From Laetmonice hystrix (Eukaryota): DNA of 64,000 bases. The notes under the pieces were generated by a model that saw only the letters and a program-made list of their open reading frames with translations, was not told the DNA's origin and did no database searches. Where the stretch lies: assembly GCA_965235115.1 (NCBI GenBank), contig OZ249439.1, positions 16,492,001 to 16,556,000 on the forward strand. Reading direction: 5' to 3'. Positions 1 to 64,000 of the stretch are shown in pieces; position 1 is the first letter of the stretch; each line of letters opens with the position of its first letter. The position numbers were made by a program, and so were the translations under genes.

Positions 1-1
1 T

Positions 2-251
2 GAACGGCAAAGTCAGTCACTGAGAGCGGTGTGTGGGCCGCTGCCAACAACTGAAGCCGCTCGTCTCAGCCACAGCACCAGCCCGTCAATCATTTACCCA
101 ACCACGCCCCCAGGCACTGATCCTCGCATGTTCATTGGCCAGCACGGCTCGCAAAAACTGCCCCCCCCACCACCACCACCACCACATGGATGGTTATGAT
201 GGACCCACGTCACAGATTTCTGGGTATTCTCAGCTTTCTAATGCTCGTTAA
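2..251 (+). CDS. Possible 3' end of a coding exon of an unidentified gene entering from outside the window
   Basis: Frame 2 is open from base 2 to ~198 and frame 3 from 24 to TAA at 249-251. Removing one C from the C8 run (161-168) gives a continuous ...GSQKLPPHHHHHHMDGYDGPTSQISGYSQLSNAR*. No homology recognised. Confidence 0.2.
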
Positions 252-3200
252 TAACAGCTAGTTAACTAATCATGTAGAAAACGTATTTTCTCCTTTTCCG
301 GGTTAGAGAAGTAAGACAATGAACATTGAAGTCATTAGGGAGCAGTAAACACATGAGAGGCTATATGACAGTAAAGGTACTTGTTATCTCTGAATCTCTC
401 AAATTAAAACCTCTTTGTCTAATCGGGTAGGATTTAAGTCTGGAGAGAGAGAAGTTTTACACTTTAAAATGGTGATAAATACCGATACTGAGATGTAGAA
501 TCATATTTTTGCCAAAAAGTAACCTTTCTTTTTCTTTCCCCCGAAATGTTCTCGATTTTCTCATGAAATGTGTTTGGTATGATAGAGTTTATATAAGGAC
601 GATTGACCGAGGAAGGTGGGATGATATGTGAGGCTGGCACATGGCGAAAGGCGCGCTGTCCGTACAGGGTGGCGGCAAGGCCACGCCCGTTCACACGGTC
701 TCCTACCATTGCCCTGGGCCAGTTTAGGGCGCTTGTCAAGCTAAATGCAGTGGAATCAATGCCGTGTCATGATCATCACATCATTTTATTTATATTTGTC
801 AAGAGGCAAGAGATGGGCGGCAAGATCAATAGACCACTTGTTTAAGGCCAATATCAAGATGCCCTGGAGACACGGCGTATTGATTACCAGGCTGTATCAG
901 TAAGGCGGGACATAACGAAGGCACTGCCCACCGTACAGTTAGCTGAAGTTTCATTTGTTCCAGCGTTAACACAGAATTTTATATAGCAGGTGTTGCTGGT
1001 TTTCTCTGATGTGCAAGTATGACCATGCATTCAGCTATATAGAATAGAACCTTCAGTAGAATATATACGTTTTTATATAAAGTGTACGAATTAAAAAGTT
1101 TTCCGGACACTACTGTCAGGGCCGGGAGCGACTGAGTCTGATATTGTATTCTCCCGTGGACTTCTTAACTTATGTAATAAACGTGATAAAAGCGGAAACA
1201 TCAGGTTTAGTAAATCGTGTTGAAGTTTTCAACAGGACCAGTCGTGATTCCTGTTAGCTCGTCATGCTTACATTGTAATCAATACAGAGTAATTCATATT
1301 TCACGGCCGTGTCGGCTCATGCAGCTCGTCCTGCAGTTCTAGCCGGGTTTCCTGACAATGTTTCATCAGGGTAGCGCATGGACATAATCACCACGTCCAC
1401 GGAATGGTCAGCCCGGCCGTCACAAATCTATAATCGCCATTACTATTCGCCAAAAGAACCGACGTGAATGATGGAAATGAATGGTTTTCCTGCAAGGTGT
1501 TATTATGCTTTAATAGCGAGGATAATAAACTAGAAGTAGCCTACATGTCGTCTGAGTTAAATGGATCTAGCAAATTCAGTGAAGTGGAGTTGTTGAAGAT
1601 GGCAGTTTAATTACTATGGATGGATATTGTTATCAAGTAGCACAAGTATTTATAGTCGCGTTTATGGCACGTTTTGCCGTTAGTGCTGAGCTCAGTGAAA
1701 CTGTAATATCGATCTCATCTCTGCTCAATATTATTAGGATGTTTATGAACAGATGGAGGTGTCTGTGATGAAGATAGTCGCTATTCTGGGAGCATGTTGT
1801 CTGCTTTCGAGTCTATTATTATGAATACAACTGAAACGTCAGCAACAAGTCTGAATGAAGCAAAGATTACTAACTTTATTCCTTGGATTTACATTCTGAT
1901 TTCGGTCGGACAAGTTATATTGATTTATTTATTTTGACAAAACCCCGATGATACCAGTTAGTAAAAAACGGACCATACTTGTTTGCTGCTAAAGATAATA
2001 GACATTGATTTGCGAAGCAACATATGAAGATAGTTCTGAGAAGGGGAATGGTGCCAGGCCTGCTGCGTTCAGGTATTGGATTCACGACTGTGACTTGGTT
2101 GGCTGGAATTTACACCAGATTAGGGCTAGGATCAGCAAGGCTTATTAAGGTTGATCCACGGACAGGTACGAGTAGGTCAGACACCACATGATATCTGGAC
2201 GGTCGTAGGTGAGGAGTCTGTCGGCAGCATTCATCTCCATCGTATTTTTTTTGGGGGGGGGGGGCATCCTCACCCTTAATTAATTTTCCAAATTTATGTG
2301 ACAGGATGGCAGAATGTTTGTTAAATTCCCATTTGCGAAACAGCTTAGAGCTGAACTTCAGTTGGTGGTTGGAAGTTTAAATGGTGAACGTTCTGGCTTG
2401 GTGCCATGAGCAAGCTGCATTGGCTCCACTCGGCCAGCTCAGTATAACCACAGTTGTCAATGACAGGGTGCACAGATGTCCCCCCACACCAGCTCTCCTT
2501 ACCTGACTGGTCACATTCAATGAGAACATCAACAAGGATCGCCATGAAACCTAATGTGAATTGTATGTAGCTACATGTAATATTACAAAGTTAGGGGACC
2601 ATCCGGAAACACCTACCATCAAGAGCCATTTTGAGAAAATTCTATCGTCCACCATTAGAATTTACCATCGGTCACCGCAGTACATCGTGGGTAACTAAGT
2701 GCAGGGATCACAAAATGTATGCAGACAGTTTCACTGAAATAGTTCATGGATGATTAGAGAAGTGGATGGGAGAATTGTGGGAGGGAGGACATTTTACAGC
2801 GCCGGAACACTGTTATAACTATAACCTTATTAGAAGATATATTATGGGTCCTGTGTCTCAAACACATACGAAATCGGCGGTATGTTTCCATTTTGATTCA
2901 CTTAGTATTTATTTTAATGAGAATATCAGAATTTTAATGTGTTTTTCGTTCGTAAATGCGATATAGAAAAGGCTTGTAATTATGACACAGATTTGGACCA
3001 TATCTGTTCCTCAGTTATGATGTCTTTATTGTCCTATTACATCCGCCAGTTTGTGGGCAGACAACATGGTTAATTAACGTGCCCAGGTGTTCAGTAAAGC
3101 AGAAAATACAGCCGCGTCCCATGTTGTTTTGGCCCTGCTCCATGATATCCAGGCTGGAAAGGACATAAAAGATGACTTGGGTCCGATTTAATAATGATCA

Positions 3201-6200
3201 TGGGAAGTTTGAAACAGGGATGAGGCGGCAATTCGCACAATATCTTACCGGTATTAGTAGTCACCAGTTACTCTTACAGGAAGCTGTCAAACACTCCTTT
3301 GAATTGGACCCGATTGGCGGGTGGTACTGGACTGTCATTGCGTCAATCAGTTATTGGCGCGGAGCGATCGGCTTGTTTGAACCCTCCTCTGGCATTCCTA
3401 ATTGCTCCATATTTAGAACTTGGTCACGGACATTGAGAAGGGAAAGCTTTGAATGATTTGGAACACACTCGTGTGGAGCTGCAGGTAGACCGCAAGTGGG
3501 AAAGCACTCTGGCTTCTTAAGGCAGGCAGGTTTACAGTGGCTCGAGCAATGCCTTTCCCAATGACCATCATCCGACTAGACACTGATAGGCCCATCCTTC
3601 AAGGCAATGTGACATTTACAGGCTCAACAACTGCTCTCTATCCAAGATTCGGTTGGAACAGTGGATTAATTTTTCAATTTCCATGGTCTCTCAGTGGGCC
3701 TCCTTGTTCGTCAAAAGGGATTCAAGTCAGTGTGCGGTTCTGCCTTGTTAGGTCTGCCCTGCATGTCGTCACCCGGCAATGGCCCTTTGCTGTTCACTAA
3801 GGAACTGGTGTGAAGATCGAGACCACGTGTGTTCTTACAACACAGGCATGGCTGACACATGCGGTTTTGGGCCAATTAGGACGTCCGCAGCATGGAATGG
3901 CTAGCGCCATGACATTTAAAGAAGCAGTGAGCACCGCCAGCGAGTTGGTCTTGTGGAAGTAGTATAAGGAAATGAGGCACAGACTCAGGCATTGCATGAA
4001 CTCCTGGGGCTGAGGTGCTTCATTCGAAACAAAGATGAAGCCGTTCGGGGGAAAGTAGGTGTTTTAAAGAGAGAGAAAAAAGTCATTTGAACTTAATATC
4101 CCGTAATTATATCAACATCGATACTGATTGCTCACCCCCAGGGTTTTGTTACACGGTAACGATTCGCTTGTCAGTGCCTTCAATGAATTTATTAGCCACG
4201 ATACGATAGAGAAAGGTTGTCCTGGAGGCCGTGATCGGGTATGAATGTCTCGTGTTAAAGTTAGGGTGAGTGCCAGGAACAGTCTATGCTGCAGGTTGAG
4301 GTGAGTACCGGCATGAGCAAGGCGCCAGCCGACTGAGCCAAGAGCACACTAGCAAGCAGTCCCCCAGGCCACACTCTGACGAACAGGGGGTGCCCGGCAC
4401 TGACAACAGGCTCACTGATGAACGATGCTGGCTCTTATCTACTGCCCACACTCTGTTGTACTGTTCATGAAAGAATTTTCCCAACACCGGCTAATGGGGG
4501 TTTTGCATGCGACCGTCTCGTCGAACTTAACTCAGCCATAGCAAATATTTCGCAAGACTTGGGACTTAAATATGTATCACTCTTATAATGTAGATCACCA
4601 CGCTCTCGGAGAGAAAGTGTTTTTGTCTCAAAGAAAGCTTTTATGTAGATTATGTGTATTTGAACGTTCATTATTTTGAGGTATCAAAGTTATCATGCAT
4701 TGACCTTGTTCTGCATTTGTAAATGTTTAAATAATTGATAGCATGGATCCAGTCGAAATGTTTCAGCCAACACTGCAATAAGGCCTGAGAACCAAGAGGT
4801 GACTCTGCCCACTACGGAAGGGTACTTGGGTACTGACAATGGGCCGGGAATATCTAACAAAACTGATGAACAATAGCACCACCTGAAAGATTGTTTCCAC
4901 GGTTTTTATTCGAAGGTATCTCACACACAGGTTAAGGTGGCCGGCTCGAGGTCTGTTTCGTTGGACTTTCTAGATGCGTGAGGTTCTTGGTTTGTCTGGG
5001 CAAACAATATGGACCGCCAAGAGCCTTTCGTGAGAGAAAATAGCCGCCCACAGCAGCGTAGACATGGTCTCAGATGGTCTAAGAACCACCTCCTCTGGCT
5101 CCTTTTGTGCCCTCTTTTCATTGATTCTTACTTGATGCCTTCTCTGACGTCAGTTTATTTCAGCAGCGAAACTTTGTTATTGCCCAGAAAAGAGTTGCGT
5201 ATGCCAAGAGGAAGTTTTCCATAGTTTTTATGTTCAAACGGATAATGATTGACAGTAATGTGTGATTGTCTCTGTAATATACAATGTTAGAAAAATTACC
5301 ACGTATAATACACAGGAGGCTTCAAAACATGGAGATAACTGGAACTTGATTTCAAGTGTAGGATGAAGAATAATACTACAAGATATATTTTCATCAGTAT
5401 TGAGTCCAGCAAGCAGTAGTATATCCCGTTTAACGTGAGTCCAGACTCTCGGGCCCATGCACGGGCTGGTACATTCATTGAAACAGGTAATTAAGGGTAA
5501 TTCTCTGATCGTGGACCTGAAGGACTTTTCTCTGTCGGTTAAGGAGAAAATTACATTGGAAGGTACAGCATTTGGACGATCCTGAGGCATATATAAACTA
5601 CCCGCTAAATAATTCTCCATTACATGGGAATCTTAGACAAGCGGCTGTCGAGGGGCATCTCGTAGATGTCTGGGGGGCCAACCATTAGCTGTAAACCGTC
5701 TGCCGTTGGTTGTTTGCTTAGAGCCTAGAATCACAGCCTGGCGCTGGACTCTGTTCTTGGTAATATTTTGACAGCCCCGTTCTCTGGTCAGCAGGTAAGG
5801 CTTACATATGTTGCTAGCGGAGTCCGGGAAGAGATTCAAATTACGTCTGCGGTGCGGTAAACGAACACGTGTCACCAGAATGGGAGGGGGGAGCACTGAT
5901 ACCCCACTGCCCGCAGTTTGGGGCAGGTACTGCCGCAGGGTCACAAGAGGGATATCAGACAGGGCTTAATAAGCTCATCTTGGGCTCTCTCTGCCTCAGG
6001 ATGATAGCGACTGACGTTACTCAAACAACTTTGGATCCCATAAAATCCAAAGATTGGTGTTATCACCAACGGAACCAGTAATAGTCTTGCCAAGTAATTA
6101 CACAGCTCATGAATCATGACCATTTCTAGTTACCAAATTATTTCATGCATTACCCCCCCCCCCCCGTCTCGTCCGGTAAGCACGGTGCCCAGGTGTTTTT

Positions 6201-9200
6201 TTTTTTTTTTTTTTTGGGGGGGGGGGGGGCGGAAAAAGAACGTACATTAAAGACAGGCATCGAGCGGCGAGCTGTAGAGGAAGGTCTCGGATCAGAAGAG
6301 GTTCCAGACCACGAAGGTAAAGAGAGTAGAGAGGGTCATTCTGGGGGGGGGGGGGCAGAAACCGAACGGGCGCCTTGCAGCCGTCAGGCCAGACAATCAT
6401 GGCCCTGCAGCGGGCTAAGACAGGACAACAATCAGTGCCCGGCCTAACCTCATCGACTCGGGTGTGCCTTTGTTTGTGAACTCCCCGAGAAACTTCAAAT
6501 AGAAGAGAAATACACACGTCCCACACTGATAACCAGCAGGTTGCGTTAGAAAAGAAAATGAAATGTGATGTAAGCATTCCCTGGAAAAAGAGGGATAGAA
6601 GTCAGCAGTTGGAATTGTTGACGAATACTTGTTCTATGCTATGTAATATTGCAGTTTTTTAGTTGGTTACTGAAATAAATGCACAGTGGTTATCCGAGTA
6701 AGGGAGCCCCATTTTAAGATACGGACGAATATTCCCAGATGTATAATTTAAATCAGGTGTGTTGTCGAGTATGGGTGTTTAAATGAGCGGTATCTCAACC
6801 TGTGAACAACAAGTTTGTTAAATTGAAAACAGGAAGAAGGCGATTGTCTGCAAAGTATTTATATCGTAACAGTTATTTCCAAAGAGGTATTATTATGACA
6901 GAAATCTAAATTATAGGTACCTTAATTTAACCACATTGTTGCTATTTTAAGAGCAGGAAAACGTGTAGGAAGCGGTGTGTTTGGTGAAGACAGTCACAAT
7001 TAGTTAGGAGACCTGTCAGCGGCGGCGGGTGTGTCGCATTGGCTCGGTCTGTGTCATCACACTCAAAGAAATTGGGCCAATTTAGTAGCAATGCCTGTCT
7101 AGCACGAAAAAGACTTTGATCGATCTTATCCTGTGCTAAAAACTGATTTAGTGACAGATCCGACTTCTGCTTGACCCTAGACAGGTTGGTACGACGACCT
7201 TTATACTATGGGTGTTTCTTGGTTGTTTTCTTGGTTGTGTTTTTCCGCAATAATAGATCCTTTGGTTTCATGAAACCTTTATATAGTCCGGAAATGCATC
7301 ACCAGGCTCGTGTTAGCTTCCGTTAGGAAGTGCGTGGAAATACAGCACTTCAACTATTTCAACTATGTTAAATAAAGACGTGCAGTTGTTTTCATAAAAA
7401 CCAGTAATGGTATTGAGAGAAGTGTGCATTGTGCTGGCCTACACATGACCCATACCGTGTGCGTATGCCAGGCTACGGATGCATGGTTGTACACGTGTTT
7501 TGATTTGCGCAGCACGTGTGCCCATTGAGGCATGTCCTGAGGAGGTAATATGTTGTTGCCGCCGAGCAGGCGAGTCTCTCTCGTTACTGCCTGGTGAAGA
7601 CTTGTGTCGGCTAGGGGAGGGGGAGGGGGAGGGCCAGGGTGGTGTGAGCCGGAGGATCGAGTCGGCCCACCGTTGGGGGGCGCTGTTTACACCAGGTTGT
7701 TAGGGCCCGGTATCGTCACAGCCAAGATGTAGGACCCCCGAGTGAAGGATAACCTTGTTTTGACCGAACCTATTCCAGCGAGCAGCCGGCTTTTAGAGAG
7801 AGGAGAGGGTTGGTTATTACTCTCCCGATACGGCCGATCGAGGATGGCATTGAAACGTTACTGGGGGGCCGTGCATGGTGAAGATGAACGCTAACGTCTG
7901 ACTGTAGACAGTCGGCCATTGAAAACCCGCGGACATTTAAATACCTGTTAACGGTTCGCATAGAGCCGCTATTGGACATTCTGTAATTTATTTATAGCAG
8001 TTTTCATTTCCTGTGCAGTGTTTATCCACTCACAAATCAAAAAACTCCACTGTGGTGAAAAGTACTTTTAATATTTTTCTACTAATGGCACTCGAGAGGC
8101 TTTGTGTAAATAAGTTGCGGTTTACAATGGTAGCGGAGAACGATGTCTAGCAGTCAGGCTCGCTTGGGCATGTGTAGGGGTTAACATTCATAATGTTATG
8201 ACCAAGTGAACTTTCCGGGTATTTCGTAAAAATCCTATTTACATTCCAAGATGAGGCTGGCAGGTCTGGGTTAAAAGCTGAACCAACCCGGTCCGTAATG
8301 TAAGTGGTGGTAGAATATTGAGGCACGTCAGGGGACATTCTGTTGATCTGGCTGGACCAGAGCTCGGCTGACGGCTGAACATGCTAAGGTCAGGGGTCAG
8401 TGGTAGGATCACGGTTCGCTGTTTCACATGGACAGTTGGGCTTATGTTCCCTTCGTTGAGGACTTTTATGTCCTGTCACCATGAATGTCTACACTTGCCA
8501 CCCCTACAGATGCTACAAATCTTCGTTAATGGAGTTCATCTCCCTGGAGGGTTAACTCGGGTAAAGGGTGCCCAGTTCAGACCGCCCCGCGCCCCACTGA
8601 CACGCCCCCTGCCTTCCAACCATATGACCTAGCAACCCCAGGAACGAGCAGCGTGAAGGCCCCCAATATTTGGCGGCATATTTACAGGCTAGCGTGTTGT
8701 AGTGGCCAAGGCTGGACGTGGCAGCGTGATTTATTTGTTGTTTGCAGGCCGGCTGCTAGTGGAAGCAGGATACTGTAGGTGGGGTTCCAGGTTATAGGAG
8801 CAGCATTGATTAGGATGCCGAGTTAGCATTCCATCAGTCACGCCTCTCCTAAAAGGTCACAGCTGATATGACAAGTACACTCGCTAGAGTCTCACCCTCT
8901 CCTGACCTCAAGCTGAACGTATCGCGAGGCTGCATAAATGCGTACTTTTAGTATTGTTATTGGATAGGTTATGGTGACTCATGTTCCGTTACTTTCGGGA
9001 CTTTCAGCTTTACAGCTGGGAAAAGTTTGCTGCAAATAGTCATTTACCCTTATGTGCACATGCTTGGTCCTTATGATGGATTAACATTGTACACAGGCCT
9101 GATCAGTGATGAGAATGTATCGTGTTTTTCCTAGGGAAACTGAAAGGCGTACGGATGCCAGGCTACATGGAGAATGGAAGTGAGAACAAGCTGCTGGATT

Positions 9201-12200
9201 CCTGAATTTTGAATCCTGTCAAGTCGCAGATTGATTTTACATGATATGACAAGAATATGGCAGTCACAAAACGGCATTACGGCTGTATTGATTAATTCTC
9301 CGATACAGATTCATTACACTCTACCTACTGGTACAAATAAGACCCTAATAGGGTACTCATCAATGTTGAATGGTGCCTGAAAGGATGCCGGGAGAGAGAT
9401 TCTCATGCCATTTGCGAATCACCTGATGTAGCTTTAACAGAAACGGCGGCAGTTCATGGTTGGTGGACTCCATGCAATCAATACAAAGTCCGTCATGTAT
9501 GTGCGTGTCTGTTAGAGAGCCCTGCATGAAGTCCAAGTGTTTACCCAAATCATAGTGGAGTCAAGTTTGTTTGGGTTGATTATTGTTTTCTCCGAATCGG
9601 CCTGTGCATACTGGGAGGAATGGTGAGTGGCAGGCGAGCACCTGTCGGCTCACTGATTGACACGCACCACCACCAGTAAGAGGAAGTTGGTGTTCCTGAC
9701 ATAATGCACCTGAGCAACCTGTCGTTGTCATGGCAGTGGGTGGTGTAAATGGGCAGAATAAAACTGACTGAAGGAAGGAAATTGTGCCTGGGAGAGTCGG
9801 TGCTGATGTACATGCTGATGTATCATCTATTTATGATCTGACCAATATGAATCGTCCAATGAAACATGTAGAATTCTCTGTAGAGAAAGCATCGTTGCTC
9901 CTATTTGGCTCATTTGATTTGTCTTCTTATCGTTATTCAGCTCGGCCCATAAGTTGACATAGCTGAATGAAGATGGGAAGTCAGTATGATATTTTCCATA
10001 CAAACAATTCTTACGTTAGCGGGGCTGCAGAGCCGGGTTATCATACTTGCCAATGGTTTTACCAATGTTGATACAGTAAATGGGGTAGTCAGTTGGACAT
10101 ATGGCACGCAGTCGTTCTAACCAGCATGTTATATTGCCATGGGCCATTCTACTGTTGTCGCGTATTTTTGGTTGGGATCTCAGCGTTATAGAACAGCTGT
10201 CGAGACATAATGCCACTTCTCAATGTAATTTCAAGCTTGGTCGGTGGAGGGAGAGCTCTTTAACCGAGATCCATGTTGGATCTGGGCATGAACCGTGGTC
10301 TCTTGTCTTGGCTGACTCGGCTGACAGTTGACAAAATTTCTTTGCGACACAAGATGGTTTTAAATTGATTAAATTTAATGCCTCGGAGACGATTCAGAAC
10401 ACTGAGTAAACTTGAAGTAGTCCATTGTTCATTGAGGTTATAATTAACTCACTACCAGGGGTGGGGGGGGGGGGGCAATTTTTGGATCCAGGGATTTGCC
10501 TCAATCTGTTGTCTTTTGTTTTTATCAAAACGGTCGCCTGTGACCAGAGACATGTTCAAGGTATTGTACGATGTGTGATAGCCTAGACGGTGTCGTCCCG
10601 GTATCTGCCTTTGGCACCACAGTTTCAGGTATCGTGGGCTTTCAATGTGATTATGTGATTATGATTGGAAGCTCATCTTAACTGATAGTCTCTGCATTAA
10701 GGTGTGTGCACGAAGATATACAGTCTTACCCGCCAGTCTAATTTCCGCTGCCAGTGCCGAGGTCTTAGTGTGGCGTGGAGACTGTGGATTGTGGGATAAA
10801 TCAACATCCGGCGGCCGCCACAAACACCACATCTTCAATCACCACAGTGAAGCCTACAAGCTGAACCGAGAGGTTTTCCTTTTGTATGGTTTCCCTCCAA
10901 AAAGTCCCAGCATAATGAAGCCGTGATTAACATTATACAGAGGGCAAACGCAATTCGTCAACTACTCCAGAAATAGAAGTACGCCTAGCTACAATGTAAC
11001 GTTTGTCCTATGATTTTACCTTACATATTTACCTGTTGCTTGGGTTATGAAATGGAGGTGTCTGTATGTGTGTGAAGGGATAAATGTCATTCTAATTTAC
11101 CCGGTTTCTAATGTAATATAACCGTTTCCTAGGTGGGAATTCAGTTACTATTATGCATCACATAGATAGTTCACTAATACTAATGGTTAAGAACGGGTTT
11201 TCAGCATTTTATCAACCAGGGGATAGGCGGTATTGTGTGGCATTGTAAACGTTACAAAATACTGTTACTGCCTTTCCTGTCGATGCTGTACTGATGAGGT
11301 TCTTCTCTTATTCGTTCAGACAGTACAGGCAGAGACGCCAGATTAGGCTATATAACTGTGGTCTCAGATCTAGGTGATTGTGTAAGTAGTAATGGAAAAG
11401 TAAATTCTGTTCCATGCTAAACTATCCATAGTTTGCTTAAACCCCCTCATCACAAGACCGCAGAGGCTGCGTATTTCAAGAAAATCAAGCGAAAAGTTAG
11501 AATCTTTTGAAGTTGTTTCAGTGGTCTGAATTCGGGCTATTCATTGGAATTATGGGTTGGACACGTATTGGATAGAGGCTGGAAAAGGTCAATATGACCC
11601 TCTCACATTAAAGCGTCGTCAGGACCCGTTCATCAATAACGAATTTTACATTACTTTGTCACTCGGCCATGTCCAAAGCTCCTTGAGAAGAAAAAGTGCA
11701 CTCTGCACCAACAGTTGCCCAATGCTATCTATGATGTGCTGTCATTTTGAGGAAATTGCTGCAGGGGACATAGAGAGCCGAGTGACGCTCTCGGTTCCTC
11801 TTCCCTGGACCCGTACTTGGCGGATAATGACCATGTTGCATGTCAGCAGATATTTGCACGAGTATTCTTTGGTTGGCAAGTAACGCAGTGGATGTGTATT
11901 CTGCTAACTAAATTCTTATAGATTGAGTTAGGTACACATTGTCATTTTGTGTAAGAAACATTCTTATGCTGTAGATTTGATAAACAATAGGGCTTTGACC
12001 TTTCAGGTTTTGCATTTTTAAGTGCAAATGCTCTAGCCGAAATGTTCAGCTGCTCAACACCCACTGTTCCTTTTCGATGGCCTTTGATTTACCGTGCAGT
12101 TCAAGTTATCTAAATGTTTCTGTGTCTATGGTCAGAGTCGGCCATGCGGAACGGTAGCCTCTGGTTTTTATAAGTGCAATCATTGAGGCGACAAGAAGTT

Positions 12201-14584
12201 AGCGACAGTTTAATAACATTTATAGTGTTAACAGTCGGTCCACCTGATTGAATGGAGGGGCTGGCCTGGAAGGGGCCTGTGACTGGAATTACCTAACGAA
12301 AAGGTGTGTTGAAAGGCTGCTAGTCTGTAGCCATCTGGTGGTGAACATGGGAACAAAAACTGATTACAAAACTACTGTACTGCCGTGCACTCGCCTGGCA
12401 GGCAGGCACGTAGCAGCAGTGCCATCTAGGGCTACCATCCAGAACTATGTCGTTATCTGATTGCGTGATGAACTGTCGGTCCCTTTGAGGAAATGGTTTT
12501 TAATAGAAATAAATAAAAGAGACTATGGCCAATTAAAAGTAGAATTTAGAACCCGATCCGTGGAATGCGTCCGTTTTTCAGCTCCATCTCCAGATTTTGT
12601 TGCAGTCCAGTAGTGGGCCATTTATTGAAAAACTAATTACAATTGGGCTTTGATGTGCTTAACTTATTCGATGCAAAGCAATTCAAGAAAAGGAAACCCC
12701 ATAACTGATCTCAAAATTTGTAGTGGATTTTATTTTTATAATGTATGTTGACATATCAGAAAGCACAGATTTTCTGTTTGTATTAGGATTGAATTGAATA
12801 TGTCGGTAATTAGGCAGAGGATAGAAATGCACGACCTAACGGATATTGACTGATATAAATTCAGGTATATGAGTATGTACATAAAACGGAGGTAAAAGAA
12901 GCACGGGGTGGATGGCAAGATCTCCAGCTCACCTGGCAGGTACAACACACAGAGAACACCTACAACTTACAAGGAGGGAACTGAACTACATGGCCCACTT
13001 CAAGGCCAAACGGGGAAGTTATAAAACATGTGGGATAGCAGTGTACACTGGAGGAGGCTGAGAGAGGAGACACGACATATATCAATAGACCAACTAAAAC
13101 CGTCCTCGTGGTGTTGCGTCCTTCTTGAGATCTTTATCACATGTGACAATCGCTATAATACTGGTACGTATGATCTGATGGGGCATTCCGATATGGACAA
13201 GGAAATATGGGCAACAATACTCCATCATATCGCAGGTAAAGAGTGTGGACAGACGGAGAACACCGTGCATGTTAAACAACACCTGTTAAAACGAAGTTGT
13301 ATTTTTCTTCGTTTCGATGTTCGTCGGTGCTCGGAATGGGCATAACGAACGAGAGGGGTTTTACTTTTCTTTTCAGGAACATTTTTTTTATATATATTTA
13401 CCCAACTCTACAGGTGCCTCATTATGAACGACGATATGTTTCTTTCACAAGCATATCAACTTTGTTCGATTTCACAAAGAAATTCATATATGCAATCACA
13501 AAATCTTGGCAGCATCCGAGCCAGAAACCAGACACTTCAATAAATACTGTTTAACTTCGTCCTCACGACATGACTGATACAACATTGACTGGGTCTTAAA
13601 TTCATTACCCGAGTTTCTTATGATGAAACCAATACTGTTCCCTTGCTTGGCGCACACAGGTCCGGCATTTGTTTACAAGTGTTCAGAGGTTCTTTGGATT
13701 ATATCGCAGTTGTCTGTCACGGTGGGTAACATTTTCTCCCTCCTGTACACATTGCTTCACTCTACATGAAGACTTTACTTGTAGTTATGTGATGTCCGGG
13801 GCATTATAAACCAACTATAGTCTGTATATTGTTGGGTGTTATTGCCCGGTACAGGATTCAACTTTGAGAAGACCATCGTTTACAAGTATCATGATGGGAG
13901 GTCATACATTATGTATCAGTGATGTAGACAACACGACAACATGTACGTGTACATGTATTTGGCAACGCGTACCCATAAAGGTTTGCAGATGAGAGTCCAG
14001 CTTCCATCAAAGGCCGAATGTACAGAGTGTATGCTAAAGGTAGAAGTGATACATGTACATACATTTAACCGTTTTATAATGAAGTTTAGAACAAGATAGT
14101 TTATATTAGATCTAGGCCAACGGTTAAAAACAGCAAACCTCTTCACATACGGATATGTTATGTTATGTGTAACTGCCATGATTTATGGCTTGAACCTCTC
14201 TAGGATTTGAAAGGTATGTAACAGTAAAAACGTTAATGCCAGTAAGGCTTGTATTGGCATCCAAAAGGCACACAATATATTTAACACGATTGAATTTTAA
14301 CATTTAGCACTGTGAGAACGATCAGAAACGAATCAATTCAATGGGAGTACCAGCGCTTTCAGAACAGAGATGGAGAGCTCCCAAGTTAGGCCGACCACAT
14401 TGTAAAAAGTCAACAGCAGATAGTCGTAATCCAGGAATAATGAGGTGCATTCAGGATTCGGCTTAAACTGTTAATACTGCTTCCATAGTGTGCCACAATA
14501 TGGGGAACCGAGTATTTCTGTCTCGAGTTCTGGATACTATAGTTATTACTTAGGGCGTGGGACCAGGCTCTGGGGTCCCCTGGT

Positions 14585-17249
14585 TCAAGGCACATGGGGC
14601 CTTTTCAAGCTGAAGGCAGACAGGAGAGAAGTCGTGAATTCCTTACAGAAGATCAAGTAAAAGAAAGGGTTGAGGAGAGCACTGCTGTAGCTCAACCATT
14701 CCAGCACCATCGTCACCTGTACGGGCATACCCTGGATACAACTTGGGCAGAAAGATATCGTGGTCGATGCAATCACGTAGGGTAAAGATCCCACCAGGAA
14801 TAAGACCGACATGAAGAGTAACAGTCGAGCATTAGCTTTGTGATATTTGATGCGAGTCGACAGCCGATAGCTTTGGCTTTGTTGGACCTGAGCCATGTAG
14901 TTAAAGGTCGAAGTCTGTGCTAGGTTCTCGCGGGCCCTCTTCAAGGTTTCTGTGACGTCAATCAGGGACAAGCCAGGACCGTTTGACTGCGGTCTTTGGC
15001 TGACCCCGGGGCTCTTCGTGGCTCCAGCATTGCCGTTGCTTAGTGGAGTCGCAGGGTTCGCCATATGTACACTGTTGCTGTTACGGGTCTTGTAACGACA
15101 GCTGAGTAGTCTGGGTCGAATGGGGTTGACTTTGGGTGCGGGCTGGTTCGCAGGTAAGCTGAACTTGACGCTTTTGTTGCTGTAGCGTTTGCTGACGTTC
15201 CGCTTGAGAATAGACCGTTGGCCAGCAGTGTTATCGGCGGCACCGAATGAGCTGGTGCGGGAGGTCGGGCTCAGAGTCTCTTCGCTGCTACTGCTCGCCA
15301 ACAGCTCCACCGGCTGCTCCGCCCCAATCAAATCCAGGCCCCCTGGACACACCCGGCCAGTATCGGTCGGAGGGGCCTTCACCTTAATGCATTCTGACAG
15401 AGGATGCTCCTCGGCAGGGTTGAGTTGAAAGGTGGGGTTGTCATGGTCACGGTAGAGCGTTTCCTCAGAGAGCAGTCTAGATGTCATGTCCATGACAACA
15501 GTCAAATCGTCATCTAGAGGTTCATTGAGGGCTTCCTTGCCAAGTTTAGTCTTCACGTGAACCATGCTGACCTGGGGGTCACAGGACAAGGGGGTCTCCT
15601 CAGCAGATTCGGTTAGATCCGTCTGGATGGGGACCCTGTCACTGCTGACTGCCGAACCATCGTGCAGACCGTCTGGGGGACGCTCACTGCCCTGTCCATC
15701 TCCTGAGAGTGTTTGTATGCCCTGGAGGACATCACTGCACACACATTCTCCAAGGGCCTTCGTCCCAACCTCTGTCGTGCTGCCTATGCTATCCGGGAGT
15801 TGGTCTTGATTTCTGCCTTCAGGACTTGCATCGTTTTTCTCATTCCGTTCAGCCTCCTCAGTAGATAGGCGGAGGGAGACATCTTTCGGGTTTACAGGAC
15901 CAGCGTCAATGTTTGAGGTTCCCTGAACATCTGAAATGACAGTTGGTGAGTTGCTGCTGTCCATAGCTGCTGCTGTTTGGAGAGTTTTAGAGGTGGTGCC
16001 GTTGGCCGCATCGGTACAATCGTCACTTGCCACAGAGTTCTCAAAGGTAACAAAACCGTTTGAGGAGACGTCACCAATTAGGTCAGACTGAAGCCTGCAA
16101 ATGATCTCTTTTTGGTGGTTGAGGGTGAAAACAACCCAGACGGAGACAGCAGTCATGAAGAGAAGAGGTAGGAGGTAGTTAGGAACCAGTCCAGCAGCGA
16201 GGTAGATGTAGTCCATGGGAACACCAGAGTAGAAGAGATGGGAAGGTCGGGTGTGGGTGACGACCAGCCCGATATAGGGGACGGAGAGGAGGGCGGGTAT
16301 GATCCAGGCGATCAGTAACTGGCTGGTGATGAAGGACGCCGAGGTGAACCTCGCCATTTTAAGCGGCGTGTGGAGGGTCGGGTGACAGTGGAGAGTGGCC
16401 AGGCTGAGGTGGGTCAGAGTTAGGCAGCAGCTGGCGAGATGGACGCCCTGCCATACGGTCGACAGCCACGGCGGCACCCCAGCGCCACCTACAGCAGAAA
16501 CATGACATCAAACTCAAAACGTCCCAGGATATGGGCGGCACAGTCAGTCAGATAGGTGTATGACCTGTCGACGTCTGCATGCCTCATTCAACAAACCAGC
16601 CACATATAAGTTCTACATTTACCTTTGTTGATTGTTAGTGAATACTGGTCCCAGTTGAGACTAGGGTAAGGTTCTACAGGAAGTCCGTCATTGACTTTTT
16701 AGATCAATAATTTTTAATAGACTAGATCTTACACCTTTGCAAATAAATAAAAAAAGGGAAGATATGTCGGACTGGAGACCTTTTTTTGTAAAAGGCTATT
16801 GACTATACGTGTAATAATTTTGACTCACCTATCAGAACTCGAGCGATTGACATGGGCAGGACAGTGATTGACCGTAAGACGTCGCTAAGTGCCAGGGAGG
16901 CGAGGAGGAAGTAAAACAACAGGTGGAGCCGTGAACTTCGGGCCACCACCGCCAGAACTGTGATGTTACTACTGAAACAGACCGCCGTGATGATCATCAG
17001 GAGTATAACGGGCCAGTCGTGAGCCAGGTTAGGAGACCCTGCTGGTGGGTCGTTCAGGGTAGTCGAATTCATTTCTGAGCCTTCCGTACCCGCCTGACCA
17101 GTATCCCACAAACTTGTGTTGGAATCAGTGGAAACCATTTCCGATTGGACGGTTGTTGTCACATAGAGTGCCAATGGGGCCATGCTGTCATGGGTTGTCG
17201 TCCATAAAGTCGGCCATACAAAAGTTGTCTCTGCTGGAACCACGCTCAT
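14585..17249 (-). CDS. Class A (rhodopsin-like) GPCR with aminergic-type scaffold, atypical/orphan, 774 aa
   Basis: Coding exons 17249-16829 (421 nt, phase 1, donor G|GTGAGT) and 16488-14585 (acceptor TTTCTGCTGTAG; TGA at 14587-14585); intron 340 nt. Seven hydrophobic segments: TM1 SSNITVL, TM2 LASLALSDVL, TM3 STVWQGVHLASCCLTLTHLSLATLHCH, TM4 IAWIIPALLSVP, TM5 YLLPLLFM, TM6 FLVGSLPY, TM7 EWLSYSSALLNPFFY. ECL3 FCPSC; N-terminal NTS/NST sequons. Confidence 0.9.
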
Positions 17250-18529
17250 CTTGGTGTGTCTACAGCAAGAAACGCGTCCCAGGAAAAATATATTAGCGTA
17301 TTCCTCTCCTCAGTGACAGCCATGAGGAGGGATCGTGAAAGGATACCTGTAGGACGAGTCGACAGGTGTAACCTTGATCCATTTCCAGTTCTTAATTAAC
17401 CTGCACGCATCAGTCGCTGTAAACACGTGGGGCTCATGAATCGTTAATCTGTAGCCCCTGGGTTGGTGTACTGTTATACTATTTACCGCTGGTTCAGTAT
17501 CTGTCTAGTCATAGGATAAAACCCATGGGTGACGACCAGGGCTTGATGAGCGTCTTGATGGTGGGTTTCTGAGACACGTCTGGTGGGCGCACCTTATGGA
17601 TGTTGAATGATTAGATGCTGAGTCAGTGGGTCAGGTAAAAAATCACTTGCTGCCAGTCAGGCCGAAACTGTTAACAGGTGAAAGTTTCACAGGGCGTTGT
17701 GTTACATTTGTATTGTCGGTAGAGCCACTCCTTCCGGTATCGGTTTGCTGATCTTGAAACAGATAAGATAGAGAGAGATGGTAATCATTTCATATTAGCT
17801 CAAAATCCACTACGAACAGCCGTCTCCTTTTTCCTAATAGCCTTACTATAAAGAACGATGCAGCGGAAACAAATTGCCATTTTTATATACTTCTTATGTT
17901 TGAATCTCGACAAACTCATGAAGAGGCTTATCAGGCCCCCTTTAGCATGGGATGATTGAGTTAATTTGTTAGTTGAGTATTGCTTATAAAGCTAATCCGT
18001 GCCATCTACCGTCCTTAATTTATGGCTAAAAAACCGTCGGGAATGGAGAGTTTGCGAACTAATCGGTGACAGTCTGTTGCATCTCAGTGGTTGTCAGGAC
18101 ATGTATTGGTATTGACCTGCTGTTGGCGCCCAACATTAGCCACAAGGGTTAACAAAGCGCCTCCGCTATGGTAAACAGACATTTCACGGCGTGATTGTGT
18201 GGGTAATGACGCAGAGTCTGATGTGGCCGTCCGTAAATATGTCGTGCCACACTAAACCATTAACACTTGATGGAATTGATGGCTGTTGAGTCCTCCTACA
18301 GTAAGTGATATATAACCTGCTATAAGTGGCCGCTCTCGGAATAAGAGTATCTTACAAGTGATACCCACTTAAAACAGGTTTTGGTCCTTGCATTACTGTT
18401 GCATTCATTACTAATAAAGAGAGATGAATATCGGTGAATTACATTACTGAACATTACGTATTTCAAGCCAAATATTAACAATTAGCCGTAACAGATAGCG
18501 TTGACTAGCCGAGAATAAGCAGCTGTTAC

Positions 18530-18741
18530 CTGGTGTTTCGTTTAGATTTAACTCCGTCTGTAAATACAGTGTCACTGTTCCATCCAGGTCACCGGTAGTT
18601 TAGGTGACAAATCTGAATGTAGATGACGAAGGTAGGCGGCCACTGTTGAGATTCTCTAGGTGCTCGTCTTAGTACGTTTAGTGTGGATTCACGGACAGCC
18701 ACGCCTCGGGTCCGGGTGTTGCCACCAGGTGTTCAACACAC
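18530..18741 (-). other. Putative non-coding 5' UTR exon of the GPCR
   Basis: Minus-strand acceptor TTAATTTCTACAG| before 18741 and donor CAG|GTAACA after 18530. A further minus-strand donor CCC|GTGAGT lies at 19724/19723. Based on splice signals only. Confidence 0.35.
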
Positions 18742-21012
18742 CTGTAGAAATTAACAACTTCGTTCGTAGACCTGAGTACAACATGTAGTTCAAGTCTGGC
18801 ATCTTAGACTCGTTTTCTAGTCTGTGAAGATAAAGCTCTTCACTACTTTAGGCGAAAATCTTTAATATGGCCACTCTGGTTCTCAGACAGGCATTATTAA
18901 TTAACTGTTGTAATGTCGAGAGTTGGTGAAATCAAAGCTTGGTAAAGGCCAAGTCAGAATTAGAGTCGTATTCCCTCAAATAAAAGTGGCTCAAACTTAC
19001 AAAGAGCTGCGCTGGCGGGAGATGGTTCGGGAACATTCTAAGAACATTTAGTTGGGAGTTTCTTTCCTGTCTAACATCTACATCAAGGATGATGGTTTTT
19101 GCCTCTAGTGAGTAGAAATCCGTCCTTCCTTTGTGCATATTTATCACGTTCACTCCTCAGAAAAGGCGTAGGAGCTGACGATGTTATTACAATATAATAG
19201 ATTATGAAAAAAATTGAAAGGCCTTTTGCTTTTCAAATTTTAACTCTAACAAACGTTGAAACGGTGGATCTGGAATGTAGAAACTCTTGTCTTGCTAGCG
19301 AATAAAGAAATAATTAAGTTGAATATATTGAATTCAATTGAATATATTGACATGTCCAAGTAATATGTGAAGCGGACCGTCTGCATGCCTGCTGTCGAGG
19401 GCACAACTGAGCAAGTACAGAAAGACCTTTTTCATAGTTTTGAATGTGAGAGTGGGTTTTACCCCTGGTCGGAGTGTACTGTTTGCACAGTAGTAAATAT
19501 TTTGAGCCGCCCATTTAAGTTTGAAGAAATGTCGGTTTGGGTAATTACAGGAAGGTCACAGAAAGTAAGGTAAACCACTGATTTTTTTTTTGTGAGCCTT
19601 ATTCAGTGTCTTGTCCTTTTGAATCAGAAAGTGAGAAACTAACAAGGCACTTGTGGCTGTGACTCATAGTGGTTACCGCCGTAAACGGTGGCCGTAAGAA
19701 TGAACTGGGCGCCTCCTACTCACGGGAAGCCCATAGATTGGTCCCAGAATCTACACTGACTCACCACCAGGTAGCTGTGACAAGCTGTCCTCTACAGTGG
19801 ACTCACAACAGTCGGTATCCTGCCGTGCGTTAAAATCCCCATTGAAAATACATCGGGGTTAACAATACGACAAGCTAGCGGCAAGTTGTGAAACGCCGCC
19901 CTCCACACCCCCGACTTCATCTAATAGGTCAGATCAACTCAATACTGAAGATCATCCATAAGTTCTGTTGTGTATCTACTGGGATAAGGTCGTTAACTTC
20001 CAGTACATAGATGATGCCCTTTTAGAAATTGTGAACATTTTGCAAGCCATACTTACGATCAGTAGTGATAGTACGACTGGCAGCTGGTCTGTGGTTGGCT
20101 GTAGTAGTCCGGAGTCAGACTGGCCAGTGGACGCTGTATACAGGGTAGAGGATTGACCGAGAATGGGACACCTGAAACACGGACCTCTCAATGTCCGCTG
20201 CGCAGAGAGCATTTGACACCTTTTTGTTGGAACCCCTCTGGTGAAAAGCTTCTTCAGTTGAAAGTTGAATGTGTCGGCCCGTGGACGTCCTATAGTGTAG
20301 GCGTGTCGAGTGAAAGTGTCCGTAATGAGCCCACCTGTAGATTTGTCCATACCTGTTGTGATCAGATTGGGCAGGATTCATGTTCCCGCGTAGATTCTCA
20401 CAATAGGAGCATTATCTACATGGCTCATGTCATTGTAAGGTAGGTCCCACAGGGATATAGATGCTGCGAGCCTGGCCTTGGTATTAGGATCCCGAGACCC
20501 ACACCACCAATGTTGATGTGTGGACTGATGAAGTTTGGGTCTGTCACAGGTTGCTGCACAGCGAGGTCGTATCCCTCCCACCTGTCATATGGCGGCCCCA
20601 CCCAGTTCAGGTGGCATCGCCGCCGCCTGATTGGTGACGAGGCAGTGGCTGTCAGCGCCAGTCCGGTGGACGAATATTACACTACCAGCTCTCGCACCAG
20701 TGCTGGTAGTATTATGTGGGAAGAACGACAGCTGACTTACATAAAGCCTCACTGCTTCAGCACCAAGGGCCAACAAAACATGCCACGCGTACATGATATA
20801 CGTGGAAACGTCACATCAGAAGGGTCACCATGGAAACATCTGGGGCATGGGTGGAATGGACGTTTGATAGAGCTCTCAGATCAGCTTGGCAAAACCTGGG
20901 GGGGGGGGGGGGCAGTGCTCAATTCAAAAGTGCCTGTAATTGGTATAATTCAGGTGTTGATATTCAGTTGATATCCAGTCTGTGTTTTACTCAGTTTCTC
21001 TCAGGCTATTAA

Positions 21013-21352
21013 AGGTGCTATTCGTGAACAAAAATTCAATTTTTTTATTTTTAATTTTGTTGACGTTTATGTGATCCCACCTATCATGGAAATAGATTCA
21101 CAACAAAGGAAATCAAAATTTTTCATGGATAACGGCACAAATGGGGCTCTCTCAGAAGGCCTGTGGAGACCCTGATACGCCCCACCATAGGAAATGGCTC
21201 TATCTCGGTGCGCACCGAGATAGGTTTCAAATGCTGCACACAAACTAATAGAAGGTTTATCAGGCCAATGGTATCGGTAGGAATATTTTTTAGTACTATG
21301 TGCACAATGTATGATAGGAGAAATGCCATTCTGTGCGAGACGAAGAGCACCT
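21013..21352. mobile_element. Non-autonomous Kolobok-like DNA transposon (MITE), 340 bp
   Basis: TTAA on both sides (21009-21012, 21353-21356). TIR AGGTGCTATTCGT / ACGAAGAGCACCT (12 of 13 match). Purine-purine termini plus TTAA TSD are the Kolobok signature. No coding capacity. Confidence 0.75.
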
Positions 21353-21662
21353 TTAAATGTAAAAGGAGGCTTTAATACCGTTAGTCTTGCTCATGGCCAT
21401 GGGTAAAGCAAAGCATTGCCGGGCTACCAAAGAACAGGAAGCATGGCTAAGTAGCAGGGTAACAATGTCACCTTGTATTAAGTTTGGGTGATTGTAACAT
21501 TGTACGATTAACTCCCATTGTTTCTGTGAGTCAGTGGGATTGAGACCCTATAAAGGTTCAGTATTGGTGTTTTGCAGTTGAAGATGGGGGATGGTATTTA
21601 CCTGTACTGGTAACCATGGTGCCATACAATATTTAATGTAAATAACACTTTTGTCCTTGCAG

Positions 21663-24600
21663 TTGTCGCCATCTGACACTGACATTGTGGAATCCAACAA
21701 GCGGGAAGCATTGGAGGCACGGGAGTACGCACGCAAACTGAGCATCGTTGTACTGTCCTCCGATAAAAAGGATGAACAGAAAGAAAAGGACAAGGAAGAA
21801 AAAGACAACAAGCTTTACCAGGTAAACAATTAATTATCTTGGTTGTTTTGTTGTAAGGAATTCCAATTGAATACGTCCAATTAGTGCTGCCTTGATGAAA
21901 TTTGGAAGAGATAGTGAACATACCAACACTTGTAAAGTTACTTGATATCCTTGCACGGACAAAAATGAAAGTGAGCAAAGGAAATAATGATGCGAAACGG
22001 ACAGAGAGGTGCAGACAGAGGGATAGTTGGAAATAAAAGATGGAAACAAGATAATTGCAGTAATGATAACTGAGTGGGTGGAATTTTGTATTTGAAGAAA
22101 GATTGGCCTGAAAAAAGACGGCCCAAAAAAACAAACAGAATTTTTTTTAATGTTTGACGTCATGTCCTGTTATTTAATCCAATAATTTTGTTTGCAGCAA
22201 AATCAGGGAGGTAACCAGAAGCTGGGGCTGTGCGAGGCTCTGCTCACCATTGGAGACTGGCACCATGCTCAGAAGGTTCTCGACCGTCTGCCAGACTTCT
22301 TTGCCGCCTCACACCCACCAGTTGCTAGCGCCATCTGTGCCCTGGTCCATGCAGCCATCGAGCCACTGTACTTAGTGTGAGTATCAAGGCACTCATCATT
22401 TAGACAAGCTGCCTGCAATTTGTTCAGCCATATCTGGGATAAGTTAGCCTGGAGTAAGTAGGCATGATAGACCAATGACAGCAACAAATATTCAAGTATT
22501 GAAAAATAATTAAATGTTTGGAGCCTGCACGACCCTTTGTTTTACGTTTTAGTCACACTTAATAATTCTGAAAAAATATTGTTTACGTCTTGTAGGCACT
22601 CAGGCTTGCCAGCAGCTGTGCTAAAACGACGTCCCCGTCCTGCAGCCAGTGACGCAGTTGCCTTGGCCACAGTGACGTCGTGGGAACAGTTACCAAGGGC
22701 ATTCAGTATGCTCCGTTACCTCGGCCCAGACCTTTCCTGTGATACCATACTCATGGGAAAACTCTTGCGTCTTGGCAGAGCTTTCATGGCAACGGTAGGC
22801 CCAGCATTCCTTAATTTAAAGGAATATTTACTCAACATATTATTTGAACACTTAAGTTTGATGAGTTATCTGCTTTCCTGTACTTGAGCCATTTTTATGC
22901 AGTTCATTACTATGTTTTAATGAGACAAGGAAGTATTTAATATACATGCTGTACCCGACGTCTTTAGAAATTGACTTGTTAGGAAATGATTTCAGATAGA
23001 ATTTCCTACATTTGATGTTTGATTGTGGCATTCATGTGTGCGTGTATTGTGATGGCAGCGAGCGGAGATGGAGATGCCGGGACAGCAGATCGAGGATGTG
23101 TTCAGGGGATTACTGACACTGATGGACGAGACCATCTTCCCAAGTCTTTCACTGCTGCCAGGCAACTGCTGTATGGCTGAAGATATCTGGAGTTTCCTAA
23201 AGTTCTTTCCGTACGAGTTCAGGTAGGTTCTCAGGGCCGAGTGGAGAAACAATGCTCACAGTAAAGTCAATATCCCTGCTGTAAACATTGAACCTCAGAG
23301 ATGAGATAGAACGATCAAATCTAGTAAAACTATCTACAGATGTACTTCAGATCTAATAAAAGATACAAATGAATGGAAATCGATAAAGTTACTATGTGGG
23401 TTTTGACATATTTACAATAGAAAACTGTAGCTGGAATAAGTACCCAGTAATGGGTCCCATTACATGGTAACATGAGGACTGGCTGTAATTTTGTAGATAT
23501 CGGTTATATGGTCAATGGAAAAATGACACGTATGCAAGTCATCCCAAGCTGGTGCGGGCACGTGCAGACTGCATTGAGCGTGCCAAGTATGTCATGAAGT
23601 GAGTGATTTTAATTCTTCACTTATATTTTGAGTGATAGCCCAGAGTTTAATCAAGAGAAATATTCTTAAATACTAGAATTAACATCAAACTTCACTTGGT
23701 AAGTTCGTTTAATTTAAAATTATATGGTACACTTAGAATAAAACCAACGAGGATACGCAGCCTTTGAGACATTGATATTAGGATCAGTAGGAACAAAGAT
23801 AGGTAGTTGAATCTCCAGGTAATTGTTCAAAAATACTGGTGTGTACTCTTGTTTTCATATTTACACAACACGCCTCATTGATATGTTTATCAACAGACGA
23901 CTGGCCAAGGAGAATGTGAAACCACTCGGACGTCAAATTGGGAAACTCTCGCACAACAATCCTGCTGTCCTCTTTGAATATGTAATTAGAGATTTTATTG
24001 TGACCCACCTAATGCTTAAAAAGTGTACAAAGTGTAAAACGTGAACTATACAGTAACTACAATAAATTTGGTTGACCTCAGTTTATCAGTCTCCCAAAAA
24101 GGATATTAGGCATTCACTCCAATAGACAATTAAGAACAAAAATAAATTTAATCTAGGATTCAATGGTGCCTGGATGTGTATATTCCGAACGTATGTTTCA
24201 GGTCCTGTCCCAGATTCAGAAGTACGACAACTTTATAGGGCCTGTGGTTGATTCGTTCAAGTTTCTCACATCCCTCGCATATGATGTCCTGGCCTGTATC
24301 CTTCACCAAGCAGTCATAATGACAACTACTATGTTTTACTGATTGGATATGTTGAAAAAAAGTAAAGAGAATGTTGCTCTGTAATCATTATAAATCACTT
24401 GTAGTTAATCCTTAACCTGCTAAGACTGTATCATAGAAGCCCTCGCCAATCCTGACAGACAGAGACTGAAGACAGATGACACGAATATCTCACTCTGGCT
24501 ACAAAGTATGTCATGACTTCTATCAGCTTTACACCAACAGTAGACTTCTTATGTAGAATCAAGCATGTCAATTCAGGCAAATAGTTGGAATAAAGAAACG

Positions 24601-27600
24601 ATTTGAGAGCACCCAAATAGAAATAAACGATGGAGTCTCCTTTGATAGTTTTAGTAGAGGAGCAGGTTTGAACGTTCAGTGGTGATAAAAAAATTGTGTT
24701 ATTTAGGTCTTGCCAGCTTTAGTGGTGCCATATTCAAGAAATATCCCATTGACCTCGCCGGGCTCATCCAGTACGTTATCAACCAGCTCAAGGATGGCAA
24801 AAGGTAAACTTCAGGTCATACATCCCTTTTCCCAGCAAGTAGTATTACAGGTGAAAGATTTAATTTCGGTTTTACTAATTTGGCTGAGGTAATACTTGGT
24901 ATGATTTAATAAATGTGCCGTGAACTGTCGCCAGTTTTGACCTGCTGATCCTGCGTGAGGTTGTCCAGAAGATGGCAGGTATTGAGGTATCGGAGGAGAT
25001 TACAGATGACCAGCTGGAGGCAATGGGAGGTGGCGACCTCCTCAAGGTCGAGGTAAGTGCTCTGGCTCACTGATGCAAAATATAGTTTACCATAGCCACA
25101 GAGTTTGCAAAGTCAACCATACTAACTAACAGAAATGCTATAATAGTGGAGAAAAAAAACAGAGTGCATTTCTTGTCACTTGGCCCTTGGTCCAGATCAG
25201 CAGTGTTCCTCAAATATTATGTGTATTTGTGTTGTCTCCAGGGAGGCTGCTTCGCTCAGGTCCGAAACACGAAGAAGTCGTCTTCACGATTGAAGGAGGC
25301 TCTACTCGACCACGACCTTGCAATTCCACTGTGTATCCTGATGGCTCAGGAGCGCTCTACCATTGTGTTTGGGGCAGGGTCTGGCTCTGAGGACCAACGC
25401 CACCTCAAATTGGTTGGCAAACTCTTTGACCAGGTTAGAACAGAGTTATCACACTGTCTTACTTCATTATGCCTCAAGACAATATTTGATATAAATATTT
25501 ACATAAATGACATAATGTGGACCCACGGTTTGACTGAGCCTGGTCGGGAGCAGAAGCTAACAGTTAATCTCTCTCTCTTGATGACAGTGTCAGGACACAT
25601 TTGTACAGTTCACCAGTTTCCTCTCCACCTCGCTCACCCTGGAGGAGTTCTGTAAACGTCTGCCGCCCATAGACAGGCTGATGACTACCTACCACGTGGC
25701 TCCCGAGACAGCCTTCCTCCTCTCCCGCACCATGTACTCCAACAACATCAACGTAAGCCAGCAATTGTCTCAATTACAGCAAGGGTCGGCCATACTGGAT
25801 GTTTGAATTGTTCCCAGTAGGTTGAAAAATGTGTACATTTTATAAGTCCTACAGCAGAATTAAAACGCTAGGTAATGTTCCTGTTAACAGGTGAAATATG
25901 AAGAGTTGAGAAAAGCTGACAAGAAAGACAAAGTTTCAGGCACTACAAACATCAAGGTAAGAATATGTATTCATAGTCCTTCACCTAATAGCATAAATAA
26001 CTCTGCTGAAAAATGAAGCTGATAATTTTGCATAATGTATAAAGATAATTATGCCAAATCAAATTGCAGCAGTATGAAATTAATTTAATAAATAAGTCGG
26101 AGGGGGAAATGCGGCGATCTCTTGGGTCATATACTTGGCCTTTAAATGTTACAACTACGTTAGAGAATAGGTTTCTGACAATTTTCTTGACTCTAGGTGC
26201 AGAGGTACATAGAGGCCACAGACAGGGTTATGGCGCCAGTTGTGGAGTTAATTCGACAGGTGCTACCGCTCGATATCTGGGATGATCTCAGGTACGAATT
26301 AACATGCCCTAAACTATGAAATGTTTCAATAGTGCTGTTCCAAAGAATTTAACCAAAAGCTTTCATACTTTAATATTAATGCCTGTACCAAGTAGTTGAA
26401 ATATGATAACTCATCGGTGTGATAGCATTTGTAGCTGAGACTGAAGTTTTTGTTTACAGCCCACAGTTTTACACCACATTCTGGACACTGACAATGTATG
26501 ATCTCAGCGTACCAAACGGATCGTATGAGAAGCAGGCCCAGCAGCTCAGACTCCAACTGTCAGCAATTGATGAAAATAAGGAAATGGTGAGTTACAAATG
26601 AAAACATGACATGATTTAAATGGTAACCTGGTTATAGAACTTGGAAGTTCTTATATCGGAATATTAACAACCAGGTTATGGAGGCATAGATGATCTGTAA
26701 GGCTAATGAGCAGCATATTAATGAATGTCCAGTTATGGGTCAAGGGTTCATAAGCAGGTTGAAATATGGTGCACATACTATGACAAACTTACTATACATT
26801 ATTAATTCATGTAGGCTCCTACCAAGAGGAAGAAAGAAAAGGAACGGTGCTCGGCGTTGATTGACAAACTAGCAGATGAAGAAAAGAGACAGCAGGAACA
26901 TGTGAACCGTGTCTTGGCACGGTTGAAACATAGCAAAGACAACTGGTTTCCTGCCAGTAAGTCGGTGACGTCAAGCCGTAAGTCTTCCTGCGGGACACTG
27001 CAACCCATGCACCACCCACCAGCGCCAACACACCCACAACAAGCACACAAGTTGTTGATAAAAAGTGGACAAAAATTCTATCCAAGAACAATATCAATGA
27101 AAAGGCCAAGAGCTCGACGAAATGCTTTATTTATAGTCAGTGTCATAATCATGATTGTGTAAAGGAAAATTAGTAAAATTGAATGGCATCAGCAAAAGTG
27201 CTCCCCTCAGCTAATGCTATCATAGACAACTGACATTTCTCAGGAAAAAAAGGGAAGTAAAAACTGTCGGGTGCTCTTTCCTGCATTTTCTTTTCCTTTC
27301 GTTTTTTTCTTAATCAAAAATTGCATTTAATTCAGGAGCCTTTTCTAATCATAGATCTTAAGAAAAAAAAAGACAGAAAATTTTATTCTCTACCTTCTTT
27401 ATCATTCCCTAATTTGGAAACCTTTGTATGAAGGAAGTGTTGCTCTGTAAGAATTAATATTAGTTATTACTTATCATTACTGTAATTTGACATCATTTGT
27501 CTTTTGCAGAATGATTGTACTTAATTAGTTCTGCTCATTTTTCTGATTTCATAGGTGTGCTCTTTGGTTATAACCTTGTAGGTGTGTGGGGTGGGAGGTG

Positions 27601-30600
27601 GTCCTTACAGTCGGGTTGCAAATTGTTAATTCTCTCAGTCAAACAAAGATTCCCCCAAATTCTATGAAACATGGTGATGATTATTCACAAGAACGCAGTA
27701 CTGCCAGTTACAGGGCGGACTGGTTGGATCTGGCCCAACATGACGATGAAAGAGACTGACTTGAGAGAGTTAACTCAGCCGGTTTACTTACCAAGATGTA
27801 CTTCATGAGAACACAACTACATGTATTTAGCTCAAGGCCTCTGACTAGAACGTTACAACCAGTGGTAAGGTCGTTCTTAGATTAGAAGTTCTTGTTGTAT
27901 GCCTTGTGCTGTATTCTAGTTTCACAAGGGTATCTCCCGCTCGGGGGAAAGGATACTTTTCATCATTGTTATTGGATAGAATGTTTAGCTGAATGTACCA
28001 TAGTTATGTCCTTACTGAGACAACCACTAGAAGATGATTTAATTTAACATAAGTCTAATTTATTGCAATTAAGGGGAAAGAGTAATTCTGTTCCTTATAG
28101 CAGCAGAAAAAGTAATCCCGGATAATTTGAATGGGAAAAATGGGAGGCGGTTTACCAAATCAGAAAAGCATGGATTAATGATTCCAAGTCATTTAAGAGA
28201 TAATTATACCGGCATATTTCTTACACAATGGTAATGTCAATTTAGGGATGAAAAGTACTTCTTTTGACAGATTTTTAATTTTTATTTTACAACTACTGCT
28301 ATTGTAGATATCAATATAAATGTACACTATGCAATACTAATAGACTGCTATACGTGTTGTGATATACTCAGGGTCCACAAAGAATATGTCTGTGACTGCG
28401 TTCCTGCAGCACTGTGTGTTTCCACGCTGCTGCTTCTCAGCCATCGACGCTGTCTTCTGTGCCAAGTTCATCCACACCCTACACAACCTCAAGACTCCTA
28501 ACTTCAGTTCCCTCATCTGTTATGACCGGGTAAGGAAGTTACTAACATAAACAATTTCAGTATGTACCTGGTGATTCATTTCATCTCTTGACAGTGGAAG
28601 ACTTGGAGATGTCTTTTTTTGATCTATTAATGAGTTGTCAATACTACTCTGAGATAAATTTACATTTTGTATTTGTTGATTTCTTAGAGGAGCCTAATAA
28701 AAGTTGATGACTGGAAATAACTTGTTTTGTTTACAGACCTTCTCAGATGTCACATTTTCCGTGACAAGTTGTACAGAAAACGAAGCGCATCGGTATGGAC
28801 GATTTCTCTGCACAGCTCTTGACAGCATCATGCGATGGCACAGTGACAAAACGCTCTATGAGAAGGTAAGGCACCTTGATGTCTAGAAAATGATGAAAGG
28901 TTCACATTAAGGTGCGCTTAGAAACACCAACTAAATATTTTTTACCTTCCAACTGAAAAAGGGAGGGTGAATGGAAAACTTGTTTATGTGTTGCTGTTGA
29001 TGAAATTGAATGTGTTCTTTCGTTTGTCAACAGGAGTGTGCCAGCTATCCCGGGTTTGTAACCGTGTTCCGTGCCAAGGGAACCAACCCTGGGAACAACA
29101 AGGCAGACCATCTCGATTATGAGAACTACCGTCATGTCTGTCACAAATGGCATTTTTCTCTCACAAAGGTAACAATCGTACCCGGTAGTACATGTACCGT
29201 CATAATAATACTTAAATTACATGCAATAACAAATTCTTAACGATGTTCTTTCATTGTGAAAAATCTGTATTGAGATGTATATGGATAAAATTTATATAGA
29301 GTATTTCCAGATGTAAGCATTTGAGTTTTGTCTCTTGGTGTATAATGTTTGCAAGTTATTTTATAGTATTGAACACAATTAATTTACCAGGGTAAAAGGA
29401 TTAAGAAAAGAGTGTTTTCTTTCAGGCAATGGTTGCTTGTCTGGAGTCTGGAAACTACATCCAAATAAGAAATGCCCTAATAGTCCTCACACGGGTAAGT
29501 GGATTCATTTAAAAAGTGGATATAGCCAGTATGTAGCTGAATTTTTAGAATTTCTCTTTTTCCATTCCACTAAAAAACCTAATATAAACGGTAGAAGTTG
29601 ATGCATCCATACTTGGGTTTCTAGATTCTGCCTCACTATCCAAGGATTGTCAAGTTTGGCTCGGCTCTGGAGCGACGGGTGGAGAAGCTGAGACTGGACG
29701 AAAAAGACAAGAGACCTGACATCTATGCTCTTGCCATGGGGTGAGGACTAGTGTGTAACACAAGGTATCAGGCCCGATGGGTCACACTAAAATATAGTGG
29801 CGATCCAAGCACTCTATATTGTAAACGTAATGATGTGCAGTACAGGCAAATATAAGATAACATTGCAACAATGTTTCTGTTTGACTTTGGTACAGGTACT
29901 GCGGTCTGCTAAAGGCCAGGAAGAGGACCTGGATACAGGAACTCGAGTTTCACCTCAAGGACAAGGAGACCGTGAGTGAACAAGTCAACCAGGTGGACGC
30001 CAAGGGCTACTACCTTCAATGCCTTCACAACCAAAATAGCATTATAGGTTTCATATATGTTTAAGAATTCCGACTTTTAAAACGGATTATAGACGTTGTT
30101 GCAGCACAAGGAAGTGCGTGCCATGGACCATTCAAAATCGTCTCAGTGCTTCTAAAGGCCAGGCATATAAGGATAATTCTCTGTAGTGCACAAATGCACC
30201 CTTGTTATGTATCATCCCAGTGAGTGGTTTTCCTCCCAATCTTATCCTCATCAGAAAGAAGCTTGTAGCTTGTAACATTATGTCAGTGTTTTAGGTACCA
30301 AGTCAATTTTTGTTACAGCAACCAAAGTCTTCGTCAAGAGTGAATGGTACAGCAACAATGAAAACTGAGTCTGGCACTGAATCAAAGCCAGCGAGTGTCA
30401 GCCATGCAGGTCACTCAAGTGCTAAGAAACCAGAGACAGAGAACCTGGGTAAGTGTCCTTTCCTGCATTTGTCCTGAAGAGGAAAAATGAAAACTTGAAC
30501 TTAAAAAGCAAAAACCGTGAAAATAAATTCATTGAGAGCAATAGATGCAAGTGTAGTATTAAAATGTGTCCATAAGTCCTCGAATGTACCTGTCTTACTA

Positions 30601-33600
30601 GCAACTAATTAATTTAGACTCCGATGATTTCATTTTTGACCCCAAGAATTTCGTGGTGCGTCCAAAGGAAATCTTTGGAAGCAAGAATATAAGTCCTTAC
30701 TCTTGAAATGATTACTAACAAATGATTTTCACATTGTTTCCAGCTAATGGCAAAGAGACAAAAGAGAAGAAACTGGATGTCAAAGTATCTGTCTCAAGAA
30801 GTGAACAAAAGGATAATCGAACTGAGGTCAAGTCAAGTGTGAAGATGTCCAACAATACAGTTGATATAAAGACAGAGCGTAAGGAGGCAGCTGAACCACG
30901 GTGAGTCAACAGAAGATGGGAAGCCATGAAAATTTGACCTACTGAAACAAGTTAACAAATCGCCCTTCAGCTTTATGGGATAGCAGGCCATGCCATTTGC
31001 TGCTTACAGGTGGCAGTCCTTAGGCTAAATATAAAACTAGTTATAAAATATAACACAAGGTGGTTGAAATTGGCTCTGAACAAGGTCAAACAAATGAAAT
31101 CCTTGCTGAAAGCTTTTTCCTTTTCTTTAATTATCAGACCATCAACAAGCAAGGATCGCGTCCCCTCAAGGAAGAGTCACAGTGTAGAGAAGGAAATCAA
31201 GGATAAGTCCACTGCTGAAAAAGCTGACAAAGAGAAGATTACCATGAAAGAGAAAAAAGAAGACCGGGAAAAGGGTCACAAGGAGAATCGTATACCAAAA
31301 GAAGACAAGGAGAAGCGACGTGAAGAAAAGGAGCGAAAGGAGAAAGATCGACTTGAGAAACAGGTCCGTGAGGAGAAGGAAAGGGAGAAGACCGGCCATC
31401 GTGAGGAGAAGGAGCGTGAAAAGGCAGCATATCGGGAGGAAAAAGAGAGAGAAAAGGCTGCCCTCCGTGAGGTCAAAGAGCGGGAAAAGGCTGCTCAGAG
31501 AGAAGAGAAGGAAAGACTAAAGGAGGAAAAAGCAGCTGCACGAGCTGAAAAGGAGCACAAAAGTCACAAAGAAAAGAAGGATAAAATCAAGGTGAAGGAA
31601 GAGAGAGCTGATATTGACCAAGAGCGAGAGCCTAGCGTAGGCTCTTCCACCAGTCAACACAGCCATCGCCGCAGTGCTGAATCCTCTCCAAAGCATCAGG
31701 ATGAAAAGGGTAGGTGCAAGTTCCTTTAGCTATCAGTATTTAATGCTTTGATACGAACATTGAGTTTCTGATATGAAGTTCCCATAGTGACGAGTCATCA
31801 TCATGGCAATGAATTATAGCTGTATTTCCACTCTATATAATCTTCAGTTGATGAAATGCTAAATAGATGCACTGTGATGATTTTTCAGAAGCGAAGCGTC
31901 GGAAGATTGAGGGTGCAAGTAGTAGTGTAAAGGTTAGTATATGACAGGTGTGCTATGTTTACCTACTTCTGGAGGAAGGCAGAAAGAGTGAGGGATGAGC
32001 AAAGGCCACACGCACGTGTCCTCGCAGCTTCTCCGTCCCACTATGTCATCCCCAGTAGGATGTACACCATCTGTCGACACCCACAGGGCTCGAGGACCTG
32101 GAAGCGACCACCGCATGGCGAGCTGGATGGCACCCAGGAGGCAGCACCCAGAGCACCCAGAGCACCAACTGTGGCAAGACTGCCTCATTTGGGATCACCA
32201 ACGGTCTTGGAAGAGTCTCACGTTCCGTCATATTGAGCCGCATTCAGGATTTACCTGTGTTAATGGCATACAGGTACATCAGAGGGTGGGAGAGGAATCG
32301 GGCAGAGTTGCAAGTTACAAGGAAATGTAGCTCAAGAAAGTTGTTGGATAATATGTATGTCGTGAATTAAGGGAGGACTGAATGTTGAAGCCCTGTTCCA
32401 GCAGAAAATTCCAGTCATTGCCAGGCCTAGTCGGCTACACCCAAGATATCTTACCTGCTACCTGATTGGAGAATCTGCCTACTGTTTGTCTTGGTGCCTT
32501 TTATTGGAGGCAGATGAAGACGTGGCAATAGTGTAATCCGTAGTTCTACCAGAGATGGTTCTCTCCCTTACTCCGAGCAGATTGAGGCAAAATAAAATCT
32601 TAGGATGGTGGAGGATGCCCTTGCTTAGTCAGCTTCTGAGGATGTGCCGTCCCGTCTGCAGGTTCCTTCATAGCTCCGCTAATTAACCATCCCGGCAGGA
32701 ATTGCCAGCTAACCCTTGGTTTCGTAAAGAAAAATAAGGCCCCGACCTCAGCATAACCAGCCACTATTATCTGAAAGACCAAGCTTCGATTTGCCCAATG
32801 GTCAGCAGCTGGTAGAAGTCGCAAAGGCAGAAGTGGTCAAAAGGCCAGAGTATGGGAGGTCCTGACGAGGGAAGAAATGCTCAGCAGTCGGCTTTAGTCC
32901 TTATTCGATGGGTTCCAGCATGACTGCTGACGTCAGCCTACACTGTCACCACCTCACTTTGACACCACTTCCTGGTTTGAAGGTTGCCTCATCAGTCTAC
33001 AGGAGACGTCAGCCACCCCAGTCATTGTGTTCACGGTCCTGCTTGGCAACACAGTTTGAAATCCACAATGGATACGTCCCTCTGCTTGGAAGGAAAATGA
33101 GAGAAATTGAAGTCAGGTGATTGTTGTCCCAGCATTGGGACATCAGTCAGCCCCTCGTGTGTTATGCTTTCTCCAGCCTCTAGTTGTGGCATCTTGATGA
33201 ACTGAGAATGAACTGTCAGGGAGAATTGTCTTTGATTCATAGACACATATCTCTCTCCGTGCAGAAAGCATGATTTTGATCACTGTAGTCATGCCACAGT
33301 ATGATGTTCACGTCACACAATGTTCAACGAGTAATGTGACGTCACGTATGGGCCTCAGTTATTATGATGTCGATGTTCGCTTCCAAAACCAAGAATGACG
33401 TCTCCACTACGCTACCTCCAGCAGACGATGATACTGCTCATCCCAGAGCTAACGTCTACACCCAACGTCTACATCCGCGGTCAGCATGTAACGGACGCCA
33501 CACGGAGAGTTTTACCAATGTTGTTGGCCCAGGCCTGAATAGCGAGGATATCAACCACTAATGATGATTGCCAGGAATTCGGAACAATACTTGAAGGACA

Positions 33601-36600
33601 TTCATAGGCATAATGCAGTGTGCTACGTTTACAAAGACTGTCACACGGGAGATTAAGCCACTATATCATGTTGATTCTTGCAAAGAACCAGCTCTTACAC
33701 GCCGATAGTTACAAGTGAACAGTGATAAATGTGATAGGAACTTGTGTGTCATATTAGCGTGCACGGATTACCTCTGTCCGACATATGGCCTTGATATAGC
33801 CCATATAAAGAATGGTAGGGACGGTGATGGTAAATCACGTCAGCTTTATAGATTAGAAACTAGAAAAGTTTTTGCACATTCCTGCAAAGATTGACTTCAG
33901 TAAGAAAGAACCAGCTATGCAAAATAGTGGGGCTTAGTGCCCAAAGGCTATTAACTTTTTATACTGATTAAATCGGAAAGTCAATATCAGAAGGAAAGGC
34001 ATTCTAGTCTTTTGAAATAGAAGATAAAAAGTATTTTTAGACTAGATGTTGCTGAAATTATTATTTATTTTTGTTAGCCACAGAGTTAACAAGGAGTATG
34101 TTAGTTGTTACGTTGAATGCAGCTGTTTTATTATCTGAATCAGTATGAAGTATCTCATAAATAAATAAATCCTTTTGTACCTGCAATTTTCATTGATAAA
34201 TTATTTATGATTGATTTCAAAGTAGCTGACAAAATATGGCAACCTTTTTCAGCATTTTATGGCATTTAGCAATGAAAGTGAAAGTTTCCAAATCCTTGTA
34301 TAAGTAATGACAGGTAGTAGACGTCAGGCCTGATCATTTGATTTCTTGGATTGTCAAGGAACTTCCAGGAACTGCAGTAACAAATTCTAGCCAAAGAGAG
34401 GGCGTGGCATGAGGAGCACACTTTATACGAACTGTAGGTAGTACTGAATTGTGTAGCTCATAATAGATGCTCAAAGGAATGTCACATGTTGGGCAAGGCA
34501 TTTGTAGGATCGCTGGGAACATCCAAGAGGGTCCCAGGCTATATGTCTATGGAGGAAACCCCATGCAAGACAAGAATTATGCAATCACAGAAAGAGTCCG
34601 TCTACATTGAAGTCTGTCAGTGGCAAGAGGAATGTAAGCCATATGGGTTAAAGATGGGAAATCAGTCGACATGAGCCTGGAAAGGCCTGCTGTAGTAACG
34701 GAGCAGATGCTGCGGTAACGGAGCTGGTACCACAGCGGCTGGTCAGCTCTGACGAAACCCAAGCCAGTGTCAGGGTGAGCCATGCTGTGCTGCGCTGTGC
34801 TGCGCTGGTGCGAGTGAAGTGTGTTTCGGGCCCATGGGGGACTGGGTGTGACTGACAGAAGACCTAGGTGACAAATTTACATATTTCCACTCTTCGTATC
34901 ATTCTGTGTTTTTCATTTACCAGTTCATGATCGCTGTGTCCTGAGTACAATAATATTATTGTTTATTGCAGTTTATCTGCTTTGCCACATTTCTCATTCA
35001 GTCCTAGCCTAGTCAAAAGACTTCAATCCAAACCGTTTAAATCTTTATCTGAGTTCATTCATCTTATCAGGTGTACTTTGTTCTGCATGTTGCATGTGCT
35101 TTGGTTTATTTGCCAGTTTCGAAATCCAATCTATTCATATTATTGCCTTTCTGCCAAGTACGGGGGTATATATCAGTCTGAAAGGTATGAAAAAGTAAAT
35201 AATGAGTCCCACAAGTAATAATTTGCTGGGCCAACATGTATCCAACAAAACTTGGTGCATTTCTAATCATCTGCTGTGTGGAATCTGCCCACTTTGTGTA
35301 CATTGTATGCTATTAATGTACACAAAGTACTTGGAGTTGGCATTCCCATACAAGCACAAATATTGGATCTCCGATGAAGGAGGAAGTAAATTAAGTAATT
35401 TTTGTTAAGCGTATGTGCCTTGCTATGCTTGTTGTTAAACAGGACAGCTATTATGGTTCCGATGGCCGGGAAAAGTCGAGACAGTCGGTGAGTGCACACT
35501 TTAAACTGGATAACATGTGGTTTGCTGTATACAATTCCTATCCAAGCCAGATCAGATCAACCATAATGTTCCAAAGCAAATTTTTGAGATTATGTGTTTT
35601 TAGAATTGGAGTCAAGACTTGATCCCAGTCCTGGGAAACTCCCAAAAAATATATTTTAGCAAAACTATTTGGATCAGCCATACTAAATCTCCAGGGGACC
35701 CTTGCCAAACAAGGCACAATTCCTCGCATGATTTGCGTGCTGATTTACAGAAGTGTACGATACCAAATGCAGTTGCAACAGGCCAGGAGGAGTACCGTGA
35801 CTGGTAGTCTTCAAGCAGGTAACAAGAATGGTGATGTGCAGTGGAAGACTCTCGTATCTAGCCACTCGGAGTGGTCACCCTCATTACCATGTTTGCAACA
35901 GTACACGGAAGGAAGAGGGGGTGAAACCCAAAATGCTTGGTGTCATCTGAGTGATTCAGTTACAGCCTTCATGCAAACAAATCTACGATAGTAAAATGGG
36001 AATGGCAAGGTTGATGTGTGTGGGTGTGTGGGTGTACACATTTTGATATGAATGTTTCAGAGTCCGGGATATGATCGGCCTGGCTCCTCAGCTGACTGGG
36101 AATGGGAGAGAGAGCGTGATCGGGAGCGAGATCGGGACTGGCACTCGGATCGCGACAGGAAGAGACACAGTGGAGTGAGCACTACCACAGTACCTGATAG
36201 GAAACTAACATGATTCCTGCTACGTTCACATCCATGTATTTTTCCACCATGCTCATGTTTCTATCTTGCTAACGAAATCATGTTTTCCCTGTCCAGGCCT
36301 ATATGGATGACAAAGATGCCATTGAACCGACAAAACGGGTCCGAGAGGACTTTGCATCTCAAGAACCTTCCACTAGTAAGGCATATCCATTGTCTACTTG
36401 TAACGGATTACCTTATGTAGCATCGTAGATCGACTGTTATTTTGATCGGTGATTTAATTAATGTTTTTCTGTAAAAATCAAACAATATACGTAGTTGAGA
36501 AATAACCTGATGTTGATGTGTTCTCAGGCAAGTCGAGCAGTCGGGTGGCCAATGGTGACACAGAGAAGGGAAGGTCTTCTGACAAGTGTGGCGTCAAGTC

Positions 36601-37152
36601 ACCACGGAAGTTGCGGGTCAGAGACCACGAGGAGCCAGAGTTTGGGATGGCCGAACTGGCTGTGAAAAGTCGCAAGGAATCTCCAACCAGCAGAGACAGA
36701 CCTGAAAAAAAACAGTATCCTTTTCTTTAAAACAGAATAGAGACCAGTTGGATAGATTTTGACATGAATTTCAAAGAGCTAAATTTACATAAAAATCAGG
36801 TGGGGTTGCATCATGTTTTAGAAACATGATGGCTTGCATGAGGAAAACCCTGATTTTCCCCCTCTGGAACAAGGTATCATTCCTTCGACCAATTTGGCAA
36901 TGAATAAATCTTTTGTACTTCATTCTCAGTGGCTCCCGGGATCGTTGCCTCATTCAATATGACAAAAATGTTATCCCAGCATTAAATACTGGCATCTGCT
37001 GTAATCATGTCATTGAAATTCATTTCACGCTCAATATTTTTTATTTATCCCATGCTTTAGTCCATAGAGACCCCATTAGAGGGCCTCTTTCATATACATG
37101 TACGTGTATTCACCTTGACTAGTGTCACAGCACAAAGAAAAGCAAGAAGTGA
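21663..37152 (+). CDS. THOC2: THO complex subunit 2 (TREX mRNA export), 5'-incomplete in this window
   Basis: Phase-consistent exons: 21663-21821, 22198-22376, 22596-22794, 23059-23222, 23497-23598, 23897-23981, 24202-24295, 24425-24505, 24707-24803, 24935-25052, 25242-25433, 25588-25752, 25891-25956, 26197-26291, 26460-26586, 26815-26956, 28372-28529, 28737-28865, 29034-29168, 29426-29494, 29625-29740, 29896-29971, 30319-30448, 30744-30900, 31138-31709, 31889-31932, 36061-36174, 36297-36375, 36528-36714, 37131-37152. THOC2 signatures: [117 protein letters not shown]. Exons after 31932 are less certain. Confidence 0.95.
24296..24424 (+). other. U12-type (minor spliceosome) GT-AG intron in THOC2, 129 nt
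   Basis: 5' splice site GTATCCTT at 24296; branch site TCCTTAAC at 24409-24416; AG at 24423-24424 with no polypyrimidine tract. Splicing restores [12 protein letters not shown]. Confidence 0.92.
31367..31516 (+). repeat. Coding tandem repeat: 33-nt / 11-aa unit ([11 protein letters not shown]), about 4.5 copies, in the THOC2 C-terminal region
   Basis: [50 protein letters not shown]; synonymous positions differ between units. Confidence 0.85.
36715..37130 (+). other. U12-type GT-AG terminal coding intron of THOC2, 416 nt
   Basis: 5' splice site GTATCCTTTT at 36715; branch-like CCTTGAC at 37113-37119; CAG ending at 37130. Splicing gives ...EKKH-TKKSKK* (TGA 37150-37152), resembling the vertebrate ...EEKKHHKSSDKHR end as I recall it. 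Confidence 0.8.
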
Positions 37153-38724
37153 TCAACTGGAAAATAGAGAAGATCTCTTCTACTGACTGGATAGTGTCCA
37201 GGAGAGCCCACCGAGCTGTGGGTGGCCTGACATGTATTGATGACCTCGATCTAAGCGCTGGAATACCCTGGATCAAAGTTCATTTGTTGCTTCGTATCTC
37301 TTAACCAGCCTGTATTCTTTAAAGGCTGATGTTTTGCTACAAATAAGATGTCGTTATTGTGATCATGCTTGGCAATAGAAACAGAGGGGTAATTTTGACT
37401 GACTATTCATGTAGCGTATGTGGAAGAGTACGAAATTAGGTTTTGGGTGCCGAGGGTATCATGAATATATTAATTTATTCTGCCTATACCTATGGTGCAA
37501 GTGTCACAGTTGTATGTATAACACTGTAATACAAGTTAGGTTAATCTTATCCAGGAGGTCAGGGATTGCAGAGTTTAACGAAGATCAACTTTACCTAATC
37601 TCATACTTATATCAGGGGTATCTGACAGGGTCAGAAATACAAAAAGTGTTCGGTAGAATTTTAGCCCCTGAAGGGGTGGGGACTTCTAATTTGCCTTCCG
37701 ACGATTCATATCTAGAAAACACTTGACGATAACCGCTTACTACAAATGATGGAAGGAGACATAGATGAAGTTTCTTTGTGCTTCATGTATCAAAGATGTT
37801 CTCACATGGACTGTATATAAAAAATACATATAGTACACATAGTTCCTTGACCCACAGATTATTGGTCCCTACCCAGTTTGGGGCTGTGACTCCGACGGGG
37901 TCTTTTTTTCTTCTTTTTTTGTGGACCCCTATGAGAGTATGAAAATGAACAAGAAACATATCTCTCTCCCCCTCCCCTCCGAAAAAACAACCGTGGTACG
38001 TATGATTATTTCTAAGGGGAATTGCTTATAAAACGTTGAAGAAGAGAGTGTACGTCCTGTGTCAAAGTGAACAAAGTATATAAGAAGTGATGTGACTGGA
38101 GCTTGATTTGTAATGAGTTGTGGGTACCTATTGTTTTAAAGTTTTAAAAAAATTACTATTGGTAATGTGCCAGGTGGTCCGGCACACTTTATTGGGCGAA
38201 ATTTAGCCGATTTTAGAATTGCTAGAATTTTGCCATAATGCAGTAGGATCAACAAGTCGATTAGTGATATTGGGATCACGGTGAGTTGTTTTGTTCTCAA
38301 GGATGACTACTTGTTTGAGAAAAACGGTTGAAATGTAAAGCGACGTTTTCAAGTGCCATTGATATTATAATAGTCATGATGGAGAAAAGAAACATGAAAA
38401 GAAAAAAGTTCAGGGACAATCAGCCTCGGTTTGTTGCAAGGTATCTTGTGAATGCGCAAAAACAGGAACAGACCAGACCTATGCTTTTCTAGGTTACATA
38501 ACAGTTCATATCTGGTATGATCTTGGTAATACTGGTAACTTCCTGAAGGGGCCAGTTGTGAAATATAGCCAGGCTAATTATAATCAGCTTAGAAACGAGT
38601 AATCTTGAAACTTATTGATTGATCTCAAGGTAGTCGTATTTAATATTCACTCTGCCTTTGTTTAGAAACGGTCCTCCGATCTCATGCTGTCGAGGTTTAA
38701 ATTGGAGGAGCTTGAAGGTGAAAT

Positions 38725-39018
38725 CAGGCCCGTACGCAGGGGGGGGGGGGGGGGGGCTGCGAAGGGTGTGTACGTGCACCCCCACCAAGAGCCACCAAAG
38801 TCCACTTTTTTGCAAGTCTTCAATGCATAGCACAAGCCTACAGATATGAAATGACAAAGGCCTCCCTCCAAAATAAATAAATAGGCCTATAGGCTCAATA
38901 AGGACTATCTGGCCTTCTGCCCTAAGGTGTTGCAGATACGGCGCTCGTATCATCACTCGTAAAGGTGCATTGTCGGATTATACGGACCTCCCCGAGAAAA
39001 CTCTTGTGTACGGGCCTA
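38725..39018. mobile_element. MITE-like element, ~294 bp
   Basis: Inverted termini CAGGCCCGTACGCA ... TGTGTACGGGCCTA (12/14) with a poly-G tract just inside the left end. No TSD recognised. Confidence 0.55.
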
Positions 39019-42000
39019 GATCGTGCTATGTTATAGGACACATGTATACTCTGCACAAAATGTTTTTCCCCACCTCTGTTGTCTTTTTGTATTGTAGTAA
39101 GAACTCCAAATTTATTTTTTATTTAATAACTTTATTTCTAAATTCCCTGTATCAATAAGGAGGAATTGCCTGCATGAATGGGTGTCGAAATATCAAAGGG
39201 GTGGGAAAAAAACTATTTATACAGAGTGTATTAGACTACCGGTACTTAAACCTTACCCCATCTACACCCCACCCTCTACCCCTACGATCAGTCCGCCACC
39301 CTGTCGATTTATACTGATACATGTATGAGGAAAGTGCTGGTGGAAATTAACGAGTAAAATTCACAGATCACTTCATCTAAATGAAAATGAGGGTTTGAAT
39401 TATTGACCACCTAGGTCTTGGACTGGAGTTATTTTGGTACCTGCAGTGTGCCATTACCGAGTGTGAATAAAAGGTGACTATACATGTAGTCGGTCCGAAT
39501 GTATTAGTCAAGTGCAGCATCTTGGTAGGGCATCGTAAAATATTCACACGATACTTAGGACTGCCATGTTTCCAGCTGACAAATTGTTAGAAGTAATTCA
39601 CAGTAACACTGGTAACTACAGATAGTTTGGTTTTCAAGAGTATGAATGAATACTTTGACGGTTCAGGTTTGAATAGGAAACATAGTACAGTATAGTTTAT
39701 GACATGAGTAAATGTTTCTTGAACATTGATAGTGTACCTGCCTTTAATGAATAATATATATATTTTTATATGAAATGTGTGAGGGCAGTGTGTTATGTGA
39801 AGTGGTTTTAAAACTGGCACAGCCTTACCTCATTCAGGCAAAAGAAGAATTTTTAATGACTTCTCAGTCCGTGGATAGAAATTGTGTTTATAGTTTCCGT
39901 TAGCTTCAGCCGGGACTATTCTCTAATGAAAGTATCATGTACCTTTGCTCTTAGGAATGGGAGGGGGTATGTTCTTAAATTATTTCTAGTTGGTCTTTCA
40001 TACCTTTTTTTGTGTCCGAAAATTGCAAAGATGCTCCAGGTAATGAAGTGTACGTTTATGATTACGTGTCGGCTGACAGACTAGGCGTTAAATAGAAATT
40101 GTTTTTTGTGGCAAAACACTTAACGATAATTTTGCTCTGTTGTACAGAGATCTAGGGAATCAGACCAAGGATGTTTACAAGGCGAGCGTGTATGTAAAAA
40201 GTTATCTGTACCACACGACAGATTGCAGTGAGAGGACAAATAAAAGACGGATTGTGAACGCTCACATTGATCTTCATTGCTTTCATCTATCTACATTACC
40301 CTTTGGGGCTGCTCCAGAGGTTGACATCACAATTCTCGGACAGGTCTTTTTCGAGATACTAGATCATGCCCAGAAAAAGTTCCATGATTAGCCGCACGGT
40401 GGCGGGTATAGTGTAAGCTTCAAAGAACAATCACTAACTCGACCGTCTGGTAGGTTCCATTGCAGTGAATGATCTTTTTCATACACTGTTTAAGATAGAA
40501 AAGAGAAATCTGCTTTCAAAATTGTACATTTATTGATGCCAGAGTATAACACAAGATACAGCAAAGCAAACTACCGTCGCAGGTGCTGCAATTCAGTTTC
40601 TAGATACAGGTATTCCGAGGCAGTAAGACACCTCAATAATTATGCTGCTTCAACTCAATACTTTATCGAAGTCTACAGAAATGGAGCTACGAGCCTGATA
40701 ACCTTTAAAGTATGACATACGTATCTGAATAAATTCAAAATTGCGATACATGGCCACTTTTCATGTAGAAACCCCCAAATTCAATTATGAAAATAATAGG
40801 AAACCCCTCCCTCCATATATATAAATGTATCTGTACTCAGTCTGCAGGGGGATTCCTACTATGATTATTTATTAATGATATGAGAAAAATTTGTATTCAT
40901 TACTCTTTCCAGTTAAGAGTAGAAAATATTTCATTTTGCGTCAAGAAACCCGACAAGCCTCAGGGACCAAAACTAGTGCAGTCCGACCAGTTTGCCCAGG
41001 ATTTTATTTTAGGCTTTTTAGGTCCTAACTAACACTTGGATCCGTCTACTGTAACCCCCCGCCCCCCCCCCCCCAACCTGCACCAATCTCTGGGCACGGC
41101 CCTGAGCCCACAAGCAACCTAAACAATGTAAAGATGTCTAGTGCACTGCCATTAGCATTTAGATGTGTGACACGTTAACAACAGTTTAATTAATATGATT
41201 ATGTACAATTAACAAAGGTAATGTAGGTTTTAAAATATCGCCTATTATTACATGCGTTTATTCCTTTTAAGTATTATGTTGAACAATGTCATATTTTAAT
41301 AATTTGATAAAATCTTTTAATTGTTGGATTTGTCAAAAACATAAATTGACACAACCGGTACATAGAGTACAACCAAATAAAGCTTGTTGACTTATAAATG
41401 AATAGATTCATCACAACTCTATGGCAATCTGTAGACTAAATATTTCGGCGACTTGCAGATAATAGGTCTGCATTCAGGCAACATTCTAACATCAGCTGGT
41501 ATCACAAATACCTGGCTGTATTATGTACACTCAAGTGTTAACCCATACACGACCGGTGTATGCACAGCATAGTGCTAAATATTATCACATCTTATACACT
41601 TGCACCTGATATTTTAACTATTCCAATTAATTTGTTACAGTGAAGAAAGCCACAAAAGACTTCCCATGTAGACAAAGTCATAACTTCAAATGTTTTTGCA
41701 TAAACAGTACAAATCATTTTTGCCACTAATAAGAGGTGGTACCAACTAACGCCTTTCTTTCGAGCACATATTTGCTTAAAGCCATTTATTTTGGCGGAAT
41801 ATCCTACAAGCCATTCATAATAAAAGGTCAGGTTTCTTCAAAGCTCATAATCAGTATGCATGTGTAGTTATAACAGACTAGCATGTGATAGTGATATTGA
41901 TACAGTAAAGATGTTAAAATAGTGAACAGCATCTGTTCTGTTCCTGCCATTCCTTGGATGTACCCACAGAAGTGTAAATTATGATAAACTTATTATCAGT

Positions 42001-42054
42001 AGATTATTAGCGTAGTAAAACATATCTTACCTGCACACTAAGAAAATACTCTGA

Positions 42055-44784
42055 TTAGTGATGGTTCTGATAGTAAAGATGTGGGTTTAAGGTGTAAGCA
42101 CTCGGTAAAGACATCGTTGGTGAAGTATGAGGTTGCTGGTATTGTGTAATCGTCATCGGGGACATTGGATGTTGGGGTGGGGGTGGACTGTGCATAGGAG
42201 GGGGTGGGCTGTGCATTGGTTGGGGCTGAGGCTGGGGGGTTGGACTTTGCATGGGTTGAGGTTGGGCCTGGGGGACTGAGGGGCTCTGCATGGGTTGAGA
42301 CTGGGGTACGGGTAGATTACTTGGGAGTGTGTTTGGTAGGGGTATGTGTGCTGGTTGATAAACCTTCTGGCTCATAGTATGATATGATTGTTGGCGTCTC
42401 TGGAGCAACTGTGGATCAATGCTGCGGTGTGCACTGTTGGCGAGATGTTTTTCCAACTGGGCTGCGTGTTCAGAAGGGGGAACGGATGCATGAGGAGGCA
42501 TACCTAATGGGTGCATCCCATGCTGCGAAGGCTGAGGCTGCAGAGATTGGTTAGAATGTGAGCCAGGTGGAACGTGTGTTGTATGAACATGGCTGTGATG
42601 TGGTCCTTGATGTTGCTGTGGCAAGCTCTCCTCCTGTGATGCCTGCAGCTGCAGCTCCTGGTCTTCTGTTTCTGGCTGCTCAATTTTTTTATCTGGCTGC
42701 TCAATTACTCTTCCTTCATGGTAGCTCCCAGGAGGCAGCACATAATGCTGAGTTGGGGACTTCCACTGCATCTTGTGAACCCCTGTTACATGCCGACGTA
42801 ATATCGAATAGTCATAAAATGAGCTTCCACAAAGTTCACAGGTAAAAGGTTTCTCTCCAGTGTGTATCCGTGCATGTCTCAACAAACTTTGCTTTTGAGT
42901 GAACTTCTTCCCACAAACAGGACAGTCAAAACGTTTGTCTCCAGTGTGTATGTTACGATGGATACGCAAAGAGCTCCTTAATCGGAAAGCTTTCCCACAA
43001 TATTCACAAGTATATCGCTGGGTTGTATCTGTGTGAAGCCTTTCATGTGTTTTCAAGGTGCTCTCATGTCTGAAAGCCTTGTTACATATAGAACATACAT
43101 AAGGCTTACTGTTGGTGTGTATCAACTGATGTTCTGCCAGTGAATGTTTGGTTGTAAAGTTCTTGCCACATTTCTCGCATGGATATGTTGGTCGGTTACC
43201 AAGATGCACTGCATTAATATGGATCTGGAGAACTTGCTTGGCTGCAAACGTCTTGCTGCACTGGCTGCATGGAAAAACTGGTTTCACATAACCTTCCTCA
43301 TGAGTTTTTTCATGTCGCTTCAACACATAAAACTGCTTGTATTTCTTCCCACATATTTTGCATGGATATCTGACTGCACTAGTTTTGTGATCTTTCAGGT
43401 GTCTTGACAGGTCCCTACTGACCGCAAACTTCTTGTTGCAGATTTCACAAGTCAAGGTTTTTTCTTTGTGTCTGCGTAATCGATGTTCCTTTAAGTGTTT
43501 TCTAGAATTTGTTGAATAGTCACATTCATTACACTGATATACATGCCGTCCAGGACGTTTACCAATTCCAGTTTTGACAGCTGAAATGACATTTGGTTCA
43601 ATCCTGAGGTCCACCTCAATATGTTGCCGTCTCATATGATCACGCAGGAATGCTTTCTTATTGCTGGTGAATGGGCACTCAGTACAGATGTATTTTGGTC
43701 CATATGCCACTGCTTTAGGTTCAGCATGAACTGTGTTCATCTTCTCAATCATTTCTTCTATTAGGTTTTCAAGTTTTTTGCTCTGCTCTGTAGTTTTCTC
43801 ATGGTCTTCAGGGGGTTCTTCTATTGGTGCTTTATGTTTTATTCCCAAATAATCTAATATGGCAACCGAGTCTTCATCTTCACAGTTCTCTTGCTGGGAC
43901 AGTTCTGTTGGTGGTGGGTCTATTGATTTTGGTATACTTTCACTTGTTGCATCAGTTTGAGAGACCAGGCCTGAACTCATAATTGCTTCTTTGGCAACAC
44001 ATATCATTACATTGGTATACTGATCGGGTGTATCTCCGGATTTAGCATTGTCTGGCATCTCTGACTCATCTTTAACTTGGTTGGAGCTACTATTGGGGTC
44101 TGAACAAGTGGGTGCCTCGACCTCTGTTATTTCATCTACATTAGCCTTATTATTAGTAGTATCTCTTTTGGCTTCTTTCTGTTCCTCTTCACCCTGTGGG
44201 AGATCCTGGCGAGTGGGATCACAACCCGCGGCCTCAGGTTGCTGCTCTGGCCAGTGTGGGTGGCCATCATCACCGCCACTGACTGGGTCTGCTCCAACAG
44301 CCTCCAGTTCAGGCTGCGGGTCAGAATCACTCCCCGGTTTCACGTATTCTGGCACGACACGCACTTTCCGAGGACGGCCTCTTTTTCTTTTGGGTGGGAG
44401 GGGTTCGGTGTGTAGCGCCTCCGTGGTGGGCGGGGGCGGCCGCCTTTTGGGAGGCCTGCCCCTCGGCCTGGGGCTGGGCAGGGTCGGGGTCACTGGTTGG
44501 GCACCCATCCTCAGGCGAGTCACCCTGGTGTTAGCCGCCTGGTATTCCGCGATCGCATCCTTCTCGATACTTGCTACCTTCGCCAAGATATGGTAAGCAC
44601 GTTTGATTGCATCCCACTCTCCTTTTATTTGCCACTGACTTTCCTTTTTGTAGACGGTGTAGCTGACACCAACCAAAGTTTTAAGGCTGTCAAAAAAAGC
44701 TTCTTTCCATGTTTTCCCCTTGGCTTTCATGCACGACGCCAGTTCAGGGGAGAGGGTGGCAGTAACACTGCTAAAAACAGTCAT
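42055..44784 (-). CDS. C2H2 zinc-finger protein, 909 aa, single coding exon; 2 AT-hooks, 10 fingers, Q/P/H-rich C-terminus
   Basis: Uninterrupted ORF from ATG 44784 to TAA 42057-42055. Ten C-x2-C-x12-H-x3/4-H fingers (YICTEC... to FTCELC...) with TNSKP/TGDKR/TGEKP linkers; RGRP AT-hook cores at 44463-44452 and 44382-44371. Confidence 0.93.
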   Translation of the reverse strand: MTVFSSVTATLSPELASCMKAKGKTWKEAFFDSLKTLVGVSYTVYKKESQWQIKGEWDAIKRAYHILAKVASIEKDAIAEYQAANTRVTRLRMGAQPVTPTLPSPRPRGRPPKRRPPPPTTEALHTEPLPPKRKRGRPRKVRVVPEYVKPGSDSDPQPELEAVGADPVSGGDDGHPHWPEQQPEAAGCDPTRQDLPQGEEEQKEAKRDTTNNKANVDEITEVEAPTCSDPNSSSNQVKDESEMPDNAKSGDTPDQYTNVMICVAKEAIMSSGLVSQTDATSESIPKSIDPPPTELSQQENCEDEDSVAILDYLGIKHKAPIEEPPEDHEKTTEQSKKLENLIEEMIEKMNTVHAEPKAVAYGPKYICTECPFTSNKKAFLRDHMRRQHIEVDLRIEPNVISAVKTGIGKRPGRHVYQCNECDYSTNSRKHLKEHRLRRHKEKTLTCEICNKKFAVSRDLSRHLKDHKTSAVRYPCKICGKKYKQFYVLKRHEKTHEEGYVKPVFPCSQCSKTFAAKQVLQIHINAVHLGNRPTYPCEKCGKNFTTKHSLAEHQLIHTNSKPYVCSICNKAFRHESTLKTHERLHTDTTQRYTCEYCGKAFRLRSSLRIHRNIHTGDKRFDCPVCGKKFTQKQSLLRHARIHTGEKPFTCELCGSSFYDYSILRRHVTGVHKMQWKSPTQHYVLPPGSYHEGRVIEQPDKKIEQPETEDQELQLQASQEESLPQQHQGPHHSHVHTTHVPPGSHSNQSLQPQPSQHGMHPLGMPPHASVPPSEHAAQLEKHLANSAHRSIDPQLLQRRQQSYHTMSQKVYQPAHIPLPNTLPSNLPVPQSQPMQSPSVPQAQPQPMQSPTPQPQPQPMHSPPPPMHSPPPPQHPMSPMTITQYQQPHTSPTMSLPSAYTLNPHLYYQNHH

Positions 44785-45459
44785 CCTTCCTCGAATTTCT
44801 CAAGCTTACGGTATGCGATTCGGCGTTAAATCAGATCGCTGAAACCCTTGCTTTACATATTACCACTTGTTCCTTTGCCGCAAGTCGCCAACAATCGCAA
44901 ATCCCGATATTTTAACATGGGAATTGTTTCCCTTCCTGAAAAATGGGCTCCAATGTTGTGGGCCAGAGGGCGCTTTATCACTTGGAAGGGCTTTCCCGAT
45001 ATTTTCATAACGAGGCAAGAGGAATCCCGTCAGTGACGTAAAGACATCTCTTGTTGAGCCACGCATTTATCGATGGCGAGAACGAGCAATTGTCATCTCG
45101 TCATTATTGTCCTGAATAGTCTCATCACAAACAGACTGAACATTTAAGTTGAACAAATGTATTCGGATCCCGAGGCTTACGCCATAATAATATAGAAATG
45201 GACGTTCCCCAAACCCTAAAATAGGATTTTGTAGCGTTGTACCTTAATTAAATCCCACTTCTCGCGAGAAAGTTATATATATCACGTGATTAGCGCGAAC
45301 TGATTTTGCAGAATCGCCATTACGATGGCGCCAAAAGGAATATTGTGTGAAATTCCAGTCGTTTTGCCTGTAAATTACAGCAATGTGGAATTTGTTAGAC
45401 ATTGATACATATGGGAAGATATGGTAGATCTGTGTGGTGCTATTGACATCCGATTTACG
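44785..45459. promoter_or_regulatory. Putative bidirectional promoter between the zinc-finger gene and JADE, including JADE non-coding exon 1
   Basis: CpG-rich. TTCTCGCGAGAA palindrome (45259-45270; TCTCGCGAGA motif), ATCACGTGAT E-box (45281-45290), inverted YY1-type cores CGCCAT-N4-ATGGCG (45315-45330), TGACGT half-CRE near 45035, donor TACG|GTGAGT at 45459/45460. Confidence 0.65.
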
Positions 45460-46126
45460 GTGAGTGTGAATTTGCCTTGACTGTCTGAATAATTAATTAG
45501 GCGTTCTCGAAGCTTGCCAAAACGCCATCCCGACGCTGAGTCTGTGAATGTGATCCTTTTGCCAGTTTTGGAAATGGAACAGCCATCCTAAAAATTGTAA
45601 CATTTTAGACTCGAAAGTTGGTTAATCCAATGGGTGATGTGTTTCACCCCTTTGAACCTAATGAAATGAGGGGTGTAGATATATCTAACTGTATTCAACT
45701 CGGATTCAGAGTTGACAGAGACTGACCTCCCAACCGAGTGTCATCCGGCCTACTTCAGACTCAGTGCTTGCTTGACCAGTGTCCAGTCGGATTTTGTCAG
45801 TTGAGTGTCATGAAATGCTTTGCGTGGCATCATGTTATTGAACAGTTGAATAAATTCGAGCATATTTCAATATCCTTCTTGCCAACGCATATGTTTATTA
45901 GCCAGTTGCTGGTCAGGTCAAAATACAAAATAACAGCCTATAGTTGTCATTTGAAAATGGAGGGAAATTCAATTTGCTAATCTGTCAACTTCAAGTTCAA
46001 TTAAGATTTCCCATCCACTGACCCAGGAAAGCTGACAGGGTCAGGGCTGACTGCAGACTAGACGTTGAACCATGCCTATCATATGGGGGCCCGTTACCAC
46101 ACTACAAATTGAAATGGGATTTACAG

Positions 46127-47344
46127 GGTATCCAGTCACTGTGAGCGTCAGGGTAAATAGTCGATTCGCCCCACTTCCGATTCGCCCCGGTCGATTCGCC
46201 CCACTCGAAAAGACGATTCGCCCCACTGGTAGAAGACGATTCGCCCCACTCGGAAAGTCGTTTCGCCCCAGTCCAGACTGGACGCTAACTGACTCTATCA
46301 TTCTATCAGTCTGCGTTTTTATTGTCTTGATACTATCCAGTTCAGTAAACAAGTCGTTTTGTGAACCAATTAAGGCCGACCGTCTGGCCCGGAGCGAGCT
46401 GCTAACTACCGGCTCTGTACCGCGTGCTGTTGCCGGCCCGTACCGGGCTCCCCACCTCCACGGCCCGGCAGCCAGGCGGCCGGGTAGCGAGCCGCTGACG
46501 ACCGGCGGAGCTGTACGTGTCTGTAGGCGGGTTCGCGTAGTAGGCCGTATCGGCCTAGTGCCCTAGACGGGATCGTGAGCTTGCAACCGCCGCAGCCACC
46601 CGCCCGCCCGCCGGCAACCGGCCTGCCTTACTCCACTCAGTCCCCGCTTGCGACCCTGACGCCCGACCCTTCGAACGGGTGCCAGGACGTCCCCGCCCGG
46701 CCCGCTTCTCCCCTCCGAGGCCCGGTGGCGGCCAAGGCCCATCGAGACGAGACAGTATTAGTACTAATGGCCTACCAACTAACTATAAAAGCTCCAGTGT
46801 GGTTAAAGAACCTAGGTTGAAGCAAATTAACTTCGAGATCATCGATGGGGCGAAACGACTTCGAGAGTGGGGCGAAACGACTAGGGGTGGGGCGAATCGA
46901 CTAGGTTGTGGGGCGAAACCGACCCGGGTCGAAACCGACCTGGGGCGAATCGACTATAATTCAGCGTCAGCCACTGTGAGCGGCAGTTACTGTGAGCGGC
47001 TTGATTTGGATGGTTTCATGGAAATCAGTACATATTTAGAGCTTTTAATCAGTGGTAGATCTAATTGTGGAAATGCAGACATAGGCCTATATATACGTAA
47101 CAGTGTAGTCAAAGTAAAAATATAAAATTAACACTGCCCCTCACTCCACTCAAATACCCTTGGCCTTGCCGGGCGCCTCTGTAGGCCCTACCAGCGAAGC
47201 GGCGAGGAGCGGACATGTGATGAGCCACCCCGTAACGCAGCGTGTCCCTTGCCGGGCGCCTCGAGCCTTGACCGCCGCTCACAACAACTGCCGCTCACAC
47301 TGACTGCCGCTCACAGTTGCTGCCGCTCACAGTAACTGGTATTC
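46127..47344. mobile_element. Non-autonomous DNA transposon, outer element of nest (~399 bp without insert), Mutator/foldback-like
   Basis: Perfect 8-bp TSD ATTTACAG (46119-46126, 47345-47352). TIRs are arrays of a 16-bp unit: CAGYYACTGTGAGCGK x3 on the left, CCGCTCACANNNNCTG x4 on the right. Termini GGTAT... / ...TATTC. Confidence 0.85.
46152..46962. mobile_element. Non-autonomous DNA transposon, inner element of nest (811 bp), Mutator/foldback-like
   Basis: Perfect 8-bp TSD AGCGTCAG (46144-46151, 46963-46970). 17-bp perfect TIR ATAGTCGATTCGCCCCA; six CG(A/T)TTCGCCCC units on the left and five plus one partial GGGGCGAA(A/T)CG-type units on the right. GC/CpG-rich interior. Termini GGTAA... 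/ ...AATTC. Confidence 0.9.
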
Positions 47345-47604
47345 ATTTACAGTAGGCGTAGATGTGGCATTAAGAATGTGGGAGAGCCCCTAGACTAGAG
47401 AATTTATGTAATGTGTCAGTGTCCTCAGTTTCAATGTCGATTTCAAACCTCTCTGTCTTGATTTTTACTTACTATAAAATGCCTCTAATCAGTGTGCATA
47501 AATTTCGCTAAATCCTTGTGCAAGACATTGTCTATTCTGAAGGTGAGTTTGACTGTTGGGGCCTTTTGTTATAAATTGAAACCGACCCAATAACAACAGG
47601 GTAT

Positions 47605-47753
47605 CAGGGTTCGCACAGGGCCTGAAATTCCAGGAATAGCCTTGAATTTGACAAAACCTATTTGCACGCCTGGAAAAGCCTTGAATTATAGTGTTACTTT
47701 GCAGATTTCCGAAATGGCCTGGAAATTTTTGAGGTTTTGTCTGGTCAACCCTG
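47605..47753. mobile_element. Short hAT-like MITE remnant, 149 bp
   Basis: CAGGGTT...AACCCTG ends with internal repeated CCTTGAA(T/A)/CCTGGAAA motifs typical of small CAGGGTT-type MITEs. No intact TSD. Confidence 0.5.
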
Positions 47754-48199
47754 TGTATTGGGGATAGACATTGGCTAGGGTAACGGGGCCCCCATGGAAC
47801 CAGGCTATTCATGACCCAGACCGCAGGTATTGTCAGGCCCTGGACACCATGGCAATTTTGTACGGTACCGTTATGTATTTCCAGTATGCAATTTTATGCG
47901 AGTACTGGTTGCACATTCCCTAAATGAGTTTTGTAACATAACTATCCATATGATCCCAACTCGAACCCTTTTTGGAAAATTTGAGGGGGAAAACTACAAA
48001 TGGTTTCTATTAGTCTGGTGGCTCAGTTTGAAAATGAAAGAAAGTAAGGGGTACATTTTCAGTTGGAGCATTCAGATGTCTAAAGGCATTTTTACTTTTT
48101 CAAGGTGTCGTGCTGTAGCATTGCTTGTATTGGATAATGAGCAACTTAAAACCTTTTTGTTATATCATAATCAGGTATTATTATATATGAGTGGCCGCT

Positions 48200-51100
48200 A
48201 TGTCTGGGACTCGGTCTAAACGTGCACCTGCAGAAGATTCAGGTTAGTAAAACTTTTATGCAGATTCATTCTGATCGTGCATCACTTTGTAATTTATGTT
48301 TCTCAAATGAAAATTCAAAAGAGGGAAAAGAGTTTTTATATTATTAATTAGTAAAGAAATAGCAATTTTTGCGCCTGGGTGGTTGTGATTGCCACTTAGT
48401 TGGTTAAATACATTAAACCTGTTCATTATATTGCACAGATTCTGAATTTCCATCAAAAAGAATGAGGGGTTCAGGAGATGAAGAAGATCGAAGGAGTGAG
48501 TTATCATTTTGCAGAACTTTGTTGATGTTGAGTTTGCATGATCTGAAAAACCACAGGATCTTGCTGTGGTTACATTTTTTTTTTGGGTGGTTAAAGTTCA
48601 TTTAGCTCTCAGTAAAGATATGAACTAAAGATACAAAATAACAGCCTAATTGAACGTTTTATGAATGTCTCGTTTGAATAGCATCCTTGATGTCACCTGG
48701 GCCAAGTCCTTTGCCAGGCTTAAATGGGCTGCGCAGTAGACATGGTGGAGATAAACCAGCAGAGGTATGTAAATAGTGTGAGAAGCCAGGTCAAACTTGC
48801 ATAGATCTCTTAGAGATTCAGAAAATCGTTAGATTAAATTTCTAACATAAAACCATTTTACATTCCTATGCTAGACAGATTAATAATTGGTGGTATATTT
48901 CTACAGTTGTTTCGCAAAGATCTGATCAGTGCCATGAAGTTAGCAGACTCGGACCCATTACAAGCTGATGAATTCTTCCTCATCTCTGACCCATGGAGAC
49001 AAGAGTGGGAACGTGGGGTACAGGTGCCAGTTAACCCTGAAAATATTCCTACTCCTAAAGTGAAGTGAGTTTTTTCATCTAAAGTTTAGATATCATTCAG
49101 AATTTACTTCTTAACATCCTTTTAATGTGAAATCCCTAGATGTCAAAGAGGAACAATTTCTAGGGGAGGGAATTAATGGTCCTGAGAAAATCCAGGGAGT
49201 GGTAAAAAGCTTCCTAAAAGATTTCAAATGGCAAGCACTCGAGTGTTATTTGAACACAGCAACAGATGGACTGCAAGGCTAGTATGTGTTGTAAATTACA
49301 TTTAAACAGCATATATTACTATAAATTCAAATCTCAAGATCTGTTTCTAAACCTCGTGATTTGGGGCTGATTTAAAATTCTTGGTTGAGTGATGTTTGAG
49401 ATGATTTCATGTCTCTTTCAGCTTCATTGAAGAAAACAAGAAGCTTCATGGGGCATATGCATTTAAATTGTAAGTAGGGAGTCAGAACTGCCTGTTTGGA
49501 CTTCTATCTACTAATTCTAGTTTCTCGTAAAATTGACTCAAATTTTAATCCATGAGTTTTTCAGTTTACATAATATACATGAGGTTTTTTGTATTTTGAA
49601 TAGGGTTATGGGAGTATTTTGAATTATTATGAAATTACTTAGCTTAGCAATGCTGTAGTTTGTAAAGAGCAAAATTAATTGAAATGCTACTTTTGCAGGC
49701 CACATAAAATGTTGCATGCAATGCATGATGATGACTACAAGAAAGGTCAGCATGAACTCCATGAAACACACAAGTTAGCAGAACAAGTTTGCCGGTATGA
49801 CCTCGATGATCAGGATGTGCACTGGCTGGTTTCTCTAAATGAGCAGCGAGAAACAACTGGTAAGTTGTACATTTGTGACCATGCTCCACCATTATAATCT
49901 TCTAGTAGAGTTGACATACCTATGATAAATAAACAAGGATGGTCATTACCTGACATCAAAAATGTGGTAGAAGGAAATGTGGCCCTAGAAATTCTGAATT
50001 TCACCATGGCAGCTCGAACAAAATACCAATGAGACTGCTGAACTTGTTTTATTTGTCCTATCAGAGGATATTGCTGTACAAGAGTGGGAGATGGAGAAAG
50101 TAATGGAAGAGTTGGAAAGCCAGGTGAGATTTCACTGTTATGATTTATTACAGAAGGTCTTTCTCTTTCTAATTGCAATTTTGAATCTAAAATTTGCAAG
50201 TTGCATATAAAAATGAAAATTTACAAAATAGTTGTTAATGAATGCCCTTATTAGTATTTTTTGTGCAAGTTTTTCTTTATTTATAGTAGTTTGAAAACTA
50301 GGACTAAAGTCAATACACTTGTTGCATTGTATTAGTCAGTTGTGGATCCTTAAAATGAAGTGCCAGTTCTGATATAGGTTTCCAATATCTTTTTTCCAGT
50401 GTCATGCCAATATGCAGGTTATGATCAAAACAGTAGAAGGTCTTGGCATAGAATATGATGAAAATGTTGTCTGTGATGTTTGTCGGTCGGTAAGTATATT
50501 TGTACTCAGATGACAAGTTACAATTTTTAAGTATGACTACTGATGAAACTTAAATATTTGTGTAACATATTGGGCAGTTTAACAAGTGAAAGGATAGGAA
50601 AAGTATCATGAGGTTGATCTGTAGAACTATAATGTAGTTATGACTGACAAGTATATACACCTCATATTTTTCTACCTATGTCTGTTTCAGCCGGATAGCG
50701 AGGATTGTAACGAGATGGTCTTTTGTGATCAATGTGACATATGTGTTCATCAGGTCAGTTGGATATTCAATTTGGTATGAAAGCATCAGTATGATTGCAG
50801 TTGTGCCTTCAACAGCTCTCTGATAAAGGGATTTAAGTTTATATGGTTAGAGATAGCATGCTACATTCTTTTCCATGCAATTTAACTTTATGTTTGATTG
50901 CAGGCTTGTTATGGGATCCAGACCATACCTGAGGGCAATTGGCTGTGTCGGTGTTGTAACCTTGGCATTCGGCCCACTTGTATCCTATGTCCAAAGGCTG
51001 GAGGAGCTATGAAGAGTACAAAGTGAGTGTAGACAGCTGTCAGTTCTTTTGAGATTCATTTGCAATGCTCACTGGTAATGATTATTCCCATGGCAACTTA

Positions 51101-54100
51101 TTCACGATGCATTTTTCCTTCATAGATATTTTAGATTTGTTATTGTATACATGTAAAAATAGCAGTCAAATATATTTGGTATGAAACATACTGGTAACCA
51201 CCTTGATGTTCACAACAAGGCTATTTAAAGCGTAATGGAGTTATACCTATAGATAAAATCATTCTGTCTTGTCAGGAGTGGCTCCAAGTGGTCTCATGTT
51301 AGTTGTGCCCTCTGGATCCCAGAAGTCAGTATTGGGTGCGCAGAAAAAATGGAGCCAATTACTAAGATATCCCACATACCGGTAAGAGTGCCCAGACATT
51401 TACAAGCTGTAAATGATATCAGGTTTCATATAATTCAAGCCAAGTATAAAAAAAAATCTCGAGTATGTACCACAAATAATGATTTCTTTAAGTATGATTT
51501 TGTTACCCTCAAAATCTAGTTCAATTCCCTTAGGAAAGCTATTGGATGCAGGCGATCGGAGGATGCTTGGTGTTCTGTGTACTTTAATGTTTTTTTTTCT
51601 TATTTTGTACAGTCAAGTAGATGGGCACTGATATGTTCCTTGTGTCGAGAAAGAACAGGGGCATGTATCCAGTGTTCCGTGAAAACCTGCAAGACAGCGT
51701 TCCATGTAACCTGTGCCTTCCAGCATGGGCTTGAAATGAAAACCATTCTTGAAGATGATGAGGAGGAAATTCAGTTAAAGGTTAATTTAAGTTTCTGCTC
51801 TTTTCTTCAAAGATAACCCCTTAAATAGGTAAACAGATTTGACTGGAGGGGATTGACATGAATCTGTATTTAACCATGAGAGATGATATTCATTGGCATT
51901 CTCACGGAATTCTAAGACATTTTTATTCATAACAATCTGAGTATCTTTAGAAAGTTGATGAAAATCTGTTTGAAACAGCAACTAATGAAGTAGAAGGATT
52001 TACAATTATTTACAAATATTTGTTATGGCTGCACTGCAGGCTTATTGCGGAAAGCATACGAAAAAAAGAGCAGAAGCTGATGGAGGGACGCCTCGTAAAG
52101 AAAGCTTCCTCACTTCTGCAGGAACCCCGAAAAAGGAGAGTGAAATGACAGAGGAGGAGAAGACTGAACTCCGCTCTCACAGGTTGGTTCGTGTAGGGTT
52201 TCAAGAGTGTCGGTTTTCTTTTCAATTAATTATATCTTATTTTTTCTATTCTTGATGACGAGGGCTATGTTTTTTAGCTGAGATTACCAGCAACATTAAG
52301 TTAAAAGTGTTTTTAGAAATGTTCCCAATATAAATACTGTTATTCCTATGAATGAAAATGAATTCAAACGTACAGTACATGAATCGCTTCCTCATTAAAT
52401 GGTGCTATATGTTTATATAGGTTGAAAAAGTTGTCGGAAGAATTCTACACTTGTATTAAAATACCACAAGTAGCTGCAGCAACACAAATGACGGAAGAAG
52501 TAGTTGACTATATCTACAATTATTGGCTTCTGAAACGAAAGGTGAAGAGTTTATTTTTGTAATTAGAGTGATGGCCATAAGCGTTTACAAAAATGATATG
52601 AGCAGTGACTCAGAAGTAAATGTTTAGTATTGATAACATACAGTTAGGTCTTGACTTGTTTAGGGAAGGAACGTATCTCTAGTCATTAAAGACCAATAAT
52701 GATTAATGGGAATGAAACTAGATGTTTCAGTCTGGTCTATGATACAAGGCTAAACATGTAACCAGGTTTAAATATGCTGTATTTTTGTTTTCAGTCCCAT
52801 TTCAACAAGCCATTGTTGACACCAAAAACAGAGGAGGCTGATCTTCTATCTAAACAACAGGAGGACAGTTTACTGGCCCGCATGAAGATGTTTGTTCATC
52901 TCAGACAGGACTTAGAGAGGGTATGTTTGTGGGTGCTTCTCAGTCTGGCGTCTCCATCAGGGGCAGCTTCAATCAAAAAGTTACAATGAATTCACCCGTT
53001 TTACTCAGTATTCATTTTTACATCTTTATACATCGTGGGTAATGCTGAATGAGCAAAATATTTAAAAGTATATATATTTCATAATTTGCTTTCTTTGTGC
53101 ACAGGTGCGTAACCTCTGTTATATGGTAACCCGGCGTGAGAAGATGAGACGAACATTGTATCGTATGAAGGAGGACATCTTCCAATCCCAGGCAGAACTT
53201 CTGACTGATGAACGACAACACTTTGGGAAGAGAGAGATGGCAGCCATCCAGGGGGCTCATAAATCAAAAATCGAGGTGTATGATGATTATGACTTTATCC
53301 TCCAGATTTGTGGAGACGCAGTGTTGAGGGGTCCCATTGACCACAATCTGGAATCCATCCGTGTCAAACATCCAGGACGACCACGGCAGGCCTTATCCAG
53401 TGGAAATTTGGATTCAGATTCAGAAGTTGGCAGTCTCCTGAATTATCGCCTCCATAATGATGACGCGTCCCGCAGGTCTGCTAGAGCAAATGCTAACAAG
53501 GCAAGGCATAAACTTCACAGTCGTCAGAATAGGCAAAAACTGGTACATGACAAAGAACAGGTAGATCCAAGAAGAGGTCCAAAGGGAGAACGGACAGGAG
53601 CTGTGAAACGAAGTCGCTCAAGACAGCTTTGGCATCCAGGAAAGCAAAGCTTAAAAGATGGGATTGAAAACCGTCGATCACTTTCAAGGTACCATCGGTT
53701 AAGCGACCAACATGGCCGACATCGCCACCACAGGGGCAGGCTTGAAAATAGTCGCCACAAAAGACTCTCCAGTGGTCAGGACAACGTGACATCATCTTTG
53801 GTAGTGTTGAACCGAGGCAACAAGAAAAGTGACATTAATGGCGTATTACCAGCCAGTAAACTAGTTGTTGGGCAGAGCATTAAAGAAAAAGTCCAGAGTA
53901 GACTACACAGAGGTGGTAACCTACCAGTTAATGGCCTGTCTGACCATACAAAGCAAAAACTTGACAATTTCTTCCAGTCTGTAGAAGATAGTGAGGTGGA
54001 CAATCCCAAACAGGACAGGGATAGTAAGGCCTTCAATCCCATGTTAGACAATGCGCCCCTAATTGACAGAGACTTGGTGAGGCAAGACAGCCGATGTTTT

Positions 54101-54715
54101 AAAGAAGGTATATTCTCTAGTGGTCGTTCCACACCGCAAAAAGACCATGTTGCGTATCGCAACTCTAAAAAGGCCCTAGATGAAGATGTTGACTTGAGAA
54201 ACCAGCAGAGTCCAGTCAGTAGTAAGGCCAGCAGAGACTTAGATCAACGACCTGGTACACCAGAAACAAGGGCCATGAGGCGGAAAATTGAATCTGATAT
54301 AGAGTCAAATTCAAGTGATAGATTGTATGAAAATCTAGATGGTGAAATCAGTATCCGCTCAAGTCGAGAAACGACTCCTGACCGGGATGGATCTTTACGT
54401 AATGTGCGCAAAGACTTGGATTTTGGACGACTGTCTGTCCAAAGACATCTAGATCAACGATTGAAGGCAAACCATCTGGTGGGTGGAGAGGCTCCTGACG
54501 ATCACCCTGCAGCATTGGGTGGAGACACTGACAGTGAATATGCAGATAGTGAAAGTAGTGGCTGTGTGACACGAGCCACACGTCGTTCCAGGACTCTGGC
54601 TGAAAACACGGACACTGTGTCGGTGGACAGTGCCACATCCTCAGGTAGTAAATACAGTACACGGTCAAGGATCAGTGACCAATGGCAGCGAGCACTCGGT
54701 ACTCTTCACAGCTAA
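48200..54715 (+). CDS. JADE1: JADE/PHF17-family (Rhinoceros-like) EPC + double-PHD (PZP) scaffold of the HBO1 acetyltransferase complex
   Basis: Exons 48200-48242, 48475-48495 (probable), 48682-48764, 48907-49064, 49422-49469, 49699-49859, 50065-50123, 50400-50489, 50691-50753, 50904-51022, 51276-51381, 51613-51780, 52040-52182, 52421-52541, 52795-52920, 53105-54715. Signatures: [96 protein letters not shown]. The symbol denotes the family; it may be a single pro-orthologue of JADE1/2/3. Confidence 0.95.
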
Positions 54716-57700
54716 CCCCCTCTGCAAATAACCCATTGGTGGAATACTTAGTCAAAGAGGACAGGAAGAGTTAGTGTAAAAGGCACTGACATGGACTCCA
54801 CATCTCTTAACACGTTTGCCATGTTGAAAGGATCGGGAGGGAAGTGTTAGGGAGGAATTTTAATGTTGACTGTTTCTGACCTCTTGTAGTCCAATGGCAG
54901 CAAGGGCACAGTTCTGTGGTCAATGGCTGGTGCTGTACAGCATTGTGAATAATGTTACAGTAGATTGCATAACGTATGTTGCAGATAAATTAGCCATGTG
55001 TATATTATAAATTAATTTCAACTCCCCACTTGGATGGCAATAGAGACAGGTTTGACAAATTAGACTATATCTTTACCAACTCTTTATCCTATTGGTGCCA
55101 CAAAAGCTTTATTATTTTCACACTCCATGAGGATTTATTCTCAATTTATGATTCACCAAACCATCAAGCAGAAGTTCACTCTGATGCGACTTCTCAAAAT
55201 AGGATACATGTATAACTAACTGCACAAAAATTTGATTGGGGTAAGGGAAATATTTAAACGCTTGAACCACAGGTTTTTGCTGATTGATTCAATATTTGAG
55301 TTATTTGTTGTTAAGCAGTCTTTATTTGAATACTATTAATTCAAGTGAAGAATTCGAATACGGTTTTGGTGTGAAGCCATTCGGAATGTTCATATTTGGC
55401 AAAATGTATGTAAAATTGTTAAAAAAGTTAGGCAAGACAAATTCACTCTATTTTAACAAGGTTTTGAAGGTTGCTTTAAATCTTTTTCTTCGTATGATTT
55501 ATGTTGCTGTGGAACTCTGTTGCAGGCTGATTAGCATAGCCTTGGTAGTGAATTCCTATCAATTCTCTCCAGGTTGAAGGGAGCATAAAGGATGGTGCCA
55601 AAAATCCAATGAAGGTACCCAAGAGACCTGAATTCATGTACAATGTATTTGTACTCAGAATGCTTTTCCTAAGAGTGTGTTGTACGTCCTCGATATAACT
55701 GTACGTATTCTAGTCCACTCTGCTTAAGTTACAGTACCTTCAGGTATACAAAATGAGGTTTTCCAAGGTTTAGTGTCTACCATGATTGATAGTGGTGGCA
55801 TTTTCATATTCTCGCATAAGAAGTTAAAACGTCCTCAAAATATGCATGTATCTCCCTGGGTAAACGGGAACAGGTGTGTAAGAAAATATGCTGGTGTTGG
55901 TAAGGTAATCACTAATGTTGTTAACAGACAGCTGGAAACTGTTTGGGCCATCAATGATTTTCAGTGGACAACGGGGATCAGCCCTCTTGCTCTTTTATGG
56001 TGTATGAAGTTAGGACATAGGATTGGATATGGGGTGTGTGTCGAGAGCAAGCAACTCCCGTTATACGTTAATTTAAGGGTACCGTTTTTGTTCAATTCCC
56101 TTATTTATTACATGGCATTTTTGTTTAATACAGGAAAAAAGTTGGCAAACTTTAGTAGCCTTAACTAATGAACTTAATTGAACTTAATGAACTTAAGTAG
56201 CCTGCCTTGGGCATGCAGAATTACTGTTATGTAGCCATATTTTAACTTGGGCGGTGCACGACCAATTTTCCGTCAGTAACTAAACATTTCAATTGTCAAA
56301 TGAGTAGGCAGTAATACACCACGAAATGCATGTCCAAAACTCGCTTCATGTGCTTAAATGCTGTTTTACATGTGTTAGATAAAACACAGACAATATGTGG
56401 CACAAGTCAAAAGCTTGGAGAAAATTGATAAGAGGGGAGTACTTTCCCTGTTAATAATAAAATTGCCAAATACCCAAGTAAATTTGGTCATCCATGATAA
56501 ACGTTTTGAAATTATGAGTTATCATCTTATGAAATGACAGCTCGATCTAAATGACATTGGTAATTTAGAAATGTCCTGAAATAGCGTTAACGTAGACCTT
56601 CACACAAAAAGGGAAATACCTGACTGACTGCCTGCTGGGCCGAGTACCGTACTCTGAGGTTGTAATTAGGAGGTCATAAAAGTCGTGAAGACTCTTGTAA
56701 ATTTCAACCTTTATATTCTAGAAAATGAGATATTGGAAATAAAGGCATGGATTTTCGCAGGGTACAGGGTGTATGAGTCCATGCGCCTAGAATTTGTAGT
56801 ACAGGGCCAAATAACGTCTGATGGATACGGTGTGTGAGCAGTACAGGTAGCTCCTTTCAGGATTCGTTCACGAAAAATCTTTTACTCTATTGTCAGCATT
56901 TTGTCATGCTTGAAGGCACGATGACCGATGTGTGGCTCCAGGATGGTGTGCTACGACGCCGTCATCGTTTTCTGTAGGCTAACTGACAGTCTTGCCCAGA
57001 ATTCATTGTATTGGATTTGCATAGAGTGATTACAATAACAGAAAGAAAATGTAAGAAATAAGCAATTTGAATTTGCATCTCCTAATTCTGCTTAACCAAA
57101 CTTTGCTGATTGCTAATCTGTGTGGTTATCTGGAGATAATGTTCAGGTCCTGGAACAGTCATAAAATTTTATTATGATAGAAGCAGCCTGTCGATTGTCC
57201 AAGCAGGACATCGGACTGACTATTTTAAGTGCCCTAGTGCCAGAGAGTTGTCTTTATCTGGGTATCTGGTTATTCCTAGTGGTTTGATATGTAGAGAATC
57301 TGTCTATAAATACAGTATTGTTCGTTTGCATTAGCATGTAACGTAATATTAGTAGTACTTACAAAACCATCACTGCCAGACCAGGCCTTCTGCCACTCTA
57401 ATCCTGAAACTCCTTTCAAGTGGTGAAGCTAATACATGTGAATTCCAAAGTTGGCTTGTAATCTTTGGATTCAAATCTCTGCGTGTTGGAAGTCAAAAGA
57501 TGGAGTGTACATGTCAAATTTAAACAAGTCGATGTGTTCCCACTGTTGTATGTAGTCGTGGAGGAGAGGGAAGGTATTAAAACATATTCTGGTTCACACA
57601 GTTCAGAGCAGTTCCCACTTTGCCTTTGCTTTCACTTCTTCAACCTCGGTCATTTGAATTGTCTGAAGCTTGATGGTCCAAGCGTGGTTTTGCTACTTGT

Positions 57701-59099
57701 TAAATTGGGTAAACTGGTACACCAGGATTTTTTTTTCGGAAGAAGTCTTGTCGCTATGATTCAAAGGTTTATAAGGTTAGAAATGAAGGTTTAACGGCGT
57801 GTGAAATGTACCCACCCCCACACCATAAAAAAAGTAGTATGATCTGCAAAATGACATCTTTTCGTATACTAGTATGTTAGAAACGTTGAGTTTCTTCACA
57901 GTTTGCTTCATATGTACATAATTTGAATTGAAGGCGTCAAAATGTTAATGCGGGCAGAGTGGTAGTTTGTGGAAGGAAGAGATGGCATAGGTGACGCGGT
58001 ATTCATGGATCTAGCGCCATCTTATGGGTGGATCTCGATACGTACATCCTGGTTACTATAATCTGTCTGTATAGCACTGTAATATTTAGCACAGTTCAAG
58101 TCCATTCAATCCATAAAATAGCCACGAGAGTAATGCAGTGGAAACGGTCACTGTCTCTCATGGTAGAATTTAAACGTACCGCTGTGTAGATACGTGGTCC
58201 ATGTGCAAAACAGTTGTGCCTGTCACACTTTGTATTTTACATTGAAATTATCTCCACAAAATTGTAAAATTGTTAGAATAAAAGACAGCGTTTTCAACAG
58301 GTTTAGAAGCATCAAGTACTGCTATCAGCTCTGGCCCAATTTGTTGGGCAAACCCGTATCAATGGTTGTGTAACCTTATAGGCCAGTTCATTCCATCTAT
58401 CCGTAATGCTGAAGTGTGATATACAATATGTTGTAATATGTATTGTAATCCTTCATAACCCATGGGCATCGACAGCGTCCCAGACCAATATATCTAACCA
58501 GAAAATCCGTTTGATGCAATAGTATTAACAGACTTAACTGCCATCGTAAACTGTAAAAATAAAGTGTATATTACCACAATCTGAAACATGGTTATGTTAT
58601 CAATAACGTTCTTAGGACACATGTATTTTCTTTAGGGAGTTGGCGATTTTCCAATGCATTCATTTCACCCATTTTTGGTACCATGAAGGTTCTTGGAGGT
58701 TGAGGCCGTTGTAGGATGAATAAATCGATAATACTTTCCGTATTTTACACCAGAGGGCGCAACTGCCTCACCATTGGGACGTGAGGATGCGGCTCGAGTC
58801 TGAGGCGATTTAAAATGTGGTTTGAACCTTTCAAGCACAAAAAGAAAAATTACATAACCCCCCCCCCCCCCCCCCCCCCGCCACTGACTATTATATTATA
58901 TATCTTAGGGTCTTTTTTATAGGCCTCATGAGCCGGCCCCCTGAACGAGCCAGAATAAAAGTAGGCGATGAAGTCAGAACCATCTTTTTTTTTTAAGCTG
59001 AGCCCTCCTTTTCCAGCTGCTCACATTTAGTTTCGGTTCGTTATATCACTGAATGTGTATTTAACTAAAGACGATTATATATTATGAAGCAGATGATCA

Positions 59100-59450
59100 T
59101 ATCTTTCCCAAACCAAAAGGAGTGCTCTGAGGATTGCTCAAGTTTCCCGCAAAGTGACGTCATTGCAAGACCTTAATTGATGCTCTTCCCATTACTAGTT
59201 GCCCCCCTCATAAAAATAAATATATTGACAATCGCTGAGGTCACTCTATCTTTTCTAGATTAAAACAGCCCCGCAACTTATATTTTTGCATCTTTTGGGT
59301 GGATAAACGCATGCTTTATTTTTAGAACGATCACAGTATATGAGATACGTGTAATTATAGCAGCTTTTGTAGGGAGGATGGGCCGCTTTTCCATACTGCT
59401 CACAAACATGGCGGTGTGGGACGGAGAGGTGTGATTTGTACGCAGGAAAC
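59100..59450 (+). promoter_or_regulatory. Putative FCHSD promoter / 5' UTR
   Basis: Full CRE TGACGTCA at 59155-59162 and YY1-like CAAACATGGCGG at 59403-59414 immediately upstream of the start codons. Confidence 0.5.
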
Positions 59451-59688
59451 ATGGCTAAAATGCAACCTCCGCCACGACGGGTATGTTATTTTCTTTTCAT
59501 CAAAGACAAGGTTTTGAGACAGACTGGCCTTCTCCTCCGTTTTAATGGTCTCTCAGAATATAATGCATTGGTATGTTAATGTTTTCGTAGGTTAAGCACT
59601 CGGTAGTGCTGAAAAACGTCCATGCGGAGCAGCTGTCAAAGCTCCAAGCCAAACATCAACAAGAGACCGAGTTGTTAGAAGATATACG
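59451..59688 (+). CDS. FCHSD2: F-BAR and double SH3 domain protein (FCHSD1/2, Nervous wreck), first two coding exons; gene continues beyond the window
   Basis: Exon 59460-59480 MQPPPRR|GTATGT, with an in-frame upstream ATG at 59451 adding MAK. Exon 59591-59688 VKHSVVLKNVHAEQLSKLQAKHQQETELLEDIR|GTGAGT. Matches the FCHSD2 N-terminus MQPPPRKVKVTQELKNIQVEQMTKLQAKHQAECDLLEDMR as recalled. No exon 3 found up to 64000. Confidence 0.88.
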
Positions 59689-62600
59689 GTGAGTGAATGC
59701 TTTAAGGACTATAGCTTTAGAAAAGCAACATTTTATCCTTCAAATACTTTGATGAGATTTATTATGGTCATTATGAATGATGTGTGGTCTGTGATAAGCA
59801 TGTCAGTAGGCATTGAGTGTGCAGCGGTTCGTACGGAGGCCTACATTGGAAATCGATCGGTTGCGTATTGCTGTGTTGCCGTGTAGGGAGATGGAGTGTG
59901 GCCCGGCGACCCACGGCACGGTGCCCCGCTGGTGAATTTATGCGCAGCCTTGCATCCACTGTCCACTTACTGGACGTCCGCAAGTTGATGAGATTGAGGG
60001 CGATTCACATGCAATGTACCCTCCATGTCTTTTACATCAAGTAATATCATGCATACAGTAACACTGAGTCTGAGGGGGTGGGTTAGGGCAGTGGCAACTA
60101 GGACTAGGCCTACCAGAGAGTGGCAGACTGAGATATATAGGCTACCATTCTACCGCCGTGGCTATTCCGGCAGGAAGGATGGAGGAGTGCAGTGATCATT
60201 TTCCATCCCAAGCCGGACTTACAGAGAAACTGGCCATAGACTTTAAATATAGGCTGTGCAGGCGGGGATGTGGGTGTGCGTGTGTGTCCCCTCTCCGTAA
60301 TTCCCGAAAAAGTGTCCTTTTTGACAAGCAGGTGCCCTTTGAAATTAACAATAGAAATAGGCCTACACGTACCCGGTCACTACATATGCCTAATGTCTAC
60401 TCTACGTCCATGCCCAGGACATATCCCGTGTGTGGCCTCCCTTTTGTTTACCCCCATGGATCACCTTCCCAAATACCCCAAATGCCTCCCACAAATCTGA
60501 ATAAATGTACCTTGGGGGGGAGGGGGGTGTGCATAGGCCTAGATATTGTATCCACTGGGGGAAGGTCACAGTAAAGTGTCTTATGTAGACTCTCCTTACT
60601 GAGTTTTTATTCATAACTTGTGTTAACCTGTGTGTAGGCCTATATAATACTATATAGTCATGCACTACTGGTGCATCATATCTGCTTGTATCTTATATTA
60701 TACTAGTTATAACTTAAAAGTACAGCCAACTTTGAAAGCTGTACCAATTAAAGTAGGCCCTATTCTTAATTTTTAAATGTTAAAATATTATGTGGAGAAA
60801 ATATGGAGATATGAGTGAAGATGGTTATTTTACATGTATATATGCTACCCAGGTTTCAGTGCAGACCAAATTACCAACTTGTGTCCAGCTACGGTACCTA
60901 TAATTATTTTCACCGAAGATAGGCTATTAACATAGTTCTCTGCTCGGCCATATCACCTGTTATAAAGCAGCTTTTGATACAGGACAAATGGGAACTGCTT
61001 GCCAACACCATTTCCGACTTTCTACCTCTGTCTTCTACTGTTACAAAGGATTGGAACATTGCCAATTCTTACAGTAAGGGTTAATAATATAGATATGTGT
61101 TGTGCACACATTCACGATTCACGAGAGCAAGAGATTTCAGGCACTGCTGTCAAGTCTTAGAGCATTCATTAGTATCTCCCCCCCCCCCCTTGGTGAAAGT
61201 AGCCCTAAATCTAAGCTATAGTTGGGTTGAGTGGTGATAGGTTAGGCAGTTTGTAGGGAATATTTCATAAACACCCCACCCATGACGTTGCTGATGGTGC
61301 TGAGAATGAATGTCATCTAGAATGATTCATTATGTGCTGTTATTGAATGGTTGATAAAAATCCTTCGGTTGACCAAGATTGTCCAGAGATTGGCTGCATG
61401 GGTTGGCAAGGAAACGGTCCAGATCCATCTGAGCTAATCCGGTCTGGACAGAATTAGCGATAATTTTAATACCGGGCTGGATAATGTCAAGAAGGACTAA
61501 TCTTGCATGGTAATTGCCTCAAAATGTATTTGTGACTACCCCCGGTAGTAACTGGTGTTTTTTTGCTTGTCAAACTTTAATTTGGAGAGCACATTGCCCG
61601 AGTTGTTAATCTGGAATCCAGTGGACCACTTTAGCCATAAACTTTGGAGATTGATATAGACCTATGGAATTAGGCATATTCAACAATTGGATGCGTACCT
61701 GCACTCCTTTAAATTGATTCATTTTTCTTCTTCAAAGTATTTTTTTGAGAAGCTTAATTTGTTAAGCATTCTGTAATCCTTTCCATTGACCCGTAATGAG
61801 GGTATTCAGTGTTACCTTTATTGGCCGTAAATGCCCCGCGTCTGTAACATATTTCTGTTGGCTAGGTGTCCACGGTACAGCCGTTTTATCCTCATGAGGT
61901 TAACTCAACAGGCCCTGACTGTGCCGTCTGTCCCACGGAACTTTACGACTATTTTAGTGCTCAGACCAGCAGGAAAAGATAATCCCTACAGACAGGATCC
62001 TCAGAGTTTGTCATATTGGACATGAATGATACTCCATCAGTGTCGTTTTTTACCAGAGACTGGTATCAAGGTCTGCTAATAAAGAGGTGTGGTGGTAAGG
62101 TGGGAGGCTATCACAACAGATTACTTATACACCTAGCATTGTAAATATGGCAATCTTGCAATGCGGCCCTAAAACAGATCTCGGGACCATAGTTTTCTCA
62201 GGACCATGGATAGCATTCACCTTGTCTCCATTGTGATGACCTTAGTTGTCTGGACCTTCACAAATGAAACACAACTTTGTTTAGACTACATCGGGCGTTA
62301 TACTGTAGACCTATTATACCTATTACTGTGAGACGATGTGTTTATTAAGACAAAGTTATAAAATCCTCGAAATGCCGTTGAAAGGGGGCATTCTACTCGC
62401 TTTGGCATATACTCGGTAACAGTAATGTGAGGTAACCGTTAGACAGAAGAGATCTGTTAGTCCTGCAATATCAGTGCATATTGCCATGAAGACTGGAGAG
62501 CCCTGTCTGCGGTCTAGGATTGTACATCTGTATAAAGACAGGAGACCGCTGACTTGTATATGACTGAATGTTGTTAATGGTGCCGACGACAGGGGAAGCC

Positions 62601-64000
62601 AGGTGTAGGTCTGAACAGGAGTCGGCTGTAGACACAATGATGGCGAAAAGGTCGGTGGAGAGAACCCTGTCATACAACAACACATTTCTAGTATTCCCTT
62701 TCCATGCCTCGCAAAGGTTGTTTGAGGCCCACCCAGACTCTTCCAGCTAACTGCCACGGTCCTGTTCTTACTCACTCGCACCCTAACAGTGCAGGTTGGC
62801 GGCTAAGCTGTATTGTCTCCTATTTCTATTCACATTCCTGCAGTATACCACATGGCCACCCATATCTCACACATAATAAACTTCTGTCTTCAACACTTGC
62901 CTCCACCCTTTTTGGAGTGTACGGTACCGCGGTGCAACTTTCAAATATGTACAGCCGTAAATTCATGGTGTCAATCTCTATAATATTAAATAATATAACT
63001 TATATTTAGACGAAAAACGATGCGGGAAGATGATAAGATAATGAGTAAGTGTTATTTCCTGATTCCTGTATCAAATCTAATTAATTCATGGCGTAGGCAA
63101 TCAACTCAGTTACTGTACACAGACCTCTTGTTTTGTGTACATTATGGAAGGTATAATGGTGACCAAGGACCGGTGATATGAAGGCAGCCATATCCCAGAA
63201 GTAGTCCTGTAGGCTATAGGTCTGGTGGTTAGCAGACTGACGGCCCGTCTGCAGTTTGATAATATCCATAGGCACGTACTCTATTATTTACAAGTGTGGT
63301 GAAACGTGAAGTGGTGATAAAATCAACAAATCAAACCTGCACTGTGCCCATCGTACTCTTGTTTGGGGGCGGGGGATTACCAGTGTATTCTGAGCTGGTC
63401 GAGTTTAACACAATGACTCATAGATATTGTGTGATATTCTTTTAACTATGCAGGCATGAAAGTTTTAGATCCTTCGTCCTTGGGGATATAATTCTTCCAC
63501 TAATCGTATAAATCATAGTCACAGTGTGGCATTTTCCTCCTAAAATATATAAAAATCATTGAATATGAACATGCTTTACTCACAATATTAGCATGCAGAA
63601 CTGGACAGTTAGGCTGCCTAGTTAAAATATAGGTTAGTTAGGCTGGTCATGATCCGGTAATGAGCAACAGCGGTCCTAGACTGACCTTGCCAATCTGGTC
63701 ATGTTTTTGTTGCCAGTGCAAGCCAAGAGGCAGTGACATAGGCATATATATACAAACTTAGAATGTGCTACCATGCAGTCATGATGTGCACCATATCCAG
63801 GGGAAGAATGGTTGGTGGCACCTCGCAAGTACAGAGAACTGAAGCGTTGCTGTGTCAGTGACACACTTCTTCTGCAACAGTGGCCGTCATATCGGCTGGC
63901 CGTGTGTTCTGACCTAATGTGTAGGTAATATATGCTCAGAACATATGGCGCACTCCCTCAGTCACGGTACGAACAGCTGGTGACAAAATTAACGCAGATT

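What the first reader, a model, noticed from the sequence alone, without database searches (positions are those of the whole stretch)
14585..17249. Aminergic-type GPCR that has lost the amine-binding Asp, the DRY motif, the toggle Trp and both disulfide cysteines
Seen: TM3 aligns without gaps to aminergic receptors (W3.28, C3.36, H3.42-L3.43, P3.57), and TM7 keeps W7.40, Y7.43 and NPxxY. However D3.32 is His, D-R-Y is H-C-H, C3.25 is Ser, ECL2 (LVVTHTRPSHLFYSGVPMDY) has no Cys, and CWxP is GSLP. Established: D3.32 anchors the amine, R3.50 and W6.48 are central to G-protein activation, and the C3.25-ECL2 disulfide is near-universal in class A. Inference: paired loss of both Cys in an intact 774-aa ORF suggests functional repurposing (non-amine ligand, G-protein-independent scaffold or heteromer partner) rather than decay.
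Basis: partly seen in the sequence, partly recalled or inferred. Interest (0 to 1): 0.7.

Follow-up and report, generated by a model that had tools for sequence, protein, structure and literature searches.

The report
Orphan receptor with phosphatase docking loop
An intact, conserved invertebrate gene encodes a serotonin-receptor-like membrane protein that has lost the residues for binding amines and switching on G proteins; it keeps a strictly conserved docking site for protein phosphatase 1 in a huge inner loop, so it probably acts as a membrane scaffold, not as a classical receptor.

Summary
A two-exon gene on the minus strand (17249-16829 and 16488-14585, 340-nt GT-AG intron) encodes a 774-aa class A receptor. 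It has S3.25, H3.32, H-C-H for DRY, G-S-L-P for CWxP, no ECL2 cysteine and also S5.58. It keeps N1.50, D2.50, W3.28, W4.50, P5.50, P6.50, W7.40, Y7.43 and NPxxY.

It is not decaying. An orthologue (48% identity) has the same exon structure, omega is about 0.15, and no haplotype carries a stop or frameshift.

The genome is an invertebrate (spiralian-like), not a vertebrate. The gene belongs to an unnamed family of at least 19 sequences. A rooted tree nests this family inside aminergic receptors, next to a 5-HT2-like clade with Tyr at 6.48. The tandem neighbour gene belongs to that clade, and the linkage is conserved in a second species.

Loss of D3.32, R3.50 and W6.48 is old and family-wide. 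Only the paired cysteine loss is lineage-specific, and it happened twice.

The most conserved part is a motif cassette in the ~415-aa disordered ICL3, including SILK plus RVxF. A complex prediction places these motifs in the two matching PP1 grooves (0.92; best control 0.44). The most likely function is a G-protein-independent, PP1-recruiting 7TM scaffold. The same scan noted the SILK/RVxF motif separately on this window.

The parts
16829..17249 (-). Exon 1: start codon, glycosylatable N-terminus (NTS, NST), TM1 (17015-16938, N1.50) and TM2 (16919-16839, D2.50). Ends in phase 1 inside the Gly codon of ..VLIG.
   Evidence: Pfam 7tm_1 E 9.4e-6. The orthologue's exon 1 aligns from its own Met.
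16489..16828 (-). Intron of 340 nt, GT-AG, in ECL1. Same position and phase as in the orthologue and in the neighbouring amine-receptor gene.
14585..16488 (-). Exon 2: TM3 to the stop codon, including the giant ICL3.
   Evidence: Pfam 7tm_1 32.8 bits, cut-off 30.5.
16367..16468 (-). TM3, carrying S3.25 (16460-16462), W3.28, H3.32 (16439-16441), C3.36 and H-C-H in place of DRY (16382-16390).
16214..16267 (-). ECL2 without cysteine. Gly229 (16223-16225) stands where the orthologue and seven other family members have Cys.
16106..16213 (-). TM5 with P5.50 and S5.58 (Tyr lost; 16142-16144).
14861..16105 (-). ICL3, about 415 aa, predicted disordered. It alternates fast-evolving filler with conserved short motifs.
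   Evidence: AF2 pLDDT below 50. dN about 1.0 in the filler against 0.31 in the conserved part. Motif table.
16049..16066 (-). ICL3 motif 1: S-S-N-G-F-V, just after TM5.
15512..15541 (-). ICL3 motif 2: G-K-E-A-L-N-E-P-L-D. The Pro is invariant in the family.
15428..15445 (-). ICL3 motif 3: H-D-N-P-T-F. Family consensus is G-hydrophobic-[DE]-N-P-x-[FY], which resembles an LDL-receptor-type sorting or PTB-docking signal. The Asn is invariant.
   Evidence: The functional reading is inference.
15377..15403 (-). ICL3 motif 4: P-L-S-E-C-I-K-V-K. The Leu is invariant.
15161..15217 (-). Bipartite PP1-docking-like module: R-S-I-L-K-R (SILK), then K-S-V-K-F (RVxF) 13 residues later, with basic Ser sites between. 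I, L, K, V and F are invariant in the family.
   Evidence: Predicted to sit in the PP1 SILK and RVxF pockets.
14861..14899 (-). Conserved helix Y-M-A-Q-V-Q-x-x-Q-x-x-R-L leading into TM6.
14756..14860 (-). TM6 with F6.44 and G-S-L-P (14780-14791) in place of CWxP.
14612..14722 (-). TM7 and helix 8: E7.39, W7.40, Y7.43 and NPFFY (14657-14671).

Best explanation
SHOWN
- This is a functional, selectively maintained gene for a divergent class A 7TM protein.
- It belongs to an unnamed invertebrate family that arose from within the amine receptors. Its closest relatives are a 5-HT2-like clade with Tyr at 6.48.
- Its tandem neighbour, about 18 kb downstream on the same strand, belongs to that clade.
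- Across the family the amine-anchoring Asp3.32, Arg3.50 of DRY and the toggle Trp6.48 are gone.
- The old ligand pocket and the G-protein face are no better conserved than the rest of the helices.
- The strongest conservation lies in an ordered cassette of short motifs in a long disordered third intracellular loop.

INFERRED
- The protein no longer works as an amine-activated G-protein switch.
- It works as a membrane-anchored scaffold whose ICL3 recruits the catalytic subunit of protein phosphatase 1 through a SILK + RVxF module.
- The basic Ser sites between and beside the two motifs (KRNVS, KRYS, K-S-V-K-F) would let kinases switch the docking off, as in other PP1 regulators.
- A second motif (hydrophobic-x-N-P-x-[FY]) may tie the protein to clathrin adaptors.
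- Whether the 7TM core still senses a non-amine ligand that gates this scaffold is open.
- The loss of the C3.25-ECL2 disulfide in this species is a late, secondary relaxation of the extracellular side.
For: Real and constrained:
- The orthologue L007 has the same two exons and intron phase, at 48.5% identity.
- dN is 0.22-0.31 in the helices and conserved ICL3, against saturated dS of at least 1.4. In TM1-2, omega is about 0.15.
- Reads show 10 synonymous and 12 nonsynonymous polymorphisms (pN/pS 0.38) and no stop or frameshift.

Descent:
- The family profile hits 5-HT1A, 5-HT2A and 5-HT2C at E 3e-24 to 1e-22, and all 60 best solved chains are amine receptors.
- The exhaustive search returns only family members and canonical amine receptors.
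- In the rooted tree the family is monophyletic (99/99) and family plus Y6.48 clade scores 100/99. P0018, which has D3.32, DWY, Y6.48 and a partial cassette, is the basal member.
- In its own genome the tandem neighbour is the best non-self match of the family profile.
- The tandem order is conserved in the second species.
- E7.39 is shared with the Y6.48 clade.

Loss of classical function:
- Position 3.50 is C, S, A, V or W in 13 of 13 members, and 6.48 is never Trp.
- Mean pocket conservation is 1.03 in the family against 4.67 in the sister clade. The G-protein face scores 1.48 against 4.12.

Scaffold:
- 9 of the 11 invariant columns lie in ICL3 motifs, including I-L of SILK and K-V-F of RVxF.
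- The cassette keeps a fixed order, with 12-15 residues between the starts of SILK and RVxF.
- The bipartite module occurs in 21 of 29 family sequences, 0 of 94 other amine receptors and 1 of 20,000 shuffles.
- ICL3 is predicted disordered.
- In the predicted complex with an animal PP1 catalytic subunit the score is 0.92 in three runs, against 0.44 for the best of three controls. The mark was reached by 51 of 78 solved complexes and 2 of 108 mismatched pairs. Partner pLDDT is about 54 and the runs agree in at least 65% of contacts. SILK contacts PP1 53-59, 116-119 and 166-169. K-S-V-K-F contacts PP1 242-243, 261 and 288-293.
- The motif definitions follow PMC9813921.
Against: - There are no expression data for this gene; no RNA run was available.
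- PP1 binding is predicted, not measured. Many PP1-RVxF complexes are solved, so the pass may reflect the model's memory of the motif and not this copy's affinity (caveat stated).
- The SILK-RVxF spacing is shorter than in RRP1B, the solved SILK-containing regulator I read about (about 40 residues, PMC9813921).
- The target keeps D2.50, N1.50, P5.50, F6.44, P6.50 and NPxxY, and the helices are under purifying selection. A ligand-driven conformational change, and even unconventional G-protein or arrestin coupling, is therefore not excluded.
- Some class A receptors without a canonical DRY still signal (general knowledge).
- The other ICL3 motifs have no assigned partner.
- The taxonomic range of the family is known only from unnamed environmental and assembly contigs plus one Capitella protein.
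Confidence: 0.6

Rival explanations
1. It is still a true ligand-activated receptor for a non-amine ligand. It signals through G proteins or arrestins by an unconventional route, and the ICL3 motifs are only regulatory decoration (desensitisation, trafficking).
For: - The fold-keeping and some activation residues are retained: N1.50, D2.50, W4.50, P5.50, F6.44, P6.50 and NPxxY.
- E7.39, W7.40 and Y6.51 are conserved in most members.
- The helices are under purifying selection.
Against: - R3.50 is absent in all 13 members where it can be read, 6.48 is never Trp, and Y5.58 is lost in this gene.
- NPxxY is degenerate in several members.
- Pocket positions are less conserved than other helix positions across the family (1.03 against 1.35). 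Between this gene and its orthologue they are about as conserved as the helices overall (14 of 23 identical).
- The strongest constraint lies in ICL3, not in the helices.
Confidence: 0.22
2. It is an obligate partner (heteromer, chaperone or negative regulator) of the neighbouring canonical Y6.48 amine receptor. It would bring PP1 to that receptor.
For: - The head-to-tail tandem with the closest paralogue is conserved in two species whose synonymous sites are near saturation.
- PP1 is a known GPCR phosphatase for receptors that lack their own RVxF (PMC3956607).
Against: - Linkage is what an old tandem duplication leaves behind and needs no functional tie.
- There are no co-expression or interaction data.
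- In Owenia the fetched flanks of two tandem Y6.48-clade genes held no family member. About 18 kb between them was not read.
Confidence: 0.12
3. It is a decaying or recently dead gene whose open frame persists by chance.
For: - It evolves about 17 times faster at nonsynonymous sites than its neighbour over the same species pair: dN 0.22 against 0.013.
- Many canonical residues are lost.
- No RNA evidence was available.
Against: - The 2,325-nt CDS is intact with conserved splice sites in two species.
- Omega is well below 1 in the helices and motifs.
- Three read sets show no disabling variant.
- The motif cassette is conserved across a deep family.
Confidence: 0.03

Closest known systems
5-HT2-type and other monoamine receptors (class A, alpha group)
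   Same: - Same fold and helix register.
- Shared residues: W3.28, W7.40, Y7.43, P5.50, P6.50 and NPxxY.
- An ECL1 intron that several 5-HT2/D2-like genes of this genome also appear to have.
- The family nests among them in a rooted tree.
   Different: - No D3.32, no DRY arginine, no aromatic toggle at 6.48 and no Y5.58.
- No disulfide in this species.
- The pocket is not conserved.
- A ~415-aa ICL3 carries a conserved motif cassette that the 94 other amine receptors in the comparison lack.
The unnamed spiralian amine-receptor clade with Tyr6.48 (the neighbour gene; Owenia CAH1777443 and CAH1777446, Schmidtea GCR027, Tubulanus 5-HT2B-like/octopamine-receptor-like)
   Same: - Closest relatives by tree (100/99) and by profile score within the same genome.
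- Tandem linkage with this gene.
- Same intron position and phase.
- Shared E7.39.
   Different: - That clade keeps D3.32, DRY and a very strongly conserved pocket (4.67).
- It evolves slowly (dN 0.013).
- It has no ICL3 cassette.
PP1-interacting proteins with SILK and RVxF motifs (for example inhibitor-2, KNL1, RRP1B)
   Same: - A disordered region carries [GS]-I-L-[KR] and [KR]-x-V-x-F.
- Both motifs are predicted to use the same two PP1 pockets.
   Different: - Here the module sits in the intracellular loop of a 7TM protein.
- The two motifs are only 13 residues apart.
Atypical (non-G-protein-coupling) class A receptors such as the atypical chemokine receptors and C5aR2 (from general knowledge)
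   Same: An altered DRY region in an otherwise intact, conserved 7TM protein, which suggests signalling without G proteins.
   Different: - No homology beyond the class A fold.
- Those receptors keep their ligand pocket and act through arrestin or scavenging.
- This family has lost pocket conservation and gained a phosphatase-docking loop.
GPCRs regulated by PP1 (somatostatin sst2/sst5, PMC3956607; spinophilin-bound D2 and alpha2 receptors, and mGluR C-tails, from memory)
   Same: PP1 is brought close to a 7TM protein.
   Different: - sst2 and sst5 have no canonical RVxF and are thought to need a separate targeting subunit.
- Here the canonical docking module is built into the 7TM protein and is its best-conserved feature.

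Membership tests
Class A (rhodopsin-like) GPCR, Pfam PF00001 | Profile match above the curated cut-off and a seven-helix layout. | tested here: met
   Exon 2 scores 32.8 bits against a cut-off of 30.5, and exon 1 matches profile positions 2-44. Seven hydrophobic helices are present. TM3-7 are predicted as helices with pLDDT 70-84.
Class A (rhodopsin-like) GPCR, Pfam PF00001 | Conserved fold residues N1.50, D2.50, W4.50, P5.50, P6.50 and NPxxY. | tested here: met
   All are present in the target.
Class A (rhodopsin-like) GPCR, Pfam PF00001 | Activation switches: R3.50 of DRY, W6.48 of CWxP and Y5.58. | tested here: not met
   The target has H-C-H, G-S-L-P and S5.58.
Class A (rhodopsin-like) GPCR, Pfam PF00001 | The C3.25-ECL2 disulfide. 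| tested here: not met
   The target has S3.25 and no Cys in ECL2. The orthologue keeps both.
Monoamine (aminergic) receptors | Descent: placement inside the aminergic clade. | tested here: met
   In the rooted tree, aminergic receptors plus the family score 100/100, and the family is nested beside the Y6.48 clade at 100/99. The top 60 solved-structure hits of the family profile are all amine receptors.
Monoamine (aminergic) receptors | D3.32 as counter-ion for the amine. | tested here: not met
   The target has His. Other members have Q, L, T or E; only the basal P0018 keeps Asp.
Monoamine (aminergic) receptors | Aromatic and polar pocket residues: W6.48, F6.51/F6.52, S5.42/S5.46, W7.40 and Y7.43. 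| tested here: inconclusive
   W7.40 and Y7.43 are kept and 6.51 is Tyr. However 6.48 is Ser, 6.52 is Val, 5.42 is Gly and 5.46 is Asn.
Monoamine (aminergic) receptors | Activation by a biogenic amine. | not testable with these tools
   This needs ligand assays.
PP1-interacting proteins (SILK + RVxF type) | An RVxF motif fitting [KR]-x-V-x-[FW] in a disordered region, conserved in relatives. | tested here: met
   K-S-V-K-F has K, V and F invariant in the family alignment. The region has pLDDT below 50.
PP1-interacting proteins (SILK + RVxF type) | A SILK motif [GS]-[IV]-L-[KR]. | tested here: met
   S-I-L-K has I and L invariant. The definition is from PMC9813921.
PP1-interacting proteins (SILK + RVxF type) | Occupation of the RVxF and SILK pockets of PP1. 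| tested here: met
   This is a prediction only. The score is 0.92 against a best control of 0.44, and the contacts lie at PP1 242-243/261/288-293 and 53-59/116-119/166-169.
PP1-interacting proteins (SILK + RVxF type) | Physical binding to PP1 and an effect on its activity or targeting. | not testable with these tools
   This needs biochemistry.
Atypical (decoy or scavenger) class A receptors | No G-protein coupling, with arrestin- or endocytosis-based action. | not testable with these tools
   Only the altered DRY and an N-P-x-F motif are seen.
Atypical (decoy or scavenger) class A receptors | Homology to chemokine or complement receptors. | tested here: not met
   All of the nearest relatives are amine receptors.

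The most novel reading that the evidence does not exclude
The family is a 7TM regulatory subunit of protein phosphatase 1. It would be an amine-receptor chassis converted into a membrane-anchored, possibly ligand- or kinase-gated PP1 holoenzyme, kept in tandem with the canonical receptor it came from. That would be a GPCR-derived signalling route that outputs dephosphorylation instead of G-protein activation.
Probability: 0.3. Interest if true: 0.85.

Novelty: new variant of a known kind. Interest (0 to 1): 0.62.

Why it matters
Receptors that have lost the DRY arginine are usually treated as oddities or dead ends. This case is different in three ways:
- A whole, old invertebrate family descended from serotonin-type receptors shows the loss of amine-binding and G-protein switches.
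- That loss goes together with the gain and strict conservation of a phosphatase-docking cassette.
- The canonical sister gene sits next door as a natural control.

If the PP1 docking is real, this is a clear natural example of a 7TM protein rewired from G-protein output to phosphatase targeting. It also makes the repurposing question directly testable with a short peptide, two point mutants and a coupling panel.

Tried and rejected
- Vertebrate origin. I first assumed a fish or other vertebrate gene and tried to match human orphan receptors from memory. I rejected this because the genome's own 5-HT1-like and D1-like genes are only distant from human ones and the named relatives are annelid, nemertean and planarian proteins.
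- Word-indexed protein searches. All three returned only the orthologue P0001. The exhaustive representative search was needed to find the family.
- Cluster look-ups. They gave almost no names.
- ESM Atlas. It gave only generic GPCR labels.
- Expression. No RNA run holds the locus. The three runs are DNA of one sample and served only as a sequence and polymorphism check.
- AF2 on the exon-2 protein. Overall confidence was low (pTM 0.38) because TM1-2 are missing and ICL3 is disordered. I did not use it for a fold search.
- The full spliced protein. It could not be handed to the structure tools by reference.
- PP1 from the same genome. The gene is split into short exons. I took an uninterrupted animal-type PP1 from a metagenome/metatranscriptome contig that is identical over the 78-aa exon.
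- Owenia synteny. No family member lies in the fetched flanks of the two tandem Y6.48-clade genes, but about 18 kb between them was not read.
- Literature. Seven full-text searches found no description of this family or of a GPCR with a built-in SILK/RVxF loop.
- Pseudogene reading. Rejected.
- The shared ECL1 intron as specific evidence for sisterhood. Only weakly informative, because several other amine-receptor genes of this genome also start their main exon at about that profile position.
Full report
**1. What is in the sequence**

The ORF listing shows two minus-strand open frames, 16803-17249 and 14585-16477. Reading the DNA shows a GTGAGT donor after 16829 and a CTGTAG acceptor before 16488. 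Joining 17249-16829 to 16488-14585 gives a 2,325-nt CDS of 774 aa with one terminal stop.

Both exons hit Pfam 7tm_1. The best solved relatives are 5-HT1A and 5-HT2C, and TM3 aligns to them without gaps.

- S3.25, W3.28, H3.32, C3.36, H3.42-L3.43, P3.57
- H-C-H at 3.49-3.51
- G-S-L-P at 6.47-6.50
- W7.40, Y7.43 and NPFFY
- an ECL2 with no Cys

It also adds S5.58.

Contigs from three DNA runs of one sample cover the critical codons unchanged. Across the CDS they show 10 synonymous and 12 nonsynonymous differences and no indel. A 7-nt indel lies upstream of the ATG.

**2. The host is an invertebrate**

The genome is 627 Mb in 35 pieces. Its 5-HT1-like and D1-like genes match human receptors only at E 2e-80 and 3e-72, with several subtypes close behind. 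This is not what vertebrate orthologues would give.

The named relatives of neighbouring clades come from Capitella, Owenia, Schmidtea and Tubulanus. Earlier notes on this genome also read it as annelid or spiralian. I dropped my first assumption of a fish gene.

**3. Orthologue and selection**

One contig (locus L007) encodes an orthologue at 48.5% identity. It has the same start, the same phase-1 intron after ..L-I-G, and a 795-aa product. It keeps H-C-H and G-S-L-P and has Q3.32. It also retains C3.25, an ECL2 Cys (Y-S-C-V-P-M-D-Y, against Y-S-G-V-P-M-D-Y here) and Y5.58.

Synonymous sites are near saturation (pS 0.63-0.73). dN differs by region:

| Region | dN |
|---|---|
| Helices | 0.27 |
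| Conserved ICL3 blocks | 0.31 |
| ICL3 filler | about 1.0 |

Over the same pair of species, TM1-2 of the neighbouring canonical receptor has dN 0.013 and dS 0.93. TM1-2 of the orphan has dN 0.22 and dS 1.46. The orphan therefore evolves about 17 times faster but is still under purifying selection (omega about 0.15). The pseudogene reading fails.

**4. A family, not a one-off**

The exhaustive HMMER search of 1.84 billion representatives gave 127 hits. The top ones share the giant ICL3 and align through it.

The tree places 19 rows in this family, and two further fragments carry the cassette. They share an ordered cassette:
- [ST]-S-N-G-[FD]-V
- G-K-E-x-L-N-x-P-L
- hydrophobic-[DE]-N-P-x-[FY]
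- P-L-S-[ED]-S-I-[KR]
- S-R-x-S-S
- R-R-S-I-L-[KR]-R
- K-[ST]-V-K-F
- R-K-P-T-G (this block is replaced in the target's own subfamily)
- Y-M-A-x-V-Q-x-x-Q-x-x-R-L, leading into TM6

In a 13-sequence alignment the only invariant columns are eleven. Nine lie in ICL3: the Pro of motif 2, the Asn of motif 3, the Leu of motif 4, I-L of SILK, K-V-F of RVxF, and one Arg. The other two are P6.50 and W7.40.

Position 3.50 is C, S, A, V or W in all 13 readable members, with Cys in 9. Position 6.48 is never Trp. D3.32 survives only in P0018.

The cysteine pair covaries perfectly. Seven members have both, two (this gene and P0004) have neither, and none has only one. The other losses are ancient.

**5. 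Where the family comes from**

A profile of the family hits only amine receptors among the best 60 solved chains (5-HT1A 2.9e-24, 5-HT2A 1.1e-23, 5-HT2C 1.3e-22). Nearly all non-family hits of the exhaustive search carry C3.25, W3.28, D3.32, DRY, an aromatic 6.48, W7.40 and NPxxY; the few exceptions are long-branch or fragmentary rows.

I built a careful tree of 76 sequences and 201 helix columns. It was rooted on 12 non-aminergic class A genes from the same genome. The main supports are:

| Grouping | Support |
|---|---|
| Aminergic receptors plus family | 100/100 |
| Family monophyletic | 99/99 |
| Family plus a clade of canonical receptors with Tyr at 6.48 | 100/99 |

P0018 (D3.32, D-W-Y, Y6.48, partial cassette) is the first branch of the family. 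The next relatives have 5-HT2A/2C as their nearest solved structures.

Four independent lines agree with this placement:
- The gene 18 kb downstream on the same strand belongs to the Y6.48 clade. Its exon 1 is at C4:16488289-16488531 and its main exon is around C4:16473725-16474873.
- That gene is the best non-self match of the family profile in the whole genome, at 5.8e-22 and 2.7e-18, against 1.4e-15 for the next gene.
- It has the intron at the same codon and phase. Several other amine-receptor genes here seem to share an ECL1 intron, so this point is weak.
- E7.39, which is variable in amine receptors generally, is fixed in the Y6.48 clade and kept in most family members.

Walking along the orthologue's contig found the neighbour's orthologue about 46 kb downstream on the same strand. 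Over the 77 aligned residues of exon 1 it is 91% identical, with the same ..A-L-I-G|GTAAGT donor. The tandem is therefore conserved.

The target is the only family member in its genome.

**6. What has been kept and what has been let go**

I compared mean pairwise BLOSUM scores by position class:

| Position class | Sister Y6.48 clade | Orphan family |
|---|---|---|
| 23 pocket positions | 4.67 | 1.03 |
| G-protein face | 4.12 | 1.48 |
| Other helix positions | 2.78 | 1.35 |

In the sister clade the pocket is the best-conserved part. In the family the pocket and the G-protein face have lost their special constraint. Between this gene and its orthologue, 14 of 23 pocket positions are identical, about the same as the helices overall (59%).

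AF2 on the exon-2 protein predicts confident helices for TM3-7 (pLDDT 70-84) and disorder across ICL3. Disorder is the expected setting for short linear motifs.

**7. The phosphatase dock**

R-S-I-L-K-R and K-S-V-K-F fit the SILK and RVxF definitions used for PP1 regulators (PMC9813921). Three counts show the pairing is not chance:
- 21 of 29 family sequences have both motifs in order within 5-20 residues.
- 0 of 94 other amine receptors in the hit list do.
- 1 of 20,000 shuffles of this ICL3 does.

The start-to-start spacing is 12-15 residues throughout the family.

The genome's own PP1 gene is split into short exons. I therefore fetched an uninterrupted animal-type PP1 catalytic subunit from a metagenome contig. 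It is identical to the genome's PP1 over a 78-aa exon.

The complex test used PP1 residues 1-300 with ICL3 residues 545-604. It scored 0.92 in three runs, and the best of three controls scored 0.44. The mark was reached by 51 of 78 solved complexes and 2 of 108 mismatched pairs. Partner pLDDT was about 54, and the runs agree in at least 65% of contacts.

The interface matches the known pockets. SILK residues sit on PP1 53-59, 116-119 and 166-169. K-S-V-K-F-S-L sits on PP1 242-243, 261 and 288-293.

The tool's own caveat applies. PP1-RVxF complexes are well represented among solved structures, so the pass shows likeness to a true docking module, not measured binding.

Basic Ser sites between and within the motifs would allow kinase control. 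This is inference by analogy with other PP1 regulators. The hydrophobic-x-N-P-x-[FY] motif resembles LDL-receptor-type sorting signals. This is inference from general knowledge and was not tested.

**8. Verdict**

The gene is a maintained member of an uncharacterised invertebrate family that arose from 5-HT2-like amine receptors. The family gave up amine binding and the classical G-protein switches. Its most constrained part is now an intracellular motif cassette with a PP1 docking module.

I hold it most likely to be a G-protein-independent, PP1-recruiting 7TM scaffold (0.6). The rivals are a still-signalling non-amine receptor (0.22), a partner of the neighbouring receptor (0.12) and decay (0.03).

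I found no paper describing the family. The only named member is a Capitella 'hypothetical protein'.

I tested it here.

Noticed in passing
G000:C4:16473725-16488531 (just before window position 1; loci L005, L012-L014): The tandem neighbour is a two-exon amine-receptor gene with a 13.6-kb intron. It belongs to an apparently uncharacterised spiralian clade with Tyr in place of the toggle Trp6.48. The clade has a very strongly conserved pocket (D3.32, V3.33, T3.36, F5.38, F6.51, F6.52, Y6.55, E7.39, Y7.43). Its ligand is unknown, and automatic names elsewhere waver between '5-HT2B-like' and 'octopamine receptor-like'.
   Followed up: partly
window 42055-44784 (-): A single 909-aa open frame encodes a multi-C2H2 zinc-finger protein (zf-C2H2 E 3e-40).
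   Followed up: partly
window 53105-54715 (+) and 31010-31729 (+): Open frames of 536 aa and 239 aa have no Pfam match. I did not check whether they are genes.
   Followed up: partly
window 17266: A 7-nt deletion polymorphism lies in the leader 17 nt upstream of the start codon, in one of three read sets. The locus is polymorphic (22 substitutions in 2.3 kb of CDS), which suggests a very heterozygous or pooled sample.
   Followed up: partly
window 16382-16390 and TM3 generally: Cys at 3.50 is the commonest family residue (9 of 13), flanked by His or Asp. TM3/ICL2 of this gene is unusually rich in His and Cys (H3.32, C3.36, C3.37, H3.42, H-C-H, H3.55). A metal site or a lipidated Cys at the cytoplasmic end of TM3 is conceivable. 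I did not test this.
   Followed up: no
G000:C10:22046765-22049095 (L049): Another amine-receptor-like gene has an 842-aa open frame and a long ICL3. The family profile matches only its helices, and it has no motif cassette.
   Followed up: no
L051 and L052 (Owenia fusiformis CAIIXF020000002.1, 20.33-20.44 Mb): Two Y6.48-clade receptor genes (P0020, with a long ICL3, and P0024) lie in tandem on the same strand about 28 kb apart. Tandem duplication therefore seems typical of this clade.
   Followed up: partly
P0009 (JGI contig of 2,669 nt): A full-length 780-aa family member is encoded without interruption across the otherwise conserved ECL1 intron position. The contig may be a transcript, which would be indirect evidence that the family is expressed, or it may be an intron-less copy.
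   Followed up: no
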